In this document: in pieces, positions 1 to 51,167 of the stretch
Numbering within the stretch: position 1 is the stretch's first letter
How the letters are laid out: every line of letters begins with the position of its first letter
IMG/VR virus record: IMGVR_UViG_3300048838_000881
Span: 1 to 51,167 of that record
Origin: a virus
Lineage: Duplodnaviria > Caudoviricetes
DNA: 51,167 bases
Strand: one strand, 5' to 3'
Program-made: the position numbers and the translations under genes
The notes under the pieces: generated by a model
Told to the model about the DNA's origin: nothing
Seen by the model: only the letters and a program-made list of their open reading frames with translations
Database searches by the model: none

Positions 1-158
1 GAAGACAACACCGAAACTTCGACAAGTTCCACGACAACATTCCTTAACAAACTAAGCTTAACGCCCACAGATCCGTTGTCTTTCGGCAACTATCTTGTGC
101 AGTTTCAATTCCTTTGGCGCACTGCTCGTGCAGATAGAAAAATTGACATTAGAATTCG
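1..158. repeat. Terminal direct repeat / circular overlap (left copy)
   Basis: 1-158 is identical to 51010-51167 except C127 vs A51136. Confidence 0.97.
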
Positions 159-351
159 ACGTGATGGTACTGATATAGAAACCTTTAGTTTATTTACTGG
201 TACAAATACAGACTATCCTTTGTCATCAGGATTTGTAAGGCAGCCGAGCCTATCTGGTAACTATACATTTACCCTTGATTTTAAAGTGATAGGCTCTGGG
301 ACAACGGTTTATATGCGAAAGGCTCGTATGTTCATTTGGAGAATATCGTGA
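1..351 (+). CDS. 3' part of a ~249-aa Thr/Ser-rich putative virion (fibre/baseplate-associated) protein that starts at 50611 and crosses the circular junction
   Basis: Frame 1 is open from position 1 (EDNTETSTSS...) and is in frame with ATG 50611 through the overlap. The listed 76..351 ORF is only its tail. Confidence 0.8.
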   Translation, partial: EDNTETSTSSTTTFLNKLSLTPTDPLSFGNYLVQFQFLWRTARADRKIDIRIRRDGTDIETFSLFTGTNTDYPLSSGFVRQPSLSGNYTFTLDFKVIGSGTTVYMRKARMFIWRIS

Positions 352-1334
352 GCGAGTTATACACCTACGCGAAGCTTTGCAACACTAATAGACTTATTGC
401 AGAAATCCATGACTCAACGATTGTAACTGCTTTAGACTATATCAATACCTTAGATTCACCTGAGAGAACAGATATCTATTTTAAAGAAGCTTTGTCTGAG
501 CCTGATGAAACAACCTTAGATACAATCGTAGATGAACACATCAACGAACCTCTTGCTGATGATTCTGTACGATCCATGCAGATGTATTCGAAAGTAGGAA
601 GCTTGCTTATTCCTTCACCTGCCACTGACGACGGAAGAATGTTGCAGGCAACAAATCGCGTGCCGGGTGGATACTCACTGTACATCACAGGAGAAGCAGA
701 CAACATTGCTTCTGGGACTTATGGTGGCGGCACTGCACTGCAATTTGACTCGAGCAATACAACTAAAGATTTTCAGCTGCTAAATCATTTTTATGCAATC
801 GGTGCGCGAGTAAATTGGGAAGGCTGCTCGATTGCGAACTATTTCAACGCAACCCTAGTAGCCCCTGCAACAACTGGGCTTACAAATACCACGGGGGATT
901 TTAACAAATACGCAGTCACAGGGGGGAACCTCATTATCCCCGCGCCCCCTGGTGCCGGGGCCTGGTCGATGGATCTTACCGCTAAGCTAACAAACACCCA
1001 GATTCTAAAAGCTGTACCTATACCAGCCGCTGGGAATAACGGGTGGTTCGACTACAACTCAACCCTTAACGAGCTGACTGTTAATTCAGAGCAAACGGGT
1101 GGTTACAACCTCTTTGACTTTGAAATCAACCTTCATTCCTTTGGTAGAAAAATATGGGCTCAGTCGGGGGCGGGACAAAGCTCGATGGATGTAACCGATC
1201 TTGTAGGCAAGCTTCTATACAACAGCTGGAAAATAAGGCTGAGCTTTTATCTTTATAACGGCGTCCTTCAGCCAGCACAAAAAGCCAGCGTGGTATTTGT
1301 GACCTGTGCAAAAGGCAATATATCGCCAGCATGA
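348..1334 (+). CDS. Putative tail-associated structural protein
   Basis: Long ORF; probable GTG start at 348 overlaps the upstream TGA (GTGA). Gly/Thr/Asn-rich, beta-type composition; last gene of the structural block. Confidence 0.6.
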   Translation: MSELYTYAKLCNTNRLIAEIHDSTIVTALDYINTLDSPERTDIYFKEALSEPDETTLDTIVDEHINEPLADDSVRSMQMYSKVGSLLIPSPATDDGRMLQATNRVPGGYSLYITGEADNIASGTYGGGTALQFDSSNTTKDFQLLNHFYAIGARVNWEGCSIANYFNATLVAPATTGLTNTTGDFNKYAVTGGNLIIPAPPGAGAWSMDLTAKLTNTQILKAVPIPAAGNNGWFDYNSTLNELTVNSEQTGGYNLFDFEINLHSFGRKIWAQSGAGQSSMDVTDLVGKLLYNSWKIRLSFYLYNGVLQPAQKASVVFVTCAKGNISPA

Positions 1335-1870
1335 AATTACTATTTGTCCGTAGTAATAAGCTTGGCAGTCGAATTATCCGCTGGGGCCTCGGCGAGCCCG
1401 TGAGCCACGTCGCCGTCGACATCCCGGCTGGCATCTATCATAGCTACGGCACAGGGATTATAAAATCATCACGCGACGCTTTTCACGCCGTCTATACCGT
1501 GCATCGAAGCCTAGAAATCTCGTTTCCCGAGACCTTGCAGCAAGCCGCCACGGAGCTTTTTGAGAGCTACGTAAGCCCGCACGACGGCTACGATTACCCG
1601 GCGCTCGCGTTTTTCGCATTCCGCGCTATGCTTAAAAAACTGCTTCGTGTACCATTTCCTAAGACTAATCGCCTCCAGGTTATTGAATCCTTCCTATGCA
1701 CCGAGATCGTTTATCTCGTGGCACAGGTGCATGCTGAACTCGTCGGCGACGCGCTTCTTTTAGAAGTGGGCGACGATCTTGCGATGCATTCGCCCTGGGA
1801 GCTTTATCAAATCCTAGAAAAAAGGCTCGGAACGCATGCAAAAAATAATATATCTATGGATAACGACTAG
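1331..1870 (+). CDS. Permuted papain-like NlpC/P60 (YiiX/YebB-like) peptidase/amidase
   Basis: His-before-Cys order: SHVAV...IYHS...YDY...FLCTEIV. Confidence 0.75.
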   Translation: MKLLFVRSNKLGSRIIRWGLGEPVSHVAVDIPAGIYHSYGTGIIKSSRDAFHAVYTVHRSLEISFPETLQQAATELFESYVSPHDGYDYPALAFFAFRAMLKKLLRVPFPKTNRLQVIESFLCTEIVYLVAQVHAELVGDALLLEVGDDLAMHSPWELYQILEKRLGTHAKNNISMDND

Positions 1871-2726
1871 TTTTTTTCTATTTTCCTGCGGCTCCTCTAA
1901 TAAGCCCCAGCAAGGCGCCGTGCCCGAGCGCGCTGCCGAGCTAGTGGCCATGTACGAAGAGAAGCTCGCCGAGATTAAAGCCCTGCAGACCCCCGACGGC
2001 TGGGTAGGGACCGCCCACTGCGACGCAGCCCTATGGACGGGGAAGCTCGGCGCGGCGCACGGCGTCGTGATTAATTTTACGGCAGCCGAATATCCTGGCG
2101 CACCGGGTAGATTTAACCGTCGACCCGAGCCGTTCTGCGAAGAAGGGGCCGGCTCAGCGACAAGTTGGTCACGTGATATGGGCATGGGACTCCTGGCGTA
2201 TGCTTGGAAAAAGAGCGATCTTGCGCTCGCGAAACGCCACGCCGATTACGGCAAGAAAAACTATTGGAAGATGGGCGAACCCCTTTCCGACGGGCGCGTG
2301 CTCTATACGCCCGCCGTGATCGGCATGCTTTACCAGGTGATTCACGCGCTCGGCGGCGAAGATAACGTTGCTCGCTCGTGGCCCGGCGTCTATGCGCCAG
2401 GGCTTAAAGATTATGAAGCGCACCTGCAGATGCTCGGCATCTGGCTGCGCGGCGATATTGCTGAAGTCGAGCGCTCGCGCCTCACGCTCGACGTGAGCGA
2501 CGCGATGCTTGATCGCATCAAAGAGCACGCCGCACGCGAGCCGCGCTGCCCGTTCTATCAGTATCTAAACGGCACGTATGCAGGCGACCTCGGCCCCACG
2601 GTCGAGCTTCTTCTAAGCTACGATTATGTATGCGAATATTTTAGAACGGACGAGCACGACGCCGTCGCGTCGGAGTGGATTTTCGCCGCTTCTCTTACGC
2701 TTGAAAGGCTAGGCGCATGGCAATAG
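1836..2726 (+). CDS. Predicted lipoprotein of unknown function, largely alpha-helical
   Basis: N-terminal MQKIIYLWITTSFFLFSC with a lipobox-like LFSC; located in the lysis block. Confidence 0.65.
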   Translation: MQKIIYLWITTSFFLFSCGSSNKPQQGAVPERAAELVAMYEEKLAEIKALQTPDGWVGTAHCDAALWTGKLGAAHGVVINFTAAEYPGAPGRFNRRPEPFCEEGAGSATSWSRDMGMGLLAYAWKKSDLALAKRHADYGKKNYWKMGEPLSDGRVLYTPAVIGMLYQVIHALGGEDNVARSWPGVYAPGLKDYEAHLQMLGIWLRGDIAEVERSRLTLDVSDAMLDRIKEHAAREPRCPFYQYLNGTYAGDLGPTVELLLSYDYVCEYFRTDEHDAVASEWIFAASLTLERLGAWQ

Positions 2727-3103
2727 ATTCCTACAAAGATTTATTCGAGGCGATGACCGCAGCGCTTACGTTTCTCGCCGCGTTCGGCGCCTTGTGGTGG
2801 CGCATTTCAAAAAGCGCCGTTAAAACAAGCCTGGTGATGCGCGACATGGGCACGCAGCTTGAAAAGCTAACGCTTGCAAGCGCCGATCTAACGAAAAGCT
2901 TTATCACGCTCGCAACGAAGCTCGACGAGCGCGAGAAAGATATCGTAAAGCTCGAAGGCTCTATAGATACTCAGCGCAAAGATATGATTCACCTTATTTC
3001 GGCCCTTCAGCAATCAAGCGGCTCGCTAAACGCGCTTTGGCGCACGATGCAAAGCCTTTTTCCGCAAGACGTTCCGAAAAGGGCGAGCGATGAACACCGG
3101 TAG
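2717..3103 (+). CDS. Putative holin/antiholin-like membrane protein (one TM plus coiled coil)
   Basis: TM segment AMTAALTFLAAFGALWW followed by a heptad-like region; immediately upstream of the endolysin. Confidence 0.5.
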   Translation: MAIDSYKDLFEAMTAALTFLAAFGALWWRISKSAVKTSLVMRDMGTQLEKLTLASADLTKSFITLATKLDEREKDIVKLEGSIDTQRKDMIHLISALQQSSGSLNALWRTMQSLFPQDVPKRASDEHR

Positions 3104-3611
3104 CACCAGCGAACCGATACGTATCAATCGAAGCTTGCATCTGCTATTCCCCCCGTTTCGTGAGATCGTCGAGCGCGGGCTTGCTATAGCACACGCCCAG
3201 GGCCTATGGGCCTACGTCTTCGAGGGCTGGCGTTCGACCGAGCGCCAGGCTTATCTTTATGCCCAGGGGCGCACGACGCCCGGCGCGAAGGTCACCTGGG
3301 TTAAGCCGGGGTTTTCACTGCATCAATACGGCCTTGCCGTCGACCTCGTCTTCGACAAGTTTCCCCTTCAAGCGGGCCTGCAATGGACCTGGGAGGGCGG
3401 CTATTCTGACGCAAACGGCGACAATTATGATAAGCTAGCTAGAATCATGAAAGCCGAGGGCCTCGAATGGCTTGGGGATAAAAATATTGAGCGCGCGCAC
3501 TTCCAGCTCACGACCGGACTCACGATTCAAGAAATCAAGACGATTGCCGATGCGAGGGGCACCCTTGGCGCGTGGGACGAAATCGAGCGACGACTTTTCA
3601 AGCGCGCATAA
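3090..3611 (+). CDS. Endolysin, M15 family L-Ala-D-Glu peptidase (CwlK-like)
   Basis: EGWRSTERQAYLYAQGRT, SLHQYGLAVD and ERAHFQL Zn-peptidase motifs. Confidence 0.9.
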   Translation: MNTGSTSEPIRINRSLHLLFPPFREIVERGLAIAHAQGLWAYVFEGWRSTERQAYLYAQGRTTPGAKVTWVKPGFSLHQYGLAVDLVFDKFPLQAGLQWTWEGGYSDANGDNYDKLARIMKAEGLEWLGDKNIERAHFQLTTGLTIQEIKTIADARGTLGAWDEIERRLFKRA

Positions 3612-3633
3612 TATGCACAAAAGAGGAATAAAA

Positions 3634-4020
3634 ATGAAAACCATAGCCCTGCTTATCATCCTAGCCCTTGCCGCTCTTTCGCCCATGCTTGCAGCTGCCG
3701 GGGGCGACGCTGCCCTTGAAGTCGTCGAAGCGCTGCCCGACGAATGCACGGGCTTCGTCTGCACGGCCATGGCGAATTTCCCAGAAATAAACGCCTGGCT
3801 CATAGCTATATTCACGTTCCTAGCGATATCGCTGCGCGCGCTTGCTGAATTCATAACGTTCGTCGGCCATCGTCTGAATAATGAAAAGACCGGGCAGCTC
3901 GGCAATAAAATTGAATCTTTCGCGCGCTGGGCTGCTCAAATCCTCGGCTGGTTCGGCGCCGGGACGCCGAAGGTCACAAAAGAAAAGCTGGGGCAAAAAG
4001 TGAATGAGCCAAAAGCTTGA
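3634..4020 (+). CDS. Putative holin-like membrane protein with N-terminal signal-like segment
   Basis: ATG 3634 has SD GAGGA; hydrophobic N-terminus plus further hydrophobic segments; follows the endolysin. Confidence 0.6.
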   Translation: MKTIALLIILALAALSPMLAAAGGDAALEVVEALPDECTGFVCTAMANFPEINAWLIAIFTFLAISLRALAEFITFVGHRLNNEKTGQLGNKIESFARWAAQILGWFGAGTPKVTKEKLGQKVNEPKA

Positions 4021-4306
4021 TGAAAAAACAGACAGCGCCCTAACGAAGCTTGGGCTTCTCGCCAAGCTTCTCGGTCTTCTCGAAAGACTGCTTCCCGCCT
4101 TTCTCGTGGCGTGGAATAATGAGCTACGAAATAGAGCAAAGAAAGCTGAGTTTAAAGCTGAAAAACTAGACAGCGATCTAAAAATAACGCGCCATAAACT
4201 TTTGCTCGACTATAGAAATCATGGTATAAAAAATGAAGAAATCATTGATAATTTTCTTAAGCGCAAGTCTCGCTCTACTTCCAACGAGGACGACCCTAGC
4301 CGGTGA
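4004..4306 (+). CDS. Putative i-spanin (Rz)-like protein
   Basis: N-proximal hydrophobic helix followed by a basic coiled coil; position in the lysis cassette. Confidence 0.45.
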   Translation: MSQKLDEKTDSALTKLGLLAKLLGLLERLLPAFLVAWNNELRNRAKKAEFKAEKLDSDLKITRHKLLLDYRNHGIKNEEIIDNFLKRKSRSTSNEDDPSR

Positions 4307-4631
4307 TATTTCACGCGGCGGGCAGGCAAATGAGCCTGGTGCCCCAGGGGGGATGGTTAAGAGCGACGACTTGCGCACGCTTTCGCCCGACGAGTGCTTT
4401 GCGCAAAAGCTCACGTGCGCATGCTATACGCCGCAAGCGACAAGTTATATAGCGCAAGAGCTTCTAGAATGCCAGATTGAGCGCTATAGCCTCGAAGAAT
4501 ACAGCAAGCTTATAGAAATAAAAGCCGCGTCGCCCTGGTACGAAGACCCCAGTTTTATTGTCGGCTCCGTAGTCGTTAGCTTTTCCGTCGGCGCGCTGCT
4601 AGGCTATCTCGTAACCAAGAGAAATCTCTAG
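4233..4631 (+). CDS. Exported Cys-containing protein with C-terminal TM anchor (possible spanin partner)
   Basis: Signal peptide MKKSLIIFLSASLALL, 4 Cys, C-terminal TM FIVGSVVVSFSVGALLGYLV; overlaps the previous gene. Confidence 0.55.
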   Translation: MKKSLIIFLSASLALLPTRTTLAGDISRGGQANEPGAPGGMVKSDDLRTLSPDECFAQKLTCACYTPQATSYIAQELLECQIERYSLEEYSKLIEIKAASPWYEDPSFIVGSVVVSFSVGALLGYLVTKRNL

Positions 4632-4668
4632 TTCGCGACCTTCGTCGGGCATTAGTCTCCGGCGGGGG

Positions 4669-4824
4669 TTATTTTACTTTCTTAATAGTGCTGGCAAACA
4701 GAATTTCTTGGCAAGTCGGCGCGTGTTTTTTCGATTTCACGAAATCCACGGCCCAAAAGATCGGCGTTAGTGCCAGGCCCATGAGCGCAAGCACAGCGAA
4801 TTTAAATAAGCTTTCTTTTTCCAT
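4669..4824 (-). CDS. Small membrane protein (51 aa, not in the ORF track)
   Basis: MEKESLFKFAVLALMGLALTPIFWAVDFVK..., SD AGAGG upstream, one TM. Confidence 0.55.
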   Translation of the reverse strand: MEKESLFKFAVLALMGLALTPIFWAVDFVKSKKHAPTCQEILFASTIKKVK

Positions 4825-4900
4825 GACAAAACCTCTGTTTTTTGGTTAGCTATCAATAATTATATCATCATTTACCAACACAGAAAAAGGGTTAAAACCT

Positions 4901-5107
4901 ATGCAAGAAGAAGTAAGCCAAACCACTGAAGAAAACACAGCTGTTAAGCGCGCTAATTATTATGTGGCGCAGATTGCTGAAAGCTTCCCGACGAAGCGCG
5001 ATCTATTAAACTATCTTAACGCACGCGGCGGGCTCGGTGAAGGTCAAGCTGTTATTAGGGGGCTAGAGGTAAAACCGGAAGTTCGGCAGGTTTTTGATTT
5101 CAACTAA
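4901..5107 (+). CDS. Hypothetical protein
   Basis: ORF with a purine-rich RBS, divergent from the 4824 gene. Confidence 0.6.
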   Translation: MQEEVSQTTEENTAVKRANYYVAQIAESFPTKRDLLNYLNARGGLGEGQAVIRGLEVKPEVRQVFDFN

Positions 5108-5421
5108 GCGCGATCTATTTCGACAAGCGCCGAATAAATAAAATCCCAATTACCTGGCGTTATCACGTAAGCGAGCCCGCCAGCTTTAATTATCTCTTTA
5201 AGCACGAAATCTTGCAGCGGATATTTTTCTTCGAAATTCACCCCCTGGCGATCGTCACGCTTAAGCTCCAGGGCGAAGAAATTACCGCGCAGACAGATTA
5301 TAAAATCCGGAACACCACGGCGCGCGACTTCTTGGGTTTTAAAAAACCAGCAATTCTTTAGCGCGTTTAAATCGTCGCGCACAATTTTAACTAGATCGGA
5401 TTCACGTTTCACGAGTCGCAA
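5104..5421 (-). CDS. VRR-NUC / PD-(D/E)XK Holliday-junction-resolvase-like nuclease
   Basis: ESDL...GVPDF...FFALELKR...LQ...I..AGG pattern. Confidence 0.85.
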   Translation of the reverse strand: MRLVKRESDLVKIVRDDLNALKNCWFFKTQEVARRGVPDFIICLRGNFFALELKRDDRQGVNFEEKYPLQDFVLKEIIKAGGLAYVITPGNWDFIYSALVEIDRA

Positions 5422-7222
5422 GGCTAGGGCTTCCTTTGATTTTATCCGCCCAGGATACCCAGCTATGGGAAACTTCGCAAGTAAGAGGAACGAGCGCGTC
5501 GGGAATATACGAGTTTTCCATCACGTGTTTTATATCTTCAAATAAATGAAAATCTTCCGGGTACGCGTTAAAGATAAGCTCGTCATGCACTTGCAAGATC
5601 ATTTGCGAGCGACGGCCTTTTAAAATATCCGCTACGCGCGGCATTGCGCGGCGCACGACCTGCGCGCAGCCGCCCTGAATCAAATGATTCGGCGCCGTGT
5701 ACGCAAAATCTGGGTCCGGGTAATGCGTGACGTAGCCGGCCCAATTATAAATGCGCTTCGCATCCGTCGCCACGCGGATTACGCGCCGCGAGAACTGGCG
5801 AACCGTCGGCAGCGCACTGAAATAGCGCTCCTTAAGCTTCTTCGCCTCCATGCGCGAGATCTTGAGCATGTTTGCAAGTTTATCAACCCCGCCGCCGTAA
5901 AGAAGCATAAAGTTCAATGTTTTTGAGTAGTTACGACTCACACGCATCATTTGCGCCGTTGCCTCGTGAACGTCGAGCCCCCCGTTTATAAGCTTTGCTA
6001 ACGCATGATCGCGTGCGTAATCGACCATCATGCGATACTCCATTTGCGAGTAATCAATCATCACCAAGCAGCTTTCGCTATCGAACGGCACGACGGCTCG
6101 CCGCACGGGATACGGCCCCGATTCTTCTTTGGGCAATTGCTGGAGTGGCGGGTCAGCGATCGAGAAGCGACCCGTCTCGGTGCCGGCAATACGAAAATTA
6201 GCGTGGATTCGTCCAAAGTGGTCGGAAAAATGAAGAAAATTTAGGAAATAAGAGGACGTAACTTTTGCGGCTTCTCGGTAGGCTCGAACCACGCTAGCGA
6301 GCGGGCTCGTAAAGCCTGCTAGCACATCATCGGTAAAGCTCGGATTTCCCTTAGCTGTCAACGGAAATTTTTCGTTTACCCTAGTGAACGCTTCGACGAG
6401 CACCTTTGCCGAATCGACGAATTCAAGGCCCGCGATATTATAAAAATCTCTAGCTTTCTCAGCCATTACACCCTGATAATGCTTGATCGCAGCTTGCGTG
6501 TACGGCAGATCAATTTGAACGCCCACGCGCTCCATATCGAAGCATACTCGCGTAAGTCGCATATCGTTTGCGTGCAATTCGCCGCGCCGTTTATATACAG
6601 CTGGCGTCTCGATATCAAGCTGCGCTAGCCGCGCCGTTTGCCAGCTGCCGAGCTGATGCGTCACGCGCCCGTCTTGCTCGCCGTATTCGCTAATGATATG
6701 AAACGGCACGCGATCGAAATGCTTGTTCTTCTTTTTCGCTTTTTTCCCGTGCGGTACGTGCATCGTATAAAGCTTGTGCTTATCAATATACTCGTCGACG
6801 ATCTTCGATTTCGCAAGCCCCACGCGCTTAGCGCATTGATCAAGCGTATAACTTAGATGATTGCTTTCTAGAAGCCTGGCGCACACCTCCGTATCATGCA
6901 CCGCGCCCGCGACCTCCAGGCCCTCATTTAAAAGCATGCCCATATCGAATTTAGCGTTGTGCATATACCAGAGCGATGCAGGATTTGAAAACACGGGCTC
7001 AAGGCGCGCAAGCCATTCGCGGGGCAGCACCCAGTCGTCGGCAAGGCCGTCGTAGGGCTTGAAATTTAGATAAAAACTCTCCGCCGCATCGGCAAGGATA
7101 ATTGAGAAAAGTCGATCACCCTGATATGGCCTAAGCCCCGTCGTCTCTGTATCGGCGGCATAAATGCCGGCCGGAGAGAACCGAGCGACGAGCGCTTCAA
7201 AGTTTGCGCGACGAACGATCAT
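5402..7222 (-). CDS. polA: DNA polymerase family A (3'-5' exonuclease plus polymerase)
   Basis: Exo DTETTG and HNAKFD; TETGRFS; motif A DYSQMEYR; motif B KTLNFMLLYG (Phe at the E. coli 762-equivalent position); motif C LQVHDEL. Confidence 0.97.
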   Translation of the reverse strand: MIVRRANFEALVARFSPAGIYAADTETTGLRPYQGDRLFSIILADAAESFYLNFKPYDGLADDWVLPREWLARLEPVFSNPASLWYMHNAKFDMGMLLNEGLEVAGAVHDTEVCARLLESNHLSYTLDQCAKRVGLAKSKIVDEYIDKHKLYTMHVPHGKKAKKKNKHFDRVPFHIISEYGEQDGRVTHQLGSWQTARLAQLDIETPAVYKRRGELHANDMRLTRVCFDMERVGVQIDLPYTQAAIKHYQGVMAEKARDFYNIAGLEFVDSAKVLVEAFTRVNEKFPLTAKGNPSFTDDVLAGFTSPLASVVRAYREAAKVTSSYFLNFLHFSDHFGRIHANFRIAGTETGRFSIADPPLQQLPKEESGPYPVRRAVVPFDSESCLVMIDYSQMEYRMMVDYARDHALAKLINGGLDVHEATAQMMRVSRNYSKTLNFMLLYGGGVDKLANMLKISRMEAKKLKERYFSALPTVRQFSRRVIRVATDAKRIYNWAGYVTHYPDPDFAYTAPNHLIQGGCAQVVRRAMPRVADILKGRRSQMILQVHDELIFNAYPEDFHLFEDIKHVMENSYIPDALVPLTCEVSHSWVSWADKIKGSPSLATRET

Positions 7223-7655
7223 TCTGTAGCACTCGAATCAAGATTTCAGCGAGCAGCGCCATGCTTACGCCAGCGCGTGCAGCTAGGACCTCTAAATATG
7301 ATTTAGCAGCTACAGATATGCGACAAAAAAACGGTTTTAGCTCGTCTTCATCGCTTGGCGTGTAGCTTTTAATTGCATCCGCAAGCCATCGCGGGACGCC
7401 CTTCGAACCGTGTTCGCGTTTTATATCGAGGATAAATAAATCCATAAACTGCGAGCCGTTCGTGCCCATCGCGCGCGATACCTTGCCTATGAATTCAATC
7501 TGGCTCTCCGGAATGCGCACGAATAAGCTTACGGATTTTTCTTTAACGCTATTGCGAATGCTTTCTTGTATATTTTCTAGCCAATAATTACCGTCTTGTA
7601 TGCCGCCGCTACCGGCTGGCTTTCTAGTGCTGCTTGTCTTAGCTGTTTGACCCAT
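7197..7655 (-). CDS. Putative tandem ribbon-helix-helix DNA-binding protein (start uncertain)
   Basis: Two RHH-like units: SLFVRIPESQIEFIGKVSRAMGTNGSQFM and PFFCRISVAAKSYLEVLAARAGVSMALLAE. Confidence 0.6.
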   Translation of the reverse strand: MGQTAKTSSTRKPAGSGGIQDGNYWLENIQESIRNSVKEKSVSLFVRIPESQIEFIGKVSRAMGTNGSQFMDLFILDIKREHGSKGVPRWLADAIKSYTPSDEDELKPFFCRISVAAKSYLEVLAARAGVSMALLAEILIRVLQNDRSSRKL

Positions 7656-8296
7656 CGTTTATTTCCCCCGTCCCATCTAAAGCCGTTGCGTTTCGCTTCG
7701 TCCGTGCTCGCGCCACCGTCTTCCCACGGCTTTGCGCAGAGAGCTTGTACCGTCACGACGGGGCTACGTGCGCTTGCGAGCACGTCTTTGATATCATAAC
7801 TGCTAGCAACGCGCAACATCGTCAGCACGTCGAAAAGCGCACGATGAGCGAACGGATTTAGAAAGCCGTGGTCGGCGGCCAGATGCCCCAGCGCGCGCGA
7901 TTTAAAGCGCGCAAGCGGCAAATCAAGCATCGTATCTATCCACGTGCGATCGGGCAGCAGCACGCCGAGTCGTGCGAAATTAGATGCTAGAATAGGCTTA
8001 TCAAAGCCAAGGCCGTTATGCGCCATGATATAATTGCACGACTTTGCGATATCTATGAAACGCGATGCGACTTCCTCCCACGGGCGCCCATAATCGTGCA
8101 AATCATCGCTCGTGATACCTGTAATCTCTGAAATTTCAGCCGCGATCGGTTTTTCGATCTTCACAAGATCAGATTGCATCATGACCGGGCAGCGTCGATC
8201 GACGTCCCAGATCACGGCAGCAAGCTCGATGATTTCGTCTTTATTCGTATCAAGTCCCGTCGTCTCAACATCCACGCCACAAATTAAAAGACTCAT
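7577..8296 (-). CDS. DEDDh 3'-5' exonuclease (DnaQ/epsilon-like)
   Basis: DVETTG, AHNGLGFD and HRALFD motifs; C-terminal GFRWD...W domain. Confidence 0.92.
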   Translation of the reverse strand: MSLLICGVDVETTGLDTNKDEIIELAAVIWDVDRRCPVMMQSDLVKIEKPIAAEISEITGITSDDLHDYGRPWEEVASRFIDIAKSCNYIMAHNGLGFDKPILASNFARLGVLLPDRTWIDTMLDLPLARFKSRALGHLAADHGFLNPFAHRALFDVLTMLRVASSYDIKDVLASARSPVVTVQALCAKPWEDGGASTDEAKRNGFRWDGGNKRWVKQLRQAALESQPVAAAYKTVIIG

Positions 8297-8532
8297 TCAT
8301 AGACCTTTCTTGCTCTAAATTTAGCGCATATCTCACAGCGCTCGATATCGACCGCGCGATCAACGCCGACTAGTTTTTTATCACAGCTCCAGCGTGCCGT
8401 GCACGTGGGACATATCTTAACGTATCCCGTATCCGCCGCAAATACGCCATGCGACGTGTTTTTTAAAGCACGTGGCAACGACTCCGGTTTTACTTTCTTA
8501 GATGGCACGCCCGTCGACTGCATCGGTATCAT
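8293..8532 (-). CDS. Small Zn-finger protein
   Basis: CPTC...CEIC; start uncertain. Confidence 0.55.
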   Translation of the reverse strand: MIPMQSTGVPSKKVKPESLPRALKNTSHGVFAADTGYVKICPTCTARWSCDKKLVGVDRAVDIERCEICAKFRARKVYE

Positions 8533-9265
8533 GTAATTCGGTTTCAGAAATGCTCCTTAGATCAGAATCATCTACTTTCACGCTTGCTGTTTGAATCATA
8601 TCGAACCAGCCCTTAACGGCCTCTAATTCTTCTGGCGTCGTATCGCGTCCCTGTACGACGTCAAACACGTAGAACGTCCCTAGATCGTTCTCCGTTTTCA
8701 TAGCCGATAGCTCGAAGCATTTTGATGCGAGCGGGCGCTTGAACATCTTTAGCTTTTCTTTTGCCGTCACCAGCTTTTTTCCAGCCTTATAGCTTGTGCG
8801 TCGAAACGAAAGCATATACGGCATGAAGCTGCCCTCTTTAATCTCGCTCGCGACGAGCACGTAAAAATTTAAGCATTGATCGCGGCGCACGTTTACGCCG
8901 TTAACGTTTGCCGTCCATTCCCAGTTGCAATTTTCCGGCCCCCACGGCACCGTCTCTTTATATTCGAGCTTGCCCTTTGATTCCTCGAAGATTGCCCACG
9001 TCTTCGTCGAATGAAACGGGATGACTTCGAGCTTACCTTCTTTCGCGGCTAAGAGCCTACCGTCAAGCGACTCGCGAAGCTCGCCCATCATTGCTTTCCC
9101 GTCGGCGACGAGATCGCTGAGCCCCTGCATGACAAGGATTTTCGGAAGGATAATATCCTTTACGTCCGTTTGATCGTCGACCGACATTAGGCCCGCATAC
9201 TGTTCGGCCATGGCCAACTCTTTTTTCTCATCGGCTGCTTTCGCTAACTCTGTTTTCTTGCTCAT
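8498..9265 (-). CDS. Putative single-stranded DNA-binding/annealing protein
   Basis: Position in the PolA-SNF2 module, aromatic beta-rich core, acidic C-terminal tail. Confidence 0.6.
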   Translation of the reverse strand: MSKKTELAKAADEKKELAMAEQYAGLMSVDDQTDVKDIILPKILVMQGLSDLVADGKAMMGELRESLDGRLLAAKEGKLEVIPFHSTKTWAIFEESKGKLEYKETVPWGPENCNWEWTANVNGVNVRRDQCLNFYVLVASEIKEGSFMPYMLSFRRTSYKAGKKLVTAKEKLKMFKRPLASKCFELSAMKTENDLGTFYVFDVVQGRDTTPEELEAVKGWFDMIQTASVKVDDSDLRSISETELHDTDAVDGRAI

Positions 9266-9266
9266 C

Positions 9267-9704
9267 TCATTTTCCCCTTCTCATGTTTAAACGTTTCACT
9301 ATTTTCGGTTCTTCTATGCCTGGCGCTCTAAAATCGTCGCGACCCTCTGCGATTGCTTGCTCAAGCTCTTGCTGATACCACGAGTTAAGCGTCGCACTAT
9401 GCACCGTCGCTAGATCTTCGAACGTTCCGCATTCTTTTAGATATTCAAAAAATTCGGCTTTTCGATCGCCCGTCGGCACGCGCACGGAAAACATGCTTTG
9501 CACGCTGAGCGTTCCGAAGCCAGGAACGTGCTGCTTTTCTATCTCAGAGGCTTCCATGTATGCAAGCACTTTCGCTTTCAACATCTCCAGGAGACATGTC
9601 TCAATCTTTAAAGCCGACGCCATTTCGTCGACCTTTATACGCTGCGCCCAGATAGCTTTACATAAACTCTGAAAATCAGTTAGCGTGGGGTTATCTTTCG
9701 TCAT
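9267..9704 (-). CDS. Phage replication-module protein of unknown function
   Basis: N-terminal coiled coil, TVH..TLNSW and PGIE motifs; lies between the helicase and the SSB-like gene. Confidence 0.6.
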   Translation of the reverse strand: MTKDNPTLTDFQSLCKAIWAQRIKVDEMASALKIETCLLEMLKAKVLAYMEASEIEKQHVPGFGTLSVQSMFSVRVPTGDRKAEFFEYLKECGTFEDLATVHSATLNSWYQQELEQAIAEGRDDFRAPGIEEPKIVKRLNMRRGK

Positions 9705-11125
9705 ATTAACTTTCCTTTTATCGTTAGAATTGTGTTCGCTATATTCTCTTTCGACGCGAGCGCGTCGAGAATCACTTCGTCAATCGTGCCGGGCGTCACA
9801 AGATCTATACGCGTGATACTCGTGTGCCGTTCGCTGCCGCCTCGATAATTGCGCGCCTCGCTTTGCAGATCGTCCTCTAGACGAAAATTGCGCGAGTAAT
9901 AGATCGCATAGCTTGCTGCCGTGAGATTTATGCCTGTGCCGCCAGCTGCTTGATTCGCTAGCATGACGTGCACCGACGAATCATCTTGAAAAGCGTCGAT
10001 TGCCGCCTGGCGTTCGCTATCTTTCATACCGCCAACGAGACTCACGTACTTTATACCTAGCTCGTCAAGCATCGTGCCGATCGCTCGATAGTTCTCGCGA
10101 AAGCATGCCCAAATAATTGCTTTTTCACCAGTGGGGATATTTTCAAGCGTATCGCGCAGCGCGTCGATGCGCGGATTCTTCTCATAGACCGTCGCCGCGC
10201 CGTTCGTATCGACGAAAAAGCCGGTTAGAATTTGCTGGAGCCTAAGCCCTTTCGTCAGTGCAAGCTCGGCAACGCAAGCTTTATCGTCAAGATACGCAAT
10301 AAAACTGCGAAGCATCTCGCGATAGTTTTTCGCTTGCGCTGGCGACATCTCGCAATAGACGCGTTTTCGCACGAGCGGCGGCAGGTCCATGCACTCGGAT
10401 TTGAGCACGCGCATCGCTTTCGTATACATTCTATCTTGCAGCGCTTGATACGCGCCATCGCGGGGGCGCCAGTCGGGGAAATATTTGTGCGACGGCATCC
10501 CGGCGTTGCGATCAAAGAAATAATGATTACGGAATACGCAGAAATTTTGCCCGAACGTCGCCCCCGCATCAAGAATACGATACTGCGCGAAGACGTCCAT
10601 CGGAGAATTTAGAATCGGCGTGCCGGTAAGTATATAGCGATGCGCCGCGCGATCGGCGAGCGATATCGCGGAGCGCGTGCGCTTAGCGCTTATCGACTTG
10701 CAGCGATGCGACTCGTCAAATATCAAAATCTCGGGCGAATACCAAAGCAGCGCACGGTGCACGTCAGCCATCGCCAGGCCCTCGTAGTTCATAATCAGAA
10801 TTTTATGCTCGTCAGCACGGCATAGTTTCTCTAGCGTTTCCACACGTTTTTTCCCGGCGCCCGTGAGCGTGACAACATCTTGCGCCGGGATATTTGAGAA
10901 GCGCGCTAGCTCGCGCCGCCAGTTTTCGACGACCGCTATTGGCCCGACGATAAGCGTGCGCCGCACACGCCCTGCTTCGTCGAATCTGCGCGCTAGAATA
11001 TTGATCGCCGTGCACGTCTTGCCCCCGCCGAGATCTATAAATAAAGCATAATCTCGTTGCGCGAGCGCCTGAGCGACGCCGCGTCGCTGGTGTTCCCATA
11101 GCTTTATATCCGTTTTCGTATACAT
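9701..11125 (-). CDS. SNF2-family (SF2) helicase
   Basis: DLGGGKT, DESH, LTGTP, GTGINLT and QSEARNYR motifs. Confidence 0.95.
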   Translation of the reverse strand: MYTKTDIKLWEHQRRGVAQALAQRDYALFIDLGGGKTCTAINILARRFDEAGRVRRTLIVGPIAVVENWRRELARFSNIPAQDVVTLTGAGKKRVETLEKLCRADEHKILIMNYEGLAMADVHRALLWYSPEILIFDESHRCKSISAKRTRSAISLADRAAHRYILTGTPILNSPMDVFAQYRILDAGATFGQNFCVFRNHYFFDRNAGMPSHKYFPDWRPRDGAYQALQDRMYTKAMRVLKSECMDLPPLVRKRVYCEMSPAQAKNYREMLRSFIAYLDDKACVAELALTKGLRLQQILTGFFVDTNGAATVYEKNPRIDALRDTLENIPTGEKAIIWACFRENYRAIGTMLDELGIKYVSLVGGMKDSERQAAIDAFQDDSSVHVMLANQAAGGTGINLTAASYAIYYSRNFRLEDDLQSEARNYRGGSERHTSITRIDLVTPGTIDEVILDALASKENIANTILTIKGKLI

Positions 11126-11145
11126 AATGCTTTTCTTCTTTCTAT

Positions 11146-11173
11146 AAAAAGACCCCCTGGCGCACCAGGGGGG
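11146..11173 (-). terminator. Intrinsic terminator-like hairpin
   Basis: ACCCCCTGG-cgca-CCAGGGGGT with a U-tract on the minus strand. Confidence 0.65.
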
Positions 11174-11479
11174 TTAGCTTTTAAAAAATCCTTCGACTAG
11201 CTCGACGACTATGCCCGTTAGATCTTCAGCGTATACGTCTTTCGCGCCGCCGACGTATTTTAGAGAGCGCCCTGCATAGACGGCCACATGGTAGGTATCC
11301 GACGCGTGAAGCAGGATTATGACTTTGCAGTTTTTGCGGCCAAAAAAGGAAGCGTTAAATTGAAGGCCGCCAAGGTAGGCATCGCGCTCTTTTAGAGCTA
11401 CAAATTTTGTTGCGCCGATTGCGCAAAGTTCCATTGGTTGAATTTGGCTTTTGATCGTTGTTGCTAGTGCTCGACTCAT
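11174..11479 (-). CDS. Hypothetical (likely early) protein
   Basis: ORF with strong AAGGAA RBS next to the AT-rich divergent region. Confidence 0.7.
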   Translation of the reverse strand: MSRALATTIKSQIQPMELCAIGATKFVALKERDAYLGGLQFNASFFGRKNCKVIILLHASDTYHVAVYAGRSLKYVGGAKDVYAEDLTGIVVELVEGFFKS

Positions 11480-11744
11480 TTCGTGTTTCCTTCTTTCTTG
11501 GTGAGGGGCTTCCCCACGTGGGTTGCTTCTTTTATATCTTGATTCGCTAGCTTGCGCAAGCTTATATAGATAGCCGTAAGCTCTAGAGCTATCCCCATGT
11601 TTAATAACTAAAATATCAAAAAAGCTAAATATATAGGATGCTTATACGATTTATCTAAAGATTTTTAATAAAATGTCGATATGTATGATATATGCAGAAA
11701 TGAGACGGAGAACGAAAAAATATTCTAATAAGGAGTAACCAGTT
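11480..11744. promoter_or_regulatory. AT-rich divergent control region with palindromes
   Basis: Perfect palindromes AGCTTGCGCAAGCT (11549-11562) and AGCTCTAGAGCT (11579-11590) between divergent genes. Confidence 0.55.
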
Positions 11745-11927
11745 ATGCCAGTAATATCGTTTTCGCTGACGAAAGAAGAAAAAGAACGCTTCGAGGTGAT
11801 TGCTCTAGCGCTCGGCGTGTCTAAATCAGAACTGTTTCGCCGCATCCTACAGCACTGGGCCGGCGAGCATATACGCACGACAAGAAAGGAGCCCAGCAAT
11901 GACGGCGCTACTAAGAAAAGATCTTGA
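11745..11927 (+). CDS. Ribbon-helix-helix (CopG/Arc-like) regulator
   Basis: VISFSLTKEEKERFEVIALALGVSKSELFRRIL; SD AAGGAG. Confidence 0.8.
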   Translation: MPVISFSLTKEEKERFEVIALALGVSKSELFRRILQHWAGEHIRTTRKEPSNDGATKKRS

Positions 11928-12132
11928 AGAAATTAAAAATAAAATGACAACAGCATTCACAGCGCTCGGTGCGCTGCACAAAAAGATAAATGAGCTACCA
12001 AATACGAAAGACTACGTGAGCTTAAAGATATTGACATGCGATAGCTATAAGCTTGAAATGCGCAATTATATGCGCGAACTTGAGCAAGAGATCAACAAAA
12101 CTACGCTGGAGGTCATCACGCATGGCGAATAA
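11899..12132 (+). CDS. Hypothetical coiled-coil protein
   Basis: SD AAGGAG; overlaps both neighbours. Confidence 0.6.
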   Translation: MTALLRKDLEEIKNKMTTAFTALGALHKKINELPNTKDYVSLKILTCDSYKLEMRNYMRELEQEINKTTLEVITHGE

Positions 12133-12340
12133 TAAAGCTTATATCGAGCGAGAACTAATTGCTCTTGGACTCGACCGCACATCAGACGCTTTTCAATACA
12201 TTAAGCTAGAAGCTGAGGCGGCTGCCGAGATTCTTTCTAAACGCGAGGTGCTTGATCTAATAGCTGATCTCGTGCACGGACCGCTTGCGCTGCCTACGAT
12301 GATGTTTCTTGGTGATTCTGATTATGAAAGCGAAGATTAA
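12122..12340 (+). CDS. Hypothetical protein
   Basis: ATG 12122 with SD GGAGG (MANNKAYIE...). Confidence 0.55.
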   Translation: MANNKAYIERELIALGLDRTSDAFQYIKLEAEAAAEILSKREVLDLIADLVHGPLALPTMMFLGDSDYESED

Positions 12341-13250
12341 GCGCATATTCTTCGTGCGGGTTAGCTGCAAGATCTCTCACAAGCATATTTTCTTTTTTAA
12401 AGCGTGAGTAATCTACATAATGATGATGACGATTAAATTTATGCACCATCCGCGCAACATCCGAATGCACGCGCGCAAGCATGAGAGATTTAGCTAGCGT
12501 CCCAGTATCTGCATATTTCGAGCTACCGCGCACCTTCCCCTCTACGTGATAAAACTCATCCGTATTACCGCCCTTGAGCGCTTGCGTACCAAGCTTATTT
12601 TGCAAGAATGCATTGAATTGAATCGTGCACCATTTTGCTTTCAACATATCGAGCGATAGAATCGTATCTTCGTTATAGCGCCCGCGCCAGCGAAACGGTA
12701 CGTCATTGCGTATAAGATTGCATGAATAAATTCGCGTATTCAACGTGAACGGCGGCAGCGCCGCGGCGCCGAAAGCGAACATCGAATAATTAGGCCCGGC
12801 CATCGCCACGTTTCGATAGCGCAACACGAAATCTTCTTGCGCTCTAAAGAATACGGGATTTATAATCTTAATGCGCTCTTTACGCGTCATCCGTCGAAAG
12901 CACGAGATATTATCGTCCATCACCCAGTGCCACGCAGCGCCAAGCTCTGCGATCGAATAATCCCACGCGAAATTACGCGCTGGACCTGGCCCCGTACTCT
13001 TCGTCAATCCGAAATCGTCACACAATTCATATTTTTCTTTATACGATAGATCAAGTTCAAGCACCGTGGCGTCAAGCTGCATCGTCTCGACCGCTCTTTT
13101 ATATGCGATTACCTCTTGCGGTTCGACGACGAGATAATGAGCGACACCCATTTCCGTGAGTGCTTTCGACGTGAGCATATACTGTGCGCGTCCCTTCGTG
13201 GGTATAAATAGCGGGAAGCGCGGATAATTATTCCCAGCGTTTTGCTTCAA
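12294..13250 (-). CDS. GT-A fold glycosyltransferase, TET-associated (TAGT)/GREB1-like
   Basis: FIPTKGR, VVEPQE, GPGPARNFAWD, WVMDDNI, RIYSCNLI, GRYNED and GGNT motifs. Confidence 0.8.
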   Translation of the reverse strand: MKQNAGNNYPRFPLFIPTKGRAQYMLTSKALTEMGVAHYLVVEPQEVIAYKRAVETMQLDATVLELDLSYKEKYELCDDFGLTKSTGPGPARNFAWDYSIAELGAAWHWVMDDNISCFRRMTRKERIKIINPVFFRAQEDFVLRYRNVAMAGPNYSMFAFGAAALPPFTLNTRIYSCNLIRNDVPFRWRGRYNEDTILSLDMLKAKWCTIQFNAFLQNKLGTQALKGGNTDEFYHVEGKVRGSSKYADTGTLAKSLMLARVHSDVARMVHKFNRHHHYVDYSRFKKENMLVRDLAANPHEEYALNLRFHNQNHQETSS

Positions 13251-13862
13251 GATCGCGCCTCTCTTTTTTCGGGTGCCAGATCGACTTCGTTTTTTCCGTG
13301 CAGCTTTGCCCGATCAGCTTAAAGAAATCTTCAACATCTTCCGGGGTATCAAAATTTACGATTATCTTTCGATAGCACGGCGCTGAATCTTCGAAATCCG
13401 GCATCGCGTCGTCCCACTCGCGCTTCGCATCTTCGGCGTTTAGCGCACGCAAAGCGCCGTCGCCCAGAATATTTGGGTCGATCGACATGATTTCGATATT
13501 CGAGAAGCCAAGAAAATCGAGATTAAAATCCATGCCCTTGAGCAAGAACATTTCATTTTTTAGGCTATCGATATCCCACTCGGATTCGGCGAGCTTGTTA
13601 TCCGCGATGCGCGCCGCTTTCACCTGCGCGGGCGTGAGATCCGAGCGCACGATGACCGGCACCTCGCGCATGCCGAGCCGCTCGGCAGCGAGCCGTCGAC
13701 AGTGGCCCTTGATGATAACGCCCTCCGCATCGACGACGATCGGCTGATCGAAGCCAAACTCGGCGATCGCCGAGCAAGCTTTATCACTTGCTCGGCGGGG
13801 TGCTTTTTAATATTATTGAAATAAGGCTTGATCGAGCTAAGCTCGCGCATTTCGCTTTGCAT
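13228..13862 (-). pseudogene. ParB/Srx-like protein with C-terminal domain, split by a 1-nt frameshift near 13770
   Basis: N-part IKPYFNNIKKHPAEQVIKLA (13862 frame) continues as AIAEFGFDQPIVVD..IIKGHCR..RIADNK in the 13228..13671 frame. Confidence 0.8.
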
Positions 13863-13928
13863 GATTGATTTCTCTCTAGTATATTTGGCCTATACTAATA
13901 TGCGCCGCCCCTGCGTGGCTATCTCTTT

Positions 13929-14249
13929 TTAATTGCCGAGCTCGCCGCTCGCATTGCGATAGCGAACGATCGCGCAATATTCCTCGTGCCCGGCGACGGC
14001 AGCCGCGAGCGTAGAATAACGCGCCTGATAGTGCTTAAAATCATTGTCATAGAAAATCATCGTCTCAAATATGATCGGCGCCTCGCGCGGATTTATGCCG
14101 TGGTCAATCCCCAGGCACACGGTCGACACCAGTGTTTTACCTATATACTCCTGGCGCACGATGCGATTTTCGGGCACCTTTGCCCACGCGGCCCACTCGT
14201 TTACGTCCCTCGTTTTGACGACCTCGCCGTCAATCAGCATATAATACAT
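13929..14249 (-). CDS. Hypothetical phage protein
   Basis: VSTVCLGIDH...IFETMIF...RYST...GH pattern; SD GGAG. Confidence 0.7.
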   Translation of the reverse strand: MYYMLIDGEVVKTRDVNEWAAWAKVPENRIVRQEYIGKTLVSTVCLGIDHGINPREAPIIFETMIFYDNDFKHYQARYSTLAAAVAGHEEYCAIVRYRNASGELGN

Positions 14250-14255
14250 AGCCGT

Positions 14256-14480
14256 CTACTCCAGGTTATCTACACCGTACTCGCTTAGAATCTCATGAAA
14301 TCTTTCGCGTACTTGCACGAGGATATCTTTCTCAGCAGTCGAATACCCCTCATTATATTTAACCTCGGAGCGTAGATACTCGGTCATAGCCTTTATAGCG
14401 CATTGCATATAATCAGCTTTTATATGCGTGTTATACGCGGCCGCGTCCTCCGGAAGATTGAATTCAAGGATTACTTTCAT
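14256..14480 (-). CDS. Hypothetical phage protein
   Basis: MKVILEFNLPED N-terminus; SD GAGGA. Confidence 0.7.
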   Translation of the reverse strand: MKVILEFNLPEDAAAYNTHIKADYMQCAIKAMTEYLRSEVKYNEGYSTAEKDILVQVRERFHEILSEYGVDNLE

Positions 14481-14504
14481 ATTTTTATTTCCTCGCCAGG
14501 GGGG

Positions 14505-14527
14505 AGGGGCTCAAAATCTGAGCCCCT
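14505..14527. terminator. Intergenic hairpin
   Basis: AGGGGCTCA-aaatc-TGAGCCCCT; no clear U-tract. Confidence 0.35.
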
Positions 14528-14534
14528 TAAAAAT

Positions 14535-14822
14535 CTATGCAATATCTCCACGTTCTTCTATGATATCTAGCGCCACGAGCGCCTGGCGCAGGCCCATGAT
14601 TGCATACTCGATCTCTCTTGCATGCACGTGCGGGTGCGCTCGCCGCTCCTCGTCTAAGCCTTCTAGCACAGCGATCAGCACGTCGCTCGCTCTTATCTTC
14701 AATCTATACGGTTTAACGTCCATGCGCGTCGTGCTCCAGGGGGCTTTTTCGAGTAAGGTGCCCCGTAACGTGGGGCTGACGATCATCTCAAGATAGGCCG
14801 CGACACCTATATCTATGTGCAC
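14535..14822 (-). CDS. Hypothetical protein
   Basis: ORF in the minus-strand array. Confidence 0.5.
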   Translation of the reverse strand: MHIDIGVAAYLEMIVSPTLRGTLLEKAPWSTTRMDVKPYRLKIRASDVLIAVLEGLDEERRAHPHVHAREIEYAIMGLRQALVALDIIEERGDIA

Positions 14823-15032
14823 CTAGACCAGGGCGTTCTTGTGTCTGCTGACTCATTTAAATAACGATGACAATTCGTTACCCCTGTGCGCTTCTCCAGG
14901 GCTTACGACTTGAACGTAATGGCTTCCAAAGCACCCAGCTTCCAGCGCCGCGTGAGACAATTCAAAACTGTGAGCAGTTTGCATCATGCTCAGGATGATT
15001 ATCCCAATTGACGAGGATTGAGATAATTCAAA

Positions 15033-15527
15033 TCAAACTTGACTCGTACCCTCAACGCCTCTTGTTTCGCGGTTCTTTTTTCTTTTTTCAAGCCAATACA
15101 GCGCTTGACCCAAGCCGTGAATAGCGCGCTCGTTTTCTTTACAAGGATATGCCTTGTTTAGTTCTTCAAGAATCATTAAGGAAGCCTCAATTAAAGTATC
15201 AATCTGACAGCCATTAACGCCAACTTCTTTGATCGGTCCTTTTTGAAGCGTGAAAGCAATTGAATTTACGTCTTGTCGCACATAGACAAAATTATGTGGT
15301 CTGATATCCGCTTCAAACCATTTATAATCCATTGCTCCGGATTCGTTAAATTTCTCCGGATATTTTTCTCGAAGCTCGTCCATGATTACAACAGGAAACC
15401 CACCGATCTCTTTCACGCCCTTTAATGTTTCTAATGCCATTAGATTCTTATCCTTTCGTTTATGCGGCCAAACACAATCGCCTCTGCCGCAAAATGGTGT
15501 TCTTATATTTGGCGCGCATTTGCACAT
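15033..15527 (-). CDS. tad1: Tad1-like (Acb2/Tad1 hairpin) immune-signal sponge, anti-Thoeris/CBASS
   Basis: FTLQKGPIKEVGVNGCQIDTLIE...PCKENERAI..L.QALYWLEKR..NRETRGVEGT matches the Tad1 C-terminal pattern. Alternative start at 15440 (MALETLKG) has SD AAGGA. Confidence 0.8.
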   Translation of the reverse strand: MCKCAPNIRTPFCGRGDCVWPHKRKDKNLMALETLKGVKEIGGFPVVIMDELREKYPEKFNESGAMDYKWFEADIRPHNFVYVRQDVNSIAFTLQKGPIKEVGVNGCQIDTLIEASLMILEELNKAYPCKENERAIHGLGQALYWLEKRKKNRETRGVEGTSQV

Positions 15528-15878
15528 TCAAAAATCCCAAAAACTTTTTTCATTGGCGGCGTCCTTCTGCAAATGCCCATCTATATGCATTTTTATAGCT
15601 TCTCGCATGCATGCATCATAGGGCGTGAGGTATTTCTGCACATCCATAAATAATTCTCTTAACCTTGGAAGCCGCTTAATCGACTCAATAATCGGAGCAT
15701 CCGGACCCGCATCGCATGCCTCGCTGTTTGAAATCTCATGGGCTACATGTGAAAATTCTTCTAAGAACTTACCCCAAAGCTTAGTTAATTGGTCCCTACC
15801 CCCCTTGCAATCATTTGCACAGCTCGCTATTTTCTGATGAAAATAACCCCTTTCGTACTCGCCAAATTCTCTGCTCAT
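15528..15878 (-). CDS. Hypothetical accessory protein
   Basis: Coupled ORF in the AT-richer array. Confidence 0.7.
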   Translation of the reverse strand: MSREFGEYERGYFHQKIASCANDCKGGRDQLTKLWGKFLEEFSHVAHEISNSEACDAGPDAPIIESIKRLPRLRELFMDVQKYLTPYDACMREAIKMHIDGHLQKDAANEKSFWDF

Positions 15879-16159
15879 TCCTTCTCCGATTCTTCTAAAC
15901 CTAACGGCGAAACAATAATTACGCCGGATCTGTCTCTATGAAATTTCTCGTGCAAATATGCTAAGAGGATGACCTTTGCTTGTTTATTGGGCCTCATTTT
16001 ATTGGAAACTAGATGCATATCCTTTAAGAGTTCCATAGCTGAATAAGAAATTCCATACCCAGCAATAAGGTCAGCAATAGAGCTGGTGATTCTAAGAGCC
16101 GTAATATCCCCTTTAAAATAATTCCAAATTTCTTTTGATGGCCTTAACTTTTCAATCAC
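15875..16159 (-). CDS. Hypothetical accessory protein
   Basis: Coupled ORF (TAGTG and ATGA overlaps). Confidence 0.7.
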   Translation of the reverse strand: MIEKLRPSKEIWNYFKGDITALRITSSIADLIAGYGISYSAMELLKDMHLVSNKMRPNKQAKVILLAYLHEKFHRDRSGVIIVSPLGLEESEKE

Positions 16160-16359
16160 TATTCATTTTCCCAAACCACTTGCATCTCTTTTCTCAATTT
16201 CTTGGTTACTGGTATGCGCATAAAATCTAAAAGACAAGGCCAACAGCTCCAGCGTAGAGATATGACGAGTTTTCTATCTTGAATCTTGGCCTGCACCATA
16301 TTCACAGCTTCTAGCTTGCATAAAGCGCATTTCCTTTTTCTTGGAGCAGACAGCCTCAT
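16159..16359 (-). CDS. Small Zn-finger accessory protein
   Basis: CALC...CWPC. Confidence 0.65.
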   Translation of the reverse strand: MRLSAPRKRKCALCKLEAVNMVQAKIQDRKLVISLRWSCWPCLLDFMRIPVTKKLRKEMQVVWENE

Positions 16360-16727
16360 CCCTTCTCCCGTTCAGTCTGTGCAAGAATCTTCTCGACCGC
16401 AATGATGCAACGCGCTTTTAGTGTCGGGTCAGCCTTTAATTTATCTATGCTTTGCTTAAAAATTCCTTCGCCAAATGAATTAGTTATTTCTTTAGCAATC
16501 TTTTTTCGCATGCCCTCTTTCATCGCAGCACGAAAAGATTCATCGAGCATTACAGCGTCGATTGATTCTTTGAGCCACGCTTCAATTTCTGATCCATAAG
16601 TTGAAAAGCATCTATTGATAATTGGTTTTAATGGAGAATTATAACCATCTCCAAGCATCTTTCTAATACTATCGGAAATTGCTGATTTAACTTCGCCTAG
16701 CACAGCTTTATCTAAATCATCCATCAT
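16356..16727 (-). CDS. Hypothetical helical accessory protein
   Basis: Coupled ORF with SD GGAGAAGG. Confidence 0.7.
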   Translation of the reverse strand: MMDDLDKAVLGEVKSAISDSIRKMLGDGYNSPLKPIINRCFSTYGSEIEAWLKESIDAVMLDESFRAAMKEGMRKKIAKEITNSFGEGIFKQSIDKLKADPTLKARCIIAVEKILAQTEREKG

Positions 16728-16960
16728 TCCTTCTCCAATCCGAAAGCACAGTCTCCAAGTTTGTCAAATTCTTCATCAAAAACATGGATAGCTAACAATG
16801 ATAATAGGATTAGTATCATCGAGGCGATGCCAAGCCACATAACATGTGTAACCATAAATGCCAGCAGCCCTACCCAGGGGGACAATAAAAGAAACACGAT
16901 TAACCCTAAACCAAGGTAAGCCGCCATTGGCTTGAAAGTTTCCCAATTTAGAGGCTTCAT
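16724..16960 (-). CDS. Small two-TM membrane protein
   Basis: Two hydrophobic stretches; coupled ORF. Confidence 0.7.
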   Translation of the reverse strand: MKPLNWETFKPMAAYLGLGLIVFLLLSPWVGLLAFMVTHVMWLGIASMILILLSLLAIHVFDEEFDKLGDCAFGLEKE

Positions 16961-17340
16961 TCCTTCTCCAAATCTTCTACTGCAAGCTTTAATTCGCCGA
17001 AATCTCGATTAAAGCTGTACCCGAATTTAGTGCTTTTAAAAAACGTATAATCCGTAAGGGCTTTAGCCGCTTCCGCAAGCTTGATGAATTTATCATACGT
17101 ATTCGCAGCCATAACGAAAAACTCTGCATCATTTTCCAATAAAGGGGTAGGAGAGTAAGAGTCATCTTGCATGGTAGTATTCTTATCGAATAATTCCTTC
17201 TCATCGCCAGGTGTGTAATTTAGTACAGCTGTATAACTCCGGCCTGACTCTGATTCAAAATGACAATCTTTCTCTAAAAAGAAAGACCATTTACCTTTGC
17301 TCCTTTTCGCAGCAATCTTTTTCATATCTTCGAGTTTCAC
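16957..17340 (-). CDS. Hypothetical accessory protein
   Basis: Coupled ORF with a GKW...NDAEF..A pattern. Confidence 0.7.
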   Translation of the reverse strand: MKLEDMKKIAAKRSKGKWSFFLEKDCHFESESGRSYTAVLNYTPGDEKELFDKNTTMQDDSYSPTPLLENDAEFFVMAANTYDKFIKLAEAAKALTDYTFFKSTKFGYSFNRDFGELKLAVEDLEKE

Positions 17341-17582
17341 TATTTAGCCTCGCGCAATAAATCTGAGAGTTTTCTATCCTTCAGCCTTTTCAAAGCCCTG
17401 TGGAATCTGATTTTTTGAATTAAACTAAATCTATGCTTAAAGGGCGTATAGAGGCCATACGAAAAAATACCGTTCCCTATCCAAACACTAAAACGTGAGT
17501 CGGCATACACCAGCGTATACTGATCAAACGAAAACTTATGGGGGCACTCCTCCATTTTCTTTAGCAGAAGATCGAAGCTCAT
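17340..17582 (-). CDS. Hypothetical accessory protein
   Basis: Coupled ORF. Confidence 0.65.
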   Translation of the reverse strand: MSFDLLLKKMEECPHKFSFDQYTLVYADSRFSVWIGNGIFSYGLYTPFKHRFSLIQKIRFHRALKRLKDRKLSDLLREAK

Positions 17583-17812
17583 TTCTTAACCTCATTATCT
17601 CGGCACTGGTGTCTAAGCGTCGCCCAATTTTTAAATCCATGCTTCTCAGCTAAAGCATTCAAAGCTTGTGTCTGCGATAAACCAGTGAGCTTCTTTATTT
17701 GCTTGGCTTGTTTTTTCAAATCTTTGATTTTGTCGGCAACTTGTACACTCTCAACTTTCAAGCATTGACTCCCTTGCGCGGATGCTCGCCACGTAGCTCT
17801 CAAATGCTTCAA
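17579..17812 (-). CDS. Small helical protein (LK.QAK...ALN.LA...GF..W motif); start probably near 17750
   Basis: KDLKKQAKQIKKLTGLSQTQALNALAEKHGFKNWATL. Confidence 0.6.
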   Translation of the reverse strand: MKHLRATWRASAQGSQCLKVESVQVADKIKDLKKQAKQIKKLTGLSQTQALNALAEKHGFKNWATLRHQCRDNEVKK

Positions 17813-17975
17813 GCACGTTTGCCTCTAAATAAATTTCGTCCCATCCATGCGCTCGCTTCGTTCTAAGCAGAAATTGATAGCCATCGTAACTCGCATAGAC
17901 ACCGTCGCCGATATATACTTCTTCATTCTTCATCCAACACCTCTCGGACTTGATAGTTTTATACGCGTGTTTCAT
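17751..17975 (-). CDS. Hypothetical phage protein
   Basis: YIGDGVYASYDGY...EIYLE pattern; ATGA overlap at 17972-17975. Confidence 0.65.
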   Translation of the reverse strand: MKHAYKTIKSERCWMKNEEVYIGDGVYASYDGYQFLLRTKRAHGWDEIYLEANVLEAFESYVASIRARESMLES

Positions 17976-18094
17976 ATCGACTCCCATAGCTTCGCTAGAC
18001 CGTTAACAAGCATCGTAGCTGCTACAATAAAAATGCCCACGAATATGATGAACGGCATGAGTGCAAGAACGATTAAAAAACGAATAAGCTTCAT
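17972..18094 (-). CDS. 40-aa membrane peptide (not in the ORF track)
   Basis: MKLIRFLIVLALMPFIIFVGIFIVAATMLVNGLAKLWESI; SD GAGGG; its stop overlaps the next ATG. Confidence 0.55.
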   Translation of the reverse strand: MKLIRFLIVLALMPFIIFVGIFIVAATMLVNGLAKLWESI

Positions 18095-18107
18095 ATCTAA
18101 TACACCC

Positions 18108-18356
18108 TCAATTCAACTGTTTTGCCTGCGCTTCAAGCGGCAAAAACGTCTCAATTGCTTTTTTAAGCTCGCTCGTTATCTCGCGCGCATAATTCACCAG
18201 GCTGGGGCTTACGGCGATTATCTCGCGCATTTCTCGCTCAAGCTGCGCCCGATCAGCTTCAAGCTCTTTAATCACTTCGATCAAATAACGCGTGCGATTG
18301 CTCGACGACTCTTCTCTGATCTTGTTTATCTTCTCCCAATCTACTTTAACCGCCAT
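18108..18356 (-). CDS. Hypothetical coiled-coil protein
   Basis: SD AGGAG. Confidence 0.65.
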   Translation of the reverse strand: MAVKVDWEKINKIREESSSNRTRYLIEVIKELEADRAQLEREMREIIAVSPSLVNYAREITSELKKAIETFLPLEAQAKQLN

Positions 18357-18519
18357 GCTCGTCGTTCTCCTGTGCTATGCAGAGAGCCCGTATCGTGGGC
18401 CAGCCGGGTTTTCCGTCACGTTTCCTGTGTCCAGCGCCTCTAGTGTTTTTGTCGTTTCAATCCTGGGTCTACACATGCCGGCTTTCTAGGCGACGCCGAC
18501 CAAGCGCCGCGCGGCAACT

Positions 18520-18729
18520 CTAATCTTTTAAACGAAGCACGACGAGACTTGCCCACAAGCGCGTAAGAAAAATCTTTTGCTGCACGGCGAACACGTAGCT
18601 GCCGTCAAGCTGCTCGCGGCGCACGACGAGCCGAAGCCCGCCGGGCAAGGGGCGTATAAATGCCTCCGTCTGCCGCATCGCCGCTAGATCAACCTCGCCA
18701 AATTCATCCTCGAAGCCTAGAATCTTCAT
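18520..18729 (-). CDS. Hypothetical protein
   Basis: ATGA-coupled ORF. Confidence 0.55.
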   Translation of the reverse strand: MKILGFEDEFGEVDLAAMRQTEAFIRPLPGGLRLVVRREQLDGSYVFAVQQKIFLTRLWASLVVLRLKD

Positions 18730-18932
18730 GACGCCAGCGACCTTTCTAGCGAGCGAAAATGCTTATCTAATAGCTCGTTAAACTGATGCAGCGCCACGAC
18801 GGGGCGATCTTGCAGCCGTGCAAGCGACGCGACTACGAGGCTCGCGGCGTAGATAAATTCGCCGGCCCCATATTTATCGACCATAACCTCGGCAATGCTC
18901 ATTAGCTCCTCGACGCATTTATCGTTATTCAT
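18726..18932 (-). CDS. Hypothetical protein
   Basis: ORF in the array. Confidence 0.6.
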   Translation of the reverse strand: MNNDKCVEELMSIAEVMVDKYGAGEFIYAASLVVASLARLQDRPVVALHQFNELLDKHFRSLERSLAS

Positions 18933-18980
18933 ACGGCCCGCCTTTCTTACATTTTAGGTTCGAGCCTTTATTATACCCGC

Positions 18981-19241
18981 CTATCGCTTGCCGCGCTTCG
19001 CTGGCGGATCCGGCGCCGTGCTGAAGCTAAAGCTAAGACACTCCGAGACGGTTGCTTGCGGGTAGCGCGGCTTGCAGACCAGATAGACTTGAATCGCTCC
19101 GACAACGCCAGCGCCGAGCAAGAACGTGATGATAAAGCCGAAAAGCAAAAGCACGTCGCGCCACGCGTCGCGGCGCCGCCCGGCAATGCGCCAAGCGAAA
19201 AGCGTCTCTAGGTCTTCGTCGTCTTCGTTTCGCCGTGCCAT
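18981..19241 (-). CDS. Single-TM membrane protein
   Basis: VLLLFGFIITFLLGAGVVGAI followed by two Cys. Confidence 0.6.
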   Translation of the reverse strand: MARRNEDDEDLETLFAWRIAGRRRDAWRDVLLLFGFIITFLLGAGVVGAIQVYLVCKPRYPQATVSECLSFSFSTAPDPPAKRGKR

Positions 19242-19244
19242 GCG

Positions 19245-19541
19245 CTAGTTCACCGGGCCTTTATCGTAGCTAAATTTTATGCGCGTGGGGCCGGGGCGCT
19301 CGTTAGTTTCAAAAAACTCGATCGTAAGATCATTAGCCTGGCCATATAATTGCGCAAAATAATCCGTGAACGCGCGAAAGCCGGCTATCTCATCGTCAGC
19401 CGTATTGCTTACGACGTAAGCCGCGACGCTTGCGAGCGTAAGATAAGCTTCGTCCGTGCTCGCCGCTTCGTCGTGAAATATATCTAGGATTTGTTTCGTC
19501 ATGCGCGTGCCCATGCGCGAGATCTTGCTTTTATCTACCAT
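19245..19541 (-). CDS. Hypothetical protein, first gene of the leftward array
   Basis: ATG 19541 with SD AGGAG. Confidence 0.6.
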   Translation of the reverse strand: MVDKSKISRMGTRMTKQILDIFHDEAASTDEAYLTLASVAAYVVSNTADDEIAGFRAFTDYFAQLYGQANDLTIEFFETNERPGPTRIKFSYDKGPVN

Positions 19542-19819
19542 CAAATAACTCCTGCGCGAAAAAGCGTAGACTGCTTTATAAAAAGAAGAATAAGACGAGA
19601 AGTATCGCGCCTTCTGCCGTATTGCAAGCATTTTTTGATTTCTGGAATAATTATTTTTTATTTGTCAAGCGTCGCCGCGCGGGGCAATTCAAAATATTAA
19701 TGGTTTCAAGAATCTAGCTAAAGCCTATTGCTAGGCCCGCGAAAATAAGATTAAGCTAACCCTTCCATCCAAAAATGAACACCGCATAAATGCATGCATC
19801 CGTATGAAAGGGTACCACT

Positions 19820-19921
19820 ATGCTAGCTATCAATAATCAAGCGCGCGAAAAAAAGAAGCCGCGCTTGTCCGTTAGAAAAACAAACGCGGCCCCGCAAACT
19901 CTAAGAAAGGTTAAAGCATGA
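19820..19921 (+). CDS. 33-aa basic leader ORF coupled to the primase
   Basis: MLAINNQAREKKKPRLSVRKTNAAPQTLRKVKA; ATGA overlap with 19918. Confidence 0.35.
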   Translation: MLAINNQAREKKKPRLSVRKTNAAPQTLRKVKA

Positions 19922-22284
19922 TTCAGATTATAAAGCTACGAACAATGATTAAAAACGGCGAAGAGATAAAATACGACGCTATCCTCGACCCCGAGCTGCG
20001 CGTCGCTAGCGTGCAAAATCTTTTCGTCGACCTCGACGCGTATCTTAAACGCATCCCCGCCGCCGAACGCTGGAACCTTTTTTATACGCTGGCGAATTGT
20101 ACGGGAAACGACAAAGAAAGCAAGCGCCAATTTAGCTCGCAAAGCATGCTCGCGTTCGACATCGACGCAACAAACGGAGCCGATCCCCAGCGCTATCTTG
20201 ACGTCGTTTCGCGCGTTCTCGGCATACCGCGCGAAGCGCCCGCGCTGATAGCATCTGGCCACGGCGTGCACGTCGTCGTCGCCATGCGCGACCTCGTGCG
20301 ATCAACGCGCTGGTTTCGCGACATGAAACCCCACTACGTTGCCGTCTGTGAGAAGATAAACGCGGCGCTAAGCGCCGAAGCGCTGCCGGGCGCATGCGAC
20401 CCCTCAATCTTCGAGCCGCGTCGAATCCTGAGGCTTCCAGGCACGGAGAATCGAAAACCAGGTAAACCGGCCACGATGGCAGCTCTTTTGAAAGCCGACA
20501 CCACGCCCGTAGCGATTGATCTTGAAGCGCTTAGCGGACTGCCGAAGCTCGGCAAAGACGAAGCCGTCGGCCTTCGCCACGTCGCGAAACTCCCGAAACC
20601 CGACGAAGCTGCGATCATGGCCGGCTGCGAATTTCTAAAGCACGCCGCCGCAGCGCCGGAGACGCTCAGCGAGCCCCAGTGGTACGCCGCGCTCTCGATC
20701 GTCGGGCGTTTTCAAGACGAGCACAAAACGGCGCATGAAATATCGCGCGGCCATCCCGGCTATTCGCACGCGGCGACCGAGCGAAAAATCCAGCAAGCCG
20801 TCGAGGTTAGCGGCCCGCGCATGTGCTCAAGCATCGCCGCTATCTGGTCCGGCTGCTCCACGTGCCCGCATTTTGAGAAAGTTAAAAGCCCGATCATGAT
20901 CATGGCCGAAGGCAAGATCGCGTCGCAAGCCTCCGGTTTTTATAAGATTACGTGGCGGGGCGACGCCCCCCGCTATGAGCCCGACTATGACGGCCTCGTG
21001 CAATATTTTGATAATGAATACAAATATTTAGGCTACGGCGATAGTCGCAAGGTCTACACCTGGGACGGACACCGCTACGAACCGCGCTCGCCAGTCTGGC
21101 TCGAAGAATACGCGCTCACGCATTTTAACCCCACGCCAAAAACGGACATCGCCAAAGAATTTCGCGCGCGCATATCGAGCACGAAGCTGCGACCGACCGA
21201 CTGGTGGGACGCGTCGACCGCCGGGCTCATAAATTTCCGAAACGGCGTGCTCGACGTTGAGACGGGCAATTTCATGCCGCCAGCGCCCGATTGGGGCTTT
21301 CGCTATACGCTGCCCTTCGATTACGACGAGACGGCAACGTCGCCCCTTTACGACGGCCTAATGCAGCGCGTCACCAGGGGGGACGCCGAGCTAGAAGCCA
21401 TTCTCGACGAGTTTGCAGGCTACGCGCTCTCCGGCGCGCCGTATCACTACCCGAAGGCCCTTATCCTCGTCGGCGACGGGAGCAACGGCAAATCGACGTT
21501 CGTGAATATCCTGACGGCCCTTATCGGCGAGGACCATATCGCCGCCGTCGAGCTTTACGACATGCAGCGCGACCCCTACAAGCTAGCGACCCTCTCGGGC
21601 AAGCTCGTGAATATCTCGGAGGAGACGAGCCGCAAAGCGTTCACCGATTCGGGGCTTATCAAGAAGCTCGTCTCGACCATGACGCACCAAGCGCGCGAGC
21701 CCTACGGGGCGCCCTTTTATTTCAAGAATATCGCAAAGATTATAGCTACATGTAACCGGCTGCCGGAGAACTATGATTCCTCGCACGGGCTCTTTCGGCG
21801 GCTGCTTATCGTGCCGTTTAACGCGAAATTCTCCAGGGGCGACGAGGGGTTCGACCCGTTTCTTGAGAAAAAGATTATCGCAAGCGAACTACCTGGGGTC
21901 TTCAATCGCTGCCTCGCAGGCTATAAGCGCCTGGTTCGCCAGGGGGATTTCACCCATTCCGACGCGAGCCGCGAGACGAGCGCATCGTACATGGAGCTAG
22001 CGAAAAACTCGACGATCACGTGGGCCGAGGAGAATTTAGAGTTCGATGCGAAGCGCTTTGCGAACGGCGACGGCGAAAAGGTTATGGAAATGTACGAGCT
22101 TTATAAGCAAGACGCCGAGGCTCGGGGCGAGCAGATTCATAGCTTCAAGAAGTTTTCGCTACAGATTAGAGAGCTATTTCGGCATGCCAATGTGTATCTA
22201 CGTCGAATTCATACCGGCGAAACGACCATGTCGAATGTCCTTGTTGGCATACGCAAAATAACAGGGGACAGTAAGCCAGTTTGA
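19918..22284 (+). CDS. Primase-helicase (AEP-type primase, Cys-rich accessory domain, D5/P4-like SF3 helicase)
   Basis: FDID...SGHGVH...RILRLPGTENRK; GPRMC..W.GC..CPH; Walker A GDGSNGKST; CNRLP; RRLLIVPF. Confidence 0.93.
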   Translation: MIQIIKLRTMIKNGEEIKYDAILDPELRVASVQNLFVDLDAYLKRIPAAERWNLFYTLANCTGNDKESKRQFSSQSMLAFDIDATNGADPQRYLDVVSRVLGIPREAPALIASGHGVHVVVAMRDLVRSTRWFRDMKPHYVAVCEKINAALSAEALPGACDPSIFEPRRILRLPGTENRKPGKPATMAALLKADTTPVAIDLEALSGLPKLGKDEAVGLRHVAKLPKPDEAAIMAGCEFLKHAAAAPETLSEPQWYAALSIVGRFQDEHKTAHEISRGHPGYSHAATERKIQQAVEVSGPRMCSSIAAIWSGCSTCPHFEKVKSPIMIMAEGKIASQASGFYKITWRGDAPRYEPDYDGLVQYFDNEYKYLGYGDSRKVYTWDGHRYEPRSPVWLEEYALTHFNPTPKTDIAKEFRARISSTKLRPTDWWDASTAGLINFRNGVLDVETGNFMPPAPDWGFRYTLPFDYDETATSPLYDGLMQRVTRGDAELEAILDEFAGYALSGAPYHYPKALILVGDGSNGKSTFVNILTALIGEDHIAAVELYDMQRDPYKLATLSGKLVNISEETSRKAFTDSGLIKKLVSTMTHQAREPYGAPFYFKNIAKIIATCNRLPENYDSSHGLFRRLLIVPFNAKFSRGDEGFDPFLEKKIIASELPGVFNRCLAGYKRLVRQGDFTHSDASRETSASYMELAKNSTITWAEENLEFDAKRFANGDGEKVMEMYELYKQDAEARGEQIHSFKKFSLQIRELFRHANVYLRRIHTGETTMSNVLVGIRKITGDSKPV

Positions 22285-22289
22285 TCTTC

Positions 22290-22580
22290 TGTGCAGGGTT
22301 GTGCTGGATTGTGCAGGGTTGTGCAGGGTTGGAAAACCGAACTTTCTCTTTTAATTTCCAGGGGATGTGCAGGGTGTGCAGGGTTATAGTCTTTCTATAT
22401 AAGAAAGTATAGAATATATAATCTGCAACCCCCCCTATATTGGCATAGCAGCTATGCCACTTTAGGGGGGTTTGTTGAGTTACTTTTTCTAGCTCCTTCC
22501 TAAGGCCTAACCCTGCACACCCTGCACACCCGCACAACACCCTGTAATCATTAGGGTTGCAAAAAAACAACCCTGCACAT
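22290..22580. repeat. Putative replication origin: converging GTGCAGGGT(T) iterons around an AT-rich core and central hairpin
   Basis: Tandem 10-mers at 22291-22330 and 22366-22385; inverted copies at 22509-22528 and 22569-22579; directly after the primase-helicase. Confidence 0.8.
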
Positions 22581-22796
22581 AGAAATAACGCTTTGCAAAT
22601 CTAAAAATCTGTGAACGAGATTTTCATGGTTTTCGCGGCGAGCGTGAAAATCGTTTTTGATAGCGATCAATATGTGCTCAAAAAAGATCTTAAATGTGCT
22701 CAGCGTATTCGCGAAGGCTCCGAGATTTCTACTTGTGCAATGTTCGACAAAATGAGAAGCTGCCAATAGAATACCTGGCGAAAGGGGCGTACACCG

Positions 22797-23198
22797 ATGC
22801 TGGTGCAAGACACAATGACCCATACCGATATGACGGCGATGCTAAAAACGGCGCTCGTAGCGTGGGCTTCTAAATCACGCGGCTACGGCCCGTTATTCGC
22901 GAAGCTAAGCGCTGGGGCTCACGAGATCATGGCGCGCGCTCTAAGCGAAATGCGCGTGCTTAAGCCGGGCATGTTTGATTGGTGGTGGGCGAACGAGCAT
23001 ATGCGCTTCGCCGGTACGTGCTCGCAGCGCGAGCTAACCCTGGTGCATGAGATTATGTATTATTTTTTGACGGACCTAGCGAGGGGACGACTTGAAGCAA
23101 AAGAAGACGCCGATAAAGCAGGAAAAGCGGATGGCATTTCGGGGAAGCCAAAAACTTCAGACGGACATAAGGCTAGCAGCAAAAAGTCTCGGTCTTAG
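22797..23198 (+). CDS. Hypothetical protein
   Basis: ORF upstream of the packaging genes. Confidence 0.55.
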   Translation: MLVQDTMTHTDMTAMLKTALVAWASKSRGYGPLFAKLSAGAHEIMARALSEMRVLKPGMFDWWWANEHMRFAGTCSQRELTLVHEIMYYFLTDLARGRLEAKEDADKAGKADGISGKPKTSDGHKASSKKSRS

Positions 23199-23268
23199 TT
23201 CGAGCGAGTTTCTGCGCAACGCTGCGAATCTTGCCGTCAAGAAAATAGATCGACTGTTTGGAGAATAA
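23092..23268 (+). CDS. Ribbon-helix-helix regulator (58 aa, not in the ORF track)
   Basis: TTG start with SD GAGGGG; RMAFRGSQKLQTDIRLAAKSLGLSSSEFLRNAA. Confidence 0.6.
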   Translation: MKQKKTPIKQEKRMAFRGSQKLQTDIRLAAKSLGLSSSEFLRNAANLAVKKIDRLFGE

Positions 23269-23430
23269 ATGAACTACGTTGCCGTCTATTGCATTCTAAG
23301 TCTCATGCTTTTTTCGGTAGCAATTTTTAAGCTTCAGTATTCGCCCTGGTTTTTTCTGCTCATGATCACGCTCGATATTTTTTTCTTAAGCTATATGCGC
23401 GTGCAGCAAAAAACGATACTGCGGGAATAA
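23269..23430 (+). CDS. 53-aa two-TM membrane protein (not in the ORF track)
   Basis: MNYVAVYCILSLMLFSVAIFKLQYSPWFFLLMITLDIFFLSY; SD GGAG. Confidence 0.5.
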   Translation: MNYVAVYCILSLMLFSVAIFKLQYSPWFFLLMITLDIFFLSYMRVQQKTILRE

Positions 23431-23436
23431 TGATAT

Positions 23437-23982
23437 ATGGCAAGCACAACACGCCGAAGAGCAACGAAAACAGCGACGGCGCCTGCGAAAAAGCGCGGCG
23501 CGGGAAGGCCGCCGGAATCAGCGCGCACGCTAAGTGAAGAAGAAATTAAGCAGGCCGCGAACCTCGCTGGCGTCGGATGTAGTCTTGATCAGATAGCAAA
23601 AATTCTGAGTATCGACCCTCGCACATTTGATAGAATACTCGATAAAAACCCTCATATAAATGACGCTATATCAAAAGGCCGCGAGCTTGCAGCGGGCAGT
23701 GTTATGGGCAAAGCTTATAACATGGCGATCTCCGGCGAGCACCCGGCAATGACTATTTTTTGGCTTAAAACACGCTGCCGCTGGAAGGAACCGCGCGACG
23801 AGAACGAGGGAATTTCGGTTCATAATATTCAAGTTACGCAACCCGCGATTGCCGCCGGTGCATCGTCCGGGCCTACGTATGTAGTAGAATTAAACGATAG
23901 CGGCAAGTTTAGAACCGCGCGCCCGCGTGAAGCTTCGAAATCATCCCCCCTGGTGATCGACGCGACGGCAAGCGATGAATGA
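23437..23982 (+). CDS. terS: Terminase small subunit
   Basis: GRPP, HTH-like segment and AMTIFWLKTR..W; directly upstream of TerL. Confidence 0.85.
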   Translation: MASTTRRRATKTATAPAKKRGAGRPPESARTLSEEEIKQAANLAGVGCSLDQIAKILSIDPRTFDRILDKNPHINDAISKGRELAAGSVMGKAYNMAISGEHPAMTIFWLKTRCRWKEPRDENEGISVHNIQVTQPAIAAGASSGPTYVVELNDSGKFRTARPREASKSSPLVIDATASDE

Positions 23983-25397
23983 CACTTCTAACGCTACGGC
24001 TTCCTAGCCCTTACGAAGCTCAACGACCTTTTGTTTATTGGAATGAAGACAATCCGCAAGCGCAGGTGCTCGTCGCACCGTGTGCCGTGAAAGTCGGCAA
24101 GTCGTTGGGTTCAGCTATTTGGCTCGTAAAAGAAATGCTGGTGAACGACGGGAGCTACGGCGTGTGGATTGCGCCGACGTATCTGAAAGCAAAGATCGGG
24201 TATCGTTACTGTAAAGCGCTACTGCCCGATCATGAGAGTATTAAGTGTTTAGATGGGCTCCTAGAGATTCGCTTCGGCAATCGAAGCTACCTTAAATTCT
24301 TGCACGGTAAAGACGCTGAGACAACGGTCGAGGGCGAAGCCGTCGATCGCTTCGTGATTGACGAGAGTGGCAAGATTACGAAGCAGGTCTGGTACTCGCT
24401 GTTCACAACCATTACGCAAACGATGGGCCTCGGCATCATTACCGGCACGCCGCGTGGTTTCACCTGGTACTACGACCAGTATCGCAAAGCAAAAGCTGGC
24501 GATCCGTTCTACGTGTATACGAGCATCATGACCGAGCAAAGCCCGTTCGTGAATCCGAAGGCGATTGCGCAAGCTAAGCGCCTCTTGCCGAAAGCTTTAT
24601 TCGATCAATATTATCGTGCGATGTTCGTGAGCCTTTCGAGCGTCTTCGGCGACATCGGGTCGATGTTCGATGACGCGATAAAGGTCGAGCCCGGCGCCAA
24701 GTTCTGGGTGCACCCCGACGAAGCCGCGCGCACGCTTGAAACCGTCACCGGCTGGGACGTCGCCAAGCAGCGCGACTATTCGGTGTTCTACACCGTGAAC
24801 CTCCACGGCCAGCTCGTCGGCTATGCGCGCTTTACGCGCGTACCGTATGAAGCGCAGGTCGATCGGCTCAAAAATTATTTGCATCGCTATATGAAGGGCG
24901 AGCGCTATCTGCGCTACGATGCTACGGGCGTCGGCGGGGCCGTCGGCGAGATGCTCGTCGATAAGGATATCGACGCCACGATCACGCCTGTGATATTCTC
25001 GCAAAGGTCTAAGCAAGAAATGGTATCGCGCACGAGCGTGGCAATCGAAGCCGGATGGCATCGCGTGCCGCGCATCGAGCAGATCGAGCACGAGTTCGGC
25101 AGCTACGAGCTGACGGTCACGCGTTCGGGGCTCTTTAGTTATTCGGCTCCCGACGGCGAGCATGACGACGTGGTGAGCGCTGCCCTTTTGGCCATAAGCG
25201 GGGCACATAGTCTCAGCCAAACTGACGGCGCGGAAGATTTAGCTAATCGCTACTTGAGCGGCGAGCTTCCGGAAGAAGACGACGCCGACATCATGACGGA
25301 AGCCGCGAGCGAATTTGCAAGTGACCCTTTCTTTGACGACGGCGACGACGAGGACGGCTCGGAGCAAGACGACGAATTTGATTACCTAGAGGATTGA
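23979..25397 (+). CDS. terL: Terminase large subunit
   Basis: VKVGKS (Walker A variant), FVIDES, TGTP, GWDVAKQRDYS, YDATGVG and HDDVV motifs. Confidence 0.95.
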   Translation: MTLLTLRLPSPYEAQRPFVYWNEDNPQAQVLVAPCAVKVGKSLGSAIWLVKEMLVNDGSYGVWIAPTYLKAKIGYRYCKALLPDHESIKCLDGLLEIRFGNRSYLKFLHGKDAETTVEGEAVDRFVIDESGKITKQVWYSLFTTITQTMGLGIITGTPRGFTWYYDQYRKAKAGDPFYVYTSIMTEQSPFVNPKAIAQAKRLLPKALFDQYYRAMFVSLSSVFGDIGSMFDDAIKVEPGAKFWVHPDEAARTLETVTGWDVAKQRDYSVFYTVNLHGQLVGYARFTRVPYEAQVDRLKNYLHRYMKGERYLRYDATGVGGAVGEMLVDKDIDATITPVIFSQRSKQEMVSRTSVAIEAGWHRVPRIEQIEHEFGSYELTVTRSGLFSYSAPDGEHDDVVSAALLAISGAHSLSQTDGAEDLANRYLSGELPEEDDADIMTEAASEFASDPFFDDGDDEDGSEQDDEFDYLED

Positions 25398-25403
25398 TGC
25401 ATC

Positions 25404-27680
25404 ATGGGGCTTTTCACTAGAAAAAAAGAGACACCGTTAGAACTTCCGAACCCCACGCCGCAAGAGCTTCTAAGCATGGCCGAAGCGCTCATGGCGGGTG
25501 GCTTACCGCGAGCAATCGAAAGCTCAATCCAAAAGCAAATAGATGCGAGCCAATATTATCAAGCTTATGAATCCATGGACGACCAGGGCAATTATTTTGG
25601 CTCCGAGTTTAATATCCGTGCTACGGCAGGGCGCATCAAGGGCACCTATACGCGCGAACCGTGGATATTTACGGCAGCGACGCTTATCGCTAAGAGCATG
25701 GCGACCGTTCCGTTTAAGCTTCTAAACACGCAGACGAACGAATATGAGACTGAGCACGTGCTCTTAAAGAAAGTTGAGCTTGGCAACCCGCTTGAAGATG
25801 CATACACGCTCAAGTGGAAAGGCTATCTCGATCTGGTGCTTGGCGGCAATTTTTTCCGTGCCTATGACGCAGCCTATAGCCAATCGGTGCATATACCCGT
25901 CGAGAACGTGAGTCTTAAGCTTGATGCACAGAAACGATATATTGAATCCGTTATCATCTATGACACGCAGCGCCCCGGCAACACGTCGACGGTAATCCCA
26001 TATAAGCAAGTCGTGCATTTTAAATACCCAAATCCGTTTAACGTTTACTACGGCCTAAGTCTTTTCGTAGCAGCGTCGCGCCCGCTTCTCTTAGATCGCT
26101 ATAAGAACGAATTTGAGATGGCTTTTTATCTGCGTGGCGCTACGAATAGCGGCGTTATTGAAACGACGGACGACATTAATAAGACGCGCATGGAGCGCCT
26201 TATGCGCACGTTCGAGGCCGTCTACACGGGCAAGCGCAACTGGTGGCGCACGATCTTTTTGCCGAAGGGTGCAAGCTGGAAATCAAGCGGTCTTAGCATG
26301 ACGGAAATGCAGCACCTTGAGGGTCTTCGCGAGAATCGGTTAACGATATTAGCTGTGCTCGGCATTCCGCCAAGCAAGGTCGGCATCGTGCAAGACGTCA
26401 ATAGATCGACGTCCGAGGACCAAGATAAAACGTTCTGGACGAATACGATTCAACCGCTTTGCGACTTCATTGCATCGGGCTGGAATAATTCGCATCTATT
26501 TCGCGTGGTTTATGGCGGAAAATATAAGCTTGAGCCAGATTATTCAGGAATTGAAGCGCTGCAGGGCAGTCTTCGCTCGAAGGGCGAGCAAGCGAAAGCC
26601 GTAGAGAGTTATCTTTTAATCGACGAAATCCGAGAAGACATTCTCGGCTATGATCCGTTGCCAGACGGGCGCGGCCAGTTTTTCGTTTCCGAGATAAAGC
26701 CTGCTGTCGAGCCGGGGGCAGATTTATTTGCGAACCTATCGACCGAGACAGTGACCGAAGCGGACCCCGTGCAAGAGATCGCAGCGTCGACGGACGTGCT
26801 TCTTTCTGATATCCCGGCAATAAAGTCGCAGGCAATTTTATCCCAGGAACGGATTGAGACGCGGCTAACGGATGATTATAAGCGCGGATACGATAATTAT
26901 CTCGACGCGCTTCTAAAATATGCAGCTTATGCGCTTACGAATCAGTTAGACGTAAAGCAATATATTCGCAGCAAAGAGCGCGACCTTGCGAAGATCTATA
27001 TTGACGAGGTAGGTGATACGCTTATAAAGGCGCTCGATCGTGGTGTGAGCTTTGCCATGGCGCAGTCGAAAGCAAGCTACGCGGCGCGCCGCGCGTTGAG
27101 CGGTACCGTACATAAGCAGCTAAAATTTTCAGCTACCGACCAGCAAGCGCTCGACGCACTTCGCGAAGAAACGGAAGACGGTCAGCGTCGGACGCTAACC
27201 GAGCGAGCGATTACGAACTTTCTAGGCTTTAACCAGACGCGAAGCGCCGAGGTTCTTGATCTTATAGCCGACGGCCTTGAAGACGGACGGACCCTGGCGC
27301 AGGTGGCCTCCGAAATTCGTCAGACCTACGGCGAAGCATATAAAGACCAAGCGTTCACGGTGGCGCGCACCGAGCTTTTAAGCGCCGTGAGCCAGGGCAT
27401 CAAGTGGAACCATGATCTTCTCGCCGAGGTTTTTTCGGACGTTAAAAAGCAGTGGATCCACGTCGGCGACGTAGGCTCGAACCCTGACGCACGCGAAGAG
27501 CATGCCGGTTTCGAGTCGCTTGGTCCGGTCGATAAGGATTATATCTACGGCGGCGAGCTAGAATATCCTCGTGACCCGCGCGCCTCGGCTGGGTCAGTTA
27601 TCAACTGTCGCTGTAGTCTTGTAAGCGTCGTGCCCGACGATGCGACGAGCAACGCAGAAGTGATACTAGACAGGCTCTAA
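25404..27680 (+). CDS. HK97-type portal protein fused to a Mu gpF/SPP1 gp7-like minor head domain
   Basis: Portal VVHFK.PNP...YGLS and GIPPSKVG; C-terminal VARTE...KKQW...R.EH...YPRDP...INCRC. Confidence 0.9.
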   Translation: MGLFTRKKETPLELPNPTPQELLSMAEALMAGGLPRAIESSIQKQIDASQYYQAYESMDDQGNYFGSEFNIRATAGRIKGTYTREPWIFTAATLIAKSMATVPFKLLNTQTNEYETEHVLLKKVELGNPLEDAYTLKWKGYLDLVLGGNFFRAYDAAYSQSVHIPVENVSLKLDAQKRYIESVIIYDTQRPGNTSTVIPYKQVVHFKYPNPFNVYYGLSLFVAASRPLLLDRYKNEFEMAFYLRGATNSGVIETTDDINKTRMERLMRTFEAVYTGKRNWWRTIFLPKGASWKSSGLSMTEMQHLEGLRENRLTILAVLGIPPSKVGIVQDVNRSTSEDQDKTFWTNTIQPLCDFIASGWNNSHLFRVVYGGKYKLEPDYSGIEALQGSLRSKGEQAKAVESYLLIDEIREDILGYDPLPDGRGQFFVSEIKPAVEPGADLFANLSTETVTEADPVQEIAASTDVLLSDIPAIKSQAILSQERIETRLTDDYKRGYDNYLDALLKYAAYALTNQLDVKQYIRSKERDLAKIYIDEVGDTLIKALDRGVSFAMAQSKASYAARRALSGTVHKQLKFSATDQQALDALREETEDGQRRTLTERAITNFLGFNQTRSAEVLDLIADGLEDGRTLAQVASEIRQTYGEAYKDQAFTVARTELLSAVSQGIKWNHDLLAEVFSDVKKQWIHVGDVGSNPDAREEHAGFESLGPVDKDYIYGGELEYPRDPRASAGSVINCRCSLVSVVPDDATSNAEVILDRL

Positions 27681-27720
27681 GTTTCCTGCTTATAATTCAT
27701 TATCTATAAAAGGCAAATAA

Positions 27721-28935
27721 ATGAAGAAATCTATCCGGCTAGCCCCCGGTTTCTCGTCGGCTAAATATTTTGATTTTGCGTCCCCCGGACGATGGACGAA
27801 ATTGCACGACGGTACGTATTCGCTAGCGTCGCCCGATCTTGATAAAGATCGGCTCTTTGCGTTCGGCGAAATCAAAGTCGTCGGCGAAGAACGCGCCGTT
27901 AAAGACGGCAAACGGCTCTATATCGCTGGCGTTGCGAATGCGAATATCATTGATCGCATGTGCGAGGTGCTTGACCCCGTGGGCATTGAGCTTGAGAGTT
28001 TTTCAAAAAACAGCCAACTTCTCGCCCATCACAGCTACTATCATCCGATCGGTCAGGTCGAAGATATTACCCCGGAAGACGACGGCGTTAAATTTAAGGC
28101 ATGGATAGGCGACCCCGAGAAGGCTGAGCTTACGCCCATGCAAAAAGAAATACGTTCGCTCGTGAGCCAGGGTATTTTGCGGACCGTGTCCGTCGGGTTT
28201 ATCCCGAAGAAGATTCGCCCGCCGTTGTTCGACGATCAGGGGAACATGACGGAACCCATGGTAATAGAGCGCTGGGAGCTTTTAGAGCTTTCCGTCGTCG
28301 CCGTGCCGTGCAACCAGGGCAGTACGTTTGAAACGTTAGATGCGCAAAAAGCTAGCCAAGAAAAAAAGCTTAGTGTAGCATTGAAGCAATCTAAAGGACT
28401 CAACGAAGACGTACTGGACGAACTTGAAGCGGCGGGGCTTGAAATCCAATCGCTTATATTCAGCAAAGACACGTTCTCCGAGCAAGACGCTAAGGACTGG
28501 GCCGAGGCTCATGGGTTTAGCGCTGCTAGCGTTGACGAGACGGAAGACAGCTACCGCCTGCGCCAACAAGAGCCCGAGCTGTTTGAAGAAGATAGCTTAA
28601 AAACAATTGACCTAACCGAAGGGGTGCAAGCAGTGATAGGCAAGAAAAAAGACGCCGAAGGCAAAGAAGCGACCGACACGAAAGAAGATCAATATAAGAC
28701 CGAGTTGATGACCCTCATAAAGGGCATGAACGAGCTATCAAAGCGCTCCGTCGAGCTTCTCGAAACCGTGCTTGCTAAGCTAGAAGAAAAGCCCGTCGAA
28801 GAAGTCGAGGAAGAAGAAAAACCAGCTGCCGAAGAAACTGAAGAAGAAAAGGGCATTGATGCACGCATCACGAAGCTCGAAGAACTGGTCGGCAAAGTCG
28901 TAAAATCAATTGAAGTGATCGCGGCGAAAAAATAA
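27721..28935 (+). CDS. HK97-family prohead protease with acidic, scaffold-like C-terminal extension
   Basis: IDR..E, LLAHH...PIG, VSVGF and LLELSVVAVPCN. Confidence 0.9.
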   Translation: MKKSIRLAPGFSSAKYFDFASPGRWTKLHDGTYSLASPDLDKDRLFAFGEIKVVGEERAVKDGKRLYIAGVANANIIDRMCEVLDPVGIELESFSKNSQLLAHHSYYHPIGQVEDITPEDDGVKFKAWIGDPEKAELTPMQKEIRSLVSQGILRTVSVGFIPKKIRPPLFDDQGNMTEPMVIERWELLELSVVAVPCNQGSTFETLDAQKASQEKKLSVALKQSKGLNEDVLDELEAAGLEIQSLIFSKDTFSEQDAKDWAEAHGFSAASVDETEDSYRLRQQEPELFEEDSLKTIDLTEGVQAVIGKKKDAEGKEATDTKEDQYKTELMTLIKGMNELSKRSVELLETVLAKLEEKPVEEVEEEEKPAAEETEEEKGIDARITKLEELVGKVVKSIEVIAAKK

Positions 28936-28991
28936 TTTTTTATATCATTGTGCCTTGAATGGTAACGATAAAACACTAGGAGCTTTTTAAA

Positions 28992-30395
28992 ATGTCAAAG
29001 ACTGCAAAGACTACGGACGAGATTCTTGATAGCGTAATTCAAGGCAAAGAGAATAAGGGCGCGCTGGCTACGGGCGGCGCTCCAGCCGTTATCGGTCAGC
29101 CGATTTACGAGGGCGACCTTGAGTATGCAAAGATGGCGGGCGCTAAAGATATGGGCGCTTTGCTTGGACAAAAGATCAACGATAAATCCGACGGCGCAGC
29201 GATTCCTTTGAACTTCGGTTCAAAAGCTCAGTGCGGGCACATGCCGCACGACGTGCGCTTGAGACTTTTCAACTTGAAAAAAATGGTGAACAACGTCGAA
29301 TTGCAAGCCGCAATTAAATATCCGCACCAGCATATCACGGCGGATATGATGACCGAAACGCCAGCTTATAAGCACTTTTTAAAGCCTGCTTTGAAAGCGT
29401 ATAACATTACGGACTTCAGCAATTGGATTCCGACCGTTAACACTCGCTTTTATTTTGAAGAATACGAGTTGCCGTTCCTGTTAGCGAACGCTTTTGATCA
29501 AATGCCGATGGATTCCGCGACCGTCGAGGTCCCCGGAGATACTGGGCACCTTGAAGGCGTCGAAGAAACCGACAGCGCTGTGTTTACCGCACAGAGCACC
29601 ACGCAAGCGAACTACGCTGTTACCGCACGTAACAACGTCGTTCATACGCAAATTACTGAAGATTTGCTCAGCGATTCTAGCCCAGCTTATATTGATAAGC
29701 TTCGTCGCGACGTCGTCGCCGGTATCGTGCGCGCTTATGAGCGTTGCATCATAAACGGTGATATCACCGGCTCGCCACGCGGCGCATCGCACCAGGATAG
29801 CGACACGCAAGCCCTGGCGTTAAACGCCACGTTCGCAAAAGCGTTCAACGGCTTGCGCAAAAAAGCATTCGCAAACGATACGGCTCTCGGAGCTGGCACG
29901 ATCGTCTACGATCACAGCAACGACACCGCGTCGAAAGGCATGTTCGCTAAGCTTATGGAGCTTATGGGCAAATTTTCGTCCGAGAAAGATGATCTTATCT
30001 TCTTGGTGCCGTCCATCGTCGAGCATCAAGTCGTTACCGGCGCGATTCCGGAGCTTTTCACTGCGTTTGCATTCGGCGGCCTTGCCTCGAACGTGACCGG
30101 CCAAATGCCTCCGATCTTCGGCGTGCGCGGCATGACAAGCCAGTTCATGCGCGAAGATTTAAACGCAAGCGGCGTTTACGACGGTTCTGTAACCGACCGC
30201 ACAGCGGTTATTTTGTTCAAGAAGTCGCGCTTTTTAAACTTCGTTCGTCAAGCGATTCGCGTATGGGCAGCTCCAAGCTTGCCGTCTAGCGATATCATGC
30301 TTATGACAGCTAAGATGCGCCACGCTTGGAACGGCAACAACCAATCGGCGACCGAGAAATCAATCGTCATGGCGATCAACGTAGCTAAGAGCTAA
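28992..30395 (+). CDS. Major capsid protein (HK97 fold)
   Basis: Follows the protease; ITEDLLSDS, IING and FNGL motifs; followed by a strong terminator. Confidence 0.88.
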   Translation: MSKTAKTTDEILDSVIQGKENKGALATGGAPAVIGQPIYEGDLEYAKMAGAKDMGALLGQKINDKSDGAAIPLNFGSKAQCGHMPHDVRLRLFNLKKMVNNVELQAAIKYPHQHITADMMTETPAYKHFLKPALKAYNITDFSNWIPTVNTRFYFEEYELPFLLANAFDQMPMDSATVEVPGDTGHLEGVEETDSAVFTAQSTTQANYAVTARNNVVHTQITEDLLSDSSPAYIDKLRRDVVAGIVRAYERCIINGDITGSPRGASHQDSDTQALALNATFAKAFNGLRKKAFANDTALGAGTIVYDHSNDTASKGMFAKLMELMGKFSSEKDDLIFLVPSIVEHQVVTGAIPELFTAFAFGGLASNVTGQMPPIFGVRGMTSQFMREDLNASGVYDGSVTDRTAVILFKKSRFLNFVRQAIRVWAAPSLPSSDIMLMTAKMRHAWNGNNQSATEKSIVMAINVAKS

Positions 30396-30420
30396 CCTTT
30401 CGGGTGACTGCATATACATG

Positions 30421-30458
30421 AACCCCTGACCCTAGTAGTGTGGGGTCAGGGGTTTTTT
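30421..30458 (+). terminator. Intrinsic terminator after the capsid gene
   Basis: AACCCCTGACCC...GGGGTCAGGGGTT followed by a T-run. Confidence 0.9.
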
Positions 30459-30494
30459 CTTTCACGTAGCTAGATATATAAAGAGGGGCGTCCC

Positions 30495-30851
30495 ATGAAG
30501 TGCGTTATACTAGAGGCTGGTGACCTGGGCGGCATGCCGCTCGTCGAGTGTGGGGGCGCGATGCTTAAGCGCGGCGATCGCATCGTCGTTTCTAAATCTA
30601 TGCTAGCAAGCCTTAAAAGCCAGTACGGCTCGAAGTTTAAAGAGATATCCGAGATCGAGAAAGAAAGTTTAAAGCAAGGTCGTTATGAGCTTGTCGTGCA
30701 TACGGGCTCGGCTCCCGTCGCGGAACTCGATAACGGCAAAGCCGTTGTCGACGCGGCACGCGTGCTATCTCCAGCAATGCCGGAGCCCGAGCTAGCGACG
30801 CCGTCCAGTGACAAATCTATGCAAAAGAAACAACGAGCACGCCGCAGGTAA
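30495..30851 (+). CDS. Hypothetical head-associated protein
   Basis: Between the capsid and adaptor genes; basic C-terminus. Confidence 0.6.
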   Translation: MKCVILEAGDLGGMPLVECGGAMLKRGDRIVVSKSMLASLKSQYGSKFKEISEIEKESLKQGRYELVVHTGSAPVAELDNGKAVVDAARVLSPAMPEPELATPSSDKSMQKKQRARRR

Positions 30852-30857
30852 TAAAAC

Positions 30858-31481
30858 ATGCTGGTCACGTTAAACGACATTAAAACTTTCTTAGGTATTC
30901 CTTTAGTAAATACGGAATATGATGCGATTTTAACCGTGTTTCAAGAGAGCGTCGAGCAAAGCATTATTAATTATTGCCAGACGGATTTTGCGACGCATGC
31001 CATCGTCGGCCCCCCGGGCGAGATTCTTGACGGCGGGCGCCAGGACGTGCTTATCCCCAAGAATTTCCCGATCATTAGCGTCGAGCGCGTTTATTTTAAC
31101 GTGAACGTCGACGGCACGGGCGGCTACCAGCTGGGGAGCACGGATTATTTTTACGACGAGGGCTCGATCACGCTTCGCTCGCAGCATGCGCCGTTTGCTC
31201 GTGGCATCGTGCGCCTGGACTATACCTACGGCTATGCTGCCGTGCCGGGCGACGTGAAAGCTGCCGTCTATCAATCCGTTAAAGCCGAGTTTCAGCGCTA
31301 TAAAAAGAATTCTGAAGATATTTCAAGCCGCTCGAAGGGCGACGAGTCGGAGAGTTTTGGTACCGGAAATAGCGGCGCCTGGGACCCGCTCACGGGCCTA
31401 CCGCGCCAGATCGTAGCGAAGCTGCAAGCGTACCGGCTCTACGAGTTTCCGAACATAAACATGGCGCAAAGGAACCTGTAA
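30858..31481 (+). CDS. Head-tail adaptor (gp6-like)
   Basis: LVTLNDIKTFLG, YTYGY..VP.DVK.A and L..YR motifs. Confidence 0.8.
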   Translation: MLVTLNDIKTFLGIPLVNTEYDAILTVFQESVEQSIINYCQTDFATHAIVGPPGEILDGGRQDVLIPKNFPIISVERVYFNVNVDGTGGYQLGSTDYFYDEGSITLRSQHAPFARGIVRLDYTYGYAAVPGDVKAAVYQSVKAEFQRYKKNSEDISSRSKGDESESFGTGNSGAWDPLTGLPRQIVAKLQAYRLYEFPNINMAQRNL

Positions 31482-31487
31482 GCCCCT

Positions 31488-32078
31488 ATGCCTAAGGTAC
31501 TGGACATGCAAGAACTTGTCGCCTTTATTCGCGAAATGCCAAAGGGCATTGATCGCGCGGCGACGCTCGCTCAGCTGGCCGTGATTCAAGACGCCGAGCT
31601 TCGAGCCAAGAAGAACGCGCAAGCAAATTTTATCGGGCGAAACGGGCGGCGCCTCTCCGGCGCGCTCATGAACAGCATATATTCGGGCTTCGAGAAGTCT
31701 TCAAATTCACGTTACCCTGTCGCTTTTATCGGCGTGCGCAATATCCCCTACGGGGCGATTCACGAGTTCGGCGGCACGATTACGCCGAAGAAAGCTAAGA
31801 ATCTTTGGATACCGAAGCAGCCGAACGCCGGGCGCATGACGCCGCGCGAGTTTATGAACCTGCGACGCGCGAATCCGAGCCAGTATTTTCTAAACGATAA
31901 GGTAGCGGGCCGGTGGATAGGCGCCCAAGCAAGATCGCGCCAGCTGATACCGCTTTTCTTTCTAACCAAAAAATCTGTAATCCCCGAGCGCCCGTACCTG
32001 CGGCCCGCGATGGAAGTAGCGGTCGAAGCTTTTGACGGACGCTTCGAGCATTTCCTAAAGGCGGAACTCGATGGCTAG
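31488..32078 (+). CDS. Tail completion/neck protein (HK97 gp10-like)
   Basis: SGALMNSI, YGAIHEFG and IPERPYLRPA. Confidence 0.75.
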   Translation: MPKVLDMQELVAFIREMPKGIDRAATLAQLAVIQDAELRAKKNAQANFIGRNGRRLSGALMNSIYSGFEKSSNSRYPVAFIGVRNIPYGAIHEFGGTITPKKAKNLWIPKQPNAGRMTPREFMNLRRANPSQYFLNDKVAGRWIGAQARSRQLIPLFFLTKKSVIPERPYLRPAMEVAVEAFDGRFEHFLKAELDG

Positions 32079-32541
32079 CGTAAGCGTTCGCGGACAAATC
32101 TTAGAAGCTGTAAAAGCGCGCCTGGAGACGATCACCACGGCGAACGGCTATCTAACGAACGTTCAAAAGATTTATTTTGATAAAATCCCTATGGGCCTTG
32201 ATCTAGCGTCGTACCATTTGCCAGCGATTTTTTTAATCGACGGCCCCGATACGCTCGAATTCGAGCACGCTTGCGTGAAGGGAAACTGGGACCTACGCTT
32301 GCAGCTTTGGCATAACGAGGTGGGCGATATCGAGATGATTCATTTCGTGCGCGACGTGCTCAAGGCGCTTTTTGCCGACAGTGCCGTGGCCGCAAGAAAT
32401 GATAAGTTTAGATCATTACACTCTAGCCTTGTGGAGCTTATCCCTGCTACAATAAGCCCAGACTTGCACATGATAGATGCTAACCGCGTAAGTGAACTCA
32501 CGTTCATTGTGCGCTATCGTACAAAATTATTTGAAATGTAG
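32071..32541 (+). CDS. Tail terminator protein
   Basis: SVRGQILEAVKARL..IT.ANGY; position upstream of the tube gene. Confidence 0.7.
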   Translation: MASVSVRGQILEAVKARLETITTANGYLTNVQKIYFDKIPMGLDLASYHLPAIFLIDGPDTLEFEHACVKGNWDLRLQLWHNEVGDIEMIHFVRDVLKALFADSAVAARNDKFRSLHSSLVELIPATISPDLHMIDANRVSELTFIVRYRTKLFEM

Positions 32542-32553
32542 GAGTTTCTGCCG

Positions 32554-32922
32554 ATGTTTAAGCTCGTATTACTGGTTGCTCTGTTTTTCTCTAGCGCTGG
32601 CTTTTCGCAAACTTTTTTCGACAACACCAAGGTCAATAAAGTAGAGCTTTATCGCACCGTCGTCGGCACGACGTCGGCCGTAGCGATTCCGGCAGCTTCT
32701 ATCGGTGGCAACGTGCTGTCGTGGAAGATTTGCAACGACGCTGTGAACACATCGACCCATCTTTTCGTAGGTAAAGCAACTGATGCAGCGACCGACGGCG
32801 TTATGCTTGGCAAGGGAACGTGCTTAGAATGTTTGAATTGCAAGGGTGCCACGCTGCAAAGCATGCGCGTTAAGGGCCAAGCGGCAAGTAACGGCTATAC
32901 CGTAATTCAGTATAGAAATTAG
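32554..32922 (+). CDS. Secreted small beta-sandwich-like protein (paralog A)
   Basis: Sec signal MFKLVLLVALFFSSAGFS-Q; 4 Cys. Confidence 0.75.
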   Translation: MFKLVLLVALFFSSAGFSQTFFDNTKVNKVELYRTVVGTTSAVAIPAASIGGNVLSWKICNDAVNTSTHLFVGKATDAATDGVMLGKGTCLECLNCKGATLQSMRVKGQAASNGYTVIQYRN

Positions 32923-32993
32923 CGCGTAAGTAACGTTTTCGCTATAAGTTGTACCTAGATTAATCCACAAGTAACGAGAAAGAGGGTTTACCC

Positions 32994-33707
32994 ATGTTCC
33001 GAGCGATACTCCTAGCATTCTTATTGGCTGCGTCCACAGGTTTTGCACAAGACAAAATAGCTAACGTCACTTTATACAGAACGACTGCTGCGCCGACCGT
33101 TGCCGAAATAGCGACGATCGAAACGGTGGCCGACGTCGCTGGGGCGCTTGGCGGGAAATATTTCGATATCTCAACCGCTGGCGATCTTATTTTATACCGC
33201 GTTTGGATTGACGTTGATAACGGCTCGACGGCACCCGCCGCAGCTGGACGCACGCTTATATCCGTTGAAATTGCGGAAGATGCTACCGACGCAGCCGTCG
33301 CCACAGCCATCGTCGCTACGCTTGACCCGCTGCCCGGTTTCGCGGCGGCTGCCGTTGACGAGCTTGTAACCGTAACCTATTCAGCAAAGGGGGCTGCGAC
33401 GAACGTAGCTGCCGGAACGTCTGGCTTTACCGTCGGCGTATCGACAGAAGGCGTATCATCGACGGCAGCTATTGCACCGGCGTCGATAGCTGGCAAGCTT
33501 ATTGGCTGGAAGATATGCAACGACGCTGTGAATACGTCGACACATCTTTACGTTGGCAAAGCGATGGACACCGAAACGGACGGTGTTATGCTTGGCAAAG
33601 ATCAATGCTTCGCGTGCACGCAATGTAAAAGCTCGCATCTTCAAGAAATGAAGGTATCCGCTCAAGACGGAAGCAACGGCTATTCGGTGCTTCAGTTCTC
33701 TAAATAA
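32994..33707 (+). CDS. Secreted beta-sandwich-like protein with ~120-aa insertion (paralog B)
   Basis: Sec signal MFRAILLAFLLAASTGFA-Q; shares WKICNDAVNTSTHL.VGKA.D..TDGVMLGK..C..C..CK with paralog A. Confidence 0.75.
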   Translation: MFRAILLAFLLAASTGFAQDKIANVTLYRTTAAPTVAEIATIETVADVAGALGGKYFDISTAGDLILYRVWIDVDNGSTAPAAAGRTLISVEIAEDATDAAVATAIVATLDPLPGFAAAAVDELVTVTYSAKGAATNVAAGTSGFTVGVSTEGVSSTAAIAPASIAGKLIGWKICNDAVNTSTHLYVGKAMDTETDGVMLGKDQCFACTQCKSSHLQEMKVSAQDGSNGYSVLQFSK

Positions 33708-33742
33708 AAAGTTATTTTCACCTTATATAAGGGGTCATGTAA

Positions 33743-35347
33743 ATGGCTAAGTATAGAAGTAAAACGAATTATGCTCAGATCTATAACGGCGATCGTCAGG
33801 GGTTTAACCTCGGCATCGACGGTGCAATATTTTTGAAGCAAGAGGCAACGCCCAGGACTTTTCAGGCTCCTTCTATCGGAACGCAAGGAAAAAGCGAGGG
33901 CGCCACCTCAGCGTCGACCGATATTTCTGCGGAAGCTTCTCCCGGAACGCTTAACGTGAACGTTCGCGGCGCAGGCGCTGTGACGGCCTCCGTAGCGACG
34001 GCTGGCCTTACGACGGGCGCTTTAATTGCAGCGGCCCTAGAGACGGCGATCAATACGGCGCTTACGGCTGCTGGGCAAGATAATCGCGTCTGGGTTGATT
34101 TCGATAGCGGCGACGATCATTACATAGTTTACGACCAGGCGACAGGTACGGCATCGACCGTTGTGATTACCGACGGCGTGACGAATAACCTTGCCGACGA
34201 CTTGTTGCTCGGCACCGCTAACGGCGGAACGGAGACAGCTGGGACGGACGATACGGATTTTCTTCTTTACACGACCGGAGGCCCGACGTTCAATCAGCCG
34301 ATCGAATCAAACGCACACCGTTCTGGAAGATTCCACAGCGGGATTGTTAAATCCAAGAAAGTTGCTGAGTTCAATTTATCGACCTACATAAATATGAGTG
34401 GCGCGGCTGGTGCTTCGATTGACCCAGCGGTTAGGCTTTTATGGAAAAGCTTGATGGGAACCGAAACCGTTGTTGCGTCGACAGCGATTCGTTATACGCA
34501 GGGGCTTCCTAACTTCACCATGTCTATGGTTCGCGTGTCGACTATATTCGCTGAATATTATACCGGCGCATACGTTCGTGAAATGAACCTGACGTTTCCT
34601 GGCGACGGCCCGGCGACGTGTGAATGGAGCGGAAAAGCGTCGACTCGCTTGATCGCGGGTATCGGGCGCGTTAACGGAGCCGTAGTGGCGAACGCTAACG
34701 TTATCCTAGAGAACGGCGAGACGGACCGCTACGACGTCGGTGCTCCTGTTATGGTTGTCGATACGGATGGACAAACGATTCTTTACGGAGCCGACGGCAG
34801 CTTGACGGTAAGCAGCATTACGGCCCTTTCGCATACGCTCACGCTTAGCGGCGCTGTAAGCGTTGCTGACGAAGGATTTATTGTGCCTTGGCATCCTGGT
34901 GCCGTGCAGCAAACGGGCCGTGATGCGATCTTCACGGACCTTGAAGGCAGCTTCAAGCTTAAAGCTTCGGGCTCCAGCATCTGTGCTACCAATATCTCCG
35001 TGGCCGCTAACAACGACCACTATGATATTGATAACTGCTTCGGCGCAGATCACAACGAGGGCTTCGCGGCGGCGAACCGCATGACGTACACCTTCGGCGT
35101 GACGTTCGATTTATCGAACGAGAATTTCGCTGAAGTTGTGCAAACGACGAAATTCGCGGGGCTCGACCCTGTGATCGTGCTCGGCGCCACGTCGGGGCGG
35201 CATCTAAAGATATCGGCCCCGAACTGGATTCCAGCCGTACCGACGATCGAAGTACCAGAAAACGGACCGACACCAGTAACGCTCGAAGGAAACTTATTTC
35301 AAAGTGCCCCTGGTGCGCAGGATCCGATTTTGATAGAGTTCCTATAA
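33743..35347 (+). CDS. Major tail tube protein with inserted domains
   Basis: Position before the chaperones and tape measure; 534 aa; followed by a terminator. Confidence 0.75.
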   Translation: MAKYRSKTNYAQIYNGDRQGFNLGIDGAIFLKQEATPRTFQAPSIGTQGKSEGATSASTDISAEASPGTLNVNVRGAGAVTASVATAGLTTGALIAAALETAINTALTAAGQDNRVWVDFDSGDDHYIVYDQATGTASTVVITDGVTNNLADDLLLGTANGGTETAGTDDTDFLLYTTGGPTFNQPIESNAHRSGRFHSGIVKSKKVAEFNLSTYINMSGAAGASIDPAVRLLWKSLMGTETVVASTAIRYTQGLPNFTMSMVRVSTIFAEYYTGAYVREMNLTFPGDGPATCEWSGKASTRLIAGIGRVNGAVVANANVILENGETDRYDVGAPVMVVDTDGQTILYGADGSLTVSSITALSHTLTLSGAVSVADEGFIVPWHPGAVQQTGRDAIFTDLEGSFKLKASGSSICATNISVAANNDHYDIDNCFGADHNEGFAAANRMTYTFGVTFDLSNENFAEVVQTTKFAGLDPVIVLGATSGRHLKISAPNWIPAVPTIEVPENGPTPVTLEGNLFQSAPGAQDPILIEFL

Positions 35348-35375
35348 GGTATTGGATTGCTCCAGTATAACGGAG

Positions 35376-35413
35376 AAGGGCTGCTAGTGTTTATATACTA
35401 GCAGCCCTTTTTT
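35376..35413 (+). terminator. Intrinsic terminator
   Basis: AAGGGCTGCTAGT...ACTAGCAGCCCTT followed by a T-run. Confidence 0.9.
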
Positions 35414-35442
35414 GTGGTAAAACGAGTATAAATCTAACTTTA

Positions 35443-35934
35443 TTGGAGCAAAATACCATGGCTATTACACTCGTTCGCAGTATTCCGTTGAATGCTCTTG
35501 AACTCGTATGCGAGTTCGATGACGCAATTGATCAAGGCAATAGTGATATTGAAGAATACAAAAAGACGGCGGATATGAAGCATCTTAAGTTTCATCCGAA
35601 CAAGCAACCAACTATTTTCCTATGCAATTTTGATCTAAAAGGCAAAGAGGCCGCCGCGATTAAAAACGCGATGCTTTCCGGGCGCGACGACGAGGGCAAT
35701 CCCCAGCTGACGCTCGGGACGTGGTCGTTTCGCGTGATTAAGTACACGCTAAAAGATATCCGCAATCCTGATTATATCGAAGCGCACGAGCGTATAGATA
35801 TGAAAAAAGATAAGGACGGCTACGCGCATGATGATCTGCTAGCTATCTTAGATAAGGTCGGCGTCGTTAATGAATTATTTACGTTCTATAATAATCTTGT
35901 AACAACGAGCGCGAAGAATAACGCAAAAAACTAG
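35443..35934 (+). CDS. Tail assembly chaperone (gpG-like; ATG 35458 is the likely start)
   Basis: Between tube and TMP; ends in a slippery heptamer. Confidence 0.8.
   Translation: MEQNTMAITLVRSIPLNALELVCEFDDAIDQGNSDIEEYKKTADMKHLKFHPNKQPTIFLCNFDLKGKEAAAIKNAMLSGRDDEGNPQLTLGTWSFRVIKYTLKDIRNPDYIEAHERIDMKKDKDGYAHDDLLAILDKVGVVNELFTFYNNLVTTSAKNNAKN
35925..35931 (+). other. Programmed -1 ribosomal frameshift site A AAA AAC
   Basis: GCA AAA AAC TAG; the -1 frame reads KKLVAALVDLWFADD into the 35952..36374 ORF without a stop. Confidence 0.85.
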
Positions 35935-36374
35935 TAGCGGCGCTCGTCGACTTGTGGTTCGCCGACGACGCCGCGAAAAAAGCATACGATTGTCGTCTTT
36001 GCCTTAAAAACCCGAGCGTCGCTAAAGAGCGTCGCTGCCAGGAACCAGGCTATCAGAATTTAAAGAAGCCGCGGCGCGTAGATGCTAGGGGATTAGAGTT
36101 TCCGTTTTGTCCTGGCAAAGCAACGTGGGCGGAAGACACTCTTGCGCTTTTTGAGCAGTGCAGGATTGCTCTAGAAACGGGTATAATGCCTAAAGAAGGT
36201 AGCCTAGAAGATCAGCCCGCCGAATTTGTCGACGCTTTTCCGTTATTCGTACAAAGATGGCGCGATCGCAATTATGGGCGCATATGGTCCGACGTGCAGG
36301 AGTTCACGAGCAAGGTCCTAGAAGCTGTTCTAGGCAAGAAGAAAGGCGGTAGCGCAGGTGGCCGTAGTAAATAA
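35931..36374 (+). CDS. Frameshift extension of the tail chaperone (gpGT-like)
   Basis: -1 frame relative to the upstream ORF, no ATG start, Cys motifs (CRLC...C...CP). Confidence 0.75.
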   Translation, partial: LVAALVDLWFADDAAKKAYDCRLCLKNPSVAKERRCQEPGYQNLKKPRRVDARGLEFPFCPGKATWAEDTLALFEQCRIALETGIMPKEGSLEDQPAEFVDAFPLFVQRWRDRNYGRIWSDVQEFTSKVLEAVLGKKKGGSAGGRSK

Positions 36375-39300
36375 AGAAGTCCGCATCAAGCTTACGATCG
36401 ACGGCGACGACGGCAAAAGCATACAAAAAATTAGTACCACGGCTGAAAATAGCGAAAGCAAATTCAAGAACCTGGGGCTATCAATTATTGCTGTAAATCA
36501 GGCAATCGAATTAGCATCGCGTGCATTTCAAGTGTTTGCAGGTCCGATTCAAGATGCTGTCGGCTCTTTTGTCGAGGCCGAGCGTTCAATGGGGCGGCTT
36601 GCTAGCACGCTTAAACTCACTGGAGAATTTTCGCAACAAGTTATAGATGATTTTGAGGCATTTGCTGCGCAAATGCAAATGAATTCTACGCTTGGCGATG
36701 AGCAGGTGCGCGATCTTATTACGACTGGCAAAGCCCTTGGACTCACGAGCGAGCGCACGAAGCAGCTCGCCCAAGCGAGTGCTGATCTTGCAGCTGTTAC
36801 CGGGAAAGACGTGCAAGCTTCTTTCGTAGAACTTACGGGCCAACTTTCTGGAACAGCCGGGCGCCTTGGCAAACTAATTCCTGAGCTTGCGAATATGAAT
36901 GCTCAGCAACTTCGCATGGGCGAGGGCATAGATATCGTAGCCAAGAAGTTCGGCGGCTTCGCAAAAGCAGAAGCTCAAACGCTCGCCGGAGCATTTAAGC
37001 AAATTCAAGAGATAACGGGTGACGTTCAAGAAGTTATAGGCGAGCTAATTTCTATTATCGTTGGCTTGCCGGATAAGACGGCAGCCGTAAGAAGCACGCT
37101 GCTACAGATAAAAGATGCGCTGACTGATTTTATAGATACGGCAAAGCGTGTGCGCGCGGCTATCGAAGCGATTGATTGGGCGAAGATAGCGCAGGGCGTT
37201 ACACTGTTCGCTTTAGCGCTAGCATCTATTAATATTAGCGCTATTGCTGCCGGGCTTGCGACACTTGCTACGTCGGTCGCAGCACTCGCTGCCGCCGCAG
37301 CGCCGATCGTAGCTATATCTGTTGCGATTATCGGCGTCGGCTTGGCCGTAGATATTTTGATACGAAATTTAACCCGCCTCGACGAGCTAGCGGCGACGCT
37401 GCTTGCTACTTACGATTCACTGTTCGCAAGACTCCAGCGAGGTTTTAACGCCCTAGCGATCGGCGTGCTCACAGCTATTGAAACAACACTAGAAGGGCTC
37501 GCTCGGGTTGGCGTAAATACGGAAAAAGAGCTTATCACCGTGCGTGCTACGTTGCTCGGCCTTAGCCACGACATAGACGACATCAATACGAGCATTGAAT
37601 CTTTTGATGGAACGTTGCAAGATGCGGCAAAAAATATTGATTTCGGCATCGCTGGAGAAGCTGCGAAGTTTCTAAATATTATTCTAGGCGACACTAAACA
37701 AATAGCCTCCGATATAGCTAGCGAAACTGAAGATCATGGTCGTGCTCTAGCAGCGAATATTAAGCTAAGCAAAGAGCAGCTTGACGTTATAAAAAGCATC
37801 GAGCAAGAGAATACGGCGCTAGCGAACGATATCGCGAATATTGGTGCCTCGCAAAAGCAACAGATTTTAAATGCGCTTGACACTGAGTTAAAGCTTTTAG
37901 ATTTAAAGCGCGAGCGCCTTATTTTAGATGGCAAGATCAGCGACGAAGCTGAGCGTGCGCTCCAAGCGCAAGGCGAGCTTTTAAAAGCGCGCGCAGAAAA
38001 GCGCGTGGCCGATATCGCCGCACCGCAATTAATCTCGTCCGATACGATCCAAAAGTTACGCGATGGCATCGGCGACGGGGCTGCCGATCTTGCAGGAAAT
38101 ATCAATGGCGCTTTGAGCAGTGTTGCAAGCACGATAAGTGCTGCTATGGGCGCCGTAACATCGGTGCTTGATTTCGCGCAGCAAGTGATCGACTTTATAC
38201 CGACGATTATTAACAAAGTAACCAGCATTTTTGAAAGTCTAACAGCATTGCCGCAGACCATTTTAGATAGCCTTATCGGCGTCATGGGTCCGGACGGCCT
38301 TGAGGGTGGTCTTTACGCAGCTGTCACCGGATTCATCAAGGATTTTATTCCTAGCTTATTAAATAATCTGGTTAACATCGTTGAAAGCTTGCTCATGTTT
38401 CTATATGACGGCTTACCCGCAGCGTTCGAGAATCTTTTAGAAAAGCTTCCCGATATTATGAGTCGTCTTCTTGATCGTCTCCCGCATATCGTCGAAAATT
38501 TCGTCGTAGCATTTATAAATGCTATGCCGCGAATCACGATCGCCATGGTTGAATTTCTTATCATGCATGCGCCACGCATTGCTTTGAAGATGATGGAAGT
38601 CTTCGCGATTCGTTTGCCGATTGCAATCGTCAAGGGGATTATTGAGGGTGCCAAGCAGTTTATAGAACGCGTCTCAGCGTTCTTTTCAGGCAAAAAATTT
38701 AAAGCCCCGAAATGGATTGAGGAGCTTCCTGAAACGGCAAGTAAAGCGCTCAAGAATATCAGCAAAGAAGCGAGCCAGATTTTTCAGGTAAAAGACCTAG
38801 AAGACGCCGTTAAGGGTATCGACCTTGCCGAGCGTCTGAAGACGATCATCGACGATGCAGCTAAGAAAATGATGAGCGCATTCGATTATCTTAAGAAAAT
38901 TTGGATGTGGATTTGGGACAACATCCTTTGGCCGATCATCGGATTTTTCCGCGAAGTCTGGCTGTGGATTTACGAGACGATTCTAAAACCGATTATAGAC
39001 GCCTTTAGATTCTTATGGACCTGGATATATGACACGATTCTAAAACCCGTGCTTGAAGCATTCCGCGTGCTATTCACGTGGATAAGCGAGAAGATCGTGC
39101 AGCCGATCATGACGGCCCTGCAACGTATCGTAGAATTTATCGGAACGTTCGCCAAGGATATGGTGAAGGGCATCTGGGACGGGTTGAAAGCAGCGTTTAG
39201 CGGCGCAAAAACTTTCTTTTCAGAAGCTGGCGTATGGATTTGGGAAGGCTTAAAGAAAGCGCTCGGCGGGCTAGGTTCTTTTCTAAAGGGTATTTTCGAT

Positions 39301-40146
39301 AAGCTAAACCCTGCTAACTTGTTTGAAAAGATTTTCCGCGTCGATTATAAGGGGCGCGACACGGTCGAGAAAGCTTTAAACATAGATATCCCGTTCGTAA
39401 ATTTTGCGACGGGCGGGCTTGTGCCAGGAAAAGCCCAGACCCCTGGCGACAGTCTTTTAAACGATCGTATCTTAGCGCTCTTATCGCCAGGTGAGGCGAT
39501 TATCCCGCGATCGCTCATGGGCGACCCTGCCGTAAAAGCAATTGTAAATGCTATTCTAAGCGGCAAGCTACAAGTTCCACAATTTGCGTTCGGCGGCATA
39601 GGCAAAGCAATTGGCGGCGCTGTGAGCGGCGCGAAAGATCTTGGCGGCACGATATCGGACGTGGGTAAAGATATCGGCGGCGGAATTTCTAGCGCTACAA
39701 AAGACGCTGGCGGCTTCGTATCGCAAGCCGGTAAAGATGCGCTTAAGAAATTAGGCATAGATCTAAATGCAGCGTGGCGCATGGTGCAAGAACGCACATT
39801 CGCTATGGTTATGCAAATGTTCCGCGAGAACGCTTTCGCAACGGGCGGCCTGGTGACGGGCTCAGGCTTCGGCGATTCGGTGCCTGCGATGCTAACGCCA
39901 GGTGAATTTGTCGTGCGGCGACGCTCGGCGCAAAATAATCTTGGCATGCTCGGCCAGCTCAACCGCACAGGAAGCGCGCAAGGCGGCGCTGGCGTCGTGA
40001 TTCAAAAGATAGAGATCAATGCAAAAACAAATCTAGACGCCGACGCGATTCGTCGCGAGGTGATTCCAGCCGTCGAGAAGCATTTAAAGCGCGCTTCACT
40101 TGACGGAAAACCTCTAATCGCCGCTAGCGGCGTCTATACAAGGTGA
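36358..40146 (+). CDS. Tape measure protein
   Basis: 1262 aa, helical and Ala/Leu/Ile-rich, Trp-periodic repeats, FATGG motifs near the C-terminus. Confidence 0.93.
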   Translation: MAVVNKEVRIKLTIDGDDGKSIQKISTTAENSESKFKNLGLSIIAVNQAIELASRAFQVFAGPIQDAVGSFVEAERSMGRLASTLKLTGEFSQQVIDDFEAFAAQMQMNSTLGDEQVRDLITTGKALGLTSERTKQLAQASADLAAVTGKDVQASFVELTGQLSGTAGRLGKLIPELANMNAQQLRMGEGIDIVAKKFGGFAKAEAQTLAGAFKQIQEITGDVQEVIGELISIIVGLPDKTAAVRSTLLQIKDALTDFIDTAKRVRAAIEAIDWAKIAQGVTLFALALASINISAIAAGLATLATSVAALAAAAAPIVAISVAIIGVGLAVDILIRNLTRLDELAATLLATYDSLFARLQRGFNALAIGVLTAIETTLEGLARVGVNTEKELITVRATLLGLSHDIDDINTSIESFDGTLQDAAKNIDFGIAGEAAKFLNIILGDTKQIASDIASETEDHGRALAANIKLSKEQLDVIKSIEQENTALANDIANIGASQKQQILNALDTELKLLDLKRERLILDGKISDEAERALQAQGELLKARAEKRVADIAAPQLISSDTIQKLRDGIGDGAADLAGNINGALSSVASTISAAMGAVTSVLDFAQQVIDFIPTIINKVTSIFESLTALPQTILDSLIGVMGPDGLEGGLYAAVTGFIKDFIPSLLNNLVNIVESLLMFLYDGLPAAFENLLEKLPDIMSRLLDRLPHIVENFVVAFINAMPRITIAMVEFLIMHAPRIALKMMEVFAIRLPIAIVKGIIEGAKQFIERVSAFFSGKKFKAPKWIEELPETASKALKNISKEASQIFQVKDLEDAVKGIDLAERLKTIIDDAAKKMMSAFDYLKKIWMWIWDNILWPIIGFFREVWLWIYETILKPIIDAFRFLWTWIYDTILKPVLEAFRVLFTWISEKIVQPIMTALQRIVEFIGTFAKDMVKGIWDGLKAAFSGAKTFFSEAGVWIWEGLKKALGGLGSFLKGIFDKLNPANLFEKIFRVDYKGRDTVEKALNIDIPFVNFATGGLVPGKAQTPGDSLLNDRILALLSPGEAIIPRSLMGDPAVKAIVNAILSGKLQVPQFAFGGIGKAIGGAVSGAKDLGGTISDVGKDIGGGISSATKDAGGFVSQAGKDALKKLGIDLNAAWRMVQERTFAMVMQMFRENAFATGGLVTGSGFGDSVPAMLTPGEFVVRRRSAQNNLGMLGQLNRTGSAQGGAGVVIQKIEINAKTNLDADAIRREVIPAVEKHLKRASLDGKPLIAASGVYTR

Positions 40147-40150
40147 TTTT

Positions 40151-41824
40151 GTGGCAGATATTGAACGCGGCTACCTAGAGAACGAGAACCCGGAAGGCTA
40201 CCTAGAGAACGATTATCTAGCGGGCGAGCTTGACGACGCGTCGGGCTTCCAGGTGCAAATGATTATAAATAAAAGCACGCCGCTTGGTTTTCAAGCTGAG
40301 CAGATCGTCAACGCTTCGCAAGCTGACGGTATGCAAGCCGAAATGGTTGTCGACACGAGCACGTCGCTAGGATTTCAGACGAATATGATCGCTGCGGCTA
40401 ACGTGCCGCTCGGCATGCAAGTCGAAATGGTGATCGGCGCGCTCACGTCGCTAGGTTTCCAGGTCGAGCAGGTGATCGAAGATTCAACGTTTGCCGGTAT
40501 GCAGGCATCACAAATCTTTTTAGCCGTCGAGCATGCGACAGGCTTTCAAGTTGAGGGCTTCATAACTGAGCAAGGAACGCTGGGGATTTCAGCGCTGCAT
40601 GATAAACTGCGCCACGCTATCCTAGAATATTATCTCCAATATCCGTACCTTGAAGAACCTTACCTCGTTAGCCTCATGGCCGCGTATCCTGGGCTCCAGG
40701 CTGCTATGACGATCAATAAGAGCGTGGCGACCGGCATGCAGGTCAATCAGATCATCGACCTTGTGCCCGAGGCTGGCATGCAAGCCGAAATGATTGTAAA
40801 TCAAGAGCACGCGACCGGCATGCAAGCTGCTATGACTGTTTTTGCTGAGAGCATGCACGGCTTCCAAGTGCAGCGCGTTATCAATGCGATGAACACCTAC
40901 GGCATGCAAGCCGAAATGATTGTGAATACAGAGCACGCTACAGGTTTCCAAACGCAGCAGCTTCGCGTGTTTAAAAACGGCATGCAAGCCGACATGATTA
41001 TCTATAACGTCACGCAGCTGCGCATTATGTGGGAATTTCCGTCGCGCGGCACCGAAGCGTTGCTCGGCCTTAACTGGGTAGCGTCGACCACGGCGGCCGG
41101 TGATTTTGCAGCAAGCAACGTGAATACGGATATTATCGAGCAGGTATGGCGATCGTCCGGCGTCCCGTCGTTTCAGACGCTTACGTGCGATACGGGCATC
41201 GTCCAGGGCGTGACCATAGATACGATCGCAATCCTGGGGCATAACTTTACGAAATCAGCGACCGTGCAGGTGCAGGGCTCGAACGATAATTTTGCAACGC
41301 CCCCGAACGTAACGTTCAACATGACGACCGAGCTTGAGAACATGTACTATATAAGCCCAGAATTCCCGACGATTGCCGGGCAAAACCGCTACTGGCGTTT
41401 TATCATTCAAGATACGACGAATCCGGCGGGCTACGTCGAGGTCGGAACGATTCTTTTCGGTACGTCTGAAATCTTCAGCGTCACCGAATGCTTCACGAAC
41501 CCAATCACCAGGGGGTATAAGCATTTCAAAGACGCGATGGCGACGGAAGGATTTACGACCGTATCGAACGACCGAGCGTTGAAACGCTTTTTGCGGCTTA
41601 ATTTTGAAAAGCTAAATTATTTTAAAGGAAACTTCAGAATCCTTGACGAGATGATGCGCTTTGCAAGGACAAGTCTGAAAGTTCTCGTTATACCGACGCC
41701 GCAATATCCGTCGCGCTTTGCCGTCTACGGCAAGCTCACGGGCTTGCCCGATATTATCCACGAGGGCATAGATGCGACGACCGAATATGTCGACGTCGAA
41801 TTCGAGTGGGACGAATCTTTATGA
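40151..41824 (+). CDS. Distal-tail/baseplate-position protein with N-terminal ~14-aa G[FM]Q repeats
   Basis: First gene after the TMP; repeat region followed by a beta-rich C-terminal domain. Confidence 0.7.
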   Translation: MADIERGYLENENPEGYLENDYLAGELDDASGFQVQMIINKSTPLGFQAEQIVNASQADGMQAEMVVDTSTSLGFQTNMIAAANVPLGMQVEMVIGALTSLGFQVEQVIEDSTFAGMQASQIFLAVEHATGFQVEGFITEQGTLGISALHDKLRHAILEYYLQYPYLEEPYLVSLMAAYPGLQAAMTINKSVATGMQVNQIIDLVPEAGMQAEMIVNQEHATGMQAAMTVFAESMHGFQVQRVINAMNTYGMQAEMIVNTEHATGFQTQQLRVFKNGMQADMIIYNVTQLRIMWEFPSRGTEALLGLNWVASTTAAGDFAASNVNTDIIEQVWRSSGVPSFQTLTCDTGIVQGVTIDTIAILGHNFTKSATVQVQGSNDNFATPPNVTFNMTTELENMYYISPEFPTIAGQNRYWRFIIQDTTNPAGYVEVGTILFGTSEIFSVTECFTNPITRGYKHFKDAMATEGFTTVSNDRALKRFLRLNFEKLNYFKGNFRILDEMMRFARTSLKVLVIPTPQYPSRFAVYGKLTGLPDIIHEGIDATTEYVDVEFEWDESL

Positions 41825-43572
41825 GTTCTAGCAATCGTCGCGAATATCTTACGGCAACGGTGCTTGATCAAGCGTTCCTTGATCGCTGCCAGGATAACCT
41901 TGATAACGGTCTCCATATGGTGGTCGACATCGAGTCGCCGACGGGCAGCATGATTTATGCGTCGGATAGAAATAAATACGTGGGCGGCACGTTCTACGAG
42001 GCGCTTCTCCAGTTTCCCGTGATTAAGCGCAGCCTCGGCGAATGGCTAGCGCCGGAGATTGAATTTTCAATGCTCCAGCTGGTGCTCGGCAACGTCGACG
42101 GGCGTTTTAACGAATTCATGCCGGGCGGCGCAAATTATCTAGGCTGGATTTCTCGCATGATCGACGTGAAGCTGGGGCTTCGCGACGTGGCGTCGACGTA
42201 CACGTCTATTTTCGTGGGCCGCGTCACCGATATCGGCGGCGTGCAGCGTGATCGTAAGCAGATTTCGCTAACGGCTCGCGATACGTTCGACGCGTTAAGC
42301 GTTCAGTTTCCGTCAGCCGTCTTTAGCGACTCGACGCTGCCGGATATAGACGCGAATCTTATCGGCACGGTAGTGCCCGTGATCTACGGCGACTGGACGA
42401 CGGGGCTTATCTCTGGCAAAGCGCGGCCCGACGACCCGGCGTCGCCCATGATCGACATTCCCCAGGTGCCGGCCTACCCGACGAACGGTCAAGCAGCTGG
42501 CGTACTCGCCGGAACGACGCCCCTTGATCTTATGATTTCTGTTAATGATAACGCATACCTAGATACGACCGAGGTTTACCTAAAGCGCTCCGATTCGTAC
42601 TGGCTGTTTGACGCGGGCGATATTGTCGGCGTCGCGGCGAACCGTATTTTTTCAATTACCCAAGGCGCTGGCGGTGGCACGACGCTCGTCGACGGGGCGG
42701 CCTACCAGTATGCCAACGGCGACACGTTCTTCGTAAAGGTGCGCGGCAAAGACCTCGGCGCCTACGATGATAATATTGTCTGGCAAGCGCGCGACCTGAT
42801 TCTAAGCTATACGCCCCTTCTTTCTAGCGATTTTGATGCAAACTGGGCAACGTATCGCGATAAAGCAAGCCCCGCGCAATCGAATATTGCAGGCATTAAA
42901 TCACGCATCTGGGTGCAGCAGCCGCAGGGCGTCATGAGCTACGTGCTTTCGCTGCTTGAACAAGTGCGCCTTGAAGCTTTTATATCAAACGAGCAAAAAT
43001 TAAAGCTTAACTCGCTTCATTTCGAAGACTTCACGGCGTCGCCAAGCTTTAAAATACGGAACTGGGATATCGAGGAAGGCTCGTTCAAGCCGGTGCTCGA
43101 CGATCGCAATATCTGGAACCGTGCGCGCGGCGCCTATGCTTTCAATCCGTCGGTGAACGAGAATGCGTTCGAGACGCCGATCTATCGCAACGCGGCTGCC
43201 GTCACGCAAGCGGGCGGCAAGCTTATCTCGAAGCTCGTCGTGTTTCCGAATCTTTACGTGAAATCCGACGTAGTCAACCAGCTGCGTGAAATGCTACGAT
43301 TAGCGTCTAGTTACACAGAATTTATCGACGTTACGCTTACGCCTCGCGCTATGCTGCGGGAACTAGGTGACTTTGTGCTTCTAAATGTTAATATGGGAGC
43401 AACAATATTAGAAAACGTGCCGGCCATGATACGCGAGCTTAGCTACGACCCGAAGGGTATGCGCATACCTGCGAAACTCTGGTCGATGCAAATGGTGCCG
43501 TATCCCGGCTACGCGCCGACATACACAGGAATTACGGGCGGCAATGGTGCTGCCATTATTGAAGAAACTTAA
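41821..43572 (+). CDS. Tail tip/hub protein
   Basis: ATGA overlap at 41821; P.IYGDW motif; position in the tail-tip block. Confidence 0.65.
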   Translation: MSSSNRREYLTATVLDQAFLDRCQDNLDNGLHMVVDIESPTGSMIYASDRNKYVGGTFYEALLQFPVIKRSLGEWLAPEIEFSMLQLVLGNVDGRFNEFMPGGANYLGWISRMIDVKLGLRDVASTYTSIFVGRVTDIGGVQRDRKQISLTARDTFDALSVQFPSAVFSDSTLPDIDANLIGTVVPVIYGDWTTGLISGKARPDDPASPMIDIPQVPAYPTNGQAAGVLAGTTPLDLMISVNDNAYLDTTEVYLKRSDSYWLFDAGDIVGVAANRIFSITQGAGGGTTLVDGAAYQYANGDTFFVKVRGKDLGAYDDNIVWQARDLILSYTPLLSSDFDANWATYRDKASPAQSNIAGIKSRIWVQQPQGVMSYVLSLLEQVRLEAFISNEQKLKLNSLHFEDFTASPSFKIRNWDIEEGSFKPVLDDRNIWNRARGAYAFNPSVNENAFETPIYRNAAAVTQAGGKLISKLVVFPNLYVKSDVVNQLREMLRLASSYTEFIDVTLTPRAMLRELGDFVLLNVNMGATILENVPAMIRELSYDPKGMRIPAKLWSMQMVPYPGYAPTYTGITGGNGAAIIEET

Positions 43573-43587
43573 GGGGAGAATATCAAA

Positions 43588-44265
43588 ATGGCAGTGAATT
43601 TGACGTTATCTAAAACACTTAGCGGCTCCGCAGCGGCAGATTCACTAGCGGGCGGCGGCACGGGCGTCGATCTTGGCTCCGTGGTGAACGGCGAGTATTG
43701 CCCGATCATATCGAAGGCGGCGAACACCGGCTGGCAAACGCTATACATTCGTCACAATGCGACGATCGACCCGATTACGAACGTCAAGACATTCATTGCT
43801 GAATTCTCGCAGACCTACGGCGGCGCTGATAGTGCAGCTGGCGATTTCGCCACGCTTGTTGCTAAGGGCAACGCGTCGGGCAACTCGGCGAACAACGGCG
43901 ACGGCTTGAGCGCGGGCCTTCGCATCGAGCACGACGCCGATTTAGGTGCCACGCTTGGCGCTTCGGCGTTTGACGCCACGCGCGCGCAAGTTGACATCTA
44001 CGGCGACAACAATACGGACGGCATTGATCTAGCGAGCGCGTTTGATCTTCACGTCGATGCGTTGATCTATGATTCTGACCCGCACGGCACGCCCGGCACG
44101 CCGGTCGACGCTTCGGCGCCCGTTACCGGGCAGATCGGCAAGGACGGCGATTCGGTGCTCGGCGATCATGCGCTCGTCAAGCTTCGTTATTATCTTGAAG
44201 AAGCTGCGCCAGATGGTGGCATAGTGCAATTTGACTTCGTGATAGGCTATAGCTTCACCGCTTAA
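43588..44265 (+). CDS. Putative minor tail/virion protein
   Basis: Gly/Ala/Asp-rich; SD GGGGAG. Confidence 0.6.
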   Translation: MAVNLTLSKTLSGSAAADSLAGGGTGVDLGSVVNGEYCPIISKAANTGWQTLYIRHNATIDPITNVKTFIAEFSQTYGGADSAAGDFATLVAKGNASGNSANNGDGLSAGLRIEHDADLGATLGASAFDATRAQVDIYGDNNTDGIDLASAFDLHVDALIYDSDPHGTPGTPVDASAPVTGQIGKDGDSVLGDHALVKLRYYLEEAAPDGGIVQFDFVIGYSFTA

Positions 44266-44346
44266 TTCAAGTAGTTACGTAAGTATTCTATCCTCTTTTT
44301 TCTTCTTACTGTAGAGAATACCCTCAACAATATTTGAGGTGTATTC

Positions 44347-44979
44347 ATGAACGATTTTTATGTGTATGGGCATTTTAAAGGCAATGTATGCATGTATGTA
44401 GGGGCAGGTAGAGAGCATAGGGCATGGGCGTTCAATAAGCGATCTAAGCGCTGGTTTAAAGAATTTGTAAGCCCGCCCGAAGTTCGTATTTTGCTGCAAG
44501 GGTTAAGTCAAGATCAAGCAAGCGAAAAAGAGATTGAAATACTTGCAGAGTACCGTGCTAAAGGACAAGCAACAATAAATTGCACACGCGGCGGAGAAAA
44601 AGGGATAGCGTGGTCACGCGGGAAAAACTTATCTACAGAGCATAAATTAGCGATATCAGGAGCTAAAAAAGGAAAGCCAAATGGTTTAGAAGGGCGCAAG
44701 TGGTCAGAGGCCCATAAACACAAAATATCAGAATCTCGCCGAAATAGCGAGAAAGTTAAATTAGCGGGTGCTAAGATATGGGAAACCAGAAGATTAAACG
44801 GAACAGCGCAAGGGTTTACTACAGCAAAAGCTAGAGCTGTGCGGTGTGTAGATACCGGAGAAATTTTTCGTACTGCAAGAGAAGCGGCAGAAAAAATTTC
44901 AGGTAGCGATAAGCACATACAAGCTTGCTGCGTAGGGCGCAGAGCGACGCATAAGAAATTAAGATGGGAATACGTGTGA
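44347..44979 (+). mobile_element. Free-standing GIY-YIG-like homing endonuclease with NUMOD3/NUMOD1-like DNA-binding motifs
   Basis: FYVYGH...MYVGAG...R; SxEHK.xIS repeated twice; AVRCVDTGEIF...EAA...I..CC. AT-richer than its flanks. Confidence 0.8.
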
Positions 44980-45428
44980 GCCAAGAAGTCCTAGTCCCAA
45001 GCTATCAGCCGGTGCCAGCTAGATTTTTTCGTCTACGCTGGCGCTTCGAGTATTCCGACGGCAAGCCGCCGCGCGTCGGCGTCTGGGACGGTGCCACGAC
45101 GAAAGACGCGGACGGCGCTTGGGCGGTCGACAAAACGAACCTGGCCTATGCGATTATCGAGGCCGAAGATCGGACGACGTTCGAGGTGCGCCGCGCGCTC
45201 GTCGTCGAGGGCGCAGCTTATGCGTCGAGCCAGTGGGAAGCCTATGCACGCGCGGGCAATGCGCTCGCGATTCGCCACGCTGTGACGCCTCGCGTACACG
45301 TAGCGGGCCTTAGTTTTCTCACGCAAGAAGAAAAAATCAGTGTCCTGGTGAACGGCACCGTAACGCGGCGCCCGCTTACCGACTACGAAAAGAGAATGAA
45401 TATCCACGAGCATAAACTTGGGAGCTAG
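44976..45428 (+). CDS. Hypothetical protein
   Basis: GTG start overlapping the endonuclease stop. Confidence 0.6.
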   Translation: MSQEVLVPSYQPVPARFFRLRWRFEYSDGKPPRVGVWDGATTKDADGAWAVDKTNLAYAIIEAEDRTTFEVRRALVVEGAAYASSQWEAYARAGNALAIRHAVTPRVHVAGLSFLTQEEKISVLVNGTVTRRPLTDYEKRMNIHEHKLGS

Positions 45429-45433
45429 GTAAC

Positions 45434-48175
45434 ATGGCAGTAGTATCACGTCTTCAGTTAAATCATCCTGCGCTTGGCACAGCTGGCGGCGCCGGTCTTC
45501 ATTCTAGCATTGAAGCTTTATATACGAAGATCGGCGATAATATGAATGATCGCTGGTACTCGCTTGCTGATTTTGATCAAGCTGAGACGGTCGACCTGGT
45601 CCACAATTTTGACTCTGATATTTCGAGCATACAATACGATTTATGGAACTTCACAGGCGGCGAATGGGTGCTGCTTACCGAAGCGACGACGCCGAAACGT
45701 TCTGATTTTTCTGTCGTCGAGAAGACTGGCGACGAAGCGACGACGCTTCAGATTACAAATAACACGGGCGGCAATGATCTAACGTTTGCCGTAAGCCTTG
45801 TGTTTGGCGTCACGCGCCTTGACCAGGGCGACGTGCAAGACGTTGACGTGCAGACAACGCCGCCGGAAGACGGTCAAGCCCTGGTGTACGAAGCCGCTAG
45901 CGGCAAGTTTAAGCCCGGCGCTTCGGGCGACGCGAGCTTTAAGCTCCAGGGGGTTACGGACCCAAATGCCACGCTAAAGGGCGGCTTTATTCTCTTAGGT
46001 GACGGTAGAGAGCTAGCAACGTATGACGGTTCCGGCTCGGCAAGCACCGACTACGGTAAAGATATAACGATAAACCTTGATACGATTTTAGGCACAGACC
46101 CAACGAATGCGACGACTTATTATCTATACATTGATCTTAACTCCCTTTCTAGTGAGGTCACACTTTCCGACAATGGCCGGAAGGTTTATGGAGTCGTTGA
46201 AGCAAATTTCCATCTTTCAACCATTGCACCAGAGCTTAAAGACCAGGTGCGCTACGTGCCCGTTGGATTCATTCGATCCGCAACAAGCGGAACGGTTTGG
46301 AGCGGCGCAGGTGCTGCGTTTGGAACCCTTGCAACAAGAGCGCACCAAAAGTATGCAGGTGAGGAAACTAATAACTACGTTTTAAATCCAAGTGCTTTGA
46401 TTAACGCCACCGATGGAGTTGTGGCGGCTGGCTCAGGTTTTACAGTAACGCGCGGCACGACGGCGGCTACGTTTGCAAACACTTACTTTGCCATTAACGG
46501 CAACACGACTATCAATAAGACTGTTGATTGGACGTTGAACACTCTCCAAGAGAAGCACAACGGCCAGTTAATGCGCTTTAGTATGCGCTGTAAACTAACA
46601 TTAGATACTGGCTCAACTGGCGTCTACAAGATTGGTTTATATGATGGCTCTGCTTACGTTGCAGGCACAGAACTGACACTTACAGATGGTGCTAACGTTA
46701 AGTGGGAAGCCTTGTTCGTCTTGGACATGACTAAGACTTACGTTGCTAGGCTAGAGTGCACTACAGCCGGTGACGCTGATGATTTGATTTTAGTTGATGA
46801 CGTTACCGTATCTCCTGAACTGACCGTTGCTGGATCTACAAAAACCCAGTGGAAAACCGCCACAGGACTTTTTTCATTTACAAATCGCGCTGGCGGAGCC
46901 TTAGATTTCACTAGAAGCGCAGAGGCTATCTTTTATGCGCAAGATGGAGAAAACCTATATCTTAGTGGGACGTTTTCTGCTAGTTCAGCAGGAACGGGAG
47001 TAGGCACAGCAGACATAATCGCAATTAGATCTGCTTCGCTAACCTTTAATTATAATAAAATGGCGAATTCGAGCACATTAGGAAGTGCAGTAGGAGAAGG
47101 CTTATGGTACGACGGCGGGAATTTAAAGGTTCTATCTTTGATTACAGATGGTAACACAACGCCATATCAAATAACTTTTGCTGAGAATGGATTAACAAGA
47201 ACTTTACGAGAAGGTGATATTGCTAATGGAGATATAGTTAATTTCCTTGTTGGCCCTATACCAATCGCCGAATGGGCTGGTTCTTCTTTAACAATGGCTA
47301 ATAGCCAAGTTGAGTATGCGAGTAATACTAATGCAAATGGTATAGCCAACACAAATTATAACTCTTCGACTACTTCCTATAATCCATTAGGAACCCCAAT
47401 CGTATCTATTGCTTCAACTACGGCAAATACATTCACTTCTTATGATGTTCTTTTACCAACGCCGCTAAAGGCGACTGATAAAGTCTATTTGGAAATGAGT
47501 AATAATCAAGTGGGCTGGACTCCACTACCCCCTCCAGTTTCTCAAGGAACATCAAGATATGGTGCTTTTTGGGAAGCGACCTCTAGCACTACAATTAGAG
47601 TATATTTTGGTAACAAGGGAGCAAGGCCAACTAACGCTACTTATGCTGGCGACGGGGAAGCATGGAGTAGTTATTCAACTTATAACTGGCGCATTACAAA
47701 AGCCCAAAATCCTATAGGTATTGGAACTGGCCTTGCTACCGCTACTCAACCAGGTGCGTTGTCTCAGATTAATAGGTTCCAGTCTAAGCATCTAACTTCA
47801 AATATTACCTCTACAACTAACCCAATAACTGATTTGACTTTTAATAACTTAGTTGTCGGAAAGTTTTATCAAATAAACTTGACAGGATTTGCTTATTTGC
47901 TCGGAAATTCTGCATCCGAAGAAGTTCGTGTCAGAGCATTGCATAACAGCAATATCATAGATCAATGGAATTTACGCGCTGATCTTGGTGCAACAGACGC
48001 CAAAGGTTATAGAGCATCAACTATATGGATTTTCCAAGCGACAGCAACAACTTTAACTTTTAGCGTTGATATATCAGGTAATGGAGCATTAAACGGAAGC
48101 GCAAATGGATACGATGCGACTAGGGTAACCCTAATCGAACTTGGATCTTATCAAGCGACTACAGCATTTACATAA
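45434..48175 (+). CDS. Tail fibre / receptor-binding protein
   Basis: 913 aa, Thr/Gly/Ser-rich, PEDGQALVY fibre motif, multi-module C-terminus. Confidence 0.8.
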   Translation: MAVVSRLQLNHPALGTAGGAGLHSSIEALYTKIGDNMNDRWYSLADFDQAETVDLVHNFDSDISSIQYDLWNFTGGEWVLLTEATTPKRSDFSVVEKTGDEATTLQITNNTGGNDLTFAVSLVFGVTRLDQGDVQDVDVQTTPPEDGQALVYEAASGKFKPGASGDASFKLQGVTDPNATLKGGFILLGDGRELATYDGSGSASTDYGKDITINLDTILGTDPTNATTYYLYIDLNSLSSEVTLSDNGRKVYGVVEANFHLSTIAPELKDQVRYVPVGFIRSATSGTVWSGAGAAFGTLATRAHQKYAGEETNNYVLNPSALINATDGVVAAGSGFTVTRGTTAATFANTYFAINGNTTINKTVDWTLNTLQEKHNGQLMRFSMRCKLTLDTGSTGVYKIGLYDGSAYVAGTELTLTDGANVKWEALFVLDMTKTYVARLECTTAGDADDLILVDDVTVSPELTVAGSTKTQWKTATGLFSFTNRAGGALDFTRSAEAIFYAQDGENLYLSGTFSASSAGTGVGTADIIAIRSASLTFNYNKMANSSTLGSAVGEGLWYDGGNLKVLSLITDGNTTPYQITFAENGLTRTLREGDIANGDIVNFLVGPIPIAEWAGSSLTMANSQVEYASNTNANGIANTNYNSSTTSYNPLGTPIVSIASTTANTFTSYDVLLPTPLKATDKVYLEMSNNQVGWTPLPPPVSQGTSRYGAFWEATSSTTIRVYFGNKGARPTNATYAGDGEAWSSYSTYNWRITKAQNPIGIGTGLATATQPGALSQINRFQSKHLTSNITSTTNPITDLTFNNLVVGKFYQINLTGFAYLLGNSASEEVRVRALHNSNIIDQWNLRADLGATDAKGYRASTIWIFQATATTLTFSVDISGNGALNGSANGYDATRVTLIELGSYQATTAFT

Positions 48176-48185
48176 GACGTTAAAA

Positions 48186-48269
48186 ATGAAAGAACTCGCA
48201 ATTGACATAGCTAAACGTCTTATAGGAACGCCCTACATATGGGGCGGTTCTATGACCTGGATTGCTTAA
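48186..48269 (+). pseudogene. NlpC/P60 N-terminal remnant
   Basis: MKELAIDIAKRLIGTPYIWGGS, with LDC in a shifted frame at 48257-48265. Confidence 0.65.
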
Positions 48270-48296
48270 TATGATCGAAAGCAGACTTGATAAATT

Positions 48297-48662
48297 ATGA
48301 TCGCCATAACAACCAACACGCACCGCGTCTTTATCATCGCCGAAGCCACGGCGATGGCCGCCGACGTTGAAAGCGTGGTGATTGATTTTCGCGATATGCC
48401 GCTCGGCTCCGTGCAAGTCGTCTGGGAGAATGCCGATAGCACAGATGGCGAATTCAAACTTTACGCCAGCAATTTTTCGGAAGCGAATACGTTTACGGAA
48501 GATAACGCTATCCCGCTCAGCGATTTTGTCGTCACCTCGCCCTCGGGCTCGAAACTTTGGAGCTACGAGCGTTTAGCTTTTCGCTATATGATGCTAAAAT
48601 GGAAGTCGAACGGCACGTCAACCGGCACGATGAAAGCTATTGCGATTGGGAAAAAGACCTAG
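48297..48662 (+). CDS. Small beta-sandwich virion protein (putative)
   Basis: Alternating beta pattern; structural block. Confidence 0.55.
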   Translation: MIAITTNTHRVFIIAEATAMAADVESVVIDFRDMPLGSVQVVWENADSTDGEFKLYASNFSEANTFTEDNAIPLSDFVVTSPSGSKLWSYERLAFRYMMLKWKSNGTSTGTMKAIAIGKKT

Positions 48663-48665
48663 CCT

Positions 48666-49004
48666 ATGCCTATACTAGAGCTTCCAGGAACGATCGTTAG
48701 AACTGAGCCCGGAAGCCCGCTAGAGGTCACAAGCGAACGCCTTAGCATCGGCACGGTTCTAAACTATGCCCTGGCGACGGCTGACACCGAATACCCGATT
48801 GCACTGCCCGTCGGCGCGATAAATATCTTTTTTAACACGCGCCTAGGAAGTCTCACGTATGCTACGGCACCAGGGGGGCCTTATTTTTACGTCGGCCCCA
48901 TGGCGACCGTCGAGCTACGAAGCCTCGACCCCGCTGCTACGCCGACCCTCTACGTAAAATCATCAAAAGATAACGACACCTTGCAAGTTCACATGCAGAC
49001 CTAA
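48666..49004 (+). CDS. Small beta-sandwich virion protein (putative)
   Basis: Alternating beta pattern; structural block. Confidence 0.55.
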   Translation: MPILELPGTIVRTEPGSPLEVTSERLSIGTVLNYALATADTEYPIALPVGAINIFFNTRLGSLTYATAPGGPYFYVGPMATVELRSLDPAATPTLYVKSSKDNDTLQVHMQT

Positions 49005-49075
49005 GCTAAAGCCCTGGCGCCCCGAGCCGATAGCCTCCTCGTTGATTTAAACACCCCCGAGGAGAACTTCGCCCC

Positions 49076-49903
49076 ATGTCTATTAATATAAATAAAATTG
49101 CATATGATTCGACGACCCCAGCCGACGGCGCTGCCCTCGCAGCTTTCGTGCGCACGTCCGCCGGAGCGCTGACGTCGACCAATATCGGCGGCAAAGAAGG
49201 GCTTGACGTCAACGTCATAAACGACATAGCGGTCGAGATCGACGGCGTCTATGATGCAGGCGACAACCTGACTCCAGATAATGTGGGCCTCGTCGGCCAC
49301 GTGCGCGACGCGGCGCCCGGCGCCGAAGAACAAACGCTGCGCCTAACGGGCGGAAATCCGAGCGGCGACGACCTTGACCCGGCAAATATTTTCGCCCTCG
49401 ATACGACCTCGTTCCTGCACGCCTGGGACGGCTCGGCGTGGGATAGGGTCGGCCTAACGAGCGGCGCGCTCAACGTTATGCCGCAGGGCAACGTTGCCGA
49501 CGACGCTGCCGACGCCGGAAACCCGATAAAAATGGGCGCGCGCTCCATAGATGCAGCTTTGACTGAGCTATCTGCCGCCGACGATCGCTCGGACCTGATC
49601 GTCGACTCGTATCGCCGCTTGCTTGTGTCCACTGCGCCGAACGTTGAGGGCTCCGTCGCTGCCGTCTCCGTAACGACGACCGCCGCTACGCTTGGAGCCG
49701 CAACGTCGGGCCGCAAGCGCGTCGTGATCGAGAATCGAGGCGCGAAGGCCATCGCCATCGGCTTTGCCGACACCGTGACGTTTGCATCGGGCCTCGTAAT
49801 CGACGCAAAAGCAAGCTGGTCGGAAGAAGTCGGTGAATTCGTGCCGCTATTCGCAATCTCCGAGTCCGGCACGCAAGACGTGCGCTTCATGCAGCTAGCC
49901 TAA
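49076..49903 (+). CDS. Putative virion decoration/spike protein with C-terminal jelly-roll-like domain
   Basis: VSVTTTA...RKRVVIENRG..AIAIGF...SGLVI..ASW pattern. Confidence 0.6.
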   Translation: MSININKIAYDSTTPADGAALAAFVRTSAGALTSTNIGGKEGLDVNVINDIAVEIDGVYDAGDNLTPDNVGLVGHVRDAAPGAEEQTLRLTGGNPSGDDLDPANIFALDTTSFLHAWDGSAWDRVGLTSGALNVMPQGNVADDAADAGNPIKMGARSIDAALTELSAADDRSDLIVDSYRRLLVSTAPNVEGSVAAVSVTTTAATLGAATSGRKRVVIENRGAKAIAIGFADTVTFASGLVIDAKASWSEEVGEFVPLFAISESGTQDVRFMQLA

Positions 49904-49945
49904 GAGAGACGACCTCCACGAACGTCCTCTTCTTCTTTCTCCTTC

Positions 49946-49979
49946 GCCCGGTTTAGCTTTTAGCTAAGCCGGGTTTTTT
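49946..49979 (+). terminator. Intrinsic terminator
   Basis: GCCCGGTTTAGC-tttta-GCTAAGCCGGGT followed by a T-run. Confidence 0.85.
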
Positions 49980-50040
49980 GTTATACTTGCCGCATACTTT
50001 CGTATACCGCTGCATACTTGCATAAAAAGGTGCATAATCT

Positions 50041-50289
50041 ATGAACGAAGCGCCCCCTACGCTGCTCTCGGTGACCGACGTTGATCTTCGCCGCCTCGAA
50101 GCAACTATGAAAATTATAAAGCGAGGCGAATATAAGCTTGACGGAGAAGAAATCTTAGCTGCCGCGCAAGTCATAACCTGGCTATCGACCACGCACTCGA
50201 AAATCGAAGCGCTTCTCGCCCCGGCGCTAAACCCCAGCGTGCCAGCGCCGATAGATAAAAAGAAAAAAACAAAGACCCCTGGGGCCTAA
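50041..50289 (+). CDS. Hypothetical protein
   Basis: ORF with AAAGGT RBS. Confidence 0.6.
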   Translation: MNEAPPTLLSVTDVDLRRLEATMKIIKRGEYKLDGEEILAAAQVITWLSTTHSKIEALLAPALNPSVPAPIDKKKKTKTPGA

Positions 50290-50293
50290 CATT

Positions 50294-50611
50294 ATGGGCA
50301 TAACAACAAGCTCTGATCGCTCGGACGTTGTCGAAACGGGCCTAGATCATGCGGTGCTTACCGTGGGTACGACCATTACAGAAGTAAAGGTCGGCGCATC
50401 ACGCAACGCAACCCGACAAATTGTAGTTATCTATAATGAAAGCAACAATCGTACCCTTTGGTGGGGAAAATCAAGCGTGGCTAGTTCAGGTTCTGGGCGC
50501 GGGTTTCCTATTTTACCGGGGCAAAGCGTTTCGCTTCCCGTTGGCGATATCGGTATTTACATCATAGGCGAAGCATCAGGACAAACAGCCTGGGTTGCGG
50601 AGATAGGCTAA
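50294..50611 (+). CDS. Small jelly-roll-like virion protein (putative)
   Basis: TVGTT...RQIVVIYN...LWWG...GFPILPGQSVSL pattern. Confidence 0.6.
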   Translation: MGITTSSDRSDVVETGLDHAVLTVGTTITEVKVGASRNATRQIVVIYNESNNRTLWWGKSSVASSGSGRGFPILPGQSVSLPVGDIGIYIIGEASGQTAWVAEIG

Positions 50612-51167
50612 TGAATCCACTGCAAGGCCCGCTTAGCATCAACAATAACCGGGGCCTATACATAATGGATAGGCTAGCAACCCCAGCTACCTCGCAAGCT
50701 ACTGCCAACACCACAACTACACTCGACGCCGGCTCTTCACGTACCTGGATTTTTACAGGAACAGTAGCCGGGCAGATATTTAGGCTGCCCGATGCAACTA
50801 CGCTTATCGCGAATACATGCTACGAGCTTTGGAATTTTTCAACGCAGACCATAGCGATTCAAGATAACTCGGGCACTCTTCTAGCGACGCTTCGCGCTAA
50901 CGCGCAAACGTTTATCTTTCTTAGAGACAATACTACTAGCGCTGGGATTTGGGCGCTGACCTATACGCTTGATAGTGGTAACATTTTTGGAACGCAGCTT
51001 TATTACACTGAAGACAACACCGAAACTTCGACAAGTTCCACGACAACATTCCTTAACAAACTAAGCTTAACGCCCACAGATCCGTTGTCTTTCGGCAACT
51101 ATCTTGTGCAGTTTCAATTCCTTTGGCGCACTGCTAGTGCAGATAGAAAAATTGACATTAGAATTCG
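50611..51167 (+). CDS. 5' part of the junction-spanning gene (continues at 159..351)
   Basis: ATG 50611 (MNPLQGPLSINNNRG...) is open to the window end. Confidence 0.8.
   Translation, partial: MNPLQGPLSINNNRGLYIMDRLATPATSQATANTTTTLDAGSSRTWIFTGTVAGQIFRLPDATTLIANTCYELWNFSTQTIAIQDNSGTLLATLRANAQTFIFLRDNTTSAGIWALTYTLDSGNIFGTQLYYTEDNTETSTSSTTTFLNKLSLTPTDPLSFGNYLVQFQFLWRTASADRKIDIRI
51010..51167. repeat. Terminal direct repeat / circular overlap (right copy)
   Basis: Matches 1-158 with one mismatch. Confidence 0.97.

Follow-up and report, generated by a model that had tools for sequence, protein, structure and literature searches.

The late tail operon of a clade of ~50-kb uncultured phages encodes an undescribed, phage-only family of small proteins with predicted export signals, two of which are encoded side by side in the DNA analysed here (the window, a 51,167-nt viral record that is 99%-complete). 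The short paralog (32554..32922, plus strand; 122 aa), an ORF with 42 homologs, consists of a presequence and a single mini-jellyroll with four cysteines (Cys4). The long paralog (32994..33707, plus strand; 237 aa), an ORF for which we obtained an AlphaFold2 model, is made up of a presequence, the first strand of the jellyroll, an inserted domain of a surface type and the remaining jellyroll. The initial annotation of this DNA had proposed that the two ORFs are paralogs with similarity still visible at the DNA level, and both points held up: BLASTP aligns the proteins with 50 of 83 residues identical (60%, E 3e-36), the N-terminal match being weaker, and DNA-level similarity can still be seen in the 3' parts of both genes.

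Homologs of both architectures are found among uncultured phages. Without the window's own sequences, we collected 42 homologs of the short paralog (119-134 aa) and 20 full-length homologs of the long one, giving family alignments of 43 and 21 sequences, respectively, once the window's own are included. A profile search of 1.84 billion proteins returned 30 family members, all of either the short or the long architecture; a hydrophobic presequence opens each of the 26 new full-length representatives, and two further new sequences are fragments. Homologs lacking a signal peptide, named in the initial annotation as evidence that would count against it, did not appear among the full-length homologs, nor did that profile search contain any full-length member without a presequence.

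The view that the proteins are undescribed also stood. For neither paralog did Pfam or NCBIfam contain a family at E <= 0.1 or PHROGs an informative match, the only PHROG matched being phrog_16736 (function not annotated; long-paralog residues 35-91). A profile search of the PDB by sequence reached only E 0.59 and 1.1 at best, and neither an enzyme nor a known lectin motif was found in the exported proteins with Pfam, NCBIfam or this PDB search. The ESM Atlas neighbours of the short protein are unnamed viral clusters only. Neither the long protein nor the neighbouring tail tube protein had a tblastn match among 50,697 cultured-phage records, and 185,579 species genomes, scanned with the short-family and the tube profiles, yielded no relative and no clue to a prophage or host. 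A FastTree phylogeny of 16 jellyroll domains (85 aa) is too noisy for dating the duplication; in this noisy tree, paralogs from one genome tend to cluster.

An accessory part of the tail operon

Both genes sit downstream of the tail terminator gene and upstream of that for the tail tube, as had been annotated. The upstream neighbour (32071..32541, plus strand; 156 aa) is terminator-like by a weak match to phrog_5078 (tail terminator, E 2.3e-4), and the same gene lies 5' of the exported genes in relatives L003, L004 and L005. The downstream neighbour (33743..35347, plus strand; 534 aa) is identified as the tail tube (major tail) protein by its position and by its ESM Atlas clusters, with PF18906 (Phage_tube_2) present in 24 of the 30 nearest named clusters and scores of 0.96-0.99 for the top three. 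Two chaperone-sized ORFs and a 1262-aa ORF of tape-measure size follow the tube gene. Membership of the exported genes in the tail operon is supported by a GC content (0.47-0.57) that matches the flanks and by promoter- and terminator-like sites close to the numbers in shuffles (7 vs 5.8 and 9 vs 8.8, for a sigma-70 consensus that may not fit the host).

Synteny around the exported genes, which the initial annotation had put forward as a check, is conserved in relatives, but the exported genes themselves are absent from 2 of 12 loci that have the terminator and tube genes. Four of these loci carry one copy, five carry two and one carries three (L016 and L017, among the 12 loci counted, appeared to carry the same sequences); the genes are accessory, since copy number ranges from 0 to 3. 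Envelope-protein genes set among tail genes and varying in presence among syntenic relatives recall the morons of tail gene clusters, such as those for the exported or membrane proteins lambda Lom/Bor and HK97 gp15. Unlike morons, the genes described here deviate neither in GC nor, under the same possibly ill-fitting sigma-70 consensus, from the shuffle level of promoter- and terminator-like sites; they also have no relative in the species genomes, and the phage's scanned ORFs show no sign of lysogeny.

Predicted signal peptides with glutamine at +1

The classical signal peptides ending GF[S/A]-Q noted initially are present in both proteins, with n-, h- and c-region features and a glutamine at +1 that is conserved in homologs. 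Judged from the family alignments, the signal peptide covers residues 1-18 in the short paralog (32554..32607, plus strand), with predicted cleavage between GFS and Q19, and residues 1-18 in the long paralog (32994..33047, plus strand), with predicted cleavage between GFA and Q19; the respective presequences are MFKLVLLVALFFSSAGFS and MFRAILLAFLLAASTGFA, each followed by Q. Throughout the short family, A, S or G stands at -1 and A, S, G or V at -3 (43/43 in each case), Q occupies the +1 column in 42 of 43 sequences, and an uncharged run of 11-19 aa follows an n-region that carries a net charge of +1 or +2 in 42 of 43. In the long family, 18 of 21 sequences have Q in the +1 column and 19 have a small residue at -1; by eye, A/S/G/C-Q closes the c-region in 19 of 21. 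Sec/signal peptidase I substrates combine a positively charged n-region with an h-region of 10-20 uncharged residues and have small amino acids at -3 and -1. The presequences are also far less conserved than the mature parts (27-30% vs 53-63% identity among homologs), and the AlphaFold2 model of the long paralog has a helix at residues 3-15 with low pLDDT. Taken together, it is very probable from these sequence features that both N-termini are Sec/signal peptidase I signal peptides and that the proteins are exported.

Neither window presequence contains a cysteine, a lipobox or a twin arginine; P0100, a distant homolog, shows LVAC and is possibly a lipoprotein. Within a phage, glutamine at +1 is all or none: every copy has Q in nine phages, and the three copies of relative L013 have D, A and D; this pattern fits an adaptation to the host's processing. 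A glutamine right after the predicted cleavage site, found here in most homologs, corresponds to the Q-rule described for Bacteroidetes, in which Gln follows the signal peptidase I cleavage site (PMC5837995). Phages of Porphyromonas gingivalis likewise have five uncharacterised genes for whose products signal peptidase I is predicted to cleave in front of a Gln; those described belong to the temperate 'Nixviridae' (PMC10367356), whereas the long protein had no tblastn match in the 50,697 phage records. Further host clues are few, with no tRNA gene found in the window by ARAGORN, no prophage relative in the species genomes and no cultured relative. SD-like motifs lie 5' of 39 of 52 genes, against a background of 13%. 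This frequency is atypical for classical Bacteroidota and argues against such a host, so that a Q-rule host can be assigned only tentatively.

A Cys4 jellyroll that carries inserts

The four aligned cysteines of the initial annotation proved to be invariant, at C60, C90, C93 and C96 in all 43 short-family sequences and at C175, C205, C208 and C211 in all 21 of the long family. Most likely they form two disulfides. A CxxCxxC motif with a distant cysteine could also be a metal site.

On the AlphaFold2 model of the long paralog (mean pLDDT 81.7), the short protein is a small cupin-like jellyroll with four invariant cysteines, and in the long protein an insert of ~120 aa, of the type of sheath/flagellin outer domains, interrupts this jellyroll behind the first strand. 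The insert spans about residues 35-155 (33096..33458, plus strand), as delimited by VIA-align and by sequence homologs, and is followed by the C-terminal part of the jellyroll (residues 156-237; 33459..33704, plus strand), which is the part 60% identical to the short protein. In VIA-align, the Cys4 jellyroll matches the PM2 P1 protein (2vve_B: Z 7.5, rmsd 2.5, 82 aa), 7a02_A (Z 7.4, rmsd 8.7) and cupins at about Z 6 (6b8w_B, Z 6.5; 6e5c, Z 6.4; 3fjs_A, Z 6.2), modest values that fall in the program's 'common arrangement' range. The domain thus has the double-stranded beta-helix fold of cupins at modest Z, and it shares its fold class with the receptor-binding jellyroll of the PM2 spike P1, cupin-like beta-helices and Bacillus Ena pilins. 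It differs from these in having no sequence match to them and no counterpart of the cupins' conserved His metal ligands: no His or Glu is found among the invariant short-family columns, and Pfam gave no cupin match.

The middle domain resembles sheath, nozzle and flagellin outer domains (VIA-align), among them those of the sheaths of cyanophage A-1(L) (8kee_A: Z 9.6, rmsd 2.1, 89 aa) and PhiTE (9cb9_A, Z 8.7), flagellin 4nx9_A (Z 8.1) and 6r21_a (Z 7.8). The corresponding domains of contractile-tail sheaths, T7-like nozzles and flagellin/FliD have the same fold and are surface-exposed add-ons of filaments, whereas the insert described here rides on an exported 237-aa protein. By sequence, its homologs are repeats in a 2516-aa baseplate-J-like ORF of relative L009, and the domain also occurs in many uncharacterised phage proteins of BFVD (down to E 3e-12). 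As a tube domain it is unrecognisable (hhalign probability 0.3%).

In two other members of the family, the jellyroll does contain a copy of a tube domain. Residues 66-188 of P0102 are 58% identical (E 8e-36) to residues 43-168 of the window's tail tube protein (33869..34246, plus strand), and in the complete relative L023 the insert of the exported jellyroll is 64% identical (E 7e-44) to residues 47-167 of that phage's own tube; in both proteins the copy lies inside the jellyroll. Together with the middle domain in the baseplate-J-like protein, these copies lend independent support to the tie to virion domains that had been suspected from the sequence. Complex prediction for the tube protein and the mature short protein (score 0.00, mark 0.32) speaks neither for nor against binding.

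A resemblance to the proteins encoded at 49076 and 50294 had also been proposed, and here the fold part of the proposal stood while sequence homology did not. The signal-less 105-aa protein at 50294..50611 (plus strand) has the same small jellyroll fold class (AlphaFold2, pLDDT 72.4) and is related to the C-terminus of the 49076-49903 protein, both matching phrog_30212. The best-50 PDB lists (VIA-align) of the long-paralog jellyroll and the 50294-protein models have 15 chains in common. BLASTP of the exported proteins against the 49076 and 50294 proteins was not significant (E 0.69 and 11), and hhalign of the short family against the 50294 family, with 67 in-register columns and E 0.0062, reached a probability of only 6%, for which reason we claim no homology between these families. 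The similarity to the 49-50 kb proteins is thus, as modelled, at the level of fold only.

A possible role in masking envelope ligands

Our best guess, to which we give somewhat less than an even chance, is that the proteins supply virion-surface modules in soluble form, freed at lysis, and that these copies mask ligands of the envelope. The exported genes would be transcribed together with the tail genes, late in infection, and the Sec pathway would carry both accessory proteins from the cytoplasm, signal peptidase I cutting before Gln19; in a Q-rule host the exposed Gln19 would be cyclised to pyroglutamate. The proteins would then build up in the periplasm until lysis frees them together with the virions. 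The jellyroll would serve as a stable extracellular scaffold displaying the soluble copies, which would occupy envelope ligands otherwise bound by the tail surface, and such masking might keep progeny from being caught on debris or shut out related phages that superinfect.

A periplasmic protein meets ligands of the outer surface only after lysis, a point that weighs against masking. T5 Llp, Cor (of T1/phi80-like phages) and T4 Spackle are likewise small phage proteins that act at the envelope and have cleavable N-terminal export signals. Llp and Cor, the known exclusion proteins, are lipoproteins made early or from prophages; the proteins described here differ in their signal peptidase I sites, late tail operon and virion-type domains, and the lack of a lipobox and the late operon also speak against masking. 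No match of the Llp/Cor type was found by lipobox in the window presequences or by PHROGs or Pfam. As a concept, receptor masking for the benefit of progeny has been put forward in preprints (10.64898/2026.03.26.714494, on T5 Llp; 10.1101/2024.03.05.583538), with Llp thought to shield progeny from receptor on debris (10.64898/2026.03.26.714494).

Alternative explanations

It is possible, if rather unlikely, that the proteins instead decorate the virion after lysis, folding and oxidising in the periplasm and binding the tail (or head) of virions once the cell opens. Several observations point this way: the tube gene of the late operon directly follows these genes and no signals of their own were detected for them, the inserts belong to the kinds of domain seen on virion surfaces, among them a copy of the tube's own domain, 0-3 copies per locus are typical for dispensable decorations, and the jellyroll fold class recurs in the small signal-less proteins of the distal tail module. 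Yet binding would have to happen in a dilute lysate, two related loci have the same tube protein and no exported genes, and Pfam and PHROGs gave no family match to known decoration proteins (Hoc, Soc, gpD and similar types). An exported virion protein is not known to us from any tailed phage, nor did our literature search, among the matches listed, bring one up. In its fullest form, which we consider doubtful, part of the virion would mature outside the cytoplasm, with disulfide-bonded, pyroglutamate-capped Cys4 jellyrolls from the periplasm docking on finished tails only at lysis and supplying them with exchangeable surface domains, the tube's own domain in a second copy among these.

Equally doubtful is a job in the periplasm during infection that involves no mimicry of the virion, such as control of or help with lysis, superinfection protection or envelope remodelling. 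Export is the only well-supported property of the proteins, and phage periplasmic proteins of ~100 aa with such roles exist, T4 Sp and RI among them; T4 Spackle and Imm protect against superinfecting phage as it enters. In addition, no lysis gene was identified elsewhere in the window, where 10 small ORFs were scanned with PHROGs. Against this, the locus is a tail operon and not a lysis cassette, Pfam, PHROGs and NCBIfam reveal no similarity to known lysis or exclusion families, and the repeated gain of virion-surface domains would be left unexplained.

Much less likely, the proteins are not exported at all, the hydrophobic N-terminus being a membrane anchor or assembly element and the four cysteines binding Zn or Fe-S in a cytoplasmic virion protein. 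The CxxCxxC and distant cysteine do look like metal-binding motifs, a structural operon houses the genes, and signal-peptide-like N-termini are also on record for phage capsid proteins, where cleavage has been ascribed to phage proteases and not to export (PMC10367356). However, the small-x-small c-region followed by Q (42/43 and 18/21), the positive n-region and the sequence drift form a signal peptidase I signature, no full-length homolog found lacks the segment, and the twin-arginine motif needed for exporting a pre-folded cofactor protein is absent.

Least of all do we expect the shared C-terminal ~85 aa to be a type IX secretion (T9SS) sorting domain with the long form's middle domain as cargo: the layout (signal peptide, variable middle, shared C-terminal beta domain) and Q-rule presequences pointing to Bacteroidota-like hosts would suit it, but PF18962, TIGR04183 and TIGR04131 are unmatched at E <= 0.1, in the model the N-terminal strand 24-32 completes a jellyroll, where a sorting domain would form an Ig-like 3+4 sandwich of its own, T9SS C-terminal domains are not known for invariant cysteines, and the insert of P0102 and the L023 protein lies inside the supposed sorting domain (the best 50 VIA-align matches listed contain no T9SS C-terminal domain, which excludes nothing).

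Implications for tailed phages

Tailed phages are thought to build their virions wholly in the cytoplasm, and to our knowledge the proteins they export either act in lysis or are exclusion factors that are produced early or by prophages. Unlike these, the family described here is encoded in a late tail operon and repeatedly takes up domains of the virion surface. Should masking be its function, virulent phages would have a new means of protecting progeny; should it be decoration, virions would be assembled by a new route. On either reading, the family offers a compact and probably very stable scaffold, and its +1 glutamine may serve as a marker of host lineage for uncultured phages.

Genomic context and plasticity of the locus

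The viral record (51,167 bp) is 99% complete, and its late genes, all on the plus strand, begin with a capsid protein gene (28992-30395; Phage_capsid match) directly followed on the same strand by a terminator-like hairpin (30420-30455; 15-bp stem and T-run), the only strong site of its kind within 30-36.5 kb. A head-tail connector (Phage_connect_1 match), a tail completion/Neck1-type gene (PHROG match) and a tail terminator-like gene precede the short paralog (122 aa, 32554-32922) and the long paralog (237 aa, 32994-33707); directly after these come the tail tube gene, two chaperone-sized ORFs and a 1262-aa tape-measure-sized ORF. The ORFs and their order between tail terminator and tail tube are thus as the initial annotation had them, the terminator match being weak. 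The 534-aa tube protein has no sequence match in Pfam, PHROG or PDB; it is accepted as such because PF18906 (Phage_tube_2) occurs in 24 of its 30 nearest named ESM-Atlas clusters. The paralog genes do not deviate in GC, and promoter- and terminator-like sites around them stay at the level of shuffles.

The pair is real: in their C-terminal parts the two proteins agree at 50 of 83 residues (E 3e-36), the N-termini match more weakly, and the likeness can still be detected in DNA, as had been claimed. The claimed four aligned cysteines (C-N-D ... CxxCxxC) prove invariant in 43/43 short-type and 21/21 long-type sequences; they would form two disulfides, a Zn site being the alternative.

Tube proteins 55-67% identical to that of the window occur in 13 viral loci, 12 of which served to count copies; L018, which begins at the tube gene, was left out. 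Between terminator and tube, a short and a long gene stand in L012, L015, L016, L017 and L024, three genes in L013, one short gene in L014, L019 and L021, a tube-insert form in L023, and none in L020 and L022. Such genes are thus present in 10 of the 12 syntenic loci (synteny in relatives was a check proposed by the initial annotation), and in three complete genomes every copy lies there. L015, L016, L017 and L024 lie on the contigs also labelled L004, L005, L006 and L003, respectively, L016 and L017 seemingly carrying identical sequences; the two gene-less loci are fragments (17% and 30% complete), with no copy elsewhere within the fragment sequences. This variable copy number at syntenic loci marks the paralog genes as accessory and the locus as plastic. 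The exported-type proteins evolve faster than the tube protein: where a relative shares 63-67% identity in the latter, identity in the long form is 43-49%. Within one genome, the jellyroll domains of short and long proteins are often closer than those of long forms between genomes (window short-long 59% versus window long-L024 long 42%, in an 85-aa alignment with a noisy tree), a hint of gene conversion between adjacent copies (window 32554-33707; L024, L013).

Elsewhere in the record, open frames cross both ends (1-351 and 50611-51165, +), and, should the genome be circularly permuted, the last ORF may run on into the opening one. A TET-associated glycosyltransferase (PF20691, E 3.4e-37) adjoins a ParB-like nuclease/methyltransferase-type ORF (12294-13250 and 13228-13671, both minus strand), an arrangement suggesting that the phage DNA carries hypermodified cytosines. 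A probable homing endonuclease of 210 aa, with a NUMOD3 motif (44347-44979, +; E 3.2e-4), lies within the distal tail genes, and the N-terminal half of a 557-aa distal tail protein (40151-41824, +) consists, by eye, of numerous short repeats, each with G-F-Q or G-M-Q at its end.

Predicted export signals and candidate host

Assignment of signal peptides rests on comparing the N-terminal presequences across homologs. Both paralogs start M-F-K/R, continue with about 14 uncharged residues and G-F-S/A, and then have Q. In the short family (the window sequence and 42 homologs), the first residue after the predicted cleavage (+1) is Q in 42/43, the aligner having gapped the one remaining sequence there; position -1 is A, S or G and position -3 is A, S, G or V in 43/43, presequences span 17-28 aa and include 11-19 uncharged residues in a row, and the n-region carries a net charge of +1 or +2 in 42/43. 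The long family has Q at +1 in 18/21 and, by eye, an A/S/G/C-Q ending in 19/21, P0003 and P0021 having A|D. Identity across homologs is 27-30% in the presequence versus 53-63% in the mature part, and such drift with features kept is the behaviour of signal peptides. Run against 1.84 billion representative proteins, the short-family profile gave 30 matches, all at E <= 1e-10 and none at E 1e-10 to 1e-3. Twenty-eight of these were new; apart from two fragments (97 and 52 aa) they are complete in length, and each of the 26 opens with a presequence. Homologs devoid of one, which the initial annotation had named as a refutation, are thus absent among the full-length members, and the presequences ending GF[S/A]-Q are as it had described. 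Lipobox Cys and twin arginine are both absent from the two presequences of the window. A distant short-type homolog, P0100, has a presequence ending L-V-A-C and may be a lipoprotein variant, and a third ORF of the window (4233-4631, +; 132 aa) has a signal-peptide-like N-terminus (MKKSLIIFLSASLALL...) with no Q after the likely site and no match to any family.

The +1 residue is all-or-none per phage: Q in every copy in nine phages, the window included, and D, A and D in the three exported-type jellyroll genes of the complete relative L013 (1922-3441). This pattern fits real processing tuned to the host, and the +1 residue may mark host lineage, L013 lacking Q where the other phages examined all have it. 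SD-like motifs lie 5' of 39/52 genes versus 13% of random positions. Motifs this frequent are unusual for classical Bacteroidota, which points to a possible host in another Q-rule lineage. Relatives were found neither among cultured phages (tblastn of the long and tube proteins, 50,697 records) nor in 185,579 species genomes (short-family and tube profiles), and the window has no tRNA. Cleavage before Gln is described as the "Bacteroidetes Q-rule", with a frequency that stands at 77% in Ignavibacterium, is high in about 5% of cyanobacteria and in a few Chlorobi, and is otherwise low, such Gln residues being cyclised to pyroglutamate (PMC5837995); here, predicted cleavage before Gln19 would likewise be followed by pyroglutamate formation.

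Predicted folds and virion-surface domains

The long protein, modelled by AlphaFold2 from a 21-row alignment (mean pLDDT 81.7), starts with a low-confidence helix corresponding to the presequence; residues 24-32 then form a strand of the C-terminal sheet, and an inserted domain (~35-155) precedes the C-terminal domain. On this model the short protein is a jellyroll alone and the long protein a jellyroll with an insertion. Compared with 48,161 chains by VIA-align, the inserted domain resembles outer domains of sheath proteins (8kee_A, Z 9.6, rmsd 2.1, 89 aa; 9cb9_A, Z 8.7; 9khy_a, Z 7.8), podovirus nozzles (8i4m_A, Z 8.9; 6r21_a, Z 7.8), T4 gp11, and flagellin and FliD (4nx9_A, Z 8.1). The jellyroll resembles the PM2 P1 receptor-binding domain (2vve_B, Z 7.5), Ena pilins (7a02_A, Z 7.4, though with rmsd 8.7) and cupins (Z about 6), values in the tool's "common" range that therefore give a fold class and no relative. 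Foldseek found nothing below E 1e-3 in PDB; in BFVD 15 matches reached E <= 1e-3, for the most part large phage proteins of uncharacterised function, along with two named "baseplate J-like".

Those names agree with a 2516-aa ORF of locus L009, whose N-terminus is baseplate-J-like by eye and in which the middle domain is repeated; more distant middle-domain homologs (P0022, P0024, P0026, P0027) have neither presequence nor Cys domain. A different insert sits inside the jellyroll of the family member P0102 (247 aa), whose residues 66-188 are 58% identical to 43-168 of the window tube protein (E 8e-36). G010/L023, a complete relative that has direct terminal repeats, carries such a tube-insert form as its sole family member, the insert being 64% identical to residues 47-167 of the adjacent tube protein of this phage itself (E 7e-44). 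The long form's insert has no detectable relation to the tube domain (hhalign probability 0.3%). Taken together, the two kinds of insert indicate that the exported scaffold captured virion-surface domains at least two times, at two insertion points.

The initial annotation also likened the paralogs to signal-less proteins at 49076 and 50294, and this stands for the fold class of the latter only. The 50294 protein is related to the C-terminus of the 49076 protein; both match phrog_30212, and a second match occurs in G001 (E 3.8e-5). BLASTP of either against the exported family is not significant, and hhalign of the 50294 and short families gives a probability of 6% (E 0.0062, 67 in-register columns). 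The 50294 AlphaFold2 model (pLDDT 72.4) has the strand order of the exported jellyroll, its VIA-align list is topped by 2vve_B (Z 8.9) and cupins, and its top 50 shares 15 chains with that of the long protein. The models thus place both in one fold class, homology being unproven.

Discussion

In silico analysis establishes an export signal, a Cys4 jellyroll, domain insertions, a late-operon position and dispensability, and the proteins would presumably be released at lysis. Our tentative preference is for masking or decoy: soluble, stable copies of tail-surface modules would occupy envelope ligands, and progeny or competitors would then be kept from binding. Receptor-blocking exported phage proteins are known, and protection of progeny is an accepted rationale (10.64898/2026.03.26.714494; 10.1101/2024.03.05.583538). 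The link to virion domains serves equally a reading as decoration, in which the proteins bind virions once the cell has lysed and which accounts for operon position and domain sharing as well as masking does. We know of no precedent for decoration after lysis, none standing among the papers listed by the literature searches, and consider it doubtful. Less likely than masking or decoration are the other readings: a periplasmic role unrelated to virion mimicry is unlikely, a metal-binding virion protein that is not exported is improbable, and T9SS cargo more improbable still.

[quoted passage not shown] The undescribed system proposed initially is an undescribed family within a theme already known: it extends that of phage-encoded exported accessory proteins, and what is unusual is its link to tail-surface domains.
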